Source of the DNA: Candidatus Krumholzibacteriota bacterium
GTDB taxonomy: Bacteria > Krumholzibacteriota > Krumholzibacteriia > JAJRXK01
Reading direction: 5' to 3'
Assembly: GCA_963764625.1 (NCBI GenBank)
Contig: CAVXTH010000009.1
Location: forward strand, 640,001-704,000
DNA length: 64,000 bases
In this document: one piece after another, positions 1 through 64,000 of the stretch
Layout: each line of letters starts with the position of its first letter
How positions within the stretch are numbered: position 1 is the stretch's first letter
Notes under the pieces: generated by a model
Seen by the model: only the letters and a program-made list of their open reading frames with translations
Told to the model about the DNA's origin: nothing
Database searches by the model: none
Program-made: the position numbers and the translations under genes

Positions 1-1068
1 GGTCATGGCCGCGGCTCCGCTCTCCAGGCGGCGCAGATAGAGTGCCATCCGGGCCTCATTCAGCAAGTGTCCGGTGTCGTTGCTGGCGCTTCCATCCACT
101 CCCAGTCCGACCGAGACCCCGGCGGCGCGGAGGGTGGGTACCGGACACACGCCCGACCCCAGGCGCATATTGGAGGTGGGACAATGCGCGATGCCGATTC
201 CCGCCTTGCCCAGACGATCGATTTCGTGCTCGTCGAACCAGATGCCATGGGCCAACCAGACGTCGTCTCCGACCCACTCGACCTCTTCGAGGAAGTCCAG
301 CGGACGACAGGAAAAATGCCGTAGGCAGAACCCGGTCTCATCCCGTGTCTCGGCCAGATGGGTGTGGAGGCGCACGCCTTCGGCGCGCGCCAGACGCGCG
401 GTCTCGCGCATGAGGTCCCGGCTCACCGAGAACGGCGCGCACGGGGCCAGCCCCACCTGGTGCATCGAATAGCGCGCCGCGTCGTGCCAGCGCTGAATGA
501 CGCGCTCGCTGTCGAGCAGGATCAGGCTCTCGTCCTGCGTACACGAACGGGGCGGCAGTCCTCCCTGCGTATCGTCCACGCTCATCGATCCGCGGGTTCC
601 GTGAAACCGAATGCGCATCGCGGCCGCGGCGTGGAAGGTTGCATCCAAAAGATCGGGGGCGCCCGCACGCGGGAAGAGGTAATGGTGATCGCTGGTGGTG
701 GTGCACCCCGAGAGCAGCAGCTCGGCGAAGCCCACGCGGGCGGCTAGATCCAGATTCTCCGGGGTGAACCCGGCCCAGATGGGATAGAGGGTGGTGAGCC
801 ACTGGAAGAGTTCCGCGTCGGCGGCCGGTCCGAAGGCGCGGGTCAGATTCTGACAGAGATGATGGTGGACGTTCACCAGCCCCGGGATGACGACTCCGCC
901 TCCCAGTTCGACGACCGTCTCCCCGGGCCGGGGGGTGGGCTCGCCCTCGCCCAGCTCCACCACCATGGGACCTTCGCTGCGGATCCAGGCATCCCGCAGG
1001 ACCCGCCGGGCCGGATCCATGCAGACCAGGGTGCCGATCCCCCGCCAGAGTGTGAAGTGCGCGGACAT
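1..1068 (-). CDS. 8-oxoguanine deaminase / AtzB-like amidohydrolase (C-terminus runs off the window edge)
   Basis: Missing from the ORF track; translated by hand from ATG 1068: MSAHFTLWRG...IPGLVNVHHHLCQNLTRA...ELLLSGCTTTSDHHYLFP...LHTHLAET...AHCPTSNMRLGSG...GLGVDGSASND. These are amidohydrolase metal motifs, and the frame is open to position 1. Confidence 0.88.
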   Translation of the reverse strand, partial: MSAHFTLWRGIGTLVCMDPARRVLRDAWIRSEGPMVVELGEGEPTPRPGETVVELGGGVVIPGLVNVHHHLCQNLTRAFGPAADAELFQWLTTLYPIWAGFTPENLDLAARVGFAELLLSGCTTTSDHHYLFPRAGAPDLLDATFHAAAAMRIRFHGTRGSMSVDDTQGGLPPRSCTQDESLILLDSERVIQRWHDAARYSMHQVGLAPCAPFSVSRDLMRETARLARAEGVRLHTHLAETRDETGFCLRHFSCRPLDFLEEVEWVGDDVWLAHGIWFDEHEIDRLGKAGIGIAHCPTSNMRLGSGVCPVPTLRAAGVSVGLGVDGSASNDTGHLLNEARMALYLRRLESGAAAMT

Positions 1069-1309
1069 GGGCAGAGAGTAGCAGGAGCGCGGATTCTGAG
1101 AAAGTCTGCAAACGCGCCGAATTTCGGCCCAGAACAGGCTTTCACATCAAGTTTGTTGTCTCATTGTGTTGTGTTACAGCATTTCACAGCAAAATGTCGA
1201 TCCCGAAGGTCCCTTGACCCATCAAAACTCCACTGGGTTGCCCGGAGAATTCTCCTGGAACTTCTTGTGTAGAAGGAAGTTAAAAAACCTGTCCGAAAGT
1301 GGCCGGACT

Positions 1310-1325
1310 TGGCACCCGGCCTGCT
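1310..1325 (+). promoter_or_regulatory. sigma54 (RpoN) -24/-12 promoter
   Basis: TGGCACCCGGCCTGCT matches TGGCAC-N5-(T)TGCW with exact GG-N10-GC spacing (GG 1311-1312, GC 1323-1324). An AT-rich tract lies upstream (about 1140-1290). Predicted transcription start about 1336. Confidence 0.8.
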
Positions 1326-1335
1326 TACGGAACCA

Positions 1336-1721
1336 GAGATGCCACACGGACACCTCTGACTTGCGTGGTTTGAAACGGCGACAAAGTCGCGAGCGGGCGA
1401 CGCAAGAAGTGTGGAAGAAGAGGAGACGGAGCCCGAGTGGAGCTCGACAGAGAAGCGCTGCGCCGGTCACCCCACGACCCCACCCAGACCGGCGCGCCCA
1501 TCGGGAAGCGCTGGAGCGAATCGAGGGTTCTGTAGCAAGGAAAGGGTTCCGGGGAGTTGGCGAGAACTCCCTCAAGATGCCGCCCGGCATCGGTGAGCCC
1601 TCAGCTGACGACGTTGCGGTCGGTGCTCTTGGCGAGGGAGCATCGCCCCTCGACCGAATTGGTCCCGTCGCCAGTCCCCATGCGGGGCGTCCCAATCAGG
1701 GAGGGCGCCCCGCGTTTTTTT
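1336..1721 (+). ncRNA. candidate sigma54-dependent structured ncRNA of about 385 nt, family not recognised
   Basis: Bounded by the sigma54 promoter and a + strand terminator, with no credible ORF. Nested helices: 1342-1347/1409-1414, 1360-1366/1400-1406, 1454-1459/1507-1512, 1460-1468/1487-1495, 1523-1530/1595-1602, 1552-1558/1565-1571, 1576-1581/1586-1591, 1621-1630/1636-1645. Confidence 0.68.
1682..1721 (+). terminator. Rho-independent terminator of the + strand transcript
   Basis: Stem GCGGGGCGTCC...GGGCGCCCCGC followed by GTTTTTTT. There is no A-tract on the left side, so the U-tail works only on the + strand. Confidence 0.82.
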
Positions 1722-1733
1722 GTCCGTTTTTCC

Positions 1734-3716
1734 TCAGTTCTCGTCCTCGAGTTGCTTGCGCATCCAGGCGGGGCCCCTGCGCTGGAGAGCCTGAAGCACC
1801 GGCTCGTATTGAGCGGGCAGACGCTGAAAGGCCTGGCCCAAGATGTCGTCTTGCAGCGCTTTCAGGACCTGATTGAGAAGCCGAATGGTGCGTCGTTTCA
1901 CGCGGTGGCGCGGTTGCGATCCGGCGGTGAGAAGTTCGATCACCCGGGCGGTCGATCCACTGCTGACGAAGGCCTTCAGGGTCTCACCGTCGAGATAGTG
2001 GTTCATCTGGACTCGATCGACGATGGCCACGGGCTGGCCATGCGCGCGTCTTGACCTGAGTTGGCGGCTCGCCTCGAGCAGATTGAACCCGTTCTCGCGC
2101 CAGGCCGAGAGAATCTGTTCCTCGACGGAATCGCCGGTTCCACCCCGCGGGAGCGAAGCCTCCACTCCGTCCCTTGGTTGCTCGTTTCGCTGCGCGCCGG
2201 CGAAGCTCTTCTGTGGGTCGCGTCCCGCCGCCGCGGGGCCCGGGGCACCTTCAGGGGACTGAGGATCCGCGAGGGGTCGTTGACTCAGCTGCTGACTCGC
2301 GAACACGCGGCGCAGATGTTCGAGCCGAACGTGACGTTCGTCTCGGCTGCGGATGGCCAGCGCCTCGATCATGTTTTGGAGTTCGCGGACGTTGCCCGGG
2401 AAGAGATGGGCCTGAAGAGCGGAGATTACTTCAGGGTCCACCACCGGCTCCCGCAATCCAAAATCGGCGTAAAACCGCTTCAGAAACGCGCGGCTGAGAA
2501 TCTCGATGTCTCCGATGCGCTCACGCAGCGGGGGAAGGCGCAGCGGGTAGACTTGAACGCGATAGAAAAGGTCCTTGCGGAATTCCCCGCGTGCCACCGC
2601 TTCTCTGAGATCGACGTTGGTGGCGGCGACTACTCTGACGTCCACCGATCTGGTCTTCTCGCCCCCGACCGGTCGGAAGCGACCCTCCTGCAGCGCGCGC
2701 AGAAGGCGCGTCTGTGAGGCCAGGCTCATGTCTCCGATCTCGTCCAGAAAGAGGGTCCCACGATGCGCGAGCTCGAACGCGCCGCGCCGATCGCGCACCG
2801 CACCGGTGAATGCGCCACGCAGGTGTCCGAAGAGTTCGCTTTCGATGAGCTCACGGGGAATCGACGAACAGTCGACGATTTCCAGCGGTCCCCCCTGGCG
2901 GGCCGAGAGCTCGTGGATCGCGCGCGCCACGATTTCCTTTCCCGTACCACTCTCTCCCTGGATGAGCACGGTGGCGCGGCTGGGCGCCAGCTGCACCATG
3001 TCGCGGAAGAGCTGGAGGATCACTCTGCTTTCCCCGAGGATTCCGCGCAGTGGGGGATAGTTCTCGCGGAGTTCGCTCAGGGCGAGGGAGACTTCGCGAT
3101 GCACGTTTGTGGGAGTGCGTCCCAGGATGGGCGCCGGTCCCGCTCCTCGCTCGAGGGCGAGAGTGTAGAGCTCGGCCAAACTCGCGAAGACCTCGAGATC
3201 GTTCGACGAATACCCCTCGCTCAGAAGGCGCCTTCCCAAGAGCAAGAAGCCGAAGAGTCCCTGACGGCCGATGAGCGGACACACCACCGCGGCGTCGAGG
3301 GTCTCGATCTCCTTGCCGTAGGAGTGGAGGAAGTCCCCGGCCGGGCCGGGCACAAGATCCTGGTCGACGCGAAACGGCCGTCCATCGCTCTTTTGCTCGA
3401 AAGCCTGCGCCAGGGTACCCGGAAGGGGAACCTCGACTCTCTCCTCGATGTCCAATCCCGCGTGAACCAGAAGCTCCATGCGCTCGCGAGTGGGATCTCG
3501 CCGGAGGACGCTGGCCGAGGATGCGCCCAGGACGCCGATGACCGAGAGAAGCACGCGGCGGACCACGTCGTCCGCGTCCCGCGCGCGCAGGAGCTCGCGG
3601 CTGGTCTCGACCAGAGTGAGCAGCTCGAAGATGCGGGTCTGCAGGTCGTCCGTGCTCGCGTGGGCGAAGTCGAGGTATTCACCCGTGAACGGTATTTCTT
3701 CCTCGCGGTCGATCAC
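1734..3716 (-). CDS. sigma54-dependent enhancer-binding activator: GAF + AAA+ + atypical C-terminal domain
   Basis: GESGTGKE Walker A, GAFTGA, FLDEIGD Walker B, DLFYR, PGNVRELQN; N-terminal GAF-like region. GTG 3716 has the RBS GGGAGG (the ORF track starts at 3740). Confidence 0.93.
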   Translation of the reverse strand: MIDREEEIPFTGEYLDFAHASTDDLQTRIFELLTLVETSRELLRARDADDVVRRVLLSVIGVLGASSASVLRRDPTRERMELLVHAGLDIEERVEVPLPGTLAQAFEQKSDGRPFRVDQDLVPGPAGDFLHSYGKEIETLDAAVVCPLIGRQGLFGFLLLGRRLLSEGYSSNDLEVFASLAELYTLALERGAGPAPILGRTPTNVHREVSLALSELRENYPPLRGILGESRVILQLFRDMVQLAPSRATVLIQGESGTGKEIVARAIHELSARQGGPLEIVDCSSIPRELIESELFGHLRGAFTGAVRDRRGAFELAHRGTLFLDEIGDMSLASQTRLLRALQEGRFRPVGGEKTRSVDVRVVAATNVDLREAVARGEFRKDLFYRVQVYPLRLPPLRERIGDIEILSRAFLKRFYADFGLREPVVDPEVISALQAHLFPGNVRELQNMIEALAIRSRDERHVRLEHLRRVFASQQLSQRPLADPQSPEGAPGPAAAGRDPQKSFAGAQRNEQPRDGVEASLPRGGTGDSVEEQILSAWRENGFNLLEASRQLRSRRAHGQPVAIVDRVQMNHYLDGETLKAFVSSGSTARVIELLTAGSQPRHRVKRRTIRLLNQVLKALQDDILGQAFQRLPAQYEPVLQALQRRGPAWMRKQLEDEN

Positions 3717-3959
3717 GAATCCTCCCCGTGATGGAGTCACGCGTCAGCCCAGAGGACATACGCACGAATCCCCCGGTGGGTTCGAAAGCTCGCAGCGGTG
3801 GCGAATCAAAGGCGAGACTAGCATGAAGCCGCCTCGCTGTCCCTCGCGGCCCTTTACGCCTGCCCGCGAGGCTTCTACACTCCAGCTTCCGGTCGCCGGC
3901 GGCGAGCAACAAGACGCCACCGCGGCCGAGAACGACTTTCCTTCAGCCGGAGGCTCGCC

Positions 3960-5567
3960 GTGCGCAGGCTCTCGAGTGCCGTTCTTCCCAACTCGCCGGA
4001 CTTCAAACGCAATCTGAGCGCGAACCGCGCCCGCGCGGAGGCACTGAAGGAGGCCCTGGCCGCGGTTCGGCTCGGAGGGAGCGAGCGCTCGCGCGAACTG
4101 CATCAGAGCCGCGGCAAGCTCCTGGTGCGCGACCGCATCGACGCCCTGCTCGATCAGGGTAGCCCGTTCCTGGAATTTTCGCCGCTCGCCGCGCACGAAG
4201 TGTACTCCGCGCCGCTTCCGGCTGCGGGGATCGTGACCGGAGTCGGCAACATCCACGGCCGGCAGGTGATGATCGTCGCCAATGACGCCACGGTGAAAGG
4301 CGGAACCTATCATCCGCTCACCGTGAAGAAACACCTGCGCGCTCAGGAAATCGCGCTCGAGAATCGGCTTCCCTGCATCTATCTCGTGGACAGCGGGGGG
4401 GCATTCCTGCCGCTGCAGGCCGAGGTCTTTCCCGATCGCGAGCACTTCGGCCGCATCTTTTACAACCAGGCTCAGATGAGTGCCCGTGACATCCCCCAGA
4501 TCTCGGCCGTGCTGGGTTCTTGCACCGCCGGTGGCGCCTACGTTCCCGCAATGAGCGATGAAGTGGTCATCGTGAAGGAACAGGGAACCATCTTTCTGGG
4601 CGGCCCCCCTCTGGTCAAAGCGGCAACCGGGGAGGAGGTCACTACCGAGGAACTCGGAGGGGGCGACGTGCACACCCGAATTAGCGGTGTCGCCGACGCT
4701 CTGGCCAACGACGACTCGCACGCGCTCTCCATCGTGCGGAACATGGTGGAGAACCTGCGCCTCGAGCAAAAGGCGATGATGCCGCGAGAGTCCCCCGAAG
4801 ATCCGCATTACGACCCGGAAGAGCTGATGGGAATTCTGCCCGAGGATCCGCGTCGGCCCTTCGAGGTGCGCGAAGTCATCGCGCGTCTCGTCGATGGTTC
4901 GCGCTTCCACGAGTTCAAGGAACGTTATGGCACGACCGTGGTCACTGGCTTCGGGCGTGTGCACGGTTACGAGATCGGAATCGTCGCCAACAACGGAGTT
5001 CTGTTCAGCGAGAGCGCGCTCAAGGTGACCCACTTCGTTCAGTTGTGCTGCGCCCGCCGGATCCCGCTCCTCTTTCTCCAGAACATCACCGGATACATGG
5101 TCGGGAAGAAATACGAGCAGGGTGGCATCGCCAAGGATGGGGCCAAGATGGTGAACGCGGTGGCGAACGCCGCGGTCCCCAAATTCACCATCATCATCGG
5201 TGGGAGTCATGGGGCCGGCAATTACGGCATGTGCGGGCGGGCCTATCAGCCACGCCTTCTCTTCATGTGGCCGGGCAGTCGTATCAGCGTGATGGGCGGC
5301 GAACAAGCCGCGGGAGTGCTCGCCACCGTCAAGCAGGAGCAACTCGCGCGCAAGGGCGAGGCAATGTCGCCGGAGGAAGAGGAGGCCTTCAAGCAACCGA
5401 TTCTGGACAAGTACGCTCTGGAGAGTTCCCCCTACTATTCCACCGCGCGGCTGTGGGATGACGGAATCATCGATCCCCTGCAGACGCGCGACATCTTAGG
5501 GCTTTCTCTGGAGATGTCCTTCAACGCACCCTTGCAGAAAACCGATTACGGCGTATTTCGTTTCTAG
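3960..5567 (+). CDS. mccB: 3-methylcrotonyl-CoA carboxylase carboxyltransferase (beta) subunit
   Basis: [62 protein letters not shown], terminal GVFRF. Confidence 0.93.
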
Positions 5568-5663
5568 CTCGACAAACGGCTCCCGCGCGTTCCCCGATCG
5601 GAATTCCGACCTTCCGCGGGCTCTAGGCCAGAGCTGGTCGTACAGCACCATCGGAGAGTGATC

Positions 5664-7010
5664 ATGGATCTCAACGCGTCCTACAAAGCGCACGTGGAGG
5701 AACTCGACGAACGTACCACCTCGATTCTGCGGACGCTCTCGAAGAAGAACGGAGGGTATCGAGGCATCGTCTTTGCGGCCGGGGGGGAGACCCTCTACCA
5801 CGCTGACGATCAACCCGTGCCGTTCAAACCGTCCTTCCACTTCGCGCGTTGGGCTCCCGTCAAGGGTCCAGATCATCTATTGGTGTTCCGCCCACAGGAG
5901 GTTCCGCTGCTAGTTCGAGTGGTGCCGCGAGACTATTGGTACGAGACTCCGACCGAAATCGAGCATCCCTATCCCCGTACTCTCTGCGTGGAAACCGTGG
6001 CCGATGTCCGGGCCGCGGTGGGGGCGGTCGGGAGGCTGGAAGGTTTCGCCTACGTCGGGCCCGACTCGAAAATGGCACGAGCCCTGGACATTCCGGCCGG
6101 AGACGTGGAGCCGGAAGAACTCATGATGCGACTCGATTGGGACCGGGGCTTAAAAACGCCCTACGAAATCGACTGCATTCGCGGCGCGGTGCGCAAGGCC
6201 GCGCGCGGCCATGCCACGGTTCGCGCCGCGGCGGAGGAGGGGTACTCCGAACGCGTCATGCACGCCAGTTATCTTGCCGCCATCGAACATCTGGAACACG
6301 AAGTTCCCTATACAAACATCATCGCCTGGAATGAACACTCCGCGGTTCTTCACTACCAGAGCAAGGAAGTCACACTGCCCTCCGCCACCCGGAACTTGCT
6401 GATCGATGCAGGGGCAATGGTCCACGGCTACGCAAGTGACATCACCCGGACCTATCCCCAGGCGGCAGCGCACCGTATTTTCCGCGAGCTGGTAACTCAA
6501 CTCGAGCTCTTACAGCGCGAGCTCGTCGAGGGCGTGGGGCCGGGTCGATCTTATCTCGAGCTGCACGAAACGGCTCACCGGGGAGTGGCCAAGATCCTCT
6601 GCGATCTCGCGGTGTTGAAAGTCAGTCCCGAGGAGGCCTTCGATCAGGGTCTCACCGACCCCTTCTTCCCGCACGGCCTGGGTCATCATCTGGGTCTCCA
6701 GGTGCACGACGTTGGGGGACGGCAAGAATCACCCTCGGGGGGCCACGTCGAACCTCCGGCCCGCCATGCCCACCTGCGCACCACGCGCGCCATGGCTCCG
6801 GGCCAAGTTCTCACCATCGAGCCGGGAATCTACTTCATCGCGATGTTGTTGGAACCGTTCCGACAGGGTGAGCGGGCTTCCGCATTCAACTGGAAGCTGA
6901 TCGACGAGTTGCTGCTCTGCGGAGGCGCGCGCATCGAGGACGACATTCTCTGCACGGCTGGTGGCAGAGAAGATCTGTCCCGCGGAAGCATCCCCGGTCA
7001 CCTCGACTGA
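5664..7010 (+). CDS. pepQ: Xaa-Pro dipeptidase (prolidase, M24B)
   Basis: LLIDAGA, YASDITRT, PHGLGHHLGLQVHDVGG, TIEPGIYF, GGARIEDD. Confidence 0.9.
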   Translation: MDLNASYKAHVEELDERTTSILRTLSKKNGGYRGIVFAAGGETLYHADDQPVPFKPSFHFARWAPVKGPDHLLVFRPQEVPLLVRVVPRDYWYETPTEIEHPYPRTLCVETVADVRAAVGAVGRLEGFAYVGPDSKMARALDIPAGDVEPEELMMRLDWDRGLKTPYEIDCIRGAVRKAARGHATVRAAAEEGYSERVMHASYLAAIEHLEHEVPYTNIIAWNEHSAVLHYQSKEVTLPSATRNLLIDAGAMVHGYASDITRTYPQAAAHRIFRELVTQLELLQRELVEGVGPGRSYLELHETAHRGVAKILCDLAVLKVSPEEAFDQGLTDPFFPHGLGHHLGLQVHDVGGRQESPSGGHVEPPARHAHLRTTRAMAPGQVLTIEPGIYFIAMLLEPFRQGERASAFNWKLIDELLLCGGARIEDDILCTAGGREDLSRGSIPGHLD

Positions 7011-7032
7011 AGCGCTTTCGGTTCTCAGGGAG

Positions 7033-8445
7033 CTACGCGGATTCCGCGTAGTGATCGGAGAGAACCTTCGCCACGCACGAAGTCAGCCGCTTCGCGGTCT
7101 TGACGTGGAGGAATTCGTTCGGACCGTGCGCGTTCGACGAGGGCCCGAGGACTCCGGTGATCAGGAACTGCGCCTTGGGAAAGCGCTTCCCGAGCATGGC
7201 CATGAAGGGAATGCTTCCCCCTTCGCCCATGTAGCAAGCCGGTTTTCCGAAGAAGGTTTTCGAAGCCTCCTCGAGGGATGATTCCAGCCAAGAAGCCAGC
7301 GGTGGGGCGTCCCATCCGGCGGCGGGCTCGTCGATCACGAACTCGACACGAGCGTCGTAGGGTGGGTTGGACTCCATGGCCTTCTTGAGGCTCGCCGCGG
7401 CCAGTTTCGGATCGGCCGTTGGCGGGAGCCGGAAGGACAATTTGAAGATCGTCTCGGGTCGTAGAACGTTTCCCGCGTTGCGAACGCTGGGAAAGCCGTC
7501 GGCGCCGGTGACGCACAGAGTGGGCCGCCAGGTGCGCCGGAGCACCAATTCGGTCTTGTCGTTCGTGGTCGGCTTGGTGCCCGGATTCAAGGGAAACTGC
7601 TCGTAGACACTATCCCCGAGCATCTTCGCCACCACTTCGGCTTGTTGCATGCGCTGCTCGGGGATCGTCACGTTCAATTCCGGCAGGAGAATGTCGCCGG
7701 TCTCCTGATCTTCGATGCGACTGAGGATGGCTCTCGCCACGCGGAAGCTCTCCGCGACCACGCCGCTCCCGTCTCCGGAGTGTACCCCCTCGGTGAGGAG
7801 CTGGATCGTGAGCTTCCCGGTGACGTTGCCACGAAGACTGGTCGTGCTCCAGAGCTGGTCGTAGTTGCCGCAACCCGAGTCGAGACACACCACCAGGCTC
7901 GGAGTGCCGATGCGATCGGAGAGATGTTCGATGTAGGCGGGCAGATCGGGGCTACCACTTTCCTCGCACGCCTCGATGAGAACGACACAGCGCGCATGGT
8001 CGAGCCCCTGATCCTGCAGCGATTCGATCGCGGTCATGGCCGCGAAGATGGCATACCCGTCGTCAGCCCCTCCACGACCAAAGAGCTTGCCGTCCTGCAG
8101 AACTGGCGTCCAGGGTCCTTTCCCCTCGTCCCATCCGACCATCTCGGGTTGCTTGTCGAGGTGACCGTAGAGCAGCACGGTTTCGCTGCCCTTGCCCGGA
8201 ATTTCGATGAAAATGAGCGGAGTACGCTTGGGCAGGCGGATCAACTCCAGCTTCAGGCCTTCGACACTGCGATCCTTGGCCCAGTCGCTCAACAGCTGCA
8301 CTGCCTTCTCCATGTGACCGTGTTCTTCCCACTCCGGGTCGAACATCGGTGACTTGTTGGGAATGGCGATGTATTCGGCGATGACGGGAAGAATCTCCTC
8401 CTCCCACGTTTGCTCGACGTGATTCTGCAACCGGTCCAAGTCCAT
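7033..8445 (-). CDS. M20 family metallopeptidase/dipeptidase
   Basis: YGHLDKQP, GRGGADDG, EESGS, EGVHSG, GGSIP, NAHGPNE. Confidence 0.9.
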   Translation of the reverse strand: MDLDRLQNHVEQTWEEEILPVIAEYIAIPNKSPMFDPEWEEHGHMEKAVQLLSDWAKDRSVEGLKLELIRLPKRTPLIFIEIPGKGSETVLLYGHLDKQPEMVGWDEGKGPWTPVLQDGKLFGRGGADDGYAIFAAMTAIESLQDQGLDHARCVVLIEACEESGSPDLPAYIEHLSDRIGTPSLVVCLDSGCGNYDQLWSTTSLRGNVTGKLTIQLLTEGVHSGDGSGVVAESFRVARAILSRIEDQETGDILLPELNVTIPEQRMQQAEVVAKMLGDSVYEQFPLNPGTKPTTNDKTELVLRRTWRPTLCVTGADGFPSVRNAGNVLRPETIFKLSFRLPPTADPKLAAASLKKAMESNPPYDARVEFVIDEPAAGWDAPPLASWLESSLEEASKTFFGKPACYMGEGGSIPFMAMLGKRFPKAQFLITGVLGPSSNAHGPNEFLHVKTAKRLTSCVAKVLSDHYAESA

Positions 8446-8633
8446 GGCTCCTCCAGATGGGACTTTGATGTTTCTCTGCCTAGCCTAGCAGGCGAGGTCC
8501 ATTTGGGCCAGGGGTCTGGTGGACGAGTTTCCAGGAGCCCTCTATACTGCCCTCCCGTCCCGTCGCGTCCACTGGCGCCGGGAAGGACTCGATTCCCCGT
8601 TCTACGCCTCGATTCGCGTGAAGGAATTCCAAC

Positions 8634-10439
8634 GTGACGCAAGCCATACGCATTGCCAACGCCGGAGGCTATTGGGGAGATGACCTCAGCGTGCTGCGGC
8701 GACAGCTCGAGGGCGGGGCCCTGGATGTCATCACGATCGACTATCTGGCCGAAATCACGATGTCCATCCTCCAGAAACAGCACAGCCGAAACCACAAACT
8801 GGGCTATGCGCACGATTTCGTCGATCAAGTGCGCGAGGTCCTGCCACTACTGGTCGAAACGGGCACCAAGATCATCACCAATGCAGGGGGCGTGAACCCC
8901 TTTTCCTGCCGCGACGAATTGCTGAAAATCGCCGAGGAAAACTCGAGCCCATTGAGAGTGGGACTCGTGGCGGGGGACGAGGTCCTCGAGTCTCTTTCCA
9001 CTTGGCACGAGCAGGGCGAAGCGCTCACCAACATGGACGACGGACGGGATTTCGCGGAAGCGACGGGAAAATTCACCAGCGCGAACGTCTATTTCGGAGC
9101 CGCTCCGGTAGTGGAGGCCCTGAAACTCGACGCTCAGGTCATCGTCACCGGTCGGGTCACCGACACCGGCATCTCACTCGCGCCGATGATTCACCGCTTC
9201 GGCTGGAAGTGGGACGACTACGACCAACTCGCGGCCGGAATCGTCGCCGCGCACATTCTCGAGTGCGGAGCCCAGAGCACGGGAGGGAATTTCACCGATT
9301 GGAAACGGGTGCCGAGTTTCCACGATGTTGGCTATCCGATCGTCGAAATGCAGCCCGACGGGTCCTTCTTCGTCACCAAGCACGAGGGCACTGGCGGATT
9401 GGTGTGCGTGGAAACCGTAAAGGAACAACTCGTCTACGAAATGGGCGATCCGAGTTCCTACATCACGCCCGACGTGGTGGCTGCCTTCGCTTCGATCAAA
9501 CTGGAGCAGGCGGGGAAGAACCGCGTGCGAGTCTGGGGGATCAAAGGAGCGCCGCCCACGGACACGCTCAAGATTTCGGCCAGCTTGCGCGAGGGATACA
9601 AGGCTAGCGGCGCCGTCATCATCTGCGGTCCGCAAGCTCGCGCCAAGGGAGAGACCTTCGCCGACATCCTGTGGAAGCGACTTCCCGAATATGAGGAGCG
9701 CTTGGTGGAATTCGTGGGAGCGGATGCCACCTGGGGATCCATGTCACCTACCCACGATGCCAGCGAAATCTATCTGCGCATGGGCGTCCGCGATAAGAGC
9801 CGTCCCAAGATCATGGCGTTCTCCAAGATGCTCGCCGCATTGATTCTCTCCGGACCTCCCGGAGTCGCCGTCACCGGCGGCAGGCCTCGGGTGCAAGAGG
9901 TCGTCGGGTACTGGCCCTGTCTGATCCCCAGGAGCCGATGCGAAGCGGTGGTGGAGGTCTCTGATTCGGCCGGCACGGAGAAACTCGAAGTGTCTTTCGG
10001 CAAGGGCACGGGCGACGGTCGCTGTCCAGTAGAGGCGGGAGTTTCCGAGGCCCAGACCCTTCGCCCCAGTGGTAGACTCGTCAGGGTACCGCTGCACCGG
10101 CTGGCGCACGGACGCAGCGGCGACAAGGGGGACACCAGCAACATCGGGGTGATCGCTCGCCATCCGAGCATCTATCCCTGGCTGAAGGAGACCCTCACCG
10201 AAGAGACGGTACAGCGGCGTTTCGAGGGAATCTGTCACGGCGGAGTGAAACGCTTCGAGGTTCCCAATCTGCACGCGTTGAATTTCCTTCTCTTCGAGTC
10301 ACTCGGTGGAGGGGGTACCTTTTCGCTGCACATCGACGCTCAGGGAAAGACCTATGCCCCTGCGCTGCTGGCCATGGAGTTCGAGGTGGACGAGGCACTG
10401 GTGAGTGCGGCGGATTCGACGCGAGGAGACGAGTCATGA
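8634..10439 (+). CDS. acyclic terpene utilization AtuA family protein (DUF1446)
   Basis: IRIANAGGYWGD, DYLAEITM, GRVTD, HILECGAQSTGGNF, EQLVYE, RSGDKGD, DAQGKT. Confidence 0.9.
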   Translation: MTQAIRIANAGGYWGDDLSVLRRQLEGGALDVITIDYLAEITMSILQKQHSRNHKLGYAHDFVDQVREVLPLLVETGTKIITNAGGVNPFSCRDELLKIAEENSSPLRVGLVAGDEVLESLSTWHEQGEALTNMDDGRDFAEATGKFTSANVYFGAAPVVEALKLDAQVIVTGRVTDTGISLAPMIHRFGWKWDDYDQLAAGIVAAHILECGAQSTGGNFTDWKRVPSFHDVGYPIVEMQPDGSFFVTKHEGTGGLVCVETVKEQLVYEMGDPSSYITPDVVAAFASIKLEQAGKNRVRVWGIKGAPPTDTLKISASLREGYKASGAVIICGPQARAKGETFADILWKRLPEYEERLVEFVGADATWGSMSPTHDASEIYLRMGVRDKSRPKIMAFSKMLAALILSGPPGVAVTGGRPRVQEVVGYWPCLIPRSRCEAVVEVSDSAGTEKLEVSFGKGTGDGRCPVEAGVSEAQTLRPSGRLVRVPLHRLAHGRSGDKGDTSNIGVIARHPSIYPWLKETLTEETVQRRFEGICHGGVKRFEVPNLHALNFLLFESLGGGGTFSLHIDAQGKTYAPALLAMEFEVDEALVSAADSTRGDES

Positions 10440-11234
10440 GCGACAAACTGATGCAAATCTGCCAAGGGCTCCACGCGTGAGCTACGTCTGAACCGACCCG
10501 AGATTCGCAACGCCCTCGACGAAGAACTCATCGAGGAACTCACCGACGGCATCCACGCCGCGGCTGCGGACTCGGCCGTGCGCTTCGTGCTGCTGAGTGG
10601 GGCGGGGAAGTCCTTCTGTGCCGGCGCGGACATCGGGTACATGCGCCGCCTGGCCGAATACGACCACGAAGACAATCTCGCCGACGCGCGCACGCTGAGC
10701 GCGCTTTACGAAGCCATCTCCGCCTGTCCCAAGCCGGTCGTCGCGCGGGTCCAGGGCGCGGCAATCGGCGGAGGCCTCGGCCTCGTCGCCGCGGCCGACG
10801 TGGTGGTGGCCGCACAGGGGACGAAGTTCGGTCTGACCGAGGCACGGTTGGGAATTCTCCCGGCGGTGATCTCCCCCTTCGTGTTGCGACGTCTGGGACC
10901 GGGAGCCTGTCGCACACTTTTCCTGAGCACCCAGATCTTCACCGCCAACAAGGCGCAGCGTCTGGGTCTTGTGGACGAGATCGCGCCACTCGCAGAGCTG
11001 GATGCCACCGTCGACGTCATCCTGAAAGAACTGAGTCTGGGAGGGCCGAAGGCGCAAGCCGAATGCAAACGTCTTCTGGACGAAATTGGATCTCTGCCTC
11101 TTTCCGAAGCGAAGAAGATCACTCCGGAATACATCGCGACGCAACGGGCGACCGACGAGGCCAAAGAGGGGTTCGACGCCTACTTCGAGAAGCGTCCCAC
11201 GAAGTGGGTGGCCGAATTCGAGGAGGAAGAATGA
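10436..11234 (+). CDS. enoyl-CoA hydratase (methylglutaconyl-CoA hydratase-like) with an apparent frameshift near the 5' end
   Basis: LRLNRPEIRNALD, FCAGAD, AIGGGLGL, LTEARLGILP. ATG 10436 (ATGA overlap with atuA) stops at 10478-10480, while the conserved domain is in another frame open only from 10452. Confidence 0.82.
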
Positions 11235-12769
11235 GCCAACCGATCCGCCGCATCCTGGTCGCGAACCGCGGCGAAATCGCGGTGAGGGTCATGCGGGCTT
11301 GCCGTGAACTCGGCATCTCCTGCGTTGCTGTCGCAAGCGAGGCCGATCGCTTCGCCCTTCACGCACAGCTGGCCAACGAGGTGGTGGTGATCGGGGAGGC
11401 CGAGGCCAGCAAGAGCTATCTGGTGATGGACAAAATCCTGGAGGCGGCTCGCGCCAGCGGGTGCGACGCGATTCATCCAGGGTATGGTTTCTTGGCCGAA
11501 AATGCCCAGTTCGCCCAGGCTTGCTCCGACGCCGGTCTGATCTTCATCGGACCCACGCCTTCGGTCATCGAGGAGATGGGCCTCAAGACGCGGGCCCGCG
11601 CGCGTATGGAGGCGGCGGGAGTGCCAGTGGTGCCCGGCGCGCTTCTCGGCGCCAAGGCCACGGAATCCGCGATCGCGAAGGCCGCCAAGAGCGTGGGTTT
11701 CCCCCTGCTCGTGAAAGCCGCTGCCGGGGGTGGAGGCAAGGGCATGAGGGCGGTGCAGGCGCCGAAAGATCTGGCCGATGCAGTGGCGGCGGCGCGGCGC
11801 GAAGCTCTCTCCGCCTTCGGGAACGAGGAAGTCTATCTGGAAAGGCTGCTCGCGCGGCCGCGCCACATCGAAGTCCAGGTATTGGGGGACACGCACGGAA
11901 ATGTCATGCACCTCGGTGAGCGCGAGTGTTCGATTCAGCGCCGTCACCAGAAGATCATCGAAGAATCGCCGGCGCCCTCTCTGGGGGAGGACCTTCGCGC
12001 GCGTATGCATGAGACCGCGGTGCGGGCGGCGCGCGCGGTTTCCTACACCGGCGCGGGTACGGTGGAGATGCTCCTGGACGAAAGCGGCGCGTTCTTCTTC
12101 CTGGAGATGAATACGCGCCTGCAAGTGGAGCACCCGGTCACCGAGTGGGTAACCGGCATCGACCTCGTGGCCCAACAGATTCACGTCGCGCAGGGGGAAG
12201 CACTGGGCCTGAAGCAGGAAGACATCAAAGCCCGCGGACACAGCATCGAAGCGCGCCTCTACGCCGAGGATCCAGCCGAGGGGTTCATGCCGCGGACCGG
12301 TGAGGTCCTGCTCTTCGAGGCCCCGGCGGGGCCAGGAGTTCGCGTCGACACCGGAATTACCACCGGAGCCGAAATCTCCCTCTACTACGACCCCCTGATC
12401 GCGAAGCTCTCCACCTGGGCGGAAGACCGTGATGGCGCGCGGCGACGCATGCTGCAGGCCCTGAAGGAGACGGTTCTTCTGGGCGTAGGGAGCAACCTCA
12501 CGTATCTCCATGCCGTCCTCGCGCACCCGCAGTTCGCGCAGGGTCATACGCATACCGGCTTCTTGCCCCAGTACTTCGAAGGCTGGAAGCCGGACGCAGG
12601 AACGGAGAGTGAGGAGGAAGGTCAGGCAATGCTCGCGGTCGCGGCGACCGTTCTCAGCCGCGGGCCCCGAGGCGGGCATGGGCCAGGGCGGTCACGCCCC
12701 GGCGGAGGAGAGGAGATCCAGGGCCCATGGTCACGACTGGCCGCCCTTCGACTGAGGGGAGGAGCATGA
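11231..12769 (+). CDS. biotin carboxylase subunit of an acyl-CoA (methylcrotonyl-CoA) carboxylase
   Basis: ILVANRGEIA, HPGYGFLAEN, GGGGKGMR, RECSIQRRHQK, EMNTRLQVEH, YYDPLIAK; ATGA overlap with the upstream gene. Confidence 0.93.
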   Translation: MSQPIRRILVANRGEIAVRVMRACRELGISCVAVASEADRFALHAQLANEVVVIGEAEASKSYLVMDKILEAARASGCDAIHPGYGFLAENAQFAQACSDAGLIFIGPTPSVIEEMGLKTRARARMEAAGVPVVPGALLGAKATESAIAKAAKSVGFPLLVKAAAGGGGKGMRAVQAPKDLADAVAAARREALSAFGNEEVYLERLLARPRHIEVQVLGDTHGNVMHLGERECSIQRRHQKIIEESPAPSLGEDLRARMHETAVRAARAVSYTGAGTVEMLLDESGAFFFLEMNTRLQVEHPVTEWVTGIDLVAQQIHVAQGEALGLKQEDIKARGHSIEARLYAEDPAEGFMPRTGEVLLFEAPAGPGVRVDTGITTGAEISLYYDPLIAKLSTWAEDRDGARRRMLQALKETVLLGVGSNLTYLHAVLAHPQFAQGHTHTGFLPQYFEGWKPDAGTESEEEGQAMLAVAATVLSRGPRGGHGPGRSRPGGGEEIQGPWSRLAALRLRGGA

Positions 12770-13275
12770 TGGAGCTACGACTGCAGGAAAAGGGGAAGAG
12801 GCACGTTCTCCGGTGCGAGCCCGAGGACAATGCCCTGCGTCTGAGCGTCGAGGACGGGGAGAGCTTCCTCTGTTCGGTCGAGGCTCAGGACGACAATGCG
12901 CTTCTCTTGCGAGTGGGAGACAAATTGGTGCGCGCGCGATACGCGCGCAAAGGGCACGAGCTGTGGGTCCAGGTCGGTGCTCGCGTTTCGAGTTTTCGAC
13001 TCCTGGACGAAGAGGATGAAGAGGACGTCGATGCATCCGCGGGAAGTCCCGTGGTGCGCGCACCGATGCCGGGGAAAGTGCTGGCTCTGCTGGTCGAGGA
13101 AGGGCAGGAAGTCCAGCTCGGACAGGCGGTGGTGAGAGTGGAGGCGATGAAGATGGAAGTGGAACTGCCGGCCACGGTGGCAGGCACGGTGGAGACGATT
13201 CACGCCCAGGCCGAAGAGCTCGTCCTACCCGATGCGCCGCTGGTGACGATCAAGCCGCACGAAGAGGCGGACTGA
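12766..13275 (+). CDS. biotin carboxyl carrier protein
   Basis: RAPMPGKV...EAMKME biotinylation motif; ATGA overlap and RBS GGAGG. Confidence 0.9.
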   Translation: MMELRLQEKGKRHVLRCEPEDNALRLSVEDGESFLCSVEAQDDNALLLRVGDKLVRARYARKGHELWVQVGARVSSFRLLDEEDEEDVDASAGSPVVRAPMPGKVLALLVEEGQEVQLGQAVVRVEAMKMEVELPATVAGTVETIHAQAEELVLPDAPLVTIKPHEEAD

Positions 13276-13279
13276 AGGA

Positions 13280-14176
13280 GTGGCCCTGCGCTCGCTCTTT
13301 TCCGATTCCAAGCATCGTGCCGATCTGGCCATGCTCCTGGTGACCCTCTTCTGGGGGCTCACCTTTCCTCTCATTCGCGCCGCCGTGAGCACGCTGGATC
13401 CCCTGGTTTTCGTGGTCCTGCGTTTCTCTCTGGCGCTGGTCGTGTTCCTACCTTTCGTCGTCTTCAGCGCCAGAGTCAGGCGAAGTCTTCGCGCCGCGGT
13501 TTTCCCCGGACTGATCCTGGGGCTCTTGGCCGGTGGTGGCTACATCACCCAAACTCTCGGATTGACTTCCATCTCTGCCGGTCGAGCCGCTTTCATCACC
13601 GGCTTGAGCGTCATTCTGGTGCCCTTGCTTTCCCCGATCTTCCGGGCGGGTCGCCCCCGGCGCATCGAGATTCTGGCCGCGTTAACCGCGACCCTGGGTC
13701 TCTTTCTTCTCACCGATCCGCGCGCGGGGGGAATCACGCGCGGTGACCTCCTGGTCTTGGCGTGTGCGGCCATCTACGCGGTCTACATCCACGTCCTGCA
13801 GATTTTTTTGCGTCGACAGCCCGATTCGGTGGCTCTGGCCTTTCTGCAGATCGTGGGAATCGCGGCTCTGGCCGGCGCGTGTCTGCCCCTGGCCGACCCC
13901 GGACCGCTCCGCTTCACCCCGATGGCCTGGGTGGCCCTGCTCTTCACCGCCACTTTCGCCACCGGCGGGACCACCTGGCTTCAAACTCACTTTCAGGGAC
14001 GCACCACACCGCAGCGGACCGCGCTCATCTTCTCCATGGAGCCGGTGTTCGCCACCCTCTTCGCCTACTGGATGCTGGGAGAGGTCCTTTCCACGCTCGG
14101 CCAGTTGGGCGCGCTGCTCATTTTGATCTCTGTGACGGGCGCGGAGCTTTTGGATCGGCCGAAACCGAAGAGCTAG
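13280..14176 (+). CDS. DMT/EamA family transporter
   Basis: About 10 hydrophobic segments; FWGLTF, AAFITGL, GDLL, IFSMEPVFA. Confidence 0.88.
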   Translation: MALRSLFSDSKHRADLAMLLVTLFWGLTFPLIRAAVSTLDPLVFVVLRFSLALVVFLPFVVFSARVRRSLRAAVFPGLILGLLAGGGYITQTLGLTSISAGRAAFITGLSVILVPLLSPIFRAGRPRRIEILAALTATLGLFLLTDPRAGGITRGDLLVLACAAIYAVYIHVLQIFLRRQPDSVALAFLQIVGIAALAGACLPLADPGPLRFTPMAWVALLFTATFATGGTTWLQTHFQGRTTPQRTALIFSMEPVFATLFAYWMLGEVLSTLGQLGALLILISVTGAELLDRPKPKS

Positions 14177-14224
14177 TGTATTCTGCGGCCCGAATTTATC
14201 CCTCGGGCTGACGCCCCGAAACCA

Positions 14225-15592
14225 GTGGCGAATGGCATGACTCTCACCAGTGCACAAATCGAGCGCACGATGCGCCTCTCCATTTGGGAGGGCACGGCGT
14301 GGGCCGTGATGGTGGGACTGGGAGAGACCTATTTCATCGCCGACGCAGTTCGCCTGCACGCCAGCGCTCTCCAACTCGCCCTGACGATCACGCTCCCATT
14401 GGCTCTCGCCGGGGCGGGACCTCTGACCGTGCTCGGATTCCTGGGGCAACGAGTCCGCCGAAAGTCGCTCGTGATCTCCGCCGTGTTGGCGCAAGCCCTC
14501 GTACTCGTGAGTCTGAGCGTCACCGAACACCTCGGAGCTTCGACTCCGTCGCGTCTGATCGCCCTCGTGTGTCTTTACCAGATCATGGGGCAGGGGGCGG
14601 GGACGGCGTGGTCGTCGTGGATCAGCGACTTGGTGCCCCACGAAGTCCGCGGCCGGTATTTCGGCCGACGGAATCGAGGGGTGTACATCGGGAGCTGCGT
14701 GGGACTGGTCACCACCGGCATTCTCCTGCATTGGCTGGAACCGGTGGCTCCCGGACAGGGAGTGGGGGTGGTCGGAGGCACGGGGTTCGAACTCGCGTTC
14801 CTGCTGGCCGCTGCATTTCGGGTCGTGTCGGGAACCCTCTTGTGTCTCTCCTCCGAGCCCGAGTTCACGGGATTGGCGCATCGCGAGCAGGCGCTGCGAT
14901 TTTTGAAGAGCGACCGCGGCACGCGCGCATTTTGGCTTCTGGGTCTGGTGGCCCTTTTTCACTTCGCCGTGTATACGAGCGCGCCCTACTACGGGGCCTT
15001 CATGCTCGAGACCCTACGCTTCAGCTACCTGGAGTACATGAGCGTGACGGTGGCGTTGATCGTCACCAAATCGCTGGTGACTCCCTGGTGGGGTGGCGTG
15101 ATCGACCGCTACAGCGCTCGTGGGGTGTGGATCCTGGCCCTGTTTGCGATCGCGGTGATCCCGGTTCCGTGGATCTTCGCGCACGGACTTCTGGTAATTC
15201 TGCTCGCCCAGCTCTGCTCGGGTGTCTCCTGGTCGGCCTTCGAGCTCAGCTACTTCACCCTGCTCCTGGAGTCCAGCACCCGTCGCACCAGACCTTCCCT
15301 TTTCGCCGCCCAGAGTTTACTCGTCGGCTGGTCGCAGCTCGGCGCGGGCGTGCTCGCGGCCTGGATGTTGCCGCTCTTGGGGAACGGCTACCGGGGCCTG
15401 TTTCTGGTGAGCGCGGTGGCGCGCCTGCTCGCGGCGATTACCGCCGGTGCGTTCATGCCGCGCGCCTCCGGATTGCGGGTGCCATCGATTCGGGGACAGG
15501 CGCTGCGCTTCCTCGGGATCCGAGCCCACGGGGGACTGGTGCGACGCCCGGTCTTTGAGAGCAGTCCCCCAGAGGAAGACGACACCCCCTAG
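14225..15592 (+). CDS. MFS transporter
   Basis: About 12 TM segments; WSSWISDLVP...RGRYFGRR, WGGVIDRYS. Confidence 0.82.
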   Translation: MANGMTLTSAQIERTMRLSIWEGTAWAVMVGLGETYFIADAVRLHASALQLALTITLPLALAGAGPLTVLGFLGQRVRRKSLVISAVLAQALVLVSLSVTEHLGASTPSRLIALVCLYQIMGQGAGTAWSSWISDLVPHEVRGRYFGRRNRGVYIGSCVGLVTTGILLHWLEPVAPGQGVGVVGGTGFELAFLLAAAFRVVSGTLLCLSSEPEFTGLAHREQALRFLKSDRGTRAFWLLGLVALFHFAVYTSAPYYGAFMLETLRFSYLEYMSVTVALIVTKSLVTPWWGGVIDRYSARGVWILALFAIAVIPVPWIFAHGLLVILLAQLCSGVSWSAFELSYFTLLLESSTRRTRPSLFAAQSLLVGWSQLGAGVLAAWMLPLLGNGYRGLFLVSAVARLLAAITAGAFMPRASGLRVPSIRGQALRFLGIRAHGGLVRRPVFESSPPEEDDTP

Positions 15593-15630
15593 CTTGCGGG
15601 GGGGCCGCCTTCCGGAGATTCCTCTAAAGC

Positions 15631-15731
15631 GTCGTAATTGACGACTTGACAGAGTCTCTTTCTTGAACTAGTCTTCGTAAGACTTGACGAGATAGAGTCA
15701 TAATTATTAATAAATCGTCGAAAGTTGCGAC
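15631..15731. promoter_or_regulatory. putative HipB operators, two GTCG-N7-CGAC palindromes in an AT-rich hipBA promoter
   Basis: GTCGTAATTGACGAC (15631-15645) and GTCGAAAGTTGCGAC (15717-15731, directly before the ATG), with TTGAC elements between them. Confidence 0.55.
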
Positions 15732-15732
15732 T

Positions 15733-16083
15733 ATGAAGCTCAGCCAATTGGAACGCGATACGGCGATCCTGGAGGAAGTGGGGGAGCGCCTCGCACGGCG
15801 CCGGATCGACCTGGGACTGACCCAGGCGGCCCTGGCCGAGCAGGCGGGTCTGGGCAAGCGCACGGTGGAGAGGATCGAGAGTGGGGAGTCCGCGCAGCTT
15901 GTGAGCCTAGTGCGGATTCTGCGCGTGCTCGAGTTGCTCTCCCGGCTCGATCTGCTCGTTCCCGAGCTCGGACCCCGCCCGATGGACCAGTTGCGGCGCA
16001 AGGGGAAGGAGCGGCGCCGCGCTTCCTCCCGTCATGAGACCAAGAAGGATCCCCAACCCTGGTCCTGGGACGACGAGAAATGA
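15733..16083 (+). CDS. hipB: XRE-family HTH antitoxin (HipB-like)
   Basis: LARRRIDLGLTQAALAEQAGLGKRTVERIESG HTH; Trp-containing C-terminal tail; ATGA overlap with hipA. Confidence 0.82.
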   Translation: MKLSQLERDTAILEEVGERLARRRIDLGLTQAALAEQAGLGKRTVERIESGESAQLVSLVRILRVLELLSRLDLLVPELGPRPMDQLRRKGKERRRASSRHETKKDPQPWSWDDEK

Positions 16084-17384
16084 GTCGCGTGGCCGAAGTC
16101 AAACTGTGGGGTTCCACCATCGGCGCCGTCTCACTGAGCGAAGACAGCGAAGTGGCTGCCTTCGAATACGACCCCCGCTTCGCGCGGAGTGGGATCGAAG
16201 TCGCACCGCTCACGATGCCACTTTCGCGGCGCGTCTATGCCTTCCCCGAACTGTCGCGAGCCTCCTTCCATGGGCTGCCCGGACTTTTGGCCGATTCGCT
16301 ACCCGACCGATTTGGAAATGCTCTCATCGATGCGTGGCTGGCCAGCCAGGGGCGCACGCCAGATTCCTTCAATGCCATCGAGCGTCTCTGTTACACGGGA
16401 GGCAGAGGGATGGGAGCCCTCGAGTTCGTTCCGGCCTTGGGTCCCAAGGCCAGGGGCGCGAGGCAAATCGAAATCGACAAACTCGTCGAGCTGGCTTCGG
16501 AGATCTTGACCCACCGCACCGAGCTCAGCGTTTCCTTCGCGGATGAGAGTAAAGGCCGGGCGCTCGGCGACATCCTGCGGGTGGGCACCTCTGCCGGGGG
16601 AGCGCGCGCAAAGGCGGTGATCGCCTGGAATCCCCTGACGAACGAGGTGCGCTCGGGTCAAGTGCCGACCGAAGAGGATTTCGAGTACTGGATTCTGAAA
16701 TTCGACGGGGTGCGGGGCAACAAAGACAGGGAACTCGACGATCCACAGGGCTATGGCGCGATCGAATACGCCTACTCCAAGATGGCCCGTGATTGTGGGA
16801 TCTCCATCAACGACTGCCGGCTCTTCGAGGAGAACGGCCGGCGGCATTTCATGATGCGTCGCTTCGATCGCCGCAGCGGGGGTGAGAAGCTGCACATGCA
16901 GTCCCTTGGCGCTCTAGCTCATTTCGATTTTCATCTCGCGGGTGCGTATTCGTACGAGCAGGCTCTGCTCGTCATTCGGCAGCTCGAGCTTCCCATGAGC
17001 AGCATCGAGGAGCAGTTTCGCCGCATGGTCTTCAACATCGTCGGCCGCAACCATGATGACCACGTCAAGAATATTGCCTTTTTGATGGATCGCTCCGGTC
17101 AGTGGTCGCTCTCGCCGGCTTTCGACATGACCTACAGCTTCAACCCTTCGGGCCGTTGGACCGCTCGCCACCAGATGAGCATGAACGGCAAACGCGAGGA
17201 TTTTGCCCTGGAGGATTTCAAAGCGTGCGCCAACTCGGCATCCATGAAGCGTGGGCGTGCCGAGACCATTCTCGGCGAAGTGGTCGAGGTCTTCTCGCGG
17301 TGGGCCGAATACGCGGACTCTACCGGAGTCGACCCGGACTGGCGCGAGCGCATTCAAAAGATTCTGCTCTTGGACTGGCACTGA
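16080..17384 (+). CDS. hipA: HipA family Ser/Thr kinase toxin
   Basis: LADSLPDRFG, GTSAGGARAK, ILKFD, RRFDR, NHDDHVKN, LSPAFD. Confidence 0.93.
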   Translation: MSRVAEVKLWGSTIGAVSLSEDSEVAAFEYDPRFARSGIEVAPLTMPLSRRVYAFPELSRASFHGLPGLLADSLPDRFGNALIDAWLASQGRTPDSFNAIERLCYTGGRGMGALEFVPALGPKARGARQIEIDKLVELASEILTHRTELSVSFADESKGRALGDILRVGTSAGGARAKAVIAWNPLTNEVRSGQVPTEEDFEYWILKFDGVRGNKDRELDDPQGYGAIEYAYSKMARDCGISINDCRLFEENGRRHFMMRRFDRRSGGEKLHMQSLGALAHFDFHLAGAYSYEQALLVIRQLELPMSSIEEQFRRMVFNIVGRNHDDHVKNIAFLMDRSGQWSLSPAFDMTYSFNPSGRWTARHQMSMNGKREDFALEDFKACANSASMKRGRAETILGEVVEVFSRWAEYADSTGVDPDWRERIQKILLLDWH

Positions 17385-17395
17385 GTGCCACGCAC

Positions 17396-17857
17396 TCAGC
17401 CTCTGTGGTACACCGCATCGAAGAGCTTCTTCCAATCGACGCCGTCTTGGGACATCTCCATGCTGGAAGCCATGAAGCCGGGCTTGGAAAGGTCGTAGAT
17501 GAGACGAACCCTCATCGGCTGACCATCGTGTCCCAGGGTCAGCACGTTTCCTTCGAATTTGCCGGTGAATACTTCGGGGGGCGAACCGATGGAGTCGATC
17601 CAGTAGAGAGTATAGAGTTCGCTGCGGGGATCGAAGGTGTAGACCCCGTGCCCCTGAAAGGTGATGACGCCATCGCGTTCCTGTAAGTAATCGGACACCA
17701 GGGCGAATCCCCCGACCGCCACGCGGCTGGTCGTCTTCCCCTTCGCCACCCCGCCCTTGGGATCCCAATGCGAGGGATACATCGTCTCGTTTCCCTCCCA
17801 CTCTCCGGCGAGATCCTCGAACTTTTTGTGACCGGGACTGAGCTGGGGCATCTCCAT
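17396..17857 (-). CDS. DUF1579-like beta-barrel protein
   Basis: LAGEWEG...FQGHGVYTFD...YWIDS pattern; RBS AGGAG upstream. Confidence 0.65.
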   Translation of the reverse strand: MEMPQLSPGHKKFEDLAGEWEGNETMYPSHWDPKGGVAKGKTTSRVAVGGFALVSDYLQERDGVITFQGHGVYTFDPRSELYTLYWIDSIGSPPEVFTGKFEGNVLTLGHDGQPMRVRLIYDLSKPGFMASSMEMSQDGVDWKKLFDAVYHRG

Positions 17858-17886
17858 ATTCGTCTCCTTAGCTGGGGGAGTTCTGG

Positions 17887-18756
17887 TCAGGCCTTGCCGG
17901 TAAACGGAAAGACGGGTCGCTCGAGCGGGAATGGTGCCTTGACGAAGCAGTTATCGCCCAGCCACGGAGCCAGCCGCGCCGCGTGCACGGAGAGCTTGTC
18001 GCTAAAGAAGTGGAATTCGATGACGCCGTCCAGCTCGTTTTTAAGGTAGGGGTAGAGCTCGTCCAGCGAAGGCACTCGCTCGCCCACGACATCCAAGAGG
18101 CGTAGGCAGCCCCCCTCGCGGGTGAAGAAGACCGCGCACTCCAGCTCGGGAATCTCGTAGGCGTGTTCACGCAAGCGGTGCAGGGCATGGAACATGACCA
18201 ACTTCGGGTTCAGGATGGCGAAGCGATCCGAGACCGGAGAGCGCCGTTGCGCGTACTGGTAGATCATGTCGCGATCAAGCTGCTTCGTGCAATCCAGTTT
18301 CTGCAATCCAGGGCGATGTGCGGCAGTTGGCGCGGGGACGCGCTCCACGTACTCCGGCAAAGGCTCGAAGCCACACCGCTGGTAGAAGGGAATGGCGTCT
18401 TCGTTGGCGAAGAGAAACACGCCCTCGTGTCGATCCTGGGCCCAGTCCAATCCGATTTCGGTCAACCGGCGGTTCAGCCCCTGTCGCCGCCACGGCGGCA
18501 GCGTGCCCACGCCGGAGATCTGCGCGAGACGGGTTTTTCTGCCATCCACCACCGCATCGAGCAGGTAGATACAGACACTCGCGACGACCCTGTCCTCTTC
18601 GAAGAAGGAAAAGGGGGTGTAGGCCTCATCCCAGTACCCGGCCGACTCCCACTCGCGGAAATCGAGCCCGAAGATTTCCTGCATGAAGGTCTTGAATGCG
18701 GTTCGAGCTCGAGGATCGTCCCAGTAGGCGGTCTTGAGTGTGAGCTTCGAGTTCAT
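17887..18756 (-). CDS. GNAT family N-acetyltransferase
   Basis: GVGTLPPWRRQGL motif A; FLFANEDAIPFYQRCGF; start MNSKLTLK overlaps the upstream stop (ATGA). Confidence 0.85.
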   Translation of the reverse strand: MNSKLTLKTAYWDDPRARTAFKTFMQEIFGLDFREWESAGYWDEAYTPFSFFEEDRVVASVCIYLLDAVVDGRKTRLAQISGVGTLPPWRRQGLNRRLTEIGLDWAQDRHEGVFLFANEDAIPFYQRCGFEPLPEYVERVPAPTAAHRPGLQKLDCTKQLDRDMIYQYAQRRSPVSDRFAILNPKLVMFHALHRLREHAYEIPELECAVFFTREGGCLRLLDVVGERVPSLDELYPYLKNELDGVIEFHFFSDKLSVHAARLAPWLGDNCFVKAPFPLERPVFPFTGKA

Positions 18757-19220
18757 GAACTGGAATTGCTCGCCAGGTGTTCGCGAATCCACCGCGACCA
18801 GCGCTCGAGCTTTTCGTCGTAGTCTCCTTGGGACATGGCCGCGAGGTCGCGATTTCCATTCTCGGAAAGGCCTACGAACGAGTAAGTGACCGATACTTCC
18901 GTCCGCTGCCGGGCCGACGACTGGCAGCGGACCACGATGTGGGCAACATGGTGCCCGGGCTCCACTCGGTGGTACCCCACCTCGTGGTGCACTCGATCCA
19001 GACCGGAGACCACCCAAACCGCCTCGCCACGCTCTTCCTGTGTGCGAAACACCTGGCCGTGCCGCCACTCGTGTCTTTTCGGGTATAAAATCTCCGGATC
19101 CCACCCGGGAACCCAGGACCTTTCGCCTTGGGGAGAGAACAGGGGGAATGCCTCGTCTGGGTTGGCCTCAACCGAGAGACGACCCGTGAAGCTAGCCATG
19201 TGCGGTTTGAACTGGTCCAT
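18753..19220 (-). CDS. SRPBCC/START-like hypothetical protein
   Basis: AFPLFSPQGERSWVPGW...TEVSVTY...W pattern. Confidence 0.6.
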   Translation of the reverse strand: MDQFKPHMASFTGRLSVEANPDEAFPLFSPQGERSWVPGWDPEILYPKRHEWRHGQVFRTQEERGEAVWVVSGLDRVHHEVGYHRVEPGHHVAHIVVRCQSSARQRTEVSVTYSFVGLSENGNRDLAAMSQGDYDEKLERWSRWIREHLASNSSS

Positions 19221-19235
19221 CGGATCCCCGGTCCT

Positions 19236-19562
19236 CTACGGCTTTGGTGGCCCCTTTTCTTTGACCAAGGACTCATGGATCAAACTGCCGGCGAGCGATC
19301 CTCCCAGCGCGAAGGGAACCGCCAGGAGGACCCCGAGCCCTCCGGCCACCTCGAGCGCCACCACCGGAAGCGCGGAGAGGAGCGCGCTCGTCCAGATGCG
19401 CAATCCAGCCGCGGCGCCCAGCGCGGCGACGAGCATCACGGCGCCAGCGCTGATCGCGGCATCATCCCATCCTGGCCGGGTGTCCATCCACGCGATGAAC
19501 GCGCCGGCGCCGAGCACGAGAATGCTGGTAATGATGTGGCGGCGTGAGGAATATCGTGTCAT
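19236..19562 (-). CDS. small membrane protein
   Basis: Three to four hydrophobic segments with MDTRPGWDD loop. Confidence 0.6.
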   Translation of the reverse strand: MTRYSSRRHIITSILVLGAGAFIAWMDTRPGWDDAAISAGAVMLVAALGAAAGLRIWTSALLSALPVVALEVAGGLGVLLAVPFALGGSLAGSLIHESLVKEKGPPKP

Positions 19563-19595
19563 GGCCTCGTGAGTGACCTCGATTGTTCGCGGCCT

Positions 19596-20318
19596 CTATT
19601 TCTTGCTGAATCCGTAGCGCGTGAGAAGCAGATTCTCATCCTGCACCAGTCCGATGCCCGGGGCATAGGTCTTGAATTCGTTCTCGTCGGGATCCAGGCC
19701 AGATCCTTCCCCTGTTCGCAGACACTTCTCGAAAGTGCCGGCCGGTGTTTCGAAACGCTGGCTGAGACTGGCAATCGTGGCGCGGTCCATGGCCACACCG
19801 GGCGCAAGTTCTTGATAGTACTTCATTCCCACTTCGGGAGTGCCCGGCATCATGAGGCCGGCACGAGCTTCAGCGTTGTCCGCGCGCCACGAATCTTCGC
19901 CACGATGCGGCGTTCCGCCCTCGTAGACCGTGACGTCCTCTCCGAAGTAGAAGATGTCATGGGTATCACGGTCCATGGCATAGAAATTCCGCGACACCTC
20001 GGTCAATACCCCGTCCTCCCATTCCCGCTCTTCCATCACCCGCGTCATCACGTTCCCTACCTTCACCGTATCGTCGAGAACCGTGATCACCAGTTTGGCG
20101 CCGGGAGCTTCGAGCACGAGCTGAAACTGCGGCTCCAGGACGAAAAACTGGTTGTGGCCCCTGGAAATGAAGTGGCGCTGGTCGAGATGGAAGTCCCGTT
20201 GCCAGCTTGGAGTCTCGGTAGCGTCCCGAGTTGCTGGTTCGTCCGCGGCGCGGATGGGAGACAGAGCGCCGAGAGCGAGAACGGCGAAGAGCACGAGGCA
20301 GGCGGTCCATCGTCTCAT
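19596..20318 (-). CDS. secreted hypothetical protein
   Basis: Signal peptide ending IRA-AD; YFGEDV, TPAGTFEKCL, KTYAPGIGLV; RBS GGGAGG. Confidence 0.75.
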   Translation of the reverse strand: MRRWTACLVLFAVLALGALSPIRAADEPATRDATETPSWQRDFHLDQRHFISRGHNQFFVLEPQFQLVLEAPGAKLVITVLDDTVKVGNVMTRVMEEREWEDGVLTEVSRNFYAMDRDTHDIFYFGEDVTVYEGGTPHRGEDSWRADNAEARAGLMMPGTPEVGMKYYQELAPGVAMDRATIASLSQRFETPAGTFEKCLRTGEGSGLDPDENEFKTYAPGIGLVQDENLLLTRYGFSKK

Positions 20319-20385
20319 CGAGTTCCTCCCATCGCGCCGAGCTCAGAATTCTCGGGCCAGCGCGGGTACCTCCGCGGCGATTGGT

Positions 20386-20640
20386 TCAGTCCTTCCAGTT
20401 CCACCATTTAAGCCGTTCGGGCTCGTGTTGGCTCGTGCTCGCGAAGTACACGGCGCAGCGGAAGGTGTAGAGCACGCAGCGGTCGATTTTTTCTCCGCGC
20501 TGCTCGCAGAGCGTGTCGAACATCTCTTGGGGGTTCTCGTCCCGCAAGTCCCCCACTTGCCGATAGCCGAGGGAGCGCAGGTCGGCCGCGATGCTGGGCC
20601 CGACGCTGGGTATCGCCTGGAGCGTGTCATGGACGATCAT
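20386..20640 (-). CDS. helix-hairpin-helix protein (Cdd1 / pathogenicity-locus family)
   Basis: LQAIPSVGPSIAADL...DRCVLYTFRCAVYFA...KWWNWKD; RBS GGAGG. Confidence 0.82.
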   Translation of the reverse strand: MIVHDTLQAIPSVGPSIAADLRSLGYRQVGDLRDENPQEMFDTLCEQRGEKIDRCVLYTFRCAVYFASTSQHEPERLKWWNWKD

Positions 20641-20785
20641 GGTTTCCTCCCGGGATGGCGATTGCGGGATGCTGCCAAGAGGATAGCGCTGCCTGGAGGA
20701 TTGGTCGAGCTGAGAGTCGCGAGAGTTGCCGCCACGGTCCGTCGATCCGATCAGCATCCCTCGGCTCTGTGGCGACCCAACGGCT

Positions 20786-21115
20786 CTAGTTGCGCCGGGT
20801 GTAGGTGGTTCTGCTTCCCCGCGCGTCTTCCAAAATGAGCCGGTCGTTCGCCCATTCGACGATGGTTCGTTCGATCTCGCCAGATCCCGGGTCATAGACG
20901 AGGATACGACCTTTTTCGATGCGCAGCGGGTGGTACTGACTGTCAGAATCGAGCCAGATCTGCCCGTCGTGGATGGCGAAGGCGGCGGTGGGCGCGTTCG
21001 TGTCGGACCACCAGCTCCCCTGAAGTTGCTTAAGGGTGATGGGTTTCTCATGAGGTGTGCATGCCGCCAAGAGGAGGGCGACAATGCAGAGGAGTGTTCT
21101 CGTCGGTACGATCAT
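20786..21115 (-). CDS. small lipoprotein
   Basis: Lipobox LLAAC; lipocalin-like LQGSW motif. Confidence 0.65.
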   Translation of the reverse strand: MIVPTRTLLCIVALLLAACTPHEKPITLKQLQGSWWSDTNAPTAAFAIHDGQIWLDSDSQYHPLRIEKGRILVYDPGSGEIERTIVEWANDRLILEDARGSRTTYTRRN

Positions 21116-21204
21116 GGTTTCAGAGCACGGCTTCCTTTCCCCGTGGGCTCTTGGGGCATTGGTACCCGGAACACGTGACCATCCTCTTCTTGCGACTTCG
21201 TCGG

Positions 21205-22518
21205 CTACACCGAGCGTCCTTTGCTTCCCTGAAGATTCATCCTGCGCCCCGTGATCACGCGAAAGGCGATTTCAACGGAGAGGGCCACGGAGACCAGCAG
21301 AACCAGGAACCAGAGTTCCTGGGGGGAAGTGGTCGCCGTCTGCCAGATCAGACACCCCAGCGCACCTAGACAAAATCCCGCACCGAGAAGGGAGAGCGAC
21401 TTCTTGCTCTTTGTCTCGTTTGCCAGCACCGCGTTGGCGAGGTTCACCGCCGCGAAGATCAAGAGGAAGCCGGCGCTGCCCATGGTCGACATGCTCGACA
21501 GGTCGGCCAGGTTCGCGACCAAAACGGTGAGTCCTGAGGTGATGAGAAGGCCCTCCAGAGGCCTTCCCCAGGCCTTTTTCTCCAGCGCGCTCGGGAGCTC
21601 GCCGTCCTTTGCGATGACGTAACTCAGGCGGGAGGCTCCATACACCGTCGCGTTGATCGCCGAAGCGGTCGAGAGCATGGCGGCAATGGCGATCAGCACG
21701 AATCCGACTTGCCCCAGGGAAGGGCGGGCCGCCTCGGCCAGCGCGTAATCCTTGGCCCCCACGATCTTCGCCACGGGGAGCGAACCGACCGTGACGATGG
21801 CGACGAGCACGTAGAGTACGATTACGAAGGCGACGCTCCCAAAGAAGGCGCGCGGCAGAGTCCTGGGCGCATCCCGCACATCCTCGGCCGCGTTCGCAAT
21901 CAGCTCGAAACCCTCGTAGGCGAGAAAGATGATCATCCCTCCGGCCACGAGGTTTATGGGGGAGGGCCAGGTTGAGCTCGCCAGCCGCGCGCCGTCTACC
22001 CCCCAGATACCGACCCCGATGAACAGCGCGAGAATCAACAGTTTGAACAGCACGATCCAGTCTTCCGCCTCACCAATCAGCTTGGCTCTCAAGAGATTGA
22101 GCCCCGTGATCCCGAGAACACTGACCGTGATCAGGATGTGTTTCCACAGAGGGCGTGCTGCCTCCGGGAAGAACGACGCGCCGTAGCTTCCGAAGGCATA
22201 GGCGTACAGCGAGAGCATGACGATGTAGCTCATCCAGAGCAGGATGTTCGCGCTTCCGGTCAAGAGCCCCGAGCCAAAAGCGCGATCGAGGAAGGTGACG
22301 GTACCACCCTGACTCGGAAAGTGAACGGAGAGTCGCGCGTACGAATACGAAGTCAAGAGCGCCACGAGACCTGCGATCAAGAAGGCCAGGGGCGCCCCGC
22401 CTCCGGTCAACTGCACCGACAACCCGAGAACGGCGAAGATTCCGCCCCCGACCATACCGCCGACCCCGATCGAGGCGAGTTCTAAGAAACCGAGGCCGGT
22501 GCTCTTGGGTGTGCTCAT
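21205..22518 (-). CDS. APC family amino acid permease
   Basis: GVGGMVGGGIFAVLG, SQGGT, FLAYEGFE; about 12 TM segments. Confidence 0.9.
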   Translation of the reverse strand: MSTPKSTGLGFLELASIGVGGMVGGGIFAVLGLSVQLTGGGAPLAFLIAGLVALLTSYSYARLSVHFPSQGGTVTFLDRAFGSGLLTGSANILLWMSYIVMLSLYAYAFGSYGASFFPEAARPLWKHILITVSVLGITGLNLLRAKLIGEAEDWIVLFKLLILALFIGVGIWGVDGARLASSTWPSPINLVAGGMIIFLAYEGFELIANAAEDVRDAPRTLPRAFFGSVAFVIVLYVLVAIVTVGSLPVAKIVGAKDYALAEAARPSLGQVGFVLIAIAAMLSTASAINATVYGASRLSYVIAKDGELPSALEKKAWGRPLEGLLITSGLTVLVANLADLSSMSTMGSAGFLLIFAAVNLANAVLANETKSKKSLSLLGAGFCLGALGCLIWQTATTSPQELWFLVLLVSVALSVEIAFRVITGRRMNLQGSKGRSV

Positions 22519-22523
22519 GTCTT

Positions 22524-24272
22524 CTACAAGCCGGAGTCCACGATCTGGAGCTTGTCGCTCCCATTGCAACTGATGACGATGTGGTTGCCGGGATCGTGCA
22601 GCCATGCGGCATGTGCCGGTGCCGAGCACTCGGTGTCCGCGGCGGTACTCCATTGGGCCACAGTCTGCCCGTCGGAGTCCACCACCAGCACGTTGAAGTG
22701 GTCGTCGTTGAACCCAGTGCTGAGGATGGCTACGTCGCCGTTGTTCATCGGGAGCAGATCGATGCCAACCGGGCCGTCGTTCACGGGGACTTGCCCCACG
22801 ATCTTCACCGAATCGGTCGCCGCATCCCAGGTGGCGATCGTGAGATCATCGCTGTCGTAGTTGCTGATCGCGCAGACATTTCCGGCGCAACGCAACTGGC
22901 GGGCGCCGTCTCCGATCGGACCGATATAATCAGCCTGCATTCCCGATGTGCGATCAAACCGGAAGAGGCTGCCAGGAGCCCCATTCGTGGCGACCAGCAT
23001 GCTCCCGTCCGGACCCCGGGCAAGGGCGGAAGCCAAGGTGCTCGTTCCCAGACCCATGTCGGTATTCAGGAAATCATCCCCGAGATCCCAGGTTCCATTC
23101 CCCGGTTGGTATTCCACTTCGGTGATCCGAAAGGAAGTCACCACCAGGAGTCCCCCGCTCGTGCGATCGTTGTCGTAGGAAATCCCGTCGATCACGTTGG
23201 AGGAGGACTCGACGGTCAACGAGAAAGCATTCCAGTCTTGAGCGGGTGGGTAGTAGAAGCTCAGGACGCCTCCGTTGGGGCCGTAGGTGAAGACCGCATC
23301 CTCACCCGTACCGTCTCGCTTGAATTTGCCAGATCCACCGCCACTCAGCAGGAGTCCCCCGTAGGACTGCGCGCCGGTCGACTGGAAGATGGGAGTGGCC
23401 GGAGGACTCTGCCAGGGTGGGCCCTGGACGAGGAAGGAGTTGGAACCGGCCACGGCCAACAGAAAGGACTGCACCGTCTGGTTGGCCCAATCGCCGGGAA
23501 TTGCGAGGACGTCGACACCGTCCGGTGCGACCACGGGAGAATCGTAGAGCCCCGGAACCACATCGGAAGTAGCTGGGGTCACTTCGACCTCGATGGGTCC
23601 AGCATAGTCACCATCTTGCTGAGAATCGAAGCCGTGGAATCGGACCTCGAACACACCGACCTTGTTGAATTGAATGATGGTCGTGAGGCCGTCGTGGTCG
23701 GCGATGTCGCTGGTGACCCAGGTGCCCGTATATGGAGGTTCGCCGCCGCTGACGCTTCCCGTGAAGCTGATGGATTGCCCCTGCTCGATCTTCTGGCGAG
23801 TCGTAGGAGAGATGATCTTCGCCACCACGGAATCACAGCTGCTCTTCACGTGAATCAAGATCTCATCGGACGCTTCGTTGCTGTTCTCATCACGAACGGT
23901 GTAGTGAATGGAACGAAGACCGGCGCTTGCGAAGGTGATCGGCGGAGGGTCCTTCGCGGTCGAAGTGGCCGGCGTTCCTCCTTCGAAGGACCATGCGTGC
24001 GTAAGGGAGTCAGTGGATGCGTCTACCGTGGCCTTGAAGGTCACGGACTGTCCGACCAGAATACAGATTCCCGAATCCGGTTGGATGATCTTCGCTGTTA
24101 TGAGAGGAAGTTCGGGGACGTTGATGTCACCGTTGTTGCTGCAGCTCAATCCCAGGAACCAGACGACGATGAGAGAGAGGAGAAGGACGGAATGAGATAG
24201 TACCCGACGACGTGGAATAGACAATTTGATGCTCGCTCCCGGGGAAACAAAAATTTTACGAACCGATTCCAA
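22524..24272 (-). CDS. PKD-domain lipoprotein with C-terminal beta-propeller-like region (start uncertain)
   Basis: Lipobox LGLSC; GQSVTF...WSFEGGTP PKD repeats; YVTN-like VPVNDGPVGI. Confidence 0.7.
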   Translation of the reverse strand: MESVRKIFVSPGASIKLSIPRRRVLSHSVLLLSLIVVWFLGLSCSNNGDINVPELPLITAKIIQPDSGICILVGQSVTFKATVDASTDSLTHAWSFEGGTPATSTAKDPPPITFASAGLRSIHYTVRDENSNEASDEILIHVKSSCDSVVAKIISPTTRQKIEQGQSISFTGSVSGGEPPYTGTWVTSDIADHDGLTTIIQFNKVGVFEVRFHGFDSQQDGDYAGPIEVEVTPATSDVVPGLYDSPVVAPDGVDVLAIPGDWANQTVQSFLLAVAGSNSFLVQGPPWQSPPATPIFQSTGAQSYGGLLLSGGGSGKFKRDGTGEDAVFTYGPNGGVLSFYYPPAQDWNAFSLTVESSSNVIDGISYDNDRTSGGLLVVTSFRITEVEYQPGNGTWDLGDDFLNTDMGLGTSTLASALARGPDGSMLVATNGAPGSLFRFDRTSGMQADYIGPIGDGARQLRCAGNVCAISNYDSDDLTIATWDAATDSVKIVGQVPVNDGPVGIDLLPMNNGDVAILSTGFNDDHFNVLVVDSDGQTVAQWSTAADTECSAPAHAAWLHDPGNHIVISCNGSDKLQIVDSGL

Positions 24273-24449
24273 ACCAGGTCAACCGAAAATCCGCGCTGCG
24301 AAGTGCTCCCGTTAAGACGATTGCCATTCTGTTTCCGTTAAAAGCTAGACGAAAAGCGATCCCTCCGGCGAGGAATCGCTCTTCTCCCATGAATCATTCG
24401 AATTCTCTCCAACCAGCACCCGCTCGCCATCGAGCCAGGCCAAGGGGAC

Positions 24450-24842
24450 TCAGTCCACCACTCTGGCCTTATAGCCGTACTGCAGAACCTCCCATTTGGG
24501 ATCGGACTGCAGCTTGCGGAAGATGATCTCGACTTTGGTGCCGATTTTTACCTCGTCGGGTGGAGCATCGGCCACCATGCAGGTGAGCCGCGTCTTGTTC
24601 TCCAGCTCGACGATCGCCACCACATACGGCTTCTGCGACTCGAACTGCGCCGGGGGAATCCAGATGGTGGTGTGCGTGAGCACTTTCCCGCGACGCGGCA
24701 GTTGGGTCGTCTCGAATTTGCGCGCCCCGCACTTGCGGCACACCGCGCGCGGCGGAAAGTGAACTTCCCCGCAACTCGTGCACTTGCCGGCTTCCAGCCG
24801 GTAGCGCTGTGGGATCTCACGATGGTAGCGGGGGGTGATCAT
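24450..24842 (-). CDS. DUF35 Zn-ribbon/OB-fold protein
   Basis: CTSCG...[10 protein letters not shown]; GKVLTHT; PYVVAIVEL; YGYK. Confidence 0.92.
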
Positions 24843-25999
24843 TGCTCCACCTCCAGGATGTGTACGGTGCAGCTTCCGCCCGAACCGCCCATGTTCTGTG
24901 CCATGCCGACCCGAGGCTTCTTCTTCAACTGACGATCCCCGGCGCGCCCGGTGAGCTGGGATACGATCTCGTAGATCTGCGCCACGCCGCTGGCACCTAC
25001 CGGGTGACCCTTGCTCTTCAGACCGCCCGAGGTGTTGATGGGCCTGGCGCCGTCGCGGGCAGTGGCTCCGCTCAGGGCCGCCTGGCCGCCTTGACCGCGT
25101 TCGAAGAAACCCAGCTCTTCAGTGCACACGATTTCAGCGATGGTGAAGCAGTCGTGTACCTCGCAGACATCGATGTCCTTGGGGCCGATGCCCGCCATCT
25201 CGTAAGCGCGGCGTCCTGCCTCGCCCACCACCGGAATGGCGGCGAAGTCCTCGCGGTCGTGCAGGGCGATGGTGTCGGTGGCATGCCCGGAGCCGATGAT
25301 CTTCACCACCGGCTTGCCAAGTTCGCGCGCCACTTCCACCGGCGCCAAAAGAACGCAGGCCGCGCCGTCGGTCACCGGTGAGCAGTCGAAGAGTCCCAGC
25401 GGTTCGGCCACGCGCACCGCGCCCAGCACCGTCTCCGGCTTGATCTTCATCTGAAATTGCGCCTTTGGATTCAGCGCCCCGTTGTCGTGGTTTTTGACCG
25501 CCACCGCCGCGAGCATTTCCGGCGTAGTGCCGTAGCGCGCCATGTGCGCATTGGCGATCATCGCGTACAGACCGGGGAAGGTGACGCCATTGTACACCTC
25601 GTATTCCTGGTCGGCCGCGGTGGCCAGACAGTAGGTGGCGTCCGCCCCGTCATTCATCTTTTCCACCCCTCCGGCCAGCACGTAATCGCTGGCTCCGCTG
25701 GCCACCTCCAGCCACGCGGCGCGAAATGCGGCGCCGCCCGATGCGCAGGCCGATTCGACGCGGGTGGCGCCGATGCCCGGCAGGCCGGCATAATCGGCCA
25801 GCATGGAGGCCAGGTGCTCCTGGCCCACGAACAGACCGCCGCTCATGCAGCCGATGTACGCCGACTGGATCTTGGAGCGCTCCACGCCCGCGTCTTCGAT
25901 GCACTCGGCTGCCGCTGTCGCGAAGAGATCCCGAAGGGGGGAGTCCCACAGCTCGCCGAACTTGGTCATGCCGATGCCGATCACAGCTACGTCTCTCAT
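24839..25999 (-). CDS. archaeal-type acetoacetyl-CoA thiolase
   Basis: VESACASG catalytic Cys, [37 protein letters not shown]. Confidence 0.92.
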
Positions 26000-26012
26000 C
26001 TCATCCCCCTTT

Positions 26013-27062
26013 CTAGATCTCGTTCATGCGGATCTTGCCGCGGTACGCTACGTACTTGCCGTAGTCCAGGTGAATGCGCCGGTCGCCGAGCTGGTCGCGT
26101 ACTTTCGGCGCCAGATTTTGAATCTCGGGAAGGCGATCGGTGGCGCGTAGAATGAAGGAGTCCGAACCGGCGCCACTTCCGAACGAGGTGATCAGGATCT
26201 GGTCCCCGGGCTTGGCGACGTCCAGACAGGCGGCCAGTCCGGTGGGCGAGGACCCGCTGTAGGTGTTGCCCATCAGGTTGACCACCCAACCCTGTTCCAT
26301 CTGTTCCTTCTTGAAGCCCAGGGCCTTGCCGGCCTTCAAAGGAAACTTCCCGTTGGGCATGTGGAAAACGGCGTAGCGGAAATCTTCCGGCTTCATGCCG
26401 CTGCGCTCGAGGATGCCCCCGGCGCTGCTCAAGACGTGCTTGAAATACGCGGGTTCGCCGGTGAAACGTCCGGCATGGCGCGGGTAGAACTCGCCTTCGC
26501 GCCGCCAGAAATCGGGAGTGTCACTGGTGTAGGAATAGGTGTGGAGAATTTCGGCCGCGACTCTCTCGGTGCCCATGATGAAGGCGGAGCCACCGGCCGA
26601 GGCGGTGTATTCGAGCGCGTCGCCAGGAGCGCCCTGACTGGTGTCGGCGCCGATTCCCAGCGCGTATTTCATCTCGCCCGACTTCACCTGGCAGTAGGCC
26701 ACGTACATGGCTTCGGTGCCTGCCTTGCAGGCGAATTCGAAGTCGGCCACGTGGACGTCTGGCCCAATGCCCAGGGCATCGATCAGAATCGTACCCGAGG
26801 GTTTGACCGCGTACGGGTGGCTCTCCGAACCGATGTAGCAGCTGCCGATTTCTTGGGGGTCGATGCCGGCGCGCTTGAGCGCATCCCGGGCCGCCGCCAC
26901 GCTGATGGTGATGGTGTCTTCGTCTGGTCCGGGAACTGTCTTTTCTTCGAGGAGGAGGCCCTTTTTGAAGGCCTCGGCGTCCGCGCCCCACTGGTTGGCG
27001 ATGTCCTCCGCCTTGATCCGGTAGCGCGGGACGTAGGAACCATAACCGACGATCCCAATCAT
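26013..27062 (-). CDS. archaeal-type HMG-CoA synthase
   Basis: [65 protein letters not shown]. True start ATG 27062 with RBS AAGGA. Confidence 0.92.
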
Positions 27063-27147
27063 AGGACGTCTCCTTCCTTGGATCCCTGCTGTGTGGAATA
27101 GCGCACCGACGGTAGGTCCTGGACCGTGCGAACGCAAGGCGGGTCGA

Positions 27148-27213
27148 GCGTGCGTTCGGGGTCTCGAGACTTCGGCTGCGCCGCGCGTGCGTTGGGGGGC
27201 TTCGGACTCCGGC
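27148..27213. repeat. degenerate direct repeat of about 29 bp, two copies, 37-bp period
   Basis: GCGTGCGTTCGGGGTCTCGAGACTTCGGC (27148) versus GCGTGCGTTGGGGGGCTTCGGACTCCGGC (27185). Confidence 0.5.
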
Positions 27214-27231
27214 CGAGCCGAGCCCGCGACT

Positions 27232-27307
27232 GTGTACCCGGGTAGACTGGGGCCAGTCCTTGGGGCCGGGTCCGCTTCGCCGCGGGGGGGGGTGTACCCG
27301 GGTAGAC
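27232..27307. repeat. two identical near-palindromic 16-mers (REP-like)
   Basis: GTGTACCCGGGTAGAC at 27232-27247 and 27292-27307 (60-bp period); core TACCCGGGTA is a perfect palindrome. Confidence 0.8.
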
Positions 27308-27550
27308 GGCGGTCGAGGCAGCAGGACGCGGGCAGAAAAACTGGGTGCAAATCTATCGTATATTCATGCCCGAAGGCCAAGCGCAGGGAGGGAAGAAGCC
27401 GGTAGAATCCCTGGAAAATCGCGAAAAAACCCATTGCAAACTTCTAAAATACCACTAATATGTTTGTATTACCTCCCTGGTGCATTTCGACTCGTGACAC
27501 GGCGTGAACCGTGTCGCGGAGGGATTCGCTTTCGATTCGTGGGGGTCGTC

Positions 27551-28930
27551 ATGTCAACTGCTCAGTCCAAGCGCGCCAGCAGAACCAGCCAGACCAGCAA
27601 GCCTATCTCGACTGCCCCATCATTTCGCCCCGGCCTCAGCGCGGCGCAGGTCGATCGGGAGCTGAAGCGCGCCGTCCAGAACTGGCGCTCGGCCGAGCAG
27701 TGCGTGGTCCTGTGGTTTGCCGAACTCCATCGGCGTCAGCTCTACAAGAAACTCGGCTTCGGGACCATTCATCTCTACGCAGCCGAAGCTCTCGGGTTCT
27801 CGCGGGCGCGCTCCTATCAGTTGCTGAAGTTGGCGGAGCGCTTGAAAGAGCTGCCGACCTTGCACAGGGCAGTGGCTTCGGGCGAGCTGGGATGGACCAA
27901 GGCGCGGGCCGTGGCGACGGTCGCCACGGTGAAGACCCAAGAGAAGTGGCTCGAAAAGGCGCAGACTTCGAGCCGCCGTGAACTCGAAAGGGAGATCGAC
28001 CGTACGAAGCGCCGGGTTCGAGCCGCACGCGCGATTCCCTCAGGGCAGATGGCCTTGGGGGCCGTGGTCTCCAACGGGGCTGAGAGTGCTCGGGCTGGCG
28101 GTTCTGCCCGCGCTGACGGTTCCGCCAATGCCGGAAATGCCAAGTCGGCTGGTCACGCCAGATGTGGAAACGAGCCAGCGCTTCGAGTCGACGACAGCAT
28201 TGGAACCACGAAACGAAGCGCTGCCTGCGCCGAGGGTCAGCCGGGCCAGCGCGAGACGATCATGGAGGCTCCCCTCAGCCTGAATGTCGCCTTCACACCC
28301 GAGCAGTTCGCGCGCTACGAGGCTCTCGTGGCACAGCTACGTCGCCGCGGCCATCGCGAAGCGAAAGGGGGGTTGCTTCTCGCGGCGTTGGACAGTTTGC
28401 TGACCAACTCCGAACCGGCAACCGCTCGAACCGGTGACGAACGCAAGTCCCAACCGAAAACCACCAAGGTCGCGGGTGGTTTCGGCGCGGCTCATTCGCG
28501 CGGGGCGGTTGCCATCCGCGTGACCGCCTCACCCTATCAGATCCACATCCATCACTGTCCGCGCTGCGAATCCGCCGTGATCGCCACCAGCCGCGGGGAC
28601 CAACCGATCGACCGCACCACCCTCGAGGCTGCGCTCTGCGATGCGAGGCTGAAGCGCCCTGGCCAGCGCACTCGCTCGACTTTGCCCTCGCGCCTACGCC
28701 GGCAGGCTCTCGAACGCGATCGGCATCGATGCCGCATGCCGGGATGCGAATACCGGCAATTCCTCGCGGTGCATCACATCGTTCCCAGAGAGGATGGAGG
28801 AACACACGAGCTGTCGAACCTGATCACGCTGTGTGGCTCGTGTCATCGCGCTCTGCATGAGCTGCGAACACCACAACGCCAGGAGGTATTGGGTCCGGTG
28901 CGACGAAGGGACCGGCGTCTCGCTCCTTGA
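27551..28930 (+). CDS. DUF222-like domain + HNH endonuclease
   Basis: N-terminal helical region (LAERLKELP...ASGELGWTKARAV); C-terminal RDRHRCRMPGC...VHHIVPREDGGTHELSNLITLCGSCH. Confidence 0.88.
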   Translation: MSTAQSKRASRTSQTSKPISTAPSFRPGLSAAQVDRELKRAVQNWRSAEQCVVLWFAELHRRQLYKKLGFGTIHLYAAEALGFSRARSYQLLKLAERLKELPTLHRAVASGELGWTKARAVATVATVKTQEKWLEKAQTSSRRELEREIDRTKRRVRAARAIPSGQMALGAVVSNGAESARAGGSARADGSANAGNAKSAGHARCGNEPALRVDDSIGTTKRSAACAEGQPGQRETIMEAPLSLNVAFTPEQFARYEALVAQLRRRGHREAKGGLLLAALDSLLTNSEPATARTGDERKSQPKTTKVAGGFGAAHSRGAVAIRVTASPYQIHIHHCPRCESAVIATSRGDQPIDRTTLEAALCDARLKRPGQRTRSTLPSRLRRQALERDRHRCRMPGCEYRQFLAVHHIVPREDGGTHELSNLITLCGSCHRALHELRTPQRQEVLGPVRRRDRRLAP

Positions 28931-28945
28931 GCCAGGGAGTGATCT

Positions 28946-30916
28946 TCACGGCCTGTATTCGTCCGTGGCCTGCAGCCGCGGCGGCGACGTTTGCACGACT
29001 GCGCTCGCTGTTGCGCTTGACGGTGCGTACGTGATGATGACGGGGCAGCTGGTGGCTGCACTGGCCGGCTGGTAGAGCGGCGTCGGGGGCTGCCCGAAGT
29101 AACAGATGTCCACTCCACCGCCGCAGTCGGGAACCAGTGATGGGTCCGTGCCGACGATCGGCGGGTCATGTTCCCAGTGGTTGTAGCGAACGTCAGCGTG
29201 CACCAGAGGGAGGACCTCCAGATTGGCTGCGTCATTGCAGGCGAGGACGTTGCCGTAGGCGTGCAGCGTATACTCGAGGCCTGCCGAGATGTCGACTCTC
29301 ACTTGGAGACCAGTGTATCCATTGTCAGCGATTGTGTTGAGTTTGCATACCAGCGTATCGCCGTCGGTTCGACCTGTGGCGACGATTCCCGCCTGACCAT
29401 TCAATAGAATGGTATTCGCTTCCACGAGAAAGTGCGTTGCGCTATCCAGAATGATGCCACTTCCGGCGCATTCCGTGACGGTGTTGTGATAGATGAAACC
29501 GTCGGTCGCCCCCGGGATTCCCCCCGCAGCGATGCCGTTTGTGCAGTTCGTGATGACGTTGTGCGTAACTCGTTCACCCGGGCCAAACATGTAGACCGCC
29601 GTCGTGGCGTCGGTGAAACGGGAGCTTGTGACCGAGGCATTGTCGCCGTAGAGCTTGACGGCCATGAGGAATCCTCTGAACGAGGAGGCAATGATACTAC
29701 CGTCATCGCCCAAGGAGACACCTTCAGCTGCGTCGGAGCCCATCGAACCATCAATCAAACAGAAGCTGATCGTCATTGCTTGGCCTTGGCTGTCGATCGT
29801 CAAATTTCCACCAGAGGCTCTCGGACGCACCACGCACGCATGCACGACGGCATCTGCGGCGCCGAGAATCATCGGGATCTGCATCGAGCTGATGATCGTC
29901 TCCAGGTACTGGATGCCGTTCGAAAGAAGAGTGCCCGTACCGACGAGGCGGGTTCCCGGCTTCAACTGGAGGGGAAAGACCTCTCCTGAGGACTCCGAGT
30001 ACGATCCCCTTGCCATGAAAATCGGCTCGTCGCCGCTCGTGTGATCGAGAGCCGTGGTGATGGTCTTGCAGGGATTCCCCGGCGCACCACAGGTGGGGGA
30101 GTCGGCGCCGGTGTTGACGTCGACGTAGATTCCCTCGCTCGACGAGTAGGTGACAGCGGACAATTCGGTTCGGTTCGTTTCGACGTTTCCGGCGGCATCC
30201 ATCGCGCGTACGACCGCATAGTAGGTCGTCCCGGGAGTCAACCCGGTCAACACGGTTGACTCCTCGCCGGAGGATGTCGCCGCGGTTGGTGTCGCGAAAC
30301 TCTGTCCGCCGCTCGTGGCGGCGAGATAGATGAGATAGGTGGTGTCGGCGGCCGGAGCCCCGGCCTCGGTGGCCGCCTGCCACGAGAGCGCAAGCGCGGT
30401 GTCCGAGAGCGGCCCGATCGAGCTCACACCGGAGAAATCGGGCGCTTGGACGTCAGCGCTCGTCACCATGGAGAGGGCGACCGTCTGATCGAGGGAATCC
30501 AAGCTCGCGTAGTGAACCCCGCGATAGATCGTCTGGCCGTTTCCATCCCGGGCCTCCACCTGAAAGCGCCGTGTGGGACCCCACGCGACATCGAGATTCT
30601 CTTCGACCAGACGATCCGGATTGGTGACGGTGCGGGTGAGGTCAGAAATGTCCTCACCGGAGACGGTGATCGTCACTTCGCTCACGCTGGCGGGCGTCGT
30701 CAGGACCGGTCCGGAGGCCAGGTGATTGTCCCAGGAGACGATGCGAAGCTGCACCCCGCCGCTCGGGGGTGGGGCTCCGCCGCCGTCGCTCGAGACGGGT
30801 GAGCTACCCCCGCAGCCGGTGAAGAGGGCTGCCGCCGTGAGCACCACGTCTGCCGCGAGCAGCAGACCCGCCGCCACTCCATTCGAAGACCTCTGATACG
30901 CACGCAACCAAGCCAT
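28946..30916 (-). CDS. lipoprotein with FN3, DUF1565-like and right-handed beta-helix domains
   Basis: Lipobox LFTGC; LTGLTPGTTYYAVVRAMD; YVDVNTGADS...PCKTITTAL...GEVFPL; N-x-I/G-I beta-helix repeats. Confidence 0.8.
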   Translation of the reverse strand: MAWLRAYQRSSNGVAAGLLLAADVVLTAAALFTGCGGSSPVSSDGGGAPPPSGGVQLRIVSWDNHLASGPVLTTPASVSEVTITVSGEDISDLTRTVTNPDRLVEENLDVAWGPTRRFQVEARDGNGQTIYRGVHYASLDSLDQTVALSMVTSADVQAPDFSGVSSIGPLSDTALALSWQAATEAGAPAADTTYLIYLAATSGGQSFATPTAATSSGEESTVLTGLTPGTTYYAVVRAMDAAGNVETNRTELSAVTYSSSEGIYVDVNTGADSPTCGAPGNPCKTITTALDHTSGDEPIFMARGSYSESSGEVFPLQLKPGTRLVGTGTLLSNGIQYLETIISSMQIPMILGAADAVVHACVVRPRASGGNLTIDSQGQAMTISFCLIDGSMGSDAAEGVSLGDDGSIIASSFRGFLMAVKLYGDNASVTSSRFTDATTAVYMFGPGERVTHNVITNCTNGIAAGGIPGATDGFIYHNTVTECAGSGIILDSATHFLVEANTILLNGQAGIVATGRTDGDTLVCKLNTIADNGYTGLQVRVDISAGLEYTLHAYGNVLACNDAANLEVLPLVHADVRYNHWEHDPPIVGTDPSLVPDCGGGVDICYFGQPPTPLYQPASAATSCPVIITYAPSSATASAVVQTSPPRLQATDEYRP

Positions 30917-31091
30917 TGGTACGAACTCCTGCCTGACCGGACCCCTCTGGCAATCCCGGACCTGGGGTTCCCGGCTGGGTACTCGTGAAACACTTCAGGG
31001 GCGCGAGATGGCAAGACGGAAATGAGGTCTTGCCAAAACTCCTCGCCCGCGTGTTCCCCCTGCATACCCCGTCGAGTGAGGAGGTCCCCTG

Positions 31092-34000
31092 ATGCATCCA
31101 CGACCCGCTGGCGCCCGTCCCCAGAGCGTTGCGCGACCCCAATTTCGCGCCGCTCTGGGGAGCGGAGTTGTTTCCCAGGTGGCGATTTCCGTGATCCTTA
31201 CATGTTCGCTCTTGGTGGGAATGCCATCCGCCCACGCCGCCTGGGAGAATGGGAACTGGTCGCCGATCTTTACCGCGACCAACGACATCGATTATCTCGA
31301 CGTCTGCAGTGACGGTGGGGAGGGCACCCTGGCCATCACGATGGACCCCGATCCCTACCCGCGCCGGGCGACCTTCACCAAGCTCTCGCGGTCGGGCAGC
31401 GAGATCTGGGGCAACGACGGGCGCTGGGTGGAGATCGACCTCTCATCCGGCGGGCAATCCGGTCCGGTGGCGATCGCGCCGGACGGGGCCGGGGGCGCGT
31501 TCTGCGCGTACCTGGAGAACTACACGACCACGAGCTACCTCCACTTGGTCCGCCGGGACGCAAGCGGCAATTTCGTGTGGGCCAAATACGTCGACAACGT
31601 GGGTCCTAACCCGGCAAGCGTCGGCGTGAAGTTGCTCGACGAACCGGGCGTCGGTGTCAACTTGGTGTACGCCAATGGGACGGGACAGCGACTTCTGGCC
31701 GCCCGTTACGACAACGACGGTAATCTGCTCTGGGGCGATCAGGTCAACGACTTCTACGCCCACAACGCCGGGCTGGGCCCTGCTAGCGGGTACGCGGAGT
31801 TCGACGCACGTTCCGACGGCCAGGGAGGGGTGCTGGTGGGTTGGATTCGCTACGACCCCGTCGAGTACCAGCAAAACGGCGTCTTGTTCGAGCAGGTCGG
31901 CGCGCAGAAGCTCGACAGTAGCGGCGCGCGCCAATGGGGCAGCGACGGCGTACTCATCTGGGCTGAACCCTACTTTCCCGAGGTGAGCATCTATCACGCC
32001 CGCATCGTCAGGGACGGTGCGGGAGGCGCCTACCTGATCACCAGCGGCGGACTGCGCGCCTACGGGCAGCACCTCAACTCGGTGGGGACGCCCACTTGGG
32101 GGAGTGGGGGAATCGTGGTGCAGGCAACGCCCAATGCGGGACCGAACGCCGACAGCGAGCCCGAGATCGTGTCGGACGAGAGTGGTGGCTTCATCCTGGT
32201 GCAGAGCGACGGCAACATCTACGCCCAGCGCATGGGCAGCACCGGCAACAAGCTCTGGGGTCCCGATGGCCTCACCATTGCTCAAGTGGACGAGCTGCAC
32301 GAGTACTTCGACAAACCCGCACTGGATGCCGACGCCTTCGGTGGCGCCCTGGTGGGGTGGAATCGTTGGGTCGATGGAGCAGAGTCCCTATGCGGCCTGC
32401 GAATCGACGCCAACGGCACCACGCTTTGGTATGAAGAGCATCTCTTCGACGCCCCTTCGAACGAATCGGTGCACGACATTCACGTGGTGGCCGACGGGCA
32501 CGGGAGCGGGCAGTTCGTGTGGCAGGAGACCGACGCTTCCGGCAACGACGACGTCTACGCACTGGGGGTCGACCTCAATGGGCAGCCGCCACAGCCATTC
32601 CTCTATGGCGTCATTCCTGAATCGGGTGAGCCAGGAGAAGTGGGTCCGGTGGCCATTTTCGGCGACTACCTCGATGCCAGCTACACCTACCAGCTTCGGC
32701 ACTCCGGTTCGGTGGCGCCGATCACCAGCCCGGTCGCTCTCAACTCGGGTTTGGTGCTCGCCACCGGGGATCTCACGGGGGCGCCTCTGGGGCGATGGGA
32801 TCTGGCCATGGCGCAGGGTACGAGCGACAAGTCGACGGTGATTGACGCGTTCGGAGTGGGCAATGCGCCGCCCTGCGATCAACCGCAACTGCTTGCCGCG
32901 CACACCGAGATGCTCTCCTTCGGCAGTATGCGCAAGTGCGCTTTCGACCACGAGGGCAACGTCCGGGCGGCTTCGATCTATCAGGAGGCGGGTACCGGTG
33001 ACTTCATCTTGGCGCTGTGGACCATTCAGCTGCCGCAGATGACGGCTAGTTCCCACGAGCTGCAGCGCTTCGGGCCCTCCGAGCAACCCACGGATCTCGC
33101 GTTCGCCATCGATGACGCCGATCGGAGTGTCGTGAGCTATGTCGTGCCCAACGAAGGTGTGCATCTCGAGCGCTATGTGCCTCCACCTCAGAACGATTAT
33201 CTAGACGGAGAGATCGCTGGCAATCCCACCGGCTCCTATTCGAATCCGACCTTGGCCATCGATGGTTCGGGAGATCCCCATGTCATCGTCGAATACGGGC
33301 CATCAGGTTCGCAGAATTTCCTCCACTTGTTCGGCGCAATGGGTGGATACGTTTGGGGCTATCTCGTCATCGCCAACAACACACACGACCCCGAGCTCAT
33401 CCGAGACGGCGACGATCTGAGGCTGGCCTACGTGTGCGACTCCAACATCCTCGGCCTGCAGGACATCCGGACCGTGGTGTACCATGATGGCTCGTGGCAG
33501 TCCTCCCTCGTCCAGACCTACGGCCTGGACCTGAGCTCTCCGACCCTGGCGTGGGATGGCGCGAACACCGTGCTTCTGGCTTGGATCGTCGACAACTCGG
33601 GCAATGGAAGCGCCTCCACTCTGATGACCACTCGGATCTCGGGGAGCGTGACGGATCCGCCCAAGCTTCGTTCCACCGACGGTTACGTGTACCGAGTCGA
33701 GGCGGGCGCCGCTGGAAAGGACGCCTTCACCCTGCTCACCCAGGAAACCGGTTCACCCATGCAGATCTTCGTGCGTTCGACCGATGGCTACGTGCTCTAT
33801 CCCAAGAAGCGGATCAATGCCTTCGACGAGAGTGACTGGCCTTCGCTTGCCGTGCAGCCGGGGGGCGAGCGCACCTTCGCTCTGTGGACGAATTACAACC
33901 ACCCCGAGAGCGGCACGAGCTGGTGGAGCTGGTACTGCGAGCTGACCGCCACCGCGGCGCCATCGATTTTGCCGCGGCCGATGAACTTGACGCTTCGTGC

Positions 34001-34259
34001 GGCGCCCAATCCCTTCAATCCGCGGACGGTATTCTCTTTCGATCTCTCGCGGGAGCAGTGGGTGAAGCTCGCCGTCTATGACTTGCACGGCCGGCGCGTG
34101 CGTCAACTCGTCGACGGCCTGCAGCCGGCGGGAACGCAACACGTCTCCTGGAACGGGATCGACGATCGGGGTACGCCGGTGGCCTCGGGGACCTACATCG
34201 CGCGCATGGAAACCGTCCAGGACGGGGTCTCGGTGACGAAGGTCGCGCTCGTGAAATGA
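31092..34259 (+). CDS. large secreted protein with propeller-like repeats and C-terminal FlgD-Ig-like domain (start uncertain)
   Basis: Signal ending AHA-AW; repeated DGxGG and AQRxxxxGxxLWG units; PNPFNPRT...VYDLHGRRVR...WNGIDDRG...SGTY...KVALVK. Confidence 0.82.
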   Translation: MHPRPAGARPQSVARPQFRAALGSGVVSQVAISVILTCSLLVGMPSAHAAWENGNWSPIFTATNDIDYLDVCSDGGEGTLAITMDPDPYPRRATFTKLSRSGSEIWGNDGRWVEIDLSSGGQSGPVAIAPDGAGGAFCAYLENYTTTSYLHLVRRDASGNFVWAKYVDNVGPNPASVGVKLLDEPGVGVNLVYANGTGQRLLAARYDNDGNLLWGDQVNDFYAHNAGLGPASGYAEFDARSDGQGGVLVGWIRYDPVEYQQNGVLFEQVGAQKLDSSGARQWGSDGVLIWAEPYFPEVSIYHARIVRDGAGGAYLITSGGLRAYGQHLNSVGTPTWGSGGIVVQATPNAGPNADSEPEIVSDESGGFILVQSDGNIYAQRMGSTGNKLWGPDGLTIAQVDELHEYFDKPALDADAFGGALVGWNRWVDGAESLCGLRIDANGTTLWYEEHLFDAPSNESVHDIHVVADGHGSGQFVWQETDASGNDDVYALGVDLNGQPPQPFLYGVIPESGEPGEVGPVAIFGDYLDASYTYQLRHSGSVAPITSPVALNSGLVLATGDLTGAPLGRWDLAMAQGTSDKSTVIDAFGVGNAPPCDQPQLLAAHTEMLSFGSMRKCAFDHEGNVRAASIYQEAGTGDFILALWTIQLPQMTASSHELQRFGPSEQPTDLAFAIDDADRSVVSYVVPNEGVHLERYVPPPQNDYLDGEIAGNPTGSYSNPTLAIDGSGDPHVIVEYGPSGSQNFLHLFGAMGGYVWGYLVIANNTHDPELIRDGDDLRLAYVCDSNILGLQDIRTVVYHDGSWQSSLVQTYGLDLSSPTLAWDGANTVLLAWIVDNSGNGSASTLMTTRISGSVTDPPKLRSTDGYVYRVEAGAAGKDAFTLLTQETGSPMQIFVRSTDGYVLYPKKRINAFDESDWPSLAVQPGGERTFALWTNYNHPESGTSWWSWYCELTATAAPSILPRPMNLTLRAAPNPFNPRTVFSFDLSREQWVKLAVYDLHGRRVRQLVDGLQPAGTQHVSWNGIDDRGTPVASGTYIARMETVQDGVSVTKVALVK

Positions 34260-34335
34260 GTGAATCACGGAGTGAGCTGGGGCACCTTCAGACGCAAACA
34301 ATGTTTCCGACCGCAGGTGGCCAGTTCACTGCGCC

Positions 34336-35373
34336 CTACTTCAGATGCAGGCGGTAGCGTGTGACCAGGGGACCGGTATCAGTCTCGGTGCGCACGAAGA
34401 TGCGTCCCTTGGGGTCGTGACCCAAGAGAGAGAAGATTCCCTCGATACGCTCGCTGGCCAGCAAGTGCAACTGCGCGTCGTAGCAACAGAGCATGCTCTC
34501 CTTGGCCCCATCCTCAAGCCGTCGGTAAGCCGTCGTGATTACGAGACTATCGGGACGGACCTCGATTCCGGTGCTCCCGCCCGGGAATCCCACTTTGAAA
34601 CTCCCGTGCGTGTAATCAATGACCGGCGGAGGCGGGACGAAGTCTCCTGCTCCTTCATCCGTGCTTGCGAGTAGTGCCCCGTCAGGGGTGTACTTGCGCA
34701 GTTCGTAGGGTGTCCTCTGCACGTAGTACAGCGCACCCTTGGGGCCGATGTCGAGGTAACCGGCCGCATGAAACCCCTCGTCCCGGATGTCCACCTCCTT
34801 GCCTACCGCGTAGGTGTCGCCGAAGGATCGCAGGAGTTTCCACTGGGGCGAGTACACCTGGATGACCTGGTGGTGCAGAGCGACTGGTGAGACGATGTAG
34901 AGGCTTCCCGAGCTATCGAACTTCAACGAATAGGTCGATGGCCCGCTCTCCTCTCGTATGAACTCATCCAGGAACTTGCCCTCGGTGTCGAGTAGGGTGA
35001 CCCGTCCACCGATCCCGGCGAAGGCAAGGCGATCGCGATCATCGATCCCCATCACGAAGAGGTCCATGAGCTCGCCGGGCCCCGCGCCTGCCGAGCCGAA
35101 CTTGCCCAGAAACTCACCGGAATCGGAGAAGTGGTCGATTTGATACAACCCAAAATCCCCGAAATAGAGATCGCCGTGGGAATCCACCACGATGCTGTTC
35201 ACGTGGTGGAGCAGCACCCCGTCCCGGTCCGGTTCGCTCCCGATCACCAGATCGGGCTCGAGCGCGATCTTGCGAGGCCCTACTCTGGAGGACTTGACCG
35301 TACAACTCGCAAGAATGGTAGCAAGGAGTGCGAAAAGACAGAGCAGTACGACGACAGTTCGTCTCACATTCAA
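34336..35373 (-). CDS. 6-bladed beta-propeller (NHL-like) lipoprotein
   Basis: Lipobox LASC; VDSHGDLY, FGSAGAGPGEL repeats. Confidence 0.8.
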   Translation of the reverse strand: MNVRRTVVVLLCLFALLATILASCTVKSSRVGPRKIALEPDLVIGSEPDRDGVLLHHVNSIVVDSHGDLYFGDFGLYQIDHFSDSGEFLGKFGSAGAGPGELMDLFVMGIDDRDRLAFAGIGGRVTLLDTEGKFLDEFIREESGPSTYSLKFDSSGSLYIVSPVALHHQVIQVYSPQWKLLRSFGDTYAVGKEVDIRDEGFHAAGYLDIGPKGALYYVQRTPYELRKYTPDGALLASTDEGAGDFVPPPPVIDYTHGSFKVGFPGGSTGIEVRPDSLVITTAYRRLEDGAKESMLCCYDAQLHLLASERIEGIFSLLGHDPKGRIFVRTETDTGPLVTRYRLHLK

Positions 35374-35416
35374 TTCCTCACTTCAGTCGAATGTCATCCT
35401 CCCGAGCACAATGCCT

Positions 35417-37243
35417 TTATAACAGCGGATCGTCATTCTCCACGATCTGGTAAAACAGCCCCCACGCGCCCGGACCCACGTGGGTGCCGATGACGCCGGT
35501 GATCTGGCCGCGGAAACTCTCCACGATCTCATTGCGCTCACGCACCCGCTCTTCGGCTTGTTCCAGGCGCGAGCCCCCGGTGGAATCGAGAACGCCCAGC
35601 CGCACTCTCTTGCCCACTGGAACTGCCTCCTCGAAAGTGCTCAATACCTTTTCGAAGGCCTCGTCATCGCCGCGAACTTTCGATATCGGCTTCACTTCAC
35701 CGTCCATCACCGTGAGCACCGGCCTCATGCGCAAGAGGCTGCCGATCAGATGCGCGGCGGTGCCGATGCGCCCGCCTTTCTTCAGGTAGTCCAGGGTGGC
35801 GACGGTGAAGAGGAGTCCGCCACGCTCGCGCCATCGCTTCAGCCAGCCGAGAATGTCATCGACGCTCGCGCCCCTCTGCGCCAGGCGAGCCGCACACACC
35901 ACCTGCATGCCCAGGGTGACGCTGATGGTGTTGGAATCGAAGATCTCCACCCGCGGATGGTCCACGAGCCTGGCCGCGCTGAGTGCGGAGCGGTAGGTCC
36001 CCGAGAGTTTCTGAGCGAGAGTGACGATGATCACCTCGCGGTCGCTCCGAATGCGCTCGATCGCATTCACGAATTCACGCGGAGGTGGTTGGCTCGTGGT
36101 GGGGTGGTGCTCGTCCTCTACCAGCTTTTCGTAGAAATCCCTCGTGCTCAGGTCGATCTGGTCGCGGTACACCTCGTCGCCGAAGAGGATCGAGAGGGGT
36201 GCCATCTCGATCCCGTACTCCTGCCGCGTTTCGGCGCTCAGATCGCAGGTGGAATCGCAAAGGATGGCCACGGTCTTGGGCTGCTGCTCGAGGGGAACCA
36301 GCGGCTCTTGCTGGTGCGTCTGCCGCTCCTCGCTCTGACGGAGCATGTCGTCCACTTTGCGCTCTTCGATCGTGCCCCAGCGTTGCGCCAGGTGGAACAC
36401 CTCGTCGGGGTGGTCGGTGTGAATGTGGAGTTTGAAGACCTCGCCGGTGGTTGCCAGAAGCATGGATGAGCCAAGATGGTTGAAGCGCGCTTTGAGCAGA
36501 GTGGGATCGAAGTTGCGTCCGCGAACCACCACTTCGGTGCAATAGCGCCCGTCCAATTGCTCTACGCTCACCGCGATGTGCGAGGTATCGGCGTGGAGGT
36601 CCTCTTCCCGGGCCACCGGCGGGGGCGCGCCCTCCAGGGTTCGTTTCACCCCTTCGAAGAAATGCACGAAGCCCTGTCCACCCGCGTCCACCACTTTTGA
36701 TTCTCTCAGGATCGCGAGCATTTCGGGCGTTCGTTTCAGGGCGGCCTTGGCGGCATCGAGAAACTCGTCCATGATCCCGCCCACGTCGTGCCCGTTCTCC
36801 GCCGCCCTCGCCGCCGCATCGCTCCCCTCACGCATGACGGTGAGGATGGTGCCTTCCTGCGGTTTGTCGATCGCCTCGTAGACTTGCATGGTGGCGCGGC
36901 CAAGGGCGTGCGCGAGATCTTCTGCGCCGATGCGCGCTTTTTTTCCCAGGGCCTTGGAAAACCCCAGGAACCAGTGGGCCATGATCAAGCCGCTGTTGCC
37001 CTTGGCGCCCAGTATGCTGGCTTCGGCGATGTCCTGCGAGGCCCGCGCGAGGTCATCATCGTCGCTCCTTTTGGCCGCATCCGCGCTGGCCGAAAGGCTC
37101 AGGGCCATGTTCGTGCCGGTATCGCCGTCGGGAACCGGAAAGACGTTGATCCTGTTCAGGTGCTCGCGCATTTGGCGCACCCACTCCGCTCCGGCGACCA
37201 CGGCGCGGCGAAATCGCTTTCCATCTATGTAACGGATTCCCAT
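35417..37243 (-). CDS. DAK2 (FakA)-DegV (FakB) fusion, fatty acid kinase
   Basis: LNRINVFPVPDGDTGTNM, GAKGNSG, EGTILTV, VDAGG, YCTE, KLHIHTD; then DSTCDL, TTSQPP, LSGTY, YLKKGGRIG, IGTHVGPG. Confidence 0.9.
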   Translation of the reverse strand: MGIRYIDGKRFRRAVVAGAEWVRQMREHLNRINVFPVPDGDTGTNMALSLSASADAAKRSDDDDLARASQDIAEASILGAKGNSGLIMAHWFLGFSKALGKKARIGAEDLAHALGRATMQVYEAIDKPQEGTILTVMREGSDAAARAAENGHDVGGIMDEFLDAAKAALKRTPEMLAILRESKVVDAGGQGFVHFFEGVKRTLEGAPPPVAREEDLHADTSHIAVSVEQLDGRYCTEVVVRGRNFDPTLLKARFNHLGSSMLLATTGEVFKLHIHTDHPDEVFHLAQRWGTIEERKVDDMLRQSEERQTHQQEPLVPLEQQPKTVAILCDSTCDLSAETRQEYGIEMAPLSILFGDEVYRDQIDLSTRDFYEKLVEDEHHPTTSQPPPREFVNAIERIRSDREVIIVTLAQKLSGTYRSALSAARLVDHPRVEIFDSNTISVTLGMQVVCAARLAQRGASVDDILGWLKRWRERGGLLFTVATLDYLKKGGRIGTAAHLIGSLLRMRPVLTVMDGEVKPISKVRGDDEAFEKVLSTFEEAVPVGKRVRLGVLDSTGGSRLEQAEERVRERNEIVESFRGQITGVIGTHVGPGAWGLFYQIVENDDPLL

Positions 37244-37370
37244 AGTGGCAATCCTAGAGGGGGTTTGCGGCGCCGGCAAGCATCCCTTGGGCCTTCCAGC
37301 GCAAGTGAGGGTCGTCATCCGGCCACGGGCGGTATATGATTGAACTACGATCCCAAGCCACGAGGTCATC

Positions 37371-38207
37371 ATGTTCCAGAGTCACGCGCGGCAGCGCTTC
37401 ACCGAGATGGTGAAGAGTGACGAAGCGGAAATCGATCTTCTCGTAGCCTCTCTTCTCATCGCGCAAGAGGAGTACCCCGAGGTTTCGATCGAGGAATGCG
37501 TCGACCAGGTCGAACGCATCGCGGAGAGACTCGCGAGCCACGTCGACTCGGCCTCAGGTTTCCACAACATCGCCTATGCGCTCAAGCAGCTTCTCTTCGT
37601 CGAAATGGGATTCGTGGGCAACGCCGCCCGCTACGACGATCCCGACAATTCCATGATGAACAAAGTGCTCACCCGCCGAAAGGGAATTCCCATCAGCCTG
37701 AGTATTCTCACCATGGAGGTCCTCGAACGCGCGACCGGCGTGGCTCTGCTAGGGGTCGATTTCCCCGGTCATTTTCTTCTGGCCCACGATGACCCCGACG
37801 GGGGGACTCTCTACGTCGATCCCTTCCACAGGGGACGAATCCTGCTGGAGGAAGAACTCCAGGGAAGACTCAGCCAGCGCGCGAGTTCCAAAGTGACGCT
37901 GGAGGAAGCGCACCTGCGGCGCATGAGCGCGCGGCGCATCCTCATCCGCTTGCTCTCGAATCTGAAACTTCTCTACGCCCGCCGCAGGGACGTCTCGCGC
38001 ACCCTTTCGGTGGTGGAGAGGATCGTTCTGCTGCATCCCGAATCGGCGGAAGAGCGGCGCGATCGCGGCATCCTCTATGGTCTGAGCGGCCTGCGCATGG
38101 CCGCCATCGCCGATCTGGAGGACTATCTCACCATGCGGCCCGAAGCGCGTGACGCCGAGCAGATCCGCCTCCGTCTGGAGCGCCTGCTCCGGCAAGGACC
38201 GGCTTGA
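37371..38207 (+). CDS. SirB1/transglutaminase-like protein with TPR
   Basis: GFVGN..Y.DPDNS, RRKGIPISL, FPGHFL, YVDPF, RDRG. Confidence 0.88.
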   Translation: MFQSHARQRFTEMVKSDEAEIDLLVASLLIAQEEYPEVSIEECVDQVERIAERLASHVDSASGFHNIAYALKQLLFVEMGFVGNAARYDDPDNSMMNKVLTRRKGIPISLSILTMEVLERATGVALLGVDFPGHFLLAHDDPDGGTLYVDPFHRGRILLEEELQGRLSQRASSKVTLEEAHLRRMSARRILIRLLSNLKLLYARRRDVSRTLSVVERIVLLHPESAEERRDRGILYGLSGLRMAAIADLEDYLTMRPEARDAEQIRLRLERLLRQGPA

Positions 38208-40615
38208 AGCACGGAAGGGCCCGGCTTTTTCTCTTGGCTGATTCTCACTCTCCGACTCGCACCGTCTTGCGCGCACTCGTCGCGGGGTTTCTCTTGCTCG
38301 CAGTGATCGCGTCGTTCCGTCCCTCTGAAGCAAGGGCCGATACGGTACTCCCTGAGCTCTTGAGCGCGGCGAGGCCTTCGACCGCGCGCGCGGAGTTCGC
38401 CGACATCCAGGATTCAACCTGCGCCGACACCTCTTCGTTCGCGCTGGTTCTGGGTGGGGGAGGTGCGCGGGGTTTCGCCGAGATCGGCGTGTTGAAAGTG
38501 CTCGAGGAGGAGGGACTGCGGCCCGCGCTCATCGTGGGCAGCAGCATGGGAGCGGTGCTGGGAGCGCTTTACGCTTGCGGGTATTCGGCCGCGCAGCTCC
38601 AGGAGATGGTGCGCGAACAGGATTGGTTCTCCCTGTTCAACAATGGTCGGCTCGCGCCCGCGCGTCTGCAAGGGGGATGGCACGGACTACCGCCGACGCA
38701 GCTCGCTCTTCTACTCGATCGTCTTCCGCCGATGCTCCCGCGCAGTCTCTCGGGAGGCCAGGCGATCACCGAGCTCATCGGAAGACTCAGCGCGGAAGCG
38801 CTCCTGCGCGCCGACAACGATTTCGATCGTCTTCCGATCCCATTTCGGGCCGTGGCGGTCGACCTGCACGACGGACGGATCGTCGTTCTGCGTAGGGGGG
38901 CGCTCGCCCGCGCGGCGCAAGCCAGCGGGACCATTCCTCTGCTCCTCCCGCCGGTCCGCATGGAGGGGCGAGAGCTCGTCGACGGCGGATTCCGGGCCAA
39001 CAACCCAGTAGAACTCGCGCACATCCTGGGATTTCGTCGCACCCTCGTGGTCGACGTCAGCAACATCTTCCTTCCCGACAAGAAGAGTCCCGAGGACCTG
39101 TATCAGATGTGGATTCGCTCGATGGAGCTGCAGCAGTACTCCGGCAATTTCGTCGAGCCGGCGCCCGGAGACGTCGTCCTGCACCTTCCTCTGCAGAAGT
39201 ACCGCAGTCTGAGTTTTTCGGGCATCGATGAGATGGTGCAAATCGGCTACCAGTTCGCCGACGCCCGGCGCGATCTGCTCGATTCCCTGCGAAGCGGTGG
39301 AGTGCATTCTCCAGGAGGCGTTGCGGCTCACAAGCGAAATCCAAGTCAGGCGTGGCGCTGAAACACCTAGCTTCGACGGTCAGAGCTCAACCGAGCGGCC
39401 GCGCCCCGTCGAGTCGGTGAAGGAGGTGCGCGTCGAGGGTCTGGATCTTGGCGATGGCGACGGCATGAGCGCCGCGGAACTGCACCGCCGACTCGGGATC
39501 GACGAGGGCGATCGGCTGAAGCTGAGCGATGTCTACCGCCGCCTGAAGCCCTTGGGGTACGCCCCTGGAGTGGAGAGCGCCTGGATCGAGGTGGATCGCG
39601 CGGAAACCTCGCCCTCGACTCGCGATGCCGCCGAAGCACCCGCGACCGCAGTGCGGCTGCGCCCCCATCTCGAACTGCGGCGCGGTCCACGTCTGCGATT
39701 GGCCGGTCACGTGATCACGGACGACACCGCCGCGATTCTGGCCCGGCTTCACCAGGCGCGCCTGCCGCTCGGGGGCGGCGAGGTAGCCCTCGGTTCTCGC
39801 TACAGCGAACGAACTGCGGCCAGCGAGCTGCGTCTGCGCCAGGGGATCCCGCCCGGTAGCCGGTTCTCGCTCACCGCGAGCTTCTCCTGGTCGAGAGATC
39901 GCCCATGGGTCTACGAGCAGGGCCTGAGAATCGATCGATTGGCGATCCAGGAGAACCGTGCGCGCCTCGAACTGGGCCTGGCCCTGCCCCACCCGGGGGC
40001 GCAACTGCGGCTCGGCCTGCAAAGCAGCCGTCTGGCCAGCTATCGGGAGAGCCGCGTGGCCTTGGAGGAAGTGGCGGGCCCGCAAGCACCGCCACCGGAT
40101 TCACCGCGGAGCTGGAAAGCGGAGTCGAGACTGGTCTCTCACAGTCTCGGGCTCTCGGCTATCGCGTACGCTACTGGCGGGGCGTCCCCGCGTGGGGGGA
40201 CTTGGGGTTCTGGCGCGTGGAAGGAGGCGCAGTGGGGGTGGCCCATGGACCGGGCCGGCTGCGGCCCTCGGCCGCGGTCGGTTTCGTGCACGGGTCGGCC
40301 CATCTACCCGTGGCTCTCCGAGGGCGCGCCGGCGGACCCTTCGGTTGGACGGGTTTGCGGCGCGAAGAGATCTTCGCATCACGCCTGTTGTGGTCACGGG
40401 TTGGCTTGGGATGGCAGCTCGCCGGGACGCTACGCTTGGGGGTGGCTGCCGCGGTGGGTTGGAGTGACGAAGAGAGTCTGCGTCGTGCCTCAGCTCTTGG
40501 CGGAGCCGGGGTGGAGCTCGCCTGGAAAACACCCCTGGGCCCGTGTCGGATGAGCTGGGCCGTGGCCGAACGACGCAACGGCGCTATCTTCGTGCAGCTC
40601 GGTCCCGAGTTTTGA
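38204..40615 (+). pseudogene. patatin-like phospholipase + POTRA + Omp85-like barrel (PlpD-like), split over frames; pseudogene or assembly errors
   Basis: GGGGARG, GSSMG and DGG in 38204-39361; POTRA-like and beta-strand region in the frame of 39228-40553; terminal TPLGP...FVQLGPEF in the frame of 39905-40615. Confidence 0.7.
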
Positions 40616-40644
40616 AGTCTCGAGCCACCGACCTGCGGATCTCC

Positions 40645-41088
40645 ATGAACTCTCATTCGAAACGCATCCTCTTCGTCTGCTACGCGAATGCGTGCCGCAG
40701 CCAGATGGCCGAGGGCTTCGCGCGGGCATTGGGCCCTCCTGATCTCGAGGTGGAGAGCGCGGGGCTCATGGCCGCGGGGCTCTTCGGCGAGACCGTCGCC
40801 GCGATGGCACAGGTGGGGATCGACATTTCCCATCAGACGAGCAAGAGCGTGGCGCAACTCGATCTCTCTTCCTTCGACTACATCGTGACCCTCAGCGACC
40901 AGGCCCACGGGCGGCTCCGCCAGCGCTACCCCGAGCTGATTCTGCTCCACCACCCGGTCCTCGATCCGGCAGGGGTCGGCGGCAGCCATGAAGAACGTAT
41001 GAAAATCTTCAACTTAACGCGTGAAGATGTCCACGAGGTGGTCCTGGAGGTCTTGGCTCAGATCGCGCGCGAGTCCAAACGAGCCTGA
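40645..41088 (+). CDS. LMW phosphatase / arsenate reductase ArsC-like protein
   Basis: LFVCYANACRSQMAEG P-loop, ESAG, GIDIS, DP. Confidence 0.85.
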   Translation: MNSHSKRILFVCYANACRSQMAEGFARALGPPDLEVESAGLMAAGLFGETVAAMAQVGIDISHQTSKSVAQLDLSSFDYIVTLSDQAHGRLRQRYPELILLHHPVLDPAGVGGSHEERMKIFNLTREDVHEVVLEVLAQIARESKRA

Positions 41089-41127
41089 ATCCGCCCAATC
41101 GCTTTCATCCGAGATTTTGCGTTGACG

Positions 41128-41175
41128 CCCCAAGGTCTTGTGGTAGGTTGCGGCAATGGGCACTAGATCTTGTGT
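41128..41175. promoter_or_regulatory. tandem NrdR boxes overlapping the nrdJ promoter
   Basis: CCCCAAGGTCTTGTGG (41128-41143) and GCACTAGATCTTGTGT (41160-41175), 32 bp apart, resembling the acaCwAtATaTwGtg consensus; -35 TTGACG at 41122. Confidence 0.78.
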
Positions 41176-41312
41176 GGGAGCCCACTTTCGCATCTTCTGA
41201 AATTCCAGGGTCTTAGGCCCTTGCCCCTGTCCGGAACGCCGCCGGAATCCCCTTGGGGAATCAGTCGCGTTTCATCAACAAGTCAAGCTAAGGACGAGGA
41301 GAGGTTGTGGAT

Positions 41313-44102
41313 ATGGCGTCGCAGGAAACGAAACTCGCAGTCGGGCAGAAGAAGAAGAGCCGGACGGCACGAAAGGGCATCCGGGTGGAGCGCCGCTTCA
41401 CCCAGCCGGGGGTGCATCCCTTCGACACACTGGATTGGGAACTGCGAACCGCGACGATCACCGACGACAAGGGTGAGGTGCTCTTCCAACAGAAAGACGT
41501 GGAGGTGCCGGCGGCGTGGACGCAGTTGGCCACCAACGTCGTGGTCTCCAAGTACTTCCGCGGAACGGTGGGACAGCCCGGACGCGAGAGCAGCGTGCGA
41601 CAGATCATCATGCGCGTGGTGGACACGCTCGTCCGCTGGGGAAGCGAGGGAGGCTACTTTGCGAGCGACGACGATCGCGACGCCTTCCGTGACGACCTCA
41701 CGCACATGCTCGTGTACCAGATGATGAGCTTCAACAGTCCTGTCTGGTTCAACATGGGAGTGGAGACCAAGCCGCAGTGCTCGGCTTGCTTCATCAATTC
41801 GGTGCAGGACAGCATGGACTCGATCATGGAATTGGCCAAGACCGAGGGCATGCTCTTCAAGTGGGGCTCGGGAACCGGGAGCAATCTCTCTCCACTGCGT
41901 TCCTCGCGCGAGTCACTCTCCACCGGAGGGGTGGCTTCGGGTCCGGTGAGCTTCATGAAGGGCTACGATGCCTTCGCCGGCGTCATCAAGAGCGGCGGAA
42001 AGACCCGGCGCAGCGCGAAGATGGTCATCCTCAACGCCGACCATCCTGACATCGTCGATTTCATCAACTGCAAAGTGGAAGAGGAGCGCAAAGCCTGGGC
42101 GCTGATCGATGCCGGCTACGATGGTTCGTTCTCCGGAACCGCCTATAACTCGGTCTACTTCCAAAACGGCAACAACTCGGTGCGGGTCAGCGACAGATTC
42201 ATGCAGGCGGTCGTCGACGATGGTGAGTGGACGACGCACGCAGTGCAGGATGGTCGCGTCATGGACACCTATCGTGCGCGCGATCTCATGCGCATGATCT
42301 CCGAGAGTGCGCATGTCTGCGGTGATCCCGGAATGCAGTACGACACGACGATCAACGACTGGCACACCTGCAAGGGCACCGATCGCATCCACGCCAGTAA
42401 TCCGTGCAGCGAGTACATGTTCCTCAACGATACCGCCTGCAATCTCGCGTCCCTGAATCTGCTGAAATATCGCGACGAGCACGGCGAGTTCAACGTGGAG
42501 GCCTTCGAGCACGCGGTCGATCTGACTATCCTGGCTCAGGAGATCATCGTCGACAACGCGAGCTATCCCAAGCCGATCATCGCCGAGAGGAGCCATCGTT
42601 TCCGCACGCTCGGGCTTGGCTACGCAAACCTGGGTGCTCTCCTCATGAGCCGCGGGATTCCTTACGACAGCGACGAGGGCCGCAACTACGCGGGGGCGAT
42701 CACCGCCATTCTCACCGGCCGGGCCTACCGGCAGAGCGCCGCGATCGCCGGAAGCCTCGGACCCTTCCTTGGCTATGAGGAGAATCGCAAGCCGATGCTC
42801 GGGGTGATCGACAAGCATCGCGCGGCGGTGGACGGCATCGACGCGAGCACGGTACCCGACGAGATGATGCAGGCGGCGCGCGAGTCGTGGCGTCAGGCCT
42901 ACGAGCTGGGCGAGCGTAACGGCTATCGGAACAGTCAGGTCACGGTTCTCGCCCCCACCGGGACGATCGCATTCATGATGGACTGCGACACCACGGGGAT
43001 CGAACCCGACATTGCGCTCGTGAAATACAAGAAGCTGGTGGGCGGCGGCATGCTCAAGATCGTCAACCGCACCGTACCCGAGGCGCTGACGCGCTTGGGA
43101 TACTCCAAGAACGAGAGCAAGGCGATCGTAGCCTACATCGACGAGCACGAAACCATCGAGGGAGCGCCGGGTCTCAAGGACGAGCACCTCACGGTCTTCG
43201 ACTGCGCGTTCAAGGCGGTCAACGGGCAGCGCTCGATTCATCACATGGGCCACGTGCGCATGATGTCGGCGGCACAGCCGTTCCTGTCGGGCGCCATCTC
43301 CAAGACGGTGAATCTCCCCGAGAATTGCACGGTGGAGGACATCACGAACTGCTACCTGGAGGCCTGGAGGCTGGGCCTCAAGGCCATCGCGGTGTACCGC
43401 GACGGTTCCAAACGGCTCCAACCGCTCAATACGGGGCATAAGAAAGCGGTGGTCGAGGCGAAGAAGGTGGAAGAGTCGGCATTTACGCCGCTGCGCCGTC
43501 ACCTTCCCGACGAACGTCCGGCGTTGACCCACAAGTTCTCCATCGGCGGGCACGAGGGCTACATCACGGTCGGACTCTTCGACGACGGTCGGCCCGGCGA
43601 GCTCTTTGTGCGCATGGCGAAGGAGGGTTCGGTCATTTCGGGCCTCATGGATGCCTTCGCCACTGCGGTGAGCATCATGCTTCAGTACGGGGTGCCGCTG
43701 CACGTCATGGTGAACAAGTTCAGTCACAGCCGCTTCGAACCCAGTGGCTTCACCAATAACCCGGAGATCCCACACGCCAAGAGTCTCATGGACTACATCT
43801 TCCGTTGGTTTGCTCTGAAGTTCGAAGGGGGAGACGTTCAGACCCCCGTGGTGCAGCTTCCCGGCATCGATCCCAGCGAACCGCTGCCGTTGCCCGAGCT
43901 CAGTGCGAGCGACACGGGGAATGGAAACGGGAACCGGAGCGAGAAGCGGCGCAGTCACGCGGCCAACGTTCTGGCGAACGAAAAGGTGGTCTTCGAACTG
44001 CAGAGCGACTCGCCGCCGTGTTCAGAGTGCGGATCGGTGATGGTCCGCAACGGTAGCTGTTATCGCTGTATCAACTGCGGTTCGACGAGCGGGTGTAGCT
44101 GA
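41313..44102 (+). CDS. nrdJ: class II (adenosylcobalamin-dependent) ribonucleotide reductase
   Basis: FNSPVWFN, PQCSACFI, GGKTRRSAKM, SNPCSEY, LGLGYANLG, APTGTI, AISKTVN; C-terminal Zn ribbon CSECG...CINCG. Confidence 0.96.
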   Translation: MASQETKLAVGQKKKSRTARKGIRVERRFTQPGVHPFDTLDWELRTATITDDKGEVLFQQKDVEVPAAWTQLATNVVVSKYFRGTVGQPGRESSVRQIIMRVVDTLVRWGSEGGYFASDDDRDAFRDDLTHMLVYQMMSFNSPVWFNMGVETKPQCSACFINSVQDSMDSIMELAKTEGMLFKWGSGTGSNLSPLRSSRESLSTGGVASGPVSFMKGYDAFAGVIKSGGKTRRSAKMVILNADHPDIVDFINCKVEEERKAWALIDAGYDGSFSGTAYNSVYFQNGNNSVRVSDRFMQAVVDDGEWTTHAVQDGRVMDTYRARDLMRMISESAHVCGDPGMQYDTTINDWHTCKGTDRIHASNPCSEYMFLNDTACNLASLNLLKYRDEHGEFNVEAFEHAVDLTILAQEIIVDNASYPKPIIAERSHRFRTLGLGYANLGALLMSRGIPYDSDEGRNYAGAITAILTGRAYRQSAAIAGSLGPFLGYEENRKPMLGVIDKHRAAVDGIDASTVPDEMMQAARESWRQAYELGERNGYRNSQVTVLAPTGTIAFMMDCDTTGIEPDIALVKYKKLVGGGMLKIVNRTVPEALTRLGYSKNESKAIVAYIDEHETIEGAPGLKDEHLTVFDCAFKAVNGQRSIHHMGHVRMMSAAQPFLSGAISKTVNLPENCTVEDITNCYLEAWRLGLKAIAVYRDGSKRLQPLNTGHKKAVVEAKKVEESAFTPLRRHLPDERPALTHKFSIGGHEGYITVGLFDDGRPGELFVRMAKEGSVISGLMDAFATAVSIMLQYGVPLHVMVNKFSHSRFEPSGFTNNPEIPHAKSLMDYIFRWFALKFEGGDVQTPVVQLPGIDPSEPLPLPELSASDTGNGNGNRSEKRRSHAANVLANEKVVFELQSDSPPCSECGSVMVRNGSCYRCINCGSTSGCS

Positions 44103-44142
44103 GCGGAAGTCTCGACCTTAACTTGCTCACCGTTATTTCGCC

Positions 44143-44178
44143 AGGGGGGCTCGCATCTCGAGCCCCCTTTCGACTTTT
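44143..44178 (+). terminator. intrinsic terminator after nrdJ
   Basis: GGGGGCTCG-CATCT-CGAGCCCCC followed by TTTCGACTTTT. Confidence 0.65.
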
Positions 44179-44454
44179 CCCTGGCAACGGCAATCGAATT
44201 TGTGCCAGGATGGATTCATGCCATGACCTCGGATCCCCCTCCGCCGCACACACGCTCTCGTTGCCGCGGACCTGTCCTGGCTACTCCGGGTATGGAGGGG
44301 TCCCATGCATTCGAACGCAGGTGGGTTCACGACCTGCGCCGCTTTTGATCAGTTCCATCCAGCTGCGCCCCGCACTGCTCCGCCGGTGACCTTTCGATGC
44401 CCGTTGTGAGTCACGGAGTTCGTGCCCAATGAACCCCATTCGAAGGGACATATC

Positions 44455-46011
44455 ATGACAATTGCTACCAGGATCACTCGGGCGTCCTTGATTGGCGCCC
44501 TTCTTCTGCTTTTCGTTCCCCCGCTCGTCTCAGCTCAGGTCATCGATGATTTCGAACAGGGTGCATTTTTTCTGGGCGGAACCACATTTGACAGTGCGAT
44601 CCAGACCGGCCTTCTGTCAGTTCACTGCATTACCACCACCCGGGCCGACCGCATGTACATCAACGGAACCACGAGCGGGGCGGACCTCTCCCTCTTCAAT
44701 GTCGACAATCAGGTCACCACGGTGTGGGGAAACGGCGGGGGACGTCTCGAGTTCGACTATGATCCCACTCTGGTTGATCTCACCTACGCGGGTGCACTCA
44801 ATGCCTTTCGCGTGGACATGCCGACTGCGGTGGCCGCCGGCCAGCTCGAAGTTCTCGTGCGCGACGATACGGGAATCGAGGAATTCACCACCCAATCGAT
44901 CACCGGATCGGGTGTCTATTTCTTTCCGTATTCCGACTATTCCACCGCCGACCTGAGAAATGTCGAGTTCATTCGCCTGAGCCTCGAGGTGCCGGACTTC
45001 GGCGACTATCACATCGCGGACTTTCGTGCCTGGGAATTGCCTGCCAGCGCTTCGGGCGCGGACGTCACGACCGGCGCGATCACCGGGCCGCCGTATCCCA
45101 CGGAAGCACTCCAGATCGCCATGAGTGACATGGATCCCGGCAGTGGCTTGAACGTAGAGACCGAAATACTCGCGCTGTCGTTGCGGGATTTCACCGATAC
45201 CGGGGGGCCAGTAGGGGACGTGGAAATGACCGCCAGCGATTCCGGCGGTGGCATCGGGATGCCGGGCGAGCAGGTGGGGATCGTCATAGTGAATAACCTG
45301 GTGCCAAAGCAGGCCGCGACCCATTATCGCACTCTCGTGCTCAGGGTCCAGGTTCAAGCGATCGGAAATTACGCGCCCGTCCTGGGCATGAGCCCGAAGA
45401 TGATCCATCCGCCGGATCCCGGCCTCAATACAGCCTTTGGCCTTCAATTCAGCTCCTATTCGATGGACCGCGACGGAGCCGCCCAGTTTCGCACGACGCA
45501 CTGGCTCTCCCTGGAGGTCCCTGAAGGATCAGGTCTGAGTTTCTCAAATATCCAGCTACCAGCAGTCCAGATGGGGGACAGCTTCTTCGACATCACCTTC
45601 GACGTAGACACCGATGCGATGTCATCTGTCTTTGCGACCTCCATCTTGGCGGAAGCGGCAGGGGCACCGCTTGTGAGCATGCAGCTCAACGCATCGTCGT
45701 TTAACTACGGTTCAACGACCGGTGTCGGCGCCTGGAGTGGCAATCAGAGCTTCAAAGTCTGGGCCCAGCCCAACGTGATGGGAGAGACCACGCAATTGAG
45801 ACTCAGCCGCGCACTGAACCGTAGGGTTCAGCTCCAGCTTTTCGATCTCGCCGGGCGCGCCGTGCGCACCGTCACCGTGCCGGCGGGCCGGGACTTCGTC
45901 ACCTGGGACGGGCGTGACGACCACGGCAACAGTGTTGCCTCGGGCATGTACATGCTTCGTGCCGGGGCTGGGGTCGAGTCCAAAGCCGCGAAGATCGTGA
46001 AGATACGCTGA
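44455..46011 (+). CDS. secreted protein with C-terminal FlgD-Ig-like domain
   Basis: Signal ending VSA-QVIDDF; C-terminus QPN...LFDLAGRAVR...WDGRDDHGNSVASGMY...KIVKIR. Confidence 0.8.
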   Translation: MTIATRITRASLIGALLLLFVPPLVSAQVIDDFEQGAFFLGGTTFDSAIQTGLLSVHCITTTRADRMYINGTTSGADLSLFNVDNQVTTVWGNGGGRLEFDYDPTLVDLTYAGALNAFRVDMPTAVAAGQLEVLVRDDTGIEEFTTQSITGSGVYFFPYSDYSTADLRNVEFIRLSLEVPDFGDYHIADFRAWELPASASGADVTTGAITGPPYPTEALQIAMSDMDPGSGLNVETEILALSLRDFTDTGGPVGDVEMTASDSGGGIGMPGEQVGIVIVNNLVPKQAATHYRTLVLRVQVQAIGNYAPVLGMSPKMIHPPDPGLNTAFGLQFSSYSMDRDGAAQFRTTHWLSLEVPEGSGLSFSNIQLPAVQMGDSFFDITFDVDTDAMSSVFATSILAEAAGAPLVSMQLNASSFNYGSTTGVGAWSGNQSFKVWAQPNVMGETTQLRLSRALNRRVQLQLFDLAGRAVRTVTVPAGRDFVTWDGRDDHGNSVASGMYMLRAGAGVESKAAKIVKIR

Positions 46012-46030
46012 GTTCGGCGTCCAAGAGGGC

Positions 46031-46250
46031 TCAGGCGAACTTGACGAACCTGGGTACATACGCGATCGAATCGACGACGAAATGGGGAACTGACGCCGCT
46101 ACGGGCCACCGCGTCCCCGCGGTATTTTCCCGTGCGTACCACTGCGCCCCGCAGTCCGCAGGTTTGTGCCCCGCCCACGTCGCTGAGCACGTCGTCGCCT
46201 ACCATGGCGATGCGATCGAGCGAGGCGTCCTTCAGCCTCAGCGCAGGGCG
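46031..46250 (-). pseudogene. C-terminal remnant of a HAD-IIA hydrolase (TIGR01458/LHPP-like)
   Basis: AMVGDDVLSDVGGAQTCGLRGAVVRTGKYR, then after a frameshift PHFVVDSIA...stop at 46031; the N-terminal part is absent. Confidence 0.75.
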
Positions 46251-46348
46251 TCTCATGAGATGCCTTCATCGGGAAGTTCACCTATCCTCGTCTGCGGGTT
46301 CCTCGACCCTTTGCCTCCCAGCGAACAGAATCCCGAGGAGTTGATCTC

Positions 46349-47872
46349 ATGAAGACGCCGTTCCTGGCCGGAAGCGTAGCTCTGCTCGTCCTCCTCGCCG
46401 CGTTCTCAGTTCTGTGGCCACCGATCCTCTATGGTCTGATTCTCCTCGGCCCCGCCATCTTGATTGGTCTGTACGACGTCTTCCAGGAAAAGCACACCAT
46501 TCTGCGCAATTTCCCCTTCATAGGGCACTTTCGCTATCTCCTGGAGTCCATCGGCCCCGAATTGCATCAGTATTTCGTGGAGGACGGAACCGACGGGAAA
46601 CCCATCGATCGCAACCACCGGGCTTATGTCTACGAGCGAGCCAAGCGGGTGCAACAGACCCATCCCTTCGGCACCGAGCTCGACGTGTATCGCTCGGGCT
46701 ACGAGTGGATGTACCACTCGATCTATCCCGCCGCCCGCATGAACGAAGCGCCCCGCGTCACGATCGGCGGCTCCGCGTGCCGGCAACCCTACTCCGCCAG
46801 CATCTTCAACATCTCGGCCATGAGCTTCGGCGCGCTGAGTTCGAATGCGGTGACCGCGCTCAATCTCGCTGCCCGCGAAGGGCAGTTCTTCCACGACACC
46901 GGAGAGGGCGGAATCTCTCCCTATCATCTTCAAGGGGGCGACCTGGTATATGAAATCGGCACCGGCTACTTCGGTTGCCGCAACCCGGACGGCAGTTTTT
47001 TCCTGGAACGCTTCAAAGAGCAAGCGGCCCGTACGCAGGTCAAGATGATCGAAATCAAACTCTCCCAAGGGGCCAAGCCCGGCCACGGGGGAGTGCTTCC
47101 CGCCGCGAAGAACAACCGGGAGATCGCCGACATTCGCGGCCTGCATCCGCACACGATCGTCATCTCTCCGCCGGCGCACACCGCGTTCTCCGACGCGCGG
47201 GGGCTGCTCGAGTTCATACAGCTCCTGAGGGAGGCCTCCGAAGGCAAGCCGATCGGGTTCAAACTCTGCGTGGGAAACCGCGCCGAATTTCGCGCGATCT
47301 GCGAGGAGATGGTCACCACCGGTATCAAGCCCGATTTCATTACGGTGGATGGCGCGGAGGGTGGCACCGGCGCCGCGCCGATCGACTTCTCCAACTATGT
47401 GGGCATGCCGATGGAGGAGGGGCTGATCTGCGTCTGCGATCTCCTGTGCGGCTTCGACTTGAAGAAGGACATTCGCGTTCTGGTCGCGTCCAAGATCATC
47501 ACCGCCTTCGACGTGTTCCGCGCCATCTGTCTGGGGGCGGACCTGTGCAACTCGGCCCGGGGCATGATGCTGGCGCTCGGATGTATTCAGGCCCTGAAGT
47601 GCCACACCAACCGCTGTCCCAGCGGCGTCGCCACCAATGACCCCCGGCTGCGGCGCGGGCTCGTGGTGAAGGACAAGTGGGTTCGGGTGAAGAACTACCA
47701 TGACGCGGTGGTGGACGAGTTCCTCGATCTGGTGGTGGCGGCAGGGGTCAGTGATTTGGCCCAGCTCGGCCGCGACCGTATCTACAAGCGCATCAGCAGC
47801 CGCGAGATCAAGTCCTTTGGCGAGCTCTACCCCGAGATCGAGCCCGGATCGCTCCTCCCCTCATCCTCCTGA
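46349..47872 (+). CDS. FMN-binding glutamate synthase family protein
   Basis: ISAMSFGALS, TGEGG, EIKLSQGAKPGHGG, DGAEGGTGAAP, GCIQALKCHTNRCPSGVAT. Confidence 0.92.
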   Translation: MKTPFLAGSVALLVLLAAFSVLWPPILYGLILLGPAILIGLYDVFQEKHTILRNFPFIGHFRYLLESIGPELHQYFVEDGTDGKPIDRNHRAYVYERAKRVQQTHPFGTELDVYRSGYEWMYHSIYPAARMNEAPRVTIGGSACRQPYSASIFNISAMSFGALSSNAVTALNLAAREGQFFHDTGEGGISPYHLQGGDLVYEIGTGYFGCRNPDGSFFLERFKEQAARTQVKMIEIKLSQGAKPGHGGVLPAAKNNREIADIRGLHPHTIVISPPAHTAFSDARGLLEFIQLLREASEGKPIGFKLCVGNRAEFRAICEEMVTTGIKPDFITVDGAEGGTGAAPIDFSNYVGMPMEEGLICVCDLLCGFDLKKDIRVLVASKIITAFDVFRAICLGADLCNSARGMMLALGCIQALKCHTNRCPSGVATNDPRLRRGLVVKDKWVRVKNYHDAVVDEFLDLVVAAGVSDLAQLGRDRIYKRISSREIKSFGELYPEIEPGSLLPSSS

Positions 47873-47886
47873 AGGAACCGCGCCGT

Positions 47887-47919
47887 CTTCATCGAATCCT
47901 CACACTTTCCTCACACTGC
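47887..47919 (+). promoter_or_regulatory. Pho box (three 11-bp direct-repeat units) upstream of pstS
   Basis: CTTCATCGAAT | CCTCACACTTT | CCTCACACTGC; the 11-bp periodicity is typical of PhoB/PhoP sites. Confidence 0.68.
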
Positions 47920-48011
47920 CCGCTGTCTTCCCTGCTTATATCAGTCTTGGTCGGTTCCAGAAGGCGAAGCCATTCGGAGCTTCATCAGGCACATCAAGGG
48001 GAGAGAAGCCA

Positions 48012-49025
48012 ATGAAGAAGACCTTGCTCTTGGCGCTGTGCGCTATCTGCATGGTGCTCATGCAGGACAGTGCACGGGCGCAAATGCTCATCAACGGGGC
48101 GGGGGCGACTTTCCCCTATCCGCTGTATGCCAAGTGGTTCCACGAGTACGCCAAGATCGATCCCTCGGTGCGCTTCAACTATCAGTCCATCGGTTCCGGT
48201 GGTGGCCAGAAGCAGATCCTGGCCGAGACGGTCGACTTTGGAGCGTCGGATGGGCCGATGAGCGACGAAAACCTGGGGAAGGCGCCGCGCAAGCTGCTGC
48301 ACATTCCCACCGTCGGGGGCGCGGTGGCTCTGAGCTACAACCTTCCCGGCAATCCCGCGCTAAAATTGGACGGTCCCACGGTGGTCGATCTCTTCATGGG
48401 GAAGATCACCAAGTGGAACGATCCCAAGATTGCCGCGCAGAACCCCGGCGTGACTCTGCCCAAGATGGACGTCATCGTGGTGCATCGCAGTGACGGCAGC
48501 GGCACTTCCTTCATCTTCACCGATTACCTCTCCTCGGTGAGTAGCGAGTGGGCTGAGAAAGTCGGGAAGAACACCTCGGTGAACTGGCCGACTGGACTGG
48601 GAGGCAAGGGAAACGAGGGAGTAGCCGGTCAGATCAAGCAGTTGCCCGGTGCCTTCGGCTACGTGGAGCTGGCCTACACCATTCAGAACAAACTCGCCTA
48701 CGCACAACTGAAGAACGCGGCCGGCAACTACATCACTCCCACCTTGGAGTCGGTCACCGAGGCCTTCGCCACGGCCGAGATCCCGGAAGATTTTCGTTTC
48801 TCCATGGTCAACTCTCCCGGTGAGAAGGCCTACCCGATCGCGGGCTGCACCTGGCTGCTGGTATACGAGCAACAGAAGGACGCGGCCAAGGGCAAGAAGC
48901 TCGTCGACTTCTTGAACTGGGCGGAGACCGAAGGAGAGAGTATGGCAAAGTCGCTCGACTACGCTCCCCTGCCGAAGAACCTGCAGGAGCGCGTTTTGAA
49001 ACGAATCAAGACCATCCAGTTTTGA
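48012..49025 (+). CDS. pstS: phosphate ABC transporter substrate-binding protein
   Basis: GAGATFPYP, YQSIGSGGG, DFGASD, HRSDGSGTS, GGKGNEGV. Confidence 0.96.
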   Translation: MKKTLLLALCAICMVLMQDSARAQMLINGAGATFPYPLYAKWFHEYAKIDPSVRFNYQSIGSGGGQKQILAETVDFGASDGPMSDENLGKAPRKLLHIPTVGGAVALSYNLPGNPALKLDGPTVVDLFMGKITKWNDPKIAAQNPGVTLPKMDVIVVHRSDGSGTSFIFTDYLSSVSSEWAEKVGKNTSVNWPTGLGGKGNEGVAGQIKQLPGAFGYVELAYTIQNKLAYAQLKNAAGNYITPTLESVTEAFATAEIPEDFRFSMVNSPGEKAYPIAGCTWLLVYEQQKDAAKGKKLVDFLNWAETEGESMAKSLDYAPLPKNLQERVLKRIKTIQF

Positions 49026-49993
49026 GTGACTTGACTGCGCACGCGCCAACGCCCTCGAGACCCCTGACGGGCGGTCGCCATTTCGGCGACCGCACCTTCC
49101 TGTGGCTCACGCTCCTCATGGCCCTGTCCGTCTTCGCTTTGATCGGACTGATCGGCTTTGAGTTGGCGAGCGGATCGGGGTTGGCGCTGCGCAAATTTAG
49201 CTGGGGCTTTCTCGTCTCTGCGAGCTGGGATCCGGTGGCCGAGCACTTCGGCGCGCTGCCGTTCATCTTCGGCACTCTGGTGTCTTCGGCGATCGCTCTG
49301 ATCATTGCGGTGCCGCTCAGCATCGCGACCGCGGTTTTTCTCACCGAGATGGCCCCGCTGTGGTTGCGGCAACCGCTGACGATGCTGATCGAGCTGCTCG
49401 CCGCCATTCCGAGCGTGATTCTCGGCCTGTGGGGCATCTTCGTGATGGTTCCCTGGTTGCGAATCCATCTGTTCCCGTTCTTGCGCGATACGCTGGGCTT
49501 CTTGCCTCTGTTTCAGGGGCCGATCTACGGGATCAGCATGCTGGCCGGCGGGATCATCGTCGCCATCATGATCATCCCGATCATCACCTCGGTATCGCGC
49601 GAGATCCTGCGCTCGGTTCCCGGGCTTCAACGCGAGGCGGCGTACGCCCTGGGGGCGACGCACTGGGAAGTCACGCGGATCGCGGTTCTGAGATTCGCCA
49701 AGAAGGGTCTGTTTGGCGCCGTCATCCTGGGACTCGGGAGGGCTCTGGGGGAGACGATGGCGGTGACGATGGTCATCGGAAACCGCCCCGAGATCACCGC
49801 TTCCCTTTTGGCGCCCGGATACACCCTAGCCAGCGTCATCGCGAACGAATTCACCGAGGCCACGAGCGATCTCTATCTTTCCTCTCTATTCGAGTTGGGT
49901 CTCGTCCTCCTCGGGGTGACGATCCTGACCAACATCCTCGCGCAGATTCTACTGAAGACTCTGGCCGGACCGGGGGTGAAGCACAGACAATGA
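49022..49993 (+). CDS. pstC: phosphate ABC transporter permease
   Basis: ELLAAIPSVILGLWG, REAAYALGAT, LGRALGETMAV. Confidence 0.95.
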   Translation: MSDLTAHAPTPSRPLTGGRHFGDRTFLWLTLLMALSVFALIGLIGFELASGSGLALRKFSWGFLVSASWDPVAEHFGALPFIFGTLVSSAIALIIAVPLSIATAVFLTEMAPLWLRQPLTMLIELLAAIPSVILGLWGIFVMVPWLRIHLFPFLRDTLGFLPLFQGPIYGISMLAGGIIVAIMIIPIITSVSREILRSVPGLQREAAYALGATHWEVTRIAVLRFAKKGLFGAVILGLGRALGETMAVTMVIGNRPEITASLLAPGYTLASVIANEFTEATSDLYLSSLFELGLVLLGVTILTNILAQILLKTLAGPGVKHRQ

Positions 49994-50850
49994 CGCCGGA
50001 TCAGGTCCACCACCGTCGCCGCAACGCCATCAACGCCCTGATGCGAGCCCTCTCGCTTCTGTGCGCGCTCTTGGTGGTTACGCCGCTGCTCTTGGTCTTC
50101 TACCATCTGCTCAGCCAGGGCTTGGGCGCTATCAACTGGGATTTCTTCACCCAATTGCCCAAACCGGTGGGAGAGCCCGGCGGTGGGATGGCGAACGCCA
50201 TTGCCGGGACCTTCATTCTCATCGGCTTGGCAGCACTCATGGGGGTGCCGGTGGGAGTTCTCGGCGGCATCTATCTGTCCGAATACGGAAGCTCGCGAGT
50301 GAATTGGTGGATTCGCTTTGCGGCCGACGTCATCAACGGCGTACCCTCCATCGTGTGGGGAATGGTGGTTTGGGCCATCGTAGTGGTTCCGATGAAGGGC
50401 TTTTCGACACTGGCCGGCGGGATCGTGCTGGGCTTGATGATGATTCCCTTGATCATGCGCACGACCGAGGAGGTCCTGCAGCTCGTGCCCAATGGATACC
50501 GGGAAGCTGCACTCGCGCTGGGAATCACGCAATGGCGTGTCACCGTGCGCATCGTGGTGCGCACCGCACTCAAGGGAATCGTGACCGGGGGGCTCTTGGC
50601 GTTGGCGCGAGTGGCGGGGGAGACGGCGCCGCTGCTGTTCACCGCATTCGGAAACCAATTCTGGACCCACAGGATCACCGATCCCATCGCGGCGATGCCC
50701 TTGCAAATCTTCGCCTATGCCATTTCCCCCTACGACGATTGGCACCGGCAGGCTTGGGCGGGTGCGTTGGTGCTGCTACTCTTCGTATTCTTGATCAACA
50801 TTGGAGTTCGCGTGCTCACGCGCGATCGACTCCGTTCGAAACCGGTTTGA
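49990..50850 (+). CDS. pstA: phosphate ABC transporter permease
   Basis: GVPSIV, REAALALG, ARVAGETAPLLFT; ATGA overlap with pstC. Confidence 0.95.
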   Translation: MTPDQVHHRRRNAINALMRALSLLCALLVVTPLLLVFYHLLSQGLGAINWDFFTQLPKPVGEPGGGMANAIAGTFILIGLAALMGVPVGVLGGIYLSEYGSSRVNWWIRFAADVINGVPSIVWGMVVWAIVVVPMKGFSTLAGGIVLGLMMIPLIMRTTEEVLQLVPNGYREAALALGITQWRVTVRIVVRTALKGIVTGGLLALARVAGETAPLLFTAFGNQFWTHRITDPIAAMPLQIFAYAISPYDDWHRQAWAGALVLLLFVFLINIGVRVLTRDRLRSKPV

Positions 50851-50856
50851 GTCATC

Positions 50857-51717
50857 ATGGAGACCACGGACAACACCGCGAAGAAGATGACGGCGATCCC
50901 CACCCCGGTCGACGCCATCCAGAGGGCCGCGCAAGGACCTCGAGCCCGCGAAGTGACGCCGGAGCCCGCCGTGATCGTGCGTGATCTCTCGGTCTATTTC
51001 GGCTCGAACCAGGCGGTGAGGAGCATCTCTCTGGACATCGCCGCCCGTTCGGTCACCGCCATCATCGGACCCAGCGGCTGCGGGAAATCCACTTTCCTGC
51101 GCGCGCTCAACCGCATGCACGAACTGGTTCCTCACGCGCGGGTGACCGGCGAGATCCGTCTGTTCGGAGAGAACATCTACGCCAGTAACATCGAGCCCGT
51201 CATGGTTCGCAGGCGCGTGGGTATGGTATTTCAGAAGTCCAATCCCTTCCCGACCATGTCCATCGCGGACAACGTCACCGTGGGTCTACGCCTGAATGGA
51301 ATCCGAGATCGTTCGGTTCTGGAAGAGCGGGCCGCAACTTCCCTGCAGATGGCGGCGTTGTGGGACGAGGTCAAGGATCGTCTGAATGCCCCGGCGATCA
51401 GCCTCTCGGGAGGCCAGCAGCAGCGTCTATGCATCGCGCGCTGCATCGCGGTCAATCCCGATGTCATCCTCATGGACGAACCCTGCTCGGCGCTCGATCC
51501 ACGCTCCACGGCCCGGGTGGAGGAGCTGATCCTCGAGTTGCAGCAGCGTTATACGATCATCATCGTCACCCACAACATGCAGCAGGCTTCGCGTGTATCC
51601 GATACGACGGCCTTCTTCTACGAAGGCAGCCTCATCGAAATGGATGAAACCCCGAGGATGTTCACCAAGCCGTCGATCAAGCGCACCGAAGATTACATTA
51701 CCGGACGGTTCGGCTGA
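50857..51717 (+). CDS. pstB: phosphate ABC transporter ATPase
   Basis: [36 protein letters not shown]. Confidence 0.96.
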
Positions 51718-51832
51718 TTCGCGCCCGCGAATTCTACTGCGTGAAAAGAAAATGTTTGCCACAATGAGAGCCCTCTTGCCACTCTCCGGCTCTGGCGAGA
51801 ACTTCTCGATCTTCACTCAGCGGTTGGACGGC

Positions 51833-53656
51833 ATGACCGAGACCCCAGAGCGGAACCAGTCTCCGGACGGTGGAAGCCCTCCCCGTCTTCTGGGGTTGCT
51901 CAAGCTCCGACTCTGGATGGCGGAGACCATCCGTCCCAGCGAGCTGCACGAGACTCTCTTCTGGGCCGGAGTGGTCGGGTTTCTCGGAGCCGTGGCCTCG
52001 GTGCTCTTCCGGCGCCTGTCCTACGAGGTCCATCTGCTCTTGACGCGCCAGACCGGCGGAGTCGTCGAGAGCTTCATGCACCTGCCGCTGTGGCAACGGG
52101 CATTGACCCCCACCATCGGAGGACTTGCCGCCGGCGCCATCCTGTATTGGGGGAGCCGGATCACGAGGAGTCGCCATCCCACCGACTACATGGAAGCCAT
52201 CGTGGTGGGCAACGGCCTGGTCGCGGTGCGCTCGAGTCTGGTGAAGTCGGCCTCCGCTCTCTTCTCCATTGCGGGTGGGGGTTCGATCGGGCGAGAGGGA
52301 CCCATGGTCCAACTCTCGGCCATGATCGCTTCCCTGGTGGGGCGCTTCCGGCACTGGTCCACGCCCCGCCGGCGACTCATCAGCGCGTGCGGGGGGGCTG
52401 CGGGCATCGCCTCGGCCTACAACGCTCCCATCGCGGGGGCGCTTTTCGTCGCGGAGATCGTTCTGGGTTCGGTGGCCATGGAGAGCTTCGGGCCCTTGGT
52501 CTTCTCTTCGGTGGTGGCCACCCTCACTGTCCGCAAGCTCGTGGGCGCGGCGCCCCTCTATGAGATTCCTCCCTTCGTCTTGAACTCGGTGTGGGAGATC
52601 TTCCCCACGATGGTCTTGGGGGTGGTTGCCGGCTTTGCCGCGCCCTGGTTCCTGCGCGCCCTGCGCGGCAGCGAGCATCTCTTCAGCCGCATGCGCATTC
52701 CCCTCTATCTCAAGCTGGGGCTCGGAGGAGCGGTCGTCGGCGGTCTGGCGGTGTTCTATCCCCAGGTCTGCGGCAATGGCTACAGCACCGTGAGCGCGAT
52801 CCTCGGCGGAGAGTGGGTGTGGCGCACCCTGGTTCTCATCCTCGTCTTCAAGGTGGCGGCCACCGCGGCCACCTTCGGCTCGGGCGCGGTAGGTGGGGTC
52901 TTCACCCCGACCCTGTTCGTGGGCGCGTGTCTGGGCTATCTCTTCGGCGCCGCCCTGGGACACTTCTGGCCCGATCCACTCCTGAGCCCCAGCGGGTTCG
53001 CGCTCCTGGGCATGGGGGCGTTTCTGGCCGGCACCACCCACGCTCCCATCATGGCCATCATCATGATCTTCGAGCTGACTCTCGACTATCAGCTCATGCT
53101 TCCCCTCATGCTCGCGTGCGTGATCGCCTACTACATTTCCCGGAGCCTGGAACCGGTACCCATTTATAGCGAGGCCCTGGAGCGCAAAGGGGCGGCGGCC
53201 TACGCCAAGCAGCTCTCGAATCTCCAGGTCCAGGACCTCATGCGCACCGATCCTCTCGCCGTGCTCGAGACGGCGCGCTTCAGGGTGATCGCACAGAGTT
53301 TTCTGACGAACAACTTCAAGTACTTGTACGTCGTCGATGAAGCGCGCCTGTTCCAGGGGGTCATCCCGCTTCACGAAATCAAGCAGTACCTCACTCTGCG
53401 CGGCCTGGCCGATGTGGTGATCGCCAGAGACATCTTGAGCCGCGAGTTTCCCGTCATTCGCTGCGGCGCGTCGTTGAACGACGCTCTGCAGGTTTTTTCC
53501 GAGCACGACGGGGAACGCCTCCCGGTGGTGGATGACGAGACCGGCCGCCGGCTGATGGGAAGCATTTCCAAACGAGATCTTCTTCTGGCCCTCGCGGTGC
53601 GCACCAAGCCATTTCTGAAGGAGACGCCTGCCTCCGTTGGATCGGCGGAAGAGTAG
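51833..53656 (+). CDS. ClC chloride channel/antiporter (ClcB-like) with CBS pair (start uncertain)
   Basis: GGSIGREGP, YNAPIAG, GGVFTP, THAP; C-terminal CBS domains. Confidence 0.9.
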   Translation: MTETPERNQSPDGGSPPRLLGLLKLRLWMAETIRPSELHETLFWAGVVGFLGAVASVLFRRLSYEVHLLLTRQTGGVVESFMHLPLWQRALTPTIGGLAAGAILYWGSRITRSRHPTDYMEAIVVGNGLVAVRSSLVKSASALFSIAGGGSIGREGPMVQLSAMIASLVGRFRHWSTPRRRLISACGGAAGIASAYNAPIAGALFVAEIVLGSVAMESFGPLVFSSVVATLTVRKLVGAAPLYEIPPFVLNSVWEIFPTMVLGVVAGFAAPWFLRALRGSEHLFSRMRIPLYLKLGLGGAVVGGLAVFYPQVCGNGYSTVSAILGGEWVWRTLVLILVFKVAATAATFGSGAVGGVFTPTLFVGACLGYLFGAALGHFWPDPLLSPSGFALLGMGAFLAGTTHAPIMAIIMIFELTLDYQLMLPLMLACVIAYYISRSLEPVPIYSEALERKGAAAYAKQLSNLQVQDLMRTDPLAVLETARFRVIAQSFLTNNFKYLYVVDEARLFQGVIPLHEIKQYLTLRGLADVVIARDILSREFPVIRCGASLNDALQVFSEHDGERLPVVDDETGRRLMGSISKRDLLLALAVRTKPFLKETPASVGSAEE

Positions 53657-53740
53657 GCGCGCTGGCTGGCTCTTTTTGCGGGAGCTTGTTATCCTGCGAA
53701 TTCCTCGAGTCGCACACTTGCCCCGCTGACAGGTGAAGGC

Positions 53741-55180
53741 ATGCAAGTTCCCCATCGGTTCACGAGCATCGTCGCCACTTTGGGCCCCTCGAGCATCGAG
53801 CCCGCCGTCGTCGGGCGTCTGGTCGATGCGGGTATGGACGTGGCGCGCCTCAACGCCAGCCATGCCGACCACGAGTTCGTACGGCGGGCAGTGGAGGTGG
53901 TCCGTGGCGCGGCGGAGAGCCGGGGCCGTCAGCTGGCCATCATGTTGGACCTACAAGGTCCGAAGATCCGGGTGGGCGAATTGAAGGATTCCTCGGGGAT
54001 CGGGCTCGAAGTTGGCGCCGAGCTGATTCTGACCACCCAGAAGATCGCCGGCGACGCCAAGCGAATTCCCTGCACTTATGGCGGGCTCAGCCAAGACGTA
54101 AAGCCCGGGGACACCATTCTGCTGGATGACGGTCTGATCGAGCTGAAAGTACTGAAGAAAAATTCCGCCACCGACCTGCTGATGCGCGTCATTCACGGAG
54201 GACATCTTCTCCCGCACAAGGGAATCAACGTGCCCGGCCGCGCGCTGCAGGCGCCCGCATTCGGCGAGCGCGATCTGGAGGATCTCGAGTGCGGCATGGA
54301 GCACGGGATCGACTACGTGGCCCTGTCATTCGTACGCACCGCGGAGGACATGCGGAGGCTGCGGGCCGAAGTCGACTCTCTTGGCGGTGGAGTGAGCATC
54401 ATCGCCAAGATCGAGAAGCCGCAAGCCGTGGCCGAGATCGAGAGCATCCTGGACGTGAGCGATGCCATCATGGTGGCGCGAGGCGACCTGGGGGTGGAAG
54501 TCGCCCCGGAGCGGGTCCCCCGCCTGCAGAAAGAGTTGATCCGATCCGCGAATCTGAGGGGCGTGACGGTGATCACCGCCACTCAGATGCTCGAGAGCAT
54601 GGTTCATAGCCCTCGCCCGACCCGAGCGGAGGCGAGCGACGTGGCGAACGCGATCTTCGACGGAAGCGACGCGGTGATGCTCTCGGCAGAAACCGCGTCC
54701 GGAGAGTATCCGGTCGAGTCGATCGAGATGATGAATCGCATCGCCGTCGAAGCGGAACATTCGGAGTTCTACGAAGACACCGAGACGAATCCCGAGCACC
54801 CTTCTCGTTTCGACCCGGCCGCTCGCGCCATGGCGTGGTCGGCCCGACGCTTGGCGAAGGAAACCCAGGTGCGAATGATCATAGTCTACACATTGAGTGG
54901 CACAACTGCGCGCGTGTTGAGCAAACTGAGGCCCAAGGTTCCGATTGTCGCGTTTTGTCCCGATCGAAGCGTGTGCCGGCAGATGGCTTTGCTGCACGGA
55001 GTGGTTCCCTTCGAATCCTCCTTCGCGCGGAATACCGATACCCTCCTGCAGGAAGGCGACCGTCTGTTGCGCGAAACGGGTATGGTTCAAGAAGGCGAGG
55101 CGGTCGTGGTTCTGGGCGGAACCATGCAATTCCCCGGAACCACGAACCTGCTGCAGCTTCGACGAATCACGGCGGAGTGA
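53741..55180 (+). CDS. pyk: pyruvate kinase
   Basis: IVATLGP, DLQGPKIR, IIAKIEK, MVARGDLGVE, TATQMLESM, PTRAEASDV, MLSAETA. Confidence 0.96.
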   Translation: MQVPHRFTSIVATLGPSSIEPAVVGRLVDAGMDVARLNASHADHEFVRRAVEVVRGAAESRGRQLAIMLDLQGPKIRVGELKDSSGIGLEVGAELILTTQKIAGDAKRIPCTYGGLSQDVKPGDTILLDDGLIELKVLKKNSATDLLMRVIHGGHLLPHKGINVPGRALQAPAFGERDLEDLECGMEHGIDYVALSFVRTAEDMRRLRAEVDSLGGGVSIIAKIEKPQAVAEIESILDVSDAIMVARGDLGVEVAPERVPRLQKELIRSANLRGVTVITATQMLESMVHSPRPTRAEASDVANAIFDGSDAVMLSAETASGEYPVESIEMMNRIAVEAEHSEFYEDTETNPEHPSRFDPAARAMAWSARRLAKETQVRMIIVYTLSGTTARVLSKLRPKVPIVAFCPDRSVCRQMALLHGVVPFESSFARNTDTLLQEGDRLLRETGMVQEGEAVVVLGGTMQFPGTTNLLQLRRITAE

Positions 55181-55185
55181 AGAGC

Positions 55186-55542
55186 ATGGGCGCAAGATCA
55201 GGTCTGAACCTGAGCGCGTGGATGCTTCTGGTGTGTGTGTCGTTTCTGGGATGCGGCCGTAAGGCCGAGGATCCCAGCCCGGCCGGCGTCTACGCCGCCC
55301 GTTGTGCCCGGTGCCACGAGATCGACGGTTCGTCCACCACCGCGAGCAAGATGGCTAAGGAAGAGATCGACCTGCGCGATCCGGTCTTCCAGCGCTACAA
55401 CAGTGACGAGCGCATCCGCCGCATCGCCCGCTTCGGAAAGGGTCGAATGCAGGGCGTACCCGACATCACCGACACCGAACTCGACTCGGTCGTGGTCCAG
55501 ATCCGCAAGTTGGGTGCGGCCGCGGCGGACAGCACTCACTAG
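55186..55542 (+). CDS. monoheme cytochrome c lipoprotein
   Basis: Lipobox FLGC; CARCH; distal GRM. Confidence 0.8.
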   Translation: MGARSGLNLSAWMLLVCVSFLGCGRKAEDPSPAGVYAARCARCHEIDGSSTTASKMAKEEIDLRDPVFQRYNSDERIRRIARFGKGRMQGVPDITDTELDSVVVQIRKLGAAAADSTH

Positions 55543-55592
55543 ACAGCGCGCCAACGGCGGAAGAAACCGAGTGGACTTCCGCCGTTTCCATA

Positions 55593-55880
55593 CTACCTCA
55601 GCAGCACCATTTTCTGCCGCAGGTCGACTCCACGGGCCGTGAGGCGGTAGAAGTACACCCCACTGCCCACCGGTCTCCCCGCGTTATCCTTCCCATCCCA
55701 GAGGACCGAGTAGTCTCCGGCGTGAGGATGCCAACCATCCGCCAGATCGGCCACTCTTGCCCCCGATGCGTCGTATACGCTCAACTTCGCCGCCATGGGC
55801 TGGGGCAGGTAGTATTCGATCGTCGTGTTGGGGTTGAAGGGGTTTGGGTGGTTCTAGCCCAACCAGCGAGGAGAGGCCAC
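55593..55880 (-). pseudogene. orphan FlgD-Ig-like C-terminal domain remnant with an in-frame TAG
   Basis: VASPRWLG*NHPNPFNPNTTIEYYLP...VYDASGARV...WDGKDNAGRPVGSGVYFYRL...KMVLLR; TAG at 55854-55856 and another stop at 55917-55919. Confidence 0.7.
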
Positions 55881-56075
55881 GGGCCCGGAACTTGCCTTCC
55901 GCGAAAAAAGATGTTCCTAAGGCCCCTCTCGACCTTGACGTTCGCGAAAAAAAGTCCTCTATATGGGGCCATTGGAACCAGCCCGTGATCCCCGCTCTCC
56001 CGTCGTGTCCATGGGGGGGCGTTTTGTCTAACGGGCCCATGCTCCAGCCGCCCACCTGGTGGGTAAAGGAAGCTA

Positions 56076-57422
56076 ATGAACAAGATGAATCCGAGTCTCG
56101 ACTCGGAGCCTCCGGCGCCTGGTTTATCCTCTAAGGCACACCGGAATCGGCCTATCGTCCAGGCGGAGCCGACGCCCTATCACTCTTCCCGATCACAACT
56201 TAGCGAGCTTTCCGCTTCGGACCTCCTGGTGACCGAGAGCGAGGCGACGCATTGCGTCAGCGAGCGGAGCGACGAGTTCCGTCGCCTCTTCTTCCCTGAT
56301 GCCAGTCTCGAGGATTGGAACAGCTGGCGCTGGCAGCTGCACGCGAGGATCCGCAACCTGGCGGAACTCGAGCGCATCTTTACCCTCAGCCGCAGCGAGC
56401 GGGCCACGATCGAGAGGATTGGGGGGCGGCTGCCCCTGGGCATCACGCCCTACTACGCCTCCCTCATGGACCGGCAAAATGCGAAGGACCCGATCCGCAG
56501 GACCATGATCCCGGTTCGGGGCGAACTCCTCCGGACTCCCGGAGAGGCGGATGACCCCCTCGGGGAGGAATCGGACGCCGTGGTTCCGGGTCTAATCCAC
56601 CGCTATCCCGATCGCGTATTGTTCCTGGTGAACAACTTCTGCGCGACCTACTGCCGCTACTGTACACGGGCGCGGATGGTGGGTCACACCACCGAATTCC
56701 ATGCCTCGTACGCACAGTACGAGGCCGCGATCGACTATATCGCCGAGCACCCGGAGGTGCGGGACGTTCTGATCTCCGGAGGGGATCCTCTCACCATGAC
56801 CGATGAGAGGCTGGAATGGATCCTCTCGCGGCTGAGGGCCATCAAGCACGTGGAGTTCCTGAGAATCGGCTCCAAGGTGCCGGTGGTGTTGCCGCAGCGG
56901 ATCACTCCGGAACTGGTCGCCATGCTCAAGCGCTACCACCCGTTTTGGCTGAGCCTTCACACCATGCATCCGGTCGAGTTCACTCCAGAGGTCCAGCAGG
57001 CCTGCGAGCGGCTGGCCGACGCCGGCATCCCGGTGGGAAGCCAGACCGTGCTCACACGGGGAGTGAACGACGACGTGGAGACCATGAAGGCCCTCAAGCA
57101 CGCCGAACTGCGCGCGCGGGTTCGGCCGTACTACATCTACCAGTGCGATCCCATCTCGGGCTCGAGCCATCTGCGGACGCCCATCGAGAAGGGTCTGGAG
57201 ATCATCGACGGCCTCCGTGGCCACACGACCGGCTACGCGGTTCCCACTTTCGTGGTCGACGCCCCGGGGGGAGGAGGCAAGATCCCCTTGCTCTCACAGT
57301 CCGTCGTTGGCCGCGATGGAAACGACATTCTCCTGAGGAATTTCGAGGGGAACATCTACCGCTACCCCGATCCCGTGGTCCCTTCCTCCCGTGGAGGGCG
57401 CCGGAAGGGGGGGAAGGTCTAA
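56076..57422 (+). CDS. kamA: KamA-family radical SAM/PLP 2,3-aminomutase (lysine 2,3-aminomutase-like)
   Basis: WNSWRWQL, ITPYY, DPLGEE, HRYPDR, CATYCRYCTR, SGGDPL, YQCD, VVDAPGGGGK. Confidence 0.9.
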   Translation: MNKMNPSLDSEPPAPGLSSKAHRNRPIVQAEPTPYHSSRSQLSELSASDLLVTESEATHCVSERSDEFRRLFFPDASLEDWNSWRWQLHARIRNLAELERIFTLSRSERATIERIGGRLPLGITPYYASLMDRQNAKDPIRRTMIPVRGELLRTPGEADDPLGEESDAVVPGLIHRYPDRVLFLVNNFCATYCRYCTRARMVGHTTEFHASYAQYEAAIDYIAEHPEVRDVLISGGDPLTMTDERLEWILSRLRAIKHVEFLRIGSKVPVVLPQRITPELVAMLKRYHPFWLSLHTMHPVEFTPEVQQACERLADAGIPVGSQTVLTRGVNDDVETMKALKHAELRARVRPYYIYQCDPISGSSHLRTPIEKGLEIIDGLRGHTTGYAVPTFVVDAPGGGGKIPLLSQSVVGRDGNDILLRNFEGNIYRYPDPVVPSSRGGRRKGGKV

Positions 57423-58432
57423 TGAAGATCGGTATGACCTTCGATCTGCGTGACGAGTATCTCGCCATGGGCTACAGCGAAACCCAGACGGCGGAGTTCG
57501 ACCGCGAGGAGACGATCCAGAGCATCGAGGCCGAGCTCATCGGGCTCGGCCACGAGGTCGACCGCATCGGACACGTTCGCCAGTTGACCCGCCGGCTCGC
57601 GGCCGGCGACCGCTGGGATCTGGTGTTCAACATCAGCGAGGGCCTCTGGGGAGTCGGGCGCGAAGCTCAGGTTCCCGCCCTGCTGGACGCGTACGGGATT
57701 CCCTACACCTTCTCGGATCCCCTCGTGTCTGCCCTGACCCTGCACAAGGGAATGACGAAGCACGTCTTGAGAAGCGCAGGGATCGCGACTACGGACTTCG
57801 TGGTGGTGAAGAGCGAGCAGGACCTGGCGGAAGTGAAGTTCGAGTTCCCCGTGTTCGCCAAGCCGGTCGCCGAAGGCACCGCGAAGGGGATCGACGCCAA
57901 TTCCAGGATCGACACCCCCGAGGAGTTGAGGGAAAGGTGCCTGGCCATCGTGGAGGAGTACGACCAGCCTGCGCTCGTGGAGCCCTACCTCAAAGGAAGG
58001 GAATTCACCACCAGCATCGTGGGCTCGGGAAACGAAGCCAGGGTGATCGGCACCCTCGAACTGGGCTACCGCGAGAAGGCGGAGGCTAACGCCTACACCT
58101 ACCTGAACAAGGAGCTCTGCGAGAGCCTGGTCGATTACTTTCTCACCGACGAGGAGGCGGCGTCTCGCTGCGAGCGCGTCGCGCTCGACACCTGGCGCAC
58201 CCTCGGTTGCCAGGACGCCGGTCGGGTGGATTTTCGCGAGGACGAGAAGGGGCGTCTCTTCGTCCTGGAGGTCAATCCCCTTCCCGGCATGCACCCCTCG
58301 CACTCGGATCTGCCCATGACCTGCACCGCGGTGGGAATGTCCTACCGGGACCTCATCGCTGAGATCGTCGCCTCCGCGGCCCGGCGGTTGCCGAAGCTTC
58401 GTCATGCTGCGGAGGCAGGCGTAGCGACATGA
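57422..58432 (+). CDS. D-Ala-D-Ala-ligase-like ATP-grasp enzyme 1
   Basis: DLVFNISEG...REAQVPALL, KPVAEGTAKGI, GREFT, RVDFR, LEVNPLPG; TAATG overlap with kamA. Confidence 0.88.
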   Translation: MKIGMTFDLRDEYLAMGYSETQTAEFDREETIQSIEAELIGLGHEVDRIGHVRQLTRRLAAGDRWDLVFNISEGLWGVGREAQVPALLDAYGIPYTFSDPLVSALTLHKGMTKHVLRSAGIATTDFVVVKSEQDLAEVKFEFPVFAKPVAEGTAKGIDANSRIDTPEELRERCLAIVEEYDQPALVEPYLKGREFTTSIVGSGNEARVIGTLELGYREKAEANAYTYLNKELCESLVDYFLTDEEAASRCERVALDTWRTLGCQDAGRVDFREDEKGRLFVLEVNPLPGMHPSHSDLPMTCTAVGMSYRDLIAEIVASAARRLPKLRHAAEAGVAT

Positions 58433-59451
58433 GAATCGTTTTGGCGCACGACGAGAGAGCCCTCACCGGCCGTCCGGACGAGCGCGACGGGATGGTTCAG
58501 GTCCAGGAGATCGCCGAGACCCTTCTCGATCTCGGCCACGAGGTGACGAGCTTGGCGGCGGGTCTTCCCCTCGAGGCTTTCGAGAAGAAGCTCGTGGCAA
58601 AGGACTGCGACCTGGTGTTCAACCTCGTCGAGTCGCTCGAAGGCGAAGGCCGGCTCATCCATCTGGTTCCCGCCCTCCTGGAGCGGCTGGGGATCGCCTA
58701 CACCGGCGCGCCGTGCGCGGCGATGGTTCTGGCGAGTGAGAAGGTCTGGACGAAACGCCTTCTGAGCGCGAGTGGTCTGCCCACGCCGGCTTGGATGACG
58801 CAAGCAAAGGAGACGCAGGGTTTTATGGCCTGGCCGGGGAAATACATCGTGAAATCGGTGTGGGAGGACGCCTCGCTCGGGCTCGACGACTCCTCCGTCT
58901 TTGAGGCCAGTTCTGCGGGCGAACTCCACGAACAGATTCTGAAGCGCCGCGGCCTTCTCGGTGGCGAGGCTTTCGCCGAAGCATGGGTCGAGGGCCGGGA
59001 ATTCAATCTCGCCCTCCTCGAAGGAGAGGACCAGCAAGGAGAGGTCCTTCCCATGGCCGAGATGTGTTTCGTCGACTATCCCGCCGGCAAGCCCAAGCTT
59101 GTGAGCTACGCCGCGAAATGGGACGAGGACTCCTTCGAGTACGGGCACACGGTGCGCCGATTTCCCAGCGGGGGAAGCGATCGAGAGCTGCTCGCGCGGC
59201 TGGCCGACGCGGCGCGCGCGAGTTGGAGACTCTTTGGGCTGCGCGGCTACGCTCGCGTCGATTTCAGGGTCGACGAGAACGATCGTGAGTGGATACTCGA
59301 AGCGAATCCGAATCCATGCCTTTCCTCCGATGCCGGCTTCATGGCCGCTGCTCAGCAGGCCGGGCTTTCGCGGCCTGAGGTCATCACGAGGATTTTGCAG
59401 GCGGCGCGGGTGAAGGAAAGCCGGAAGCTGGCGCTGCGAACCGGAGCATGA
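58429..59451 (+). CDS. D-Ala-D-Ala-ligase-like ATP-grasp enzyme 2
   Basis: DLVFNLVES, EDASLG, EGREFN, YAAKW, GYARVDFR, LEANPNP; ATGA overlap. Confidence 0.88.
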   Translation: MRIVLAHDERALTGRPDERDGMVQVQEIAETLLDLGHEVTSLAAGLPLEAFEKKLVAKDCDLVFNLVESLEGEGRLIHLVPALLERLGIAYTGAPCAAMVLASEKVWTKRLLSASGLPTPAWMTQAKETQGFMAWPGKYIVKSVWEDASLGLDDSSVFEASSAGELHEQILKRRGLLGGEAFAEAWVEGREFNLALLEGEDQQGEVLPMAEMCFVDYPAGKPKLVSYAAKWDEDSFEYGHTVRRFPSGGSDRELLARLADAARASWRLFGLRGYARVDFRVDENDREWILEANPNPCLSSDAGFMAAAQQAGLSRPEVITRILQAARVKESRKLALRTGA

Positions 59452-59455
59452 CGGA

Positions 59456-61228
59456 ATGTTTCGCATCCGTCGTATTCTCGACGACTCTCTGCCTTTCGAT
59501 CGGCAGGAGATCTCCCGCGTGCAGGAGATCATGCGGGAACGTTTTCCCGGCCTCAGCGAAACCGACGTCGCCGATCTTCCCCGGCGTCTGAACGATCCGG
59601 TCGAGTACAGATTCCGCAGCCTCTTGTTCGTGGCCGACAACGCGCGGGGCAAAGTGCGGGGCTTCGCCATGGTGCTCCACGATCGGGCGAACAACTTCGT
59701 CTTCCTCGATTTCATCGCGACCGATCCCGGGCGGAAGGGCTCGGGCGTCGGGGGCGCCCTTTACGAGCGCGTGCGGGAGGAAGCGCGATCCCTCGGCGTA
59801 CTCGGAGTGTTCTTCGAGTGTCTTCCCGACGATCGAGACGAATGCTCTAGCGAGGAGGAGTACACCCACAACGTGGCGCGTCTGCGCTTCTACGAGAGAT
59901 ACGGGGCTCGGCCCATCATCAATACGAACTACGAGCTCTCCCCGACGAAAGGGGAGAAGGGCATGCCTCATCTCGTTTTCGATGATCTGGGGAACGGCGA
60001 GGCTCTACGCAAGGACGCGACGCGCAAGATCGTCCGGGCCATTCTCGAGAATCGTTACCGTCCTGCCTTCGAGTCCGCCTATGTCGAGGAAGTTGTCGCC
60101 TCCATCGTCGAGGATCCCGTCCAGCTCAGACCGAGACGCTACCGGGCCAAGGTGAAGCAGGGGAGTGAGCGAGCCAAGGTGGCTCTGGCCCCCATTGTCC
60201 TCGTCGTCAACGAGCGCCACGACATCCACCACGTGCGCGATCGCGGGTACGTCGAGGCTCCGGTCCGGATTCGTGTGATCCGTAAGGAACTCGATCTCAG
60301 CGGCCTCTTCCGGGAGGTTGCGCCCCGGCACTTCGCGGAGTCCAACATCCTCGCGGTGCACGATCGCGGGTACGTCGAGTACTTCAAAAGAGTCTGCAAA
60401 GGATTGCCGCCGGGAAAATCGGTCTATCCCTACGTCTTCCCTCTGCGCAATCACGCCCGACCCCCGAAGGAGCTCTCTGTGCGAGCCGGGTACTACTGCA
60501 TGGATACCTTCACCCCGCTCAACTCCAACGCGCTCGTCGCCGCGGTAGGAGGGGTGGACTGCGCGCTGACCGCGGCCGACGCGGTTTTGCACGGGGAGCG
60601 CCTGGCCTACGCCCTCGTACGTCCTCCCGGCCACCACGCGGAACGCTCGGCATTCGGCGGCTTCTGCTACTTCAACAACAACGCAATCGCCGCGAATTTC
60701 CTGAGCTCCCACGGACGAGTGGCCATCCTGGACATCGACTACCACCACGGGAACGGCCAGCAGTCGATCTTCTACGAACGGGATGATGTTCTGACCCTGT
60801 CGATTCACGGCCATCCCCGGTTTGCCTATCCGTACTTTTCGGGCTTCCCGGAGGAAACCGGGGCGAGTAGGGGAGAGGGATACAACTGGAACCTTCCTCT
60901 GTCCGAGAAAGTGGACGGAAGCCGGCACGGAGCGACTCTGGCCAAAGCCCTGGCCAAGATCGCGCAGTTCGAACCAAAGTTTCTCATCGTGGCTCTCGGT
61001 CTGGATACGGCTAAAGGGGATCCGACCGGAACCTGGTCGCTCAACGCTTCGGACTTTCGCGCCAACGGCCGGCGGATCGGCGCCACGCGGCTGCGCACCG
61101 TCGTGATCCAGGAGGGCGGCTACCGGACGCGCACACTCGGGGCGAACGCGCGCGCCTTCTTCGAGGGCCTCGTCGAGGGGTTGGAAGAGACGCCGGCGGG
61201 CCTCTCCGAACAGAGGTCGAAGCGATGA
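59456..61228 (+). CDS. GNAT + histone deacetylase/acetylpolyamine amidohydrolase fusion
   Basis: N-terminal FLDFIATDPGRKGSGVGGALY and RFYERYG; C-terminal RPPGHH, GGFCYFNN, DIDYHHGNG, GLD, QEGGY. Confidence 0.9.
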   Translation: MFRIRRILDDSLPFDRQEISRVQEIMRERFPGLSETDVADLPRRLNDPVEYRFRSLLFVADNARGKVRGFAMVLHDRANNFVFLDFIATDPGRKGSGVGGALYERVREEARSLGVLGVFFECLPDDRDECSSEEEYTHNVARLRFYERYGARPIINTNYELSPTKGEKGMPHLVFDDLGNGEALRKDATRKIVRAILENRYRPAFESAYVEEVVASIVEDPVQLRPRRYRAKVKQGSERAKVALAPIVLVVNERHDIHHVRDRGYVEAPVRIRVIRKELDLSGLFREVAPRHFAESNILAVHDRGYVEYFKRVCKGLPPGKSVYPYVFPLRNHARPPKELSVRAGYYCMDTFTPLNSNALVAAVGGVDCALTAADAVLHGERLAYALVRPPGHHAERSAFGGFCYFNNNAIAANFLSSHGRVAILDIDYHHGNGQQSIFYERDDVLTLSIHGHPRFAYPYFSGFPEETGASRGEGYNWNLPLSEKVDGSRHGATLAKALAKIAQFEPKFLIVALGLDTAKGDPTGTWSLNASDFRANGRRIGATRLRTVVIQEGGYRTRTLGANARAFFEGLVEGLEETPAGLSEQRSKR

Positions 61229-61755
61229 ACGGCCAGGCCCAGCCGCTTCACCCCGCGGGGCTCACGCTGCGCGAGCAGCTCTGGCCGAAGGATGAGGAGA
61301 CGGTGCGCCGCATCGTCGCTTCCAGCGGCTTCTTCAGCAGGGGGGAGATCGTGGTGGCGGAGGAACTGGTGCAGGAGCGCCGGCGGCAGGGCCCCGCCAG
61401 CGGCTACGAGTTTCTCTTCGCCGAACCCGCGGGATCGACGGCCGAGCACCCCCTCACCCTCGCCTATGGCTGCTACGGGGAGATCGCCTGTACCGCGGGA
61501 AGCTATGACCTCTTCTGGATCGCGGTGGACTCAGAGCAGCGCGGGGAGGGGATCGGGAAGTGGCTCCTCTCGGAGATCGAGGCGAAAATTCAGCGAAAAG
61601 GAGGCCGCAGGCTCTACATCGAGACTTCTGGCCGGCCCCAATACGATCCCACCCGGCGCTTCTACCTCTCCTGCGGCTTCACCCTCGCTGCCAGCTTCCC
61701 CGAGTTCTACGGCCCAGAAGACTCCAAAGAGGTCTACTGCAAGAAGCTCGATTGA
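61225..61755 (+). CDS. GNAT family N-acetyltransferase
   Basis: YDLFWIAVDSEQRGEGIG, YIETS, TRRFY...GF; ATGA overlap. Confidence 0.9.
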   Translation: MNGQAQPLHPAGLTLREQLWPKDEETVRRIVASSGFFSRGEIVVAEELVQERRRQGPASGYEFLFAEPAGSTAEHPLTLAYGCYGEIACTAGSYDLFWIAVDSEQRGEGIGKWLLSEIEAKIQRKGGRRLYIETSGRPQYDPTRRFYLSCGFTLAASFPEFYGPEDSKEVYCKKLD

Positions 61756-61969
61756 GGCGCCCTCCACCCCCGGATGCGTCGGCCCAAGCGGGGTGCGCGT
61801 CAGCCCCGGGCCGGAAGCGCAAGTACAGGTATACTAAGTCCTTGACTCCTCTTTTGTGGCCACCCAAATTTGGCCTGGCTCGCAGAGTCATGTGCGGTGG
61901 TCGACGGGTCCGCAGTAGTAGGCACCTCCACCGTGTTTCTTCGTGAATCGAACCTGAGAGGATGATGCC

Positions 61970-63007
61970 ATGAAACGTTTGAACCCCATCTTGCTGGTGA
62001 TCGGGGCGATGACACTGCTCGCGTTCGGCGGGTGCACGGGAGATCAAGGGGAACAGGGACCCGCGGGCCCCGCCGGAACCGCGACCTGTCTGCAGGCCTG
62101 CCATACGGACGACTACCAGATGCAGCAGTACATCGTCGACATTCAGAATGAATATGCCTCGAGCCAGCACGCGCTGGGTACCACGGACGTACGCCGTAGT
62201 GCCCCCTGCTCGGGCTGCCACACCACCGAAGGCTACCAGTACCGCGTGGCCAACAACGGCGCCACGATCGATCTGGAGGAGTCCTCGCACATCGGGTGCT
62301 TCGGGTGTCACGCTCCCCACACGAATGGGGACTTCAGTCTGCGCAAGACGGGCCCAACCGACCTCGAGATGGGCGGCGTGGGTGCCTACGACAAGGGCAA
62401 CAGCAATACCTGCGCGATGTGCCATCAGGCGCGCGCTCCCGAACCGGCCATCGACTCCACCGACGCGATCACCTCGACGCGCTGGGGACCGCACCACGGC
62501 CCGCAGGCCAACGTGCTGTCCGGGAATGGTGCCTATGTGTTTGCCGGGGCGAGCTACAGCGTGAATCACGCCCACAACACCGGCAATCCCGACGGGTGCG
62601 TGACCTGCCACATGGCCCCCCCGCCGGCGGACGGGATGGCGGGCGGTCACTCCTGGTGGATGACCTACGAGTACCACAGCGCCGAGGAGCTCAACAGCAA
62701 TGGTTGCGTCCTCTGCCACGGCACGCAGACGGACATGTTGGCTCTGGTCGAGGACTCACAATCCGCGTTCGCGGCCGATCTCGAAACGCTCGCGACCGGC
62801 ATGGAGACCCTGGGCTGGCTGAACTCCGCTCATGACGCGGTGGTCGCCGCCGGAGTGGGCACGGATGCCAACGCCCGCGGAACGGTGTGGAACTATCTGC
62901 TATTGCTCGACGACACGACGATGGGTGTCCACAATCCGACCTATGCGCGCGCCGTGCTCACGGCCACGCAGAGCTACGTGACCAGCCAACTGCAGCTCAT
63001 GCAGTAG
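61970..63007 (+). CDS. multiheme c-type cytochrome lipoprotein
   Basis: Lipobox FGGC; collagen-like GDQGEQGPAGPAG; CSGCH, CFGCH, CAMCH, CVTCH, CVLCH plus CLQACH; GVHNP. Confidence 0.9.
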   Translation: MKRLNPILLVIGAMTLLAFGGCTGDQGEQGPAGPAGTATCLQACHTDDYQMQQYIVDIQNEYASSQHALGTTDVRRSAPCSGCHTTEGYQYRVANNGATIDLEESSHIGCFGCHAPHTNGDFSLRKTGPTDLEMGGVGAYDKGNSNTCAMCHQARAPEPAIDSTDAITSTRWGPHHGPQANVLSGNGAYVFAGASYSVNHAHNTGNPDGCVTCHMAPPPADGMAGGHSWWMTYEYHSAEELNSNGCVLCHGTQTDMLALVEDSQSAFAADLETLATGMETLGWLNSAHDAVVAAGVGTDANARGTVWNYLLLLDDTTMGVHNPTYARAVLTATQSYVTSQLQLMQ

Positions 63008-63047
63008 AGCATCACCTCTCGGGATACTCGCTTCGAAGCGACGAGAA

Positions 63048-63075
63048 GAGGGGAAGGCCAGCCGGCCTTCCCCTC
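63048..63075. terminator. hairpin between convergent genes
   Basis: GAGGGGAAGGCC-AGCC-GGCCTTCCCCTC, a 12-bp perfect stem with weak U-tails. Confidence 0.65.
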
Positions 63076-63116
63076 GTTCTGTGTGGGCCTTGTGAGCCTG
63101 GAAACCGCACCTGGGA

Positions 63117-63851
63117 TCAGGGCAGGATCGTGGGCTCGAAGCTCTCCAGGTGATACCGCAGGGCGGACATGGTCGGGTACTGCTTCAGGATGAGATCGTG
63201 CCGCAATCCACAGCAGACCTCGCGGATGTCGGGCGGTGTGTCCCGGTAGCCCTTGGCCCCTCCGATCATGTCGTAGAGCACGCGGATCGCCTGCAGGATG
63301 TCGTTTTGCTGCTTGGCGCGACTCGGCCGTCCCCAGTCGTAGAAGTCGATGAGCTTGAGCTGAAAGTCGACTCCCACCTGGCTGATGAGGATGTTCTCCG
63401 AGTGCACGTCGGCGTGATACTCACCCCGATCGTGGACGTCCTCCAGACCCAGGGCCAGACGGTGCAGGATGGTCAACGCGATGAAGGGGCGTAGACGCTT
63501 GCCTCGGTGTCGATCGATCCATTCCTGCAGGGGCTGACCCGGGGAGTAGGCACTGATCATCACGGTGGTCACCAGCTGTCCGATCCGCACGTGCTCGGTG
63601 TGGTAGTACTGCATCACGATTGGACAGTCGCGCAGGGCCTCCAGCTTCTGCGCGCGTCTCGCGGGCATCGTGCCCTTGGGATCGTGATGCGGGAAGAAGA
63701 GCTTGGCGGCCCGTAGAATTCCCGTGCTCTTCTCGCGGACGCGATAGACCTCTCCTTCGCTACCTCCGCCCAGCCGCTGTTCGACTTCGTAGCTGTGCCC
63801 GATGCGGCGGCCCGGTTGCAGGTTGAAACCCCGGATCTGTCCTTTGGTCAT
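63117..63851 (-). CDS. minimal Ser/Thr protein kinase-like protein
   Basis: LGGGSEGEVY, AAKLF, HADVHSENIL, KLIDF. Confidence 0.82.
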   Translation of the reverse strand: MTKGQIRGFNLQPGRRIGHSYEVEQRLGGGSEGEVYRVREKSTGILRAAKLFFPHHDPKGTMPARRAQKLEALRDCPIVMQYYHTEHVRIGQLVTTVMISAYSPGQPLQEWIDRHRGKRLRPFIALTILHRLALGLEDVHDRGEYHADVHSENILISQVGVDFQLKLIDFYDWGRPSRAKQQNDILQAIRVLYDMIGGAKGYRDTPPDIREVCCGLRHDLILKQYPTMSALRYHLESFEPTILP

Positions 63852-64000
63852 TGGCCTTGGCTCCGGGAGGTCGTGGGTGAAGGGCGATAGAGAACGAATG
63901 CGATGTCGTCGGGCTTGCCCGGCCCCTCCACCTCGGGCCGGGTCATGCGCTCGAGGCTGCGCGACAGCAGGGCGTCGGCGGCCTTATCCAGCGGTCCACG
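63848..64000 (-). CDS. C-terminus of a probable PP2C-family phosphatase (partial)
   Basis: Hand translation RGPLDKAADALLSRSLERM...KPDDIAFVLYR...; its TGA overlaps the kinase ATG. Confidence 0.55.
   Translation of the reverse strand, partial: RGPLDKAADALLSRSLERMTRPEVEGPGKPDDIAFVLYRPSPTTSRSQGQ

Follow-up and report, generated by a model that had tools for sequence, protein, structure and literature searches.

A candidate sigma-54-type regulatory RNA family with repeated GGCGAR hairpin loops, in one order of Krumholzibacteriia

The window, the 64,000-nucleotide stretch of DNA analysed here, belongs to the metagenome-assembled genome (MAG) of an uncultured Krumholzibacteriota bacterium (G000; assembly of 3.57 Mb, 96% complete). 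Its positions 1310-1721 carry, on the + strand, a -24/-12 promoter and a strong terminator without a conserved open reading frame (ORF), and the locus is single-copy in the assembly (Table 1). An earlier reading of the sequence alone had placed both flanking genes on the - strand, and they are indeed there: an amidohydrolase gene on the promoter side, and on the terminator side a gene whose product is identified as a bacterial enhancer-binding protein (EBP) by its GAF_2, Sigma54_activat and AAA_lid_14 domains. That reading also proposed the + strand promoter, which recurs with the same spacing in 16 of 16 homologues, and a terminator whose U-tail works on the + strand only, as is seen from the seven T that follow its hairpin. 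Its claim that the gap holds no credible protein stands as well. The only + strand ORFs inside the interval encode 61 and 32 amino acids and are not conserved, and no small ORF is shared among the 15 homologues that were compared: three of them have no ORF of at least 15 amino acids, and the ORFs of the remaining ones vary in position and frame. The promoter-side neighbour is not conserved across loci either. It is an amidohydrolase in the window's genus (g1) and in G005, a flavin reductase in three loci, a TetR protein in one, and a protein without Pfam match in all others. A terminator-like hairpin on the - strand (stem 1308..1291 followed by a T-run, together 1281-1308) abuts the -24 element; it is present in one of the 16 homologous loci.

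Table 1. Features of the RNA locus and its flanks, in window coordinates.
Feature	Position	Strand	Basis or remark
Amidohydrolase (Amidohydro_1) gene, promoter side	1..1068	-	Pfam
Candidate upstream activator sequence, TGTTGT at 1154-1159 and 1167-1172	1152..1190	.	~140-155 bp upstream of promoter
Sigma-54-type promoter, TGGCAC-N5-CTGC (-24 GG, -12 GC); predicted start ~1336	1310..1324	+	Sequence
5' domain, CCACAC 1342-1347 / GTGTGG 1409-1414 around CTTGCGT 1360-1366 / ACGCAAG 1400-1406	1342..1414	+	Minimum-energy fold
Central domain, long irregular helix closed by 1426-1433 / 1526-1533	1426..1533	+	Per-sequence folds
9-bp hairpin with C-rich 18-nt loop (1469-1486), at central-domain junction	1460-1495	+	Folds
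Small hairpin at central-domain junction	1497-1505	+	Folds
Three-way junction stem, 1544-1549 / 1595-1600	1544..1600	+	4/6 pairs change on both sides
Hairpin A, loop GGCGAG 1559-1564	1552-1571	+	4/7 pairs with two-sided changes; 97% of cells paired
Hairpin B, loop GCCC	1576-1591	+	3/6 pairs with two-sided changes; 97.9% paired
Long-range stem 1604-1612 / 1667-1675, around hairpins C and D	1604..1675	+	7/8 pairs with two-sided changes
Hairpin C, loop GGCGA 1631-1635	1621-1645	+	Lower stem: 6/7 pairs with two-sided changes
Hairpin D	1652-1664	+	4/4 pairs with two-sided changes; poorly aligned, 78.9% paired
Intrinsic terminator, stem 1682-1693 / 1699-1713, then T7 (1715-1721)	1682..1721	+	Sequence and covariation
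EBP, 668 aa: GAF, sigma-54 interaction (AAA+), lid, apparently split helix-turn-helix, C-terminal helical extension	1734..3740	-	Pfam (first three domains)

Sigma-54 promoters combine a GG at -24 with a GC at -12, at the spacing of TGGCAC-N5-TTGC; transcription starts about 12 nt past the -12 GC and requires both RpoN and an EBP, whose upstream activator sites usually lie some 80-200 bp upstream of the promoter. The pattern TGGCAY-N5-NTGC is found at the equivalent position in 10 of 10 genome homologues and in all six new metagenome homologues, and the distance from the promoter to the 3' domain of the RNA downstream of it is kept at 210-230 nt in all 16 copies. The host encodes rpoN (Sigma54_DBD, 217.9 bits, C9:980674). 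Upstream of the promoter, CAACA/TGTTG 5-mers occur one to seven times within 230 nt in every one of the 16 loci, against about 0.3 expected from genome frequency, and palindromic pairs of them lie at -100 to -170 in 11 loci; G000 itself has two direct copies only. The repeats suggest that the EBP may bind them and activate the promoter from there.

The EBP gene is convergent with the RNA, its stop codon lying 13 nt from the T-run of the RNA in G000. An EBP ortholog adjoins the RNA tail-to-tail in all 16 RNA loci (54-100% identity). The count is 10/10 for the genome loci and seven of eight for the metagenome loci. Full-length orthologs (at least 56% identity) are restricted to the nine RNA-bearing genomes among 151 genomes of the class. 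More distant GAF-EBPs (38-40% identity, five loci in another family, f3) were considered as well and have no promoter or motif cluster alongside. Within the window's EBP, Pfam assigns GAF_2 to residues 53-197, Sigma54_activat to 234-400 (222 bits) and AAA_lid_14 to 406-489, and leaves 490-668 without annotation. The protein scores below all curated NCBIfam equivalog cut-offs (NifA, 316 bits versus 529; NorR, 306 versus 476). In a confident structural model of its C-terminal 130 residues (window 1734-2123; pLDDT 94.8, pTM 0.87, from nine sequences), the helix-turn-helix appears to be split by an insertion of about ten residues and to be followed by a helical extension of about 75 residues. Comparison with solved structures gave no convincing match for this domain (best Foldseek E-value 1.5, best VIA-align Z 4.5), and the domain was found only beside the RNA.

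When 185,579 species genomes were scanned for the motif, six loci emerged: four in Candidatus Krumholzibacteriota/Krumholzibacteriia MAGs, one on a MAG contig that is the same as the contig of G009, and one in Streptomyces, probably there by chance. With a covariance model built on the 3' domain (R1; 195 positions, 53 pairs), the RNA is found at 70-204 bits in nine of the ten genomes of the host's family, which in our sample coincides with the order, and in no other family of the 151-genome sample of the class. R1 also gave matches of 20-26 bits in ten further genomes of the class; the seven that were inspected are GC-rich terminators behind ORFs, and the others match part of the model only. 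The tenth genome of the family (G003, 93% complete) has neither the RNA nor an EBP ortholog, its best EBP match being at the level of the AAA+ core. RNA and EBP gene lie side by side, so a single gap in the assembly might account for both being missing. G002 has two copies (on contigs C9 and C8), each between an amidohydrolase and an EBP gene (78-88% identity), and for the whole locus, which occurs twice, identity is about 80-88%; because this bin is 88% complete and 7% contaminated, they probably stem from two strains and are not paralogues. With the C-terminal domain of the EBP (alignment A5) as the handle, eight metagenome loci were picked. Seven contain the RNA, at 48-204 bits, and the eighth had matched the EBP domain over 51 residues only. 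The same handle, applied to the species genomes, led to eight loci, all of them Krumholzibacteriota or MAG contigs already in the set. The resulting 16 RNA copies comprise ten from nine genomes and six new ones from metagenomes. The family does not extend beyond a single order of Krumholzibacteriia.

The sigma-54 promoter pattern has about 20 intergenic matches in the G000 genome. By our crude gene calls, seven of these are without a same-strand gene within 400 nt, among them the RNA's own promoter and a second TGGCAC-N5-CTGC outside the window, at the head of G000:C9:885705-886330. Downstream of the latter lie some 600 nt without a called gene, with a 7-bp hairpin carrying a CTGGCGAGA loop at 886010-886032. 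R1 does not match this stretch, which may represent a further RNA under sigma-54 control or else a long leader.

The RNA would be about 385 nt long in the window and 325-402 nt in relatives, with 65% G+C. The minimum free energy of 1336-1721 on the + strand is -175.6 kcal/mol, and shuffled sequences average -159.05 (z -2.77; reached by 2 of 100); on the - strand z is -0.56, with 26 of 100 shuffles as good. Chance does not account for what the sequence-only reading noted, as promoter, terminator and fold recur in 16 of 16 homologues. The stems that this reading had named are present in the minimum-energy fold, among them CCACAC/GTGTGG around CTTGCGT/ACGCAAG, the 9-bp stem with its 18-nt loop, and a further hairpin. 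One part has to be redrawn: a junction of three hairpins closed by GAGGGTTC/GAGCCCTC is not what the comparative data give. According to these, the first copy, GGTTCTGT (1526-1533), forms with ACGGAGCC (1426-1433) the closing helix of a central domain of its own, and the second GGGTTC (1544-1549) pairs with GAGCCC (1595-1600) and closes a junction with two hairpins.

The domains differ in how they vary. In the G000 clade the 5' domain is a single large hairpin, and its inner helix shows two-sided changes in the close relatives from G002. Most other homologues have two hairpins there; outside the genus the domain gives way to one or two different hairpins, of which several bear GGCGAR loops. 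The central domain could not be aligned by MAFFT (MAFFT with RNAalifold gave just five pairs), and per-sequence folds were used instead. In these, its architecture is the same in 15 of 15 homologues, including a GGCAAGG internal loop on the 5' side of the long helix, and the sequence of the outer helix differs from lineage to lineage. The terminator helix has two-sided changes in 8 of its 15 pairs, with 94.4% of cells paired; its loop is AATCAGGGA in G000 and TTGGCGAGA in most relatives.

Covariation in relatives, which had been named as a check, was analysed on 16 aligned 3' domains (alignment A6) and 59 pairs, that is, the R1 structure plus the added junction stem. In this alignment, which was fitted to the model and therefore favours the structure, 90.5% of cells are paired, compared with 77.3% in shuffles, a value that none of 500 shuffles reaches. 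When the partners are slid by one to three columns, 44-52% of cells remain paired. Two-sided changes affect 39 of the 59 pairs, versus 22.0 in shuffles, over sequences that represent about 11 lineages of one bacterial family and are thus not independent counts; the covariation score is 0.408, versus 0.188 after shuffling. In an alignment of seven sequences made by MAFFT only, 13 of 53 pairs show the signal. Despite the model-fitted alignment, the slid controls and the MAFFT-only result indicate that the covariation signal is real, and the frequent G-U pairs identify the + strand as the RNA strand.

The stretch is present in salt-marsh metagenomes and in five RNA-library runs. In all four of the runs that were examined, which are salt-marsh metatranscriptomes, contigs identical to the window were found, and they jointly cover 1309-1689. 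The zero-mismatch contigs span 1348-1689 (depth 11.7), 1309-1567 (depth 34.7), 1354-1619 (depth 14.9, an adapter on either end) and 1375-1525 (depth 2.9), and they show presence in RNA libraries, not strand, ends or expression level. Outside the RNA, on 700-1308 and 1690-2700, no RNA-library contig equals these in identity or depth, and there are two low-depth pieces, 1922-2072 (five mismatches) and 2364-2396, although missing contig cover on the flanks proves nothing.

These contigs and the gene order bear on the idea that the RNA is a cis-antisense partner of the EBP mRNA, with the two genes overlapping at their 3' ends and the RNA acting on EBP expression, as a form of autoregulation, by pairing or by transcriptional interference. 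The two genes converge in all 16 loci, with 13 nt from EBP stop codon to T-run in G000 and no - strand terminator behind that stop codon. In addition, one of the RNA-library contigs reaches back to 1309, which is 27 nt ahead of the predicted start, so that it includes the promoter and ends beside the - strand hairpin at 1291-1308. However, that hairpin exists in one of 16 loci only, and for an antisense function neither an elaborate covarying fold nor repeated loops would be needed. The EBP gene has no RNA-library contig of similar identity, which, given that missing cover is not evidence, adds little. We consider an antisense role very unlikely.

Known RNA families do not account for the locus. 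With Rfam 15, whose families include 6S, RNase P, CsrB, RsmY/Z, CrcZ, GlmY and Qrr, there were no matches at the gathering threshold in the 64-kb window or in ten homologue loci, and in E-value mode 1050-1800 gave chance-level matches only, the best of them, below threshold, at 16.8 bits versus 100. The earlier reading had seen no RNase P, tmRNA or SRP signature. The 6S RNA (C6:723021, 55.7 bits) and RNase P RNA (C6:131032, 301 bits) of G000 are encoded elsewhere in the genome. The promoter of sigma-54 type, the terminator on the + strand, strong covariation, presence in RNA libraries and the want of both a conserved ORF and an Rfam match together bear out the proposal of a new regulatory RNA family, and we regard it as very likely that this is a genuine sigma-54-type structured non-coding RNA. 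Beyond what had been read from the sequence are the adjacent EBP partner, the repeated GGCGAR loops and the limitation of the family to one order.

The hairpin tips of the RNA repeat a motif, GGCGAR, which takes the form UUGGCGAG in the window and CCGGCGAA, CAGGCGAA, UGGGCGAG or GGGGCGAG in relatives. In 15 RNAs (5.6 kb), it occurs 62 times in sense and twice in antisense orientation, with about 7.6 occurrences expected from genome frequency, and 52 of the 62 sense copies cap stems of at least 4 bp. It is found in hairpins A and C of every homologue and, outside the G000/G002 clade, in all terminator loops; some homologues also have it in the 5' hairpins or in hairpin D. Copies per RNA range from two to six, the window RNA having two canonical ones, and the invariant core is the five bases GGCGA. 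So few invariant bases, a copy number that varies from two to six, and a motif that moves among hairpins, even into the terminator loop, point to a site for a protein rather than a pairing seed.

Could the loops instead be GNRA-like modules for tertiary contacts or self-assembly, in a large structural RNA or a component of a ribonucleoprotein? A length of 325-402 nt, several junctions and covariation in every helix tested would suit such a particle, and GGCGA could presumably take a GNRA-like fold with one base flipped out, as in boxB pentaloops. Yet no conserved receptor motif was identified, the number and position of the motif vary between lineages, which is unusual for fixed tertiary contacts, and signal-dependent control by sigma-54 and an EBP fits a regulator better than a housekeeping particle. 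The narrow distribution speaks against a structural role too, and we find it improbable.

For a protein-binding role, the candidate partners CsrA and Hfq were not found in the host. CsrA was found in none of the five genomes of genus g1 (G000-G004), in which the only matches were chance ones of 19 bits inside long ORFs; the sister genera G005-G009 have genuine CsrA (about 84 bits), as do most other families of the class. A search of G000 (96% complete) for the Hfq family found none. With CsrA missing from genus g1 and Hfq from G000, both are unlikely partners. We also examined a sponge for Hfq/Crc of the CrcZ type, which is recognized by A-rich (AAnAAnAA-like) motifs and by Hfq in the host, and rejected it: the RNA has 65% G+C and no A-rich repeats, and Hfq was not found in G000. 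ANTAR proteins bind paired hairpins with hexaloops whose first base is A and whose fourth is G. The GGCGAG hexaloops have G at both positions; G000 has one weak ANTAR match in an ORF (C6:56001-56087, 25.4 bits, or 30.1 with in-frame neighbours), and no other tandem pair of GGCGAR hairpins, as would be expected of ANTAR cis targets, stands out in its genome.

A divergent CsrA sponge of the CsrB/RsmZ type would account for repeated G-rich hairpin loops. In its favour are the genuine CsrA of G005-G009, the CsrA-site-like terminator loop CAGGGAG of the G000 clade, and the divergent Krumholzibacteriota CsrAs that are reported in PMC13443453. However, genus g1 keeps the RNA and the motif (G003 being without the RNA) and has no CsrA in any of its five genomes. 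The loops also lack GGA, GGGA being limited to the terminator loop of the G000 clade, and Rfam gives no CsrB/Rsm match. A CsrA sponge is therefore hardly credible.

A second conserved element is the C-rich box GGYCACCCCAYCGG in the loop of the central hairpin, a box that most of the 15 homologues share and that is single-stranded in their folds. It is the basis of another reading, in which the RNA pairs through this apical loop with G-rich ribosome-binding regions of mRNAs, and GGCGAR is structural or a second seed. The host does use Shine-Dalgarno sequences, with a GGAGG peak at -20 to -10 (216 in the bin versus about 50 elsewhere), and we take the box to resemble the pyrimidine-rich tail of 16S rRNA. 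However, no target was found: GTGGGG-type words peak only by way of GTG start codons, in gene calls that are crude (longest ORF with a GC3 filter). For GGCGAR as a seed, CTCGCCA(A) as its complement has a density of 141 (47) per Mb in start regions (-60..+30) versus 157 (47) per Mb in coding sequence, and its positional profiles around the starts of G000 are flat. The word TTGGCGAG is not rare in this genome, with 245 copies. As Hfq was not found in G000 and a single seed would leave the two to six repeated loops unexplained, we judge base-pairing rather unlikely.

The reading that we favour, tentatively and short of an even chance, is that the RNA is a decoy that titrates an RNA-binding protein. 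Its short invariant core, variable copy number, display on hairpin tips and signal-sensing EBP are the anatomy of CsrB/RsmZ and CrcZ, and it is this analogy that speaks for titration. Against it stand the number of canonical copies in the window RNA, only two, and the GGCGAR hairpins elsewhere in G000: 55 of 543 (10%) are intergenic, no excess over the 12% of the genome that is intergenic, so that no matching set of mRNA sites is visible. The GAF domain would sense a signal, whereupon the EBP would activate the sigma-54 promoter and a trans-acting regulatory RNA of about 385 nt would be made. Its fold would comprise the hairpin domain at the 5' end, the long central helix with the C-rich loop at its tip, the three-way junction, the long-range domain and the terminator. 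Its two to six GGCGAR hairpin tips would then serve as decoy sites, as those of CsrB/RsmZ do for CsrA and those of CrcZ for Hfq/Crc, and would convert EBP activity into a post-transcriptional response. A more elaborate form of the decoy model would make the RNA the decoy arm of a Csr-like global system, in which a protein that binds GGCGAR tips operates in a lineage that lost CsrA and Hfq, a GAF EBP sets the RNA level, and the anti-Shine-Dalgarno-like C-rich loop adds a second function. We consider this form unlikely.

Several known systems share part of this organization. CrcZ is a sigma-54 sRNA with an adjacent EBP activator and a repeated motif that titrates Hfq/Crc. The RNA described here resembles CrcZ/CrcY-CbrAB of Pseudomonas in being a sigma-54 sRNA by an EBP gene and in repeating a short motif, but CrcZ has A-rich single-stranded motifs and a receiver-domain activator, whereas here GGCGAR sits in GC-rich hairpin tips, the EBP is of the GAF type and the genes are convergent; there is no similarity in sequence or in Rfam. 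With CsrB/RsmY/RsmZ it shares several hairpins and one short G-rich motif in many loops at variable copy number. The loops of those RNAs have GGA and depend on CsrA, whereas ours have GGCGAR in a genus without CsrA, and their promoters depend on GacA/UvrY, whereas the promoter here is of the sigma-54 type. Pxr of Myxococcus is an sRNA of about 100 nt with three stem-loops, encoded beside the EBP gene nla19 with a predicted sigma-54 promoter. It resembles our RNA in its place beside a sigma-54 activator gene and in its promoter, but it is short and lacks GGCGAR repeats, and our RNA has no Rfam match. GlmY-GlrR and Qrr-LuxO are likewise sigma-54/EBP-dependent, but GlmY and Qrr are enterobacterial and vibrio RNAs of 100-200 nt, without repeated loops and without a GAF-type EBP, and Rfam matches neither of them here. 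GlmY is reported to act as a protein decoy for RapZ (PMC7073468), and Qrr1 to be activated by two EBPs (PMC10162802). The family reported here is thus a new one of a known type, that of regulatory RNAs with an EBP, a sigma-54 promoter and repeated loops, with a new motif, a new type of sensor and probably a new partner.

A literature search returned nothing that links Krumholzibacteri* to RpoN and nothing with the motif words, and for Krumholzibacteri* with sRNA it returned only one paper, which concerns CsrA variation (PMC13443453). Given this, the RNA may be the first regulatory RNA candidate for the candidate phylum. Its range is narrow, one order of an uncultured phylum. The module of an EBP gene and a sigma-54 sRNA, so far seen mostly in Proteobacteria, also occurs in a remote lineage without cultured members, where it has a different sensor domain and a different repeated motif. 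Because the host lacks CsrA and Hfq, the GGCGAR loops point to a new RNA-binding partner, and because the RNA is present in salt-marsh metatranscriptome assemblies, it is open to study without culture.
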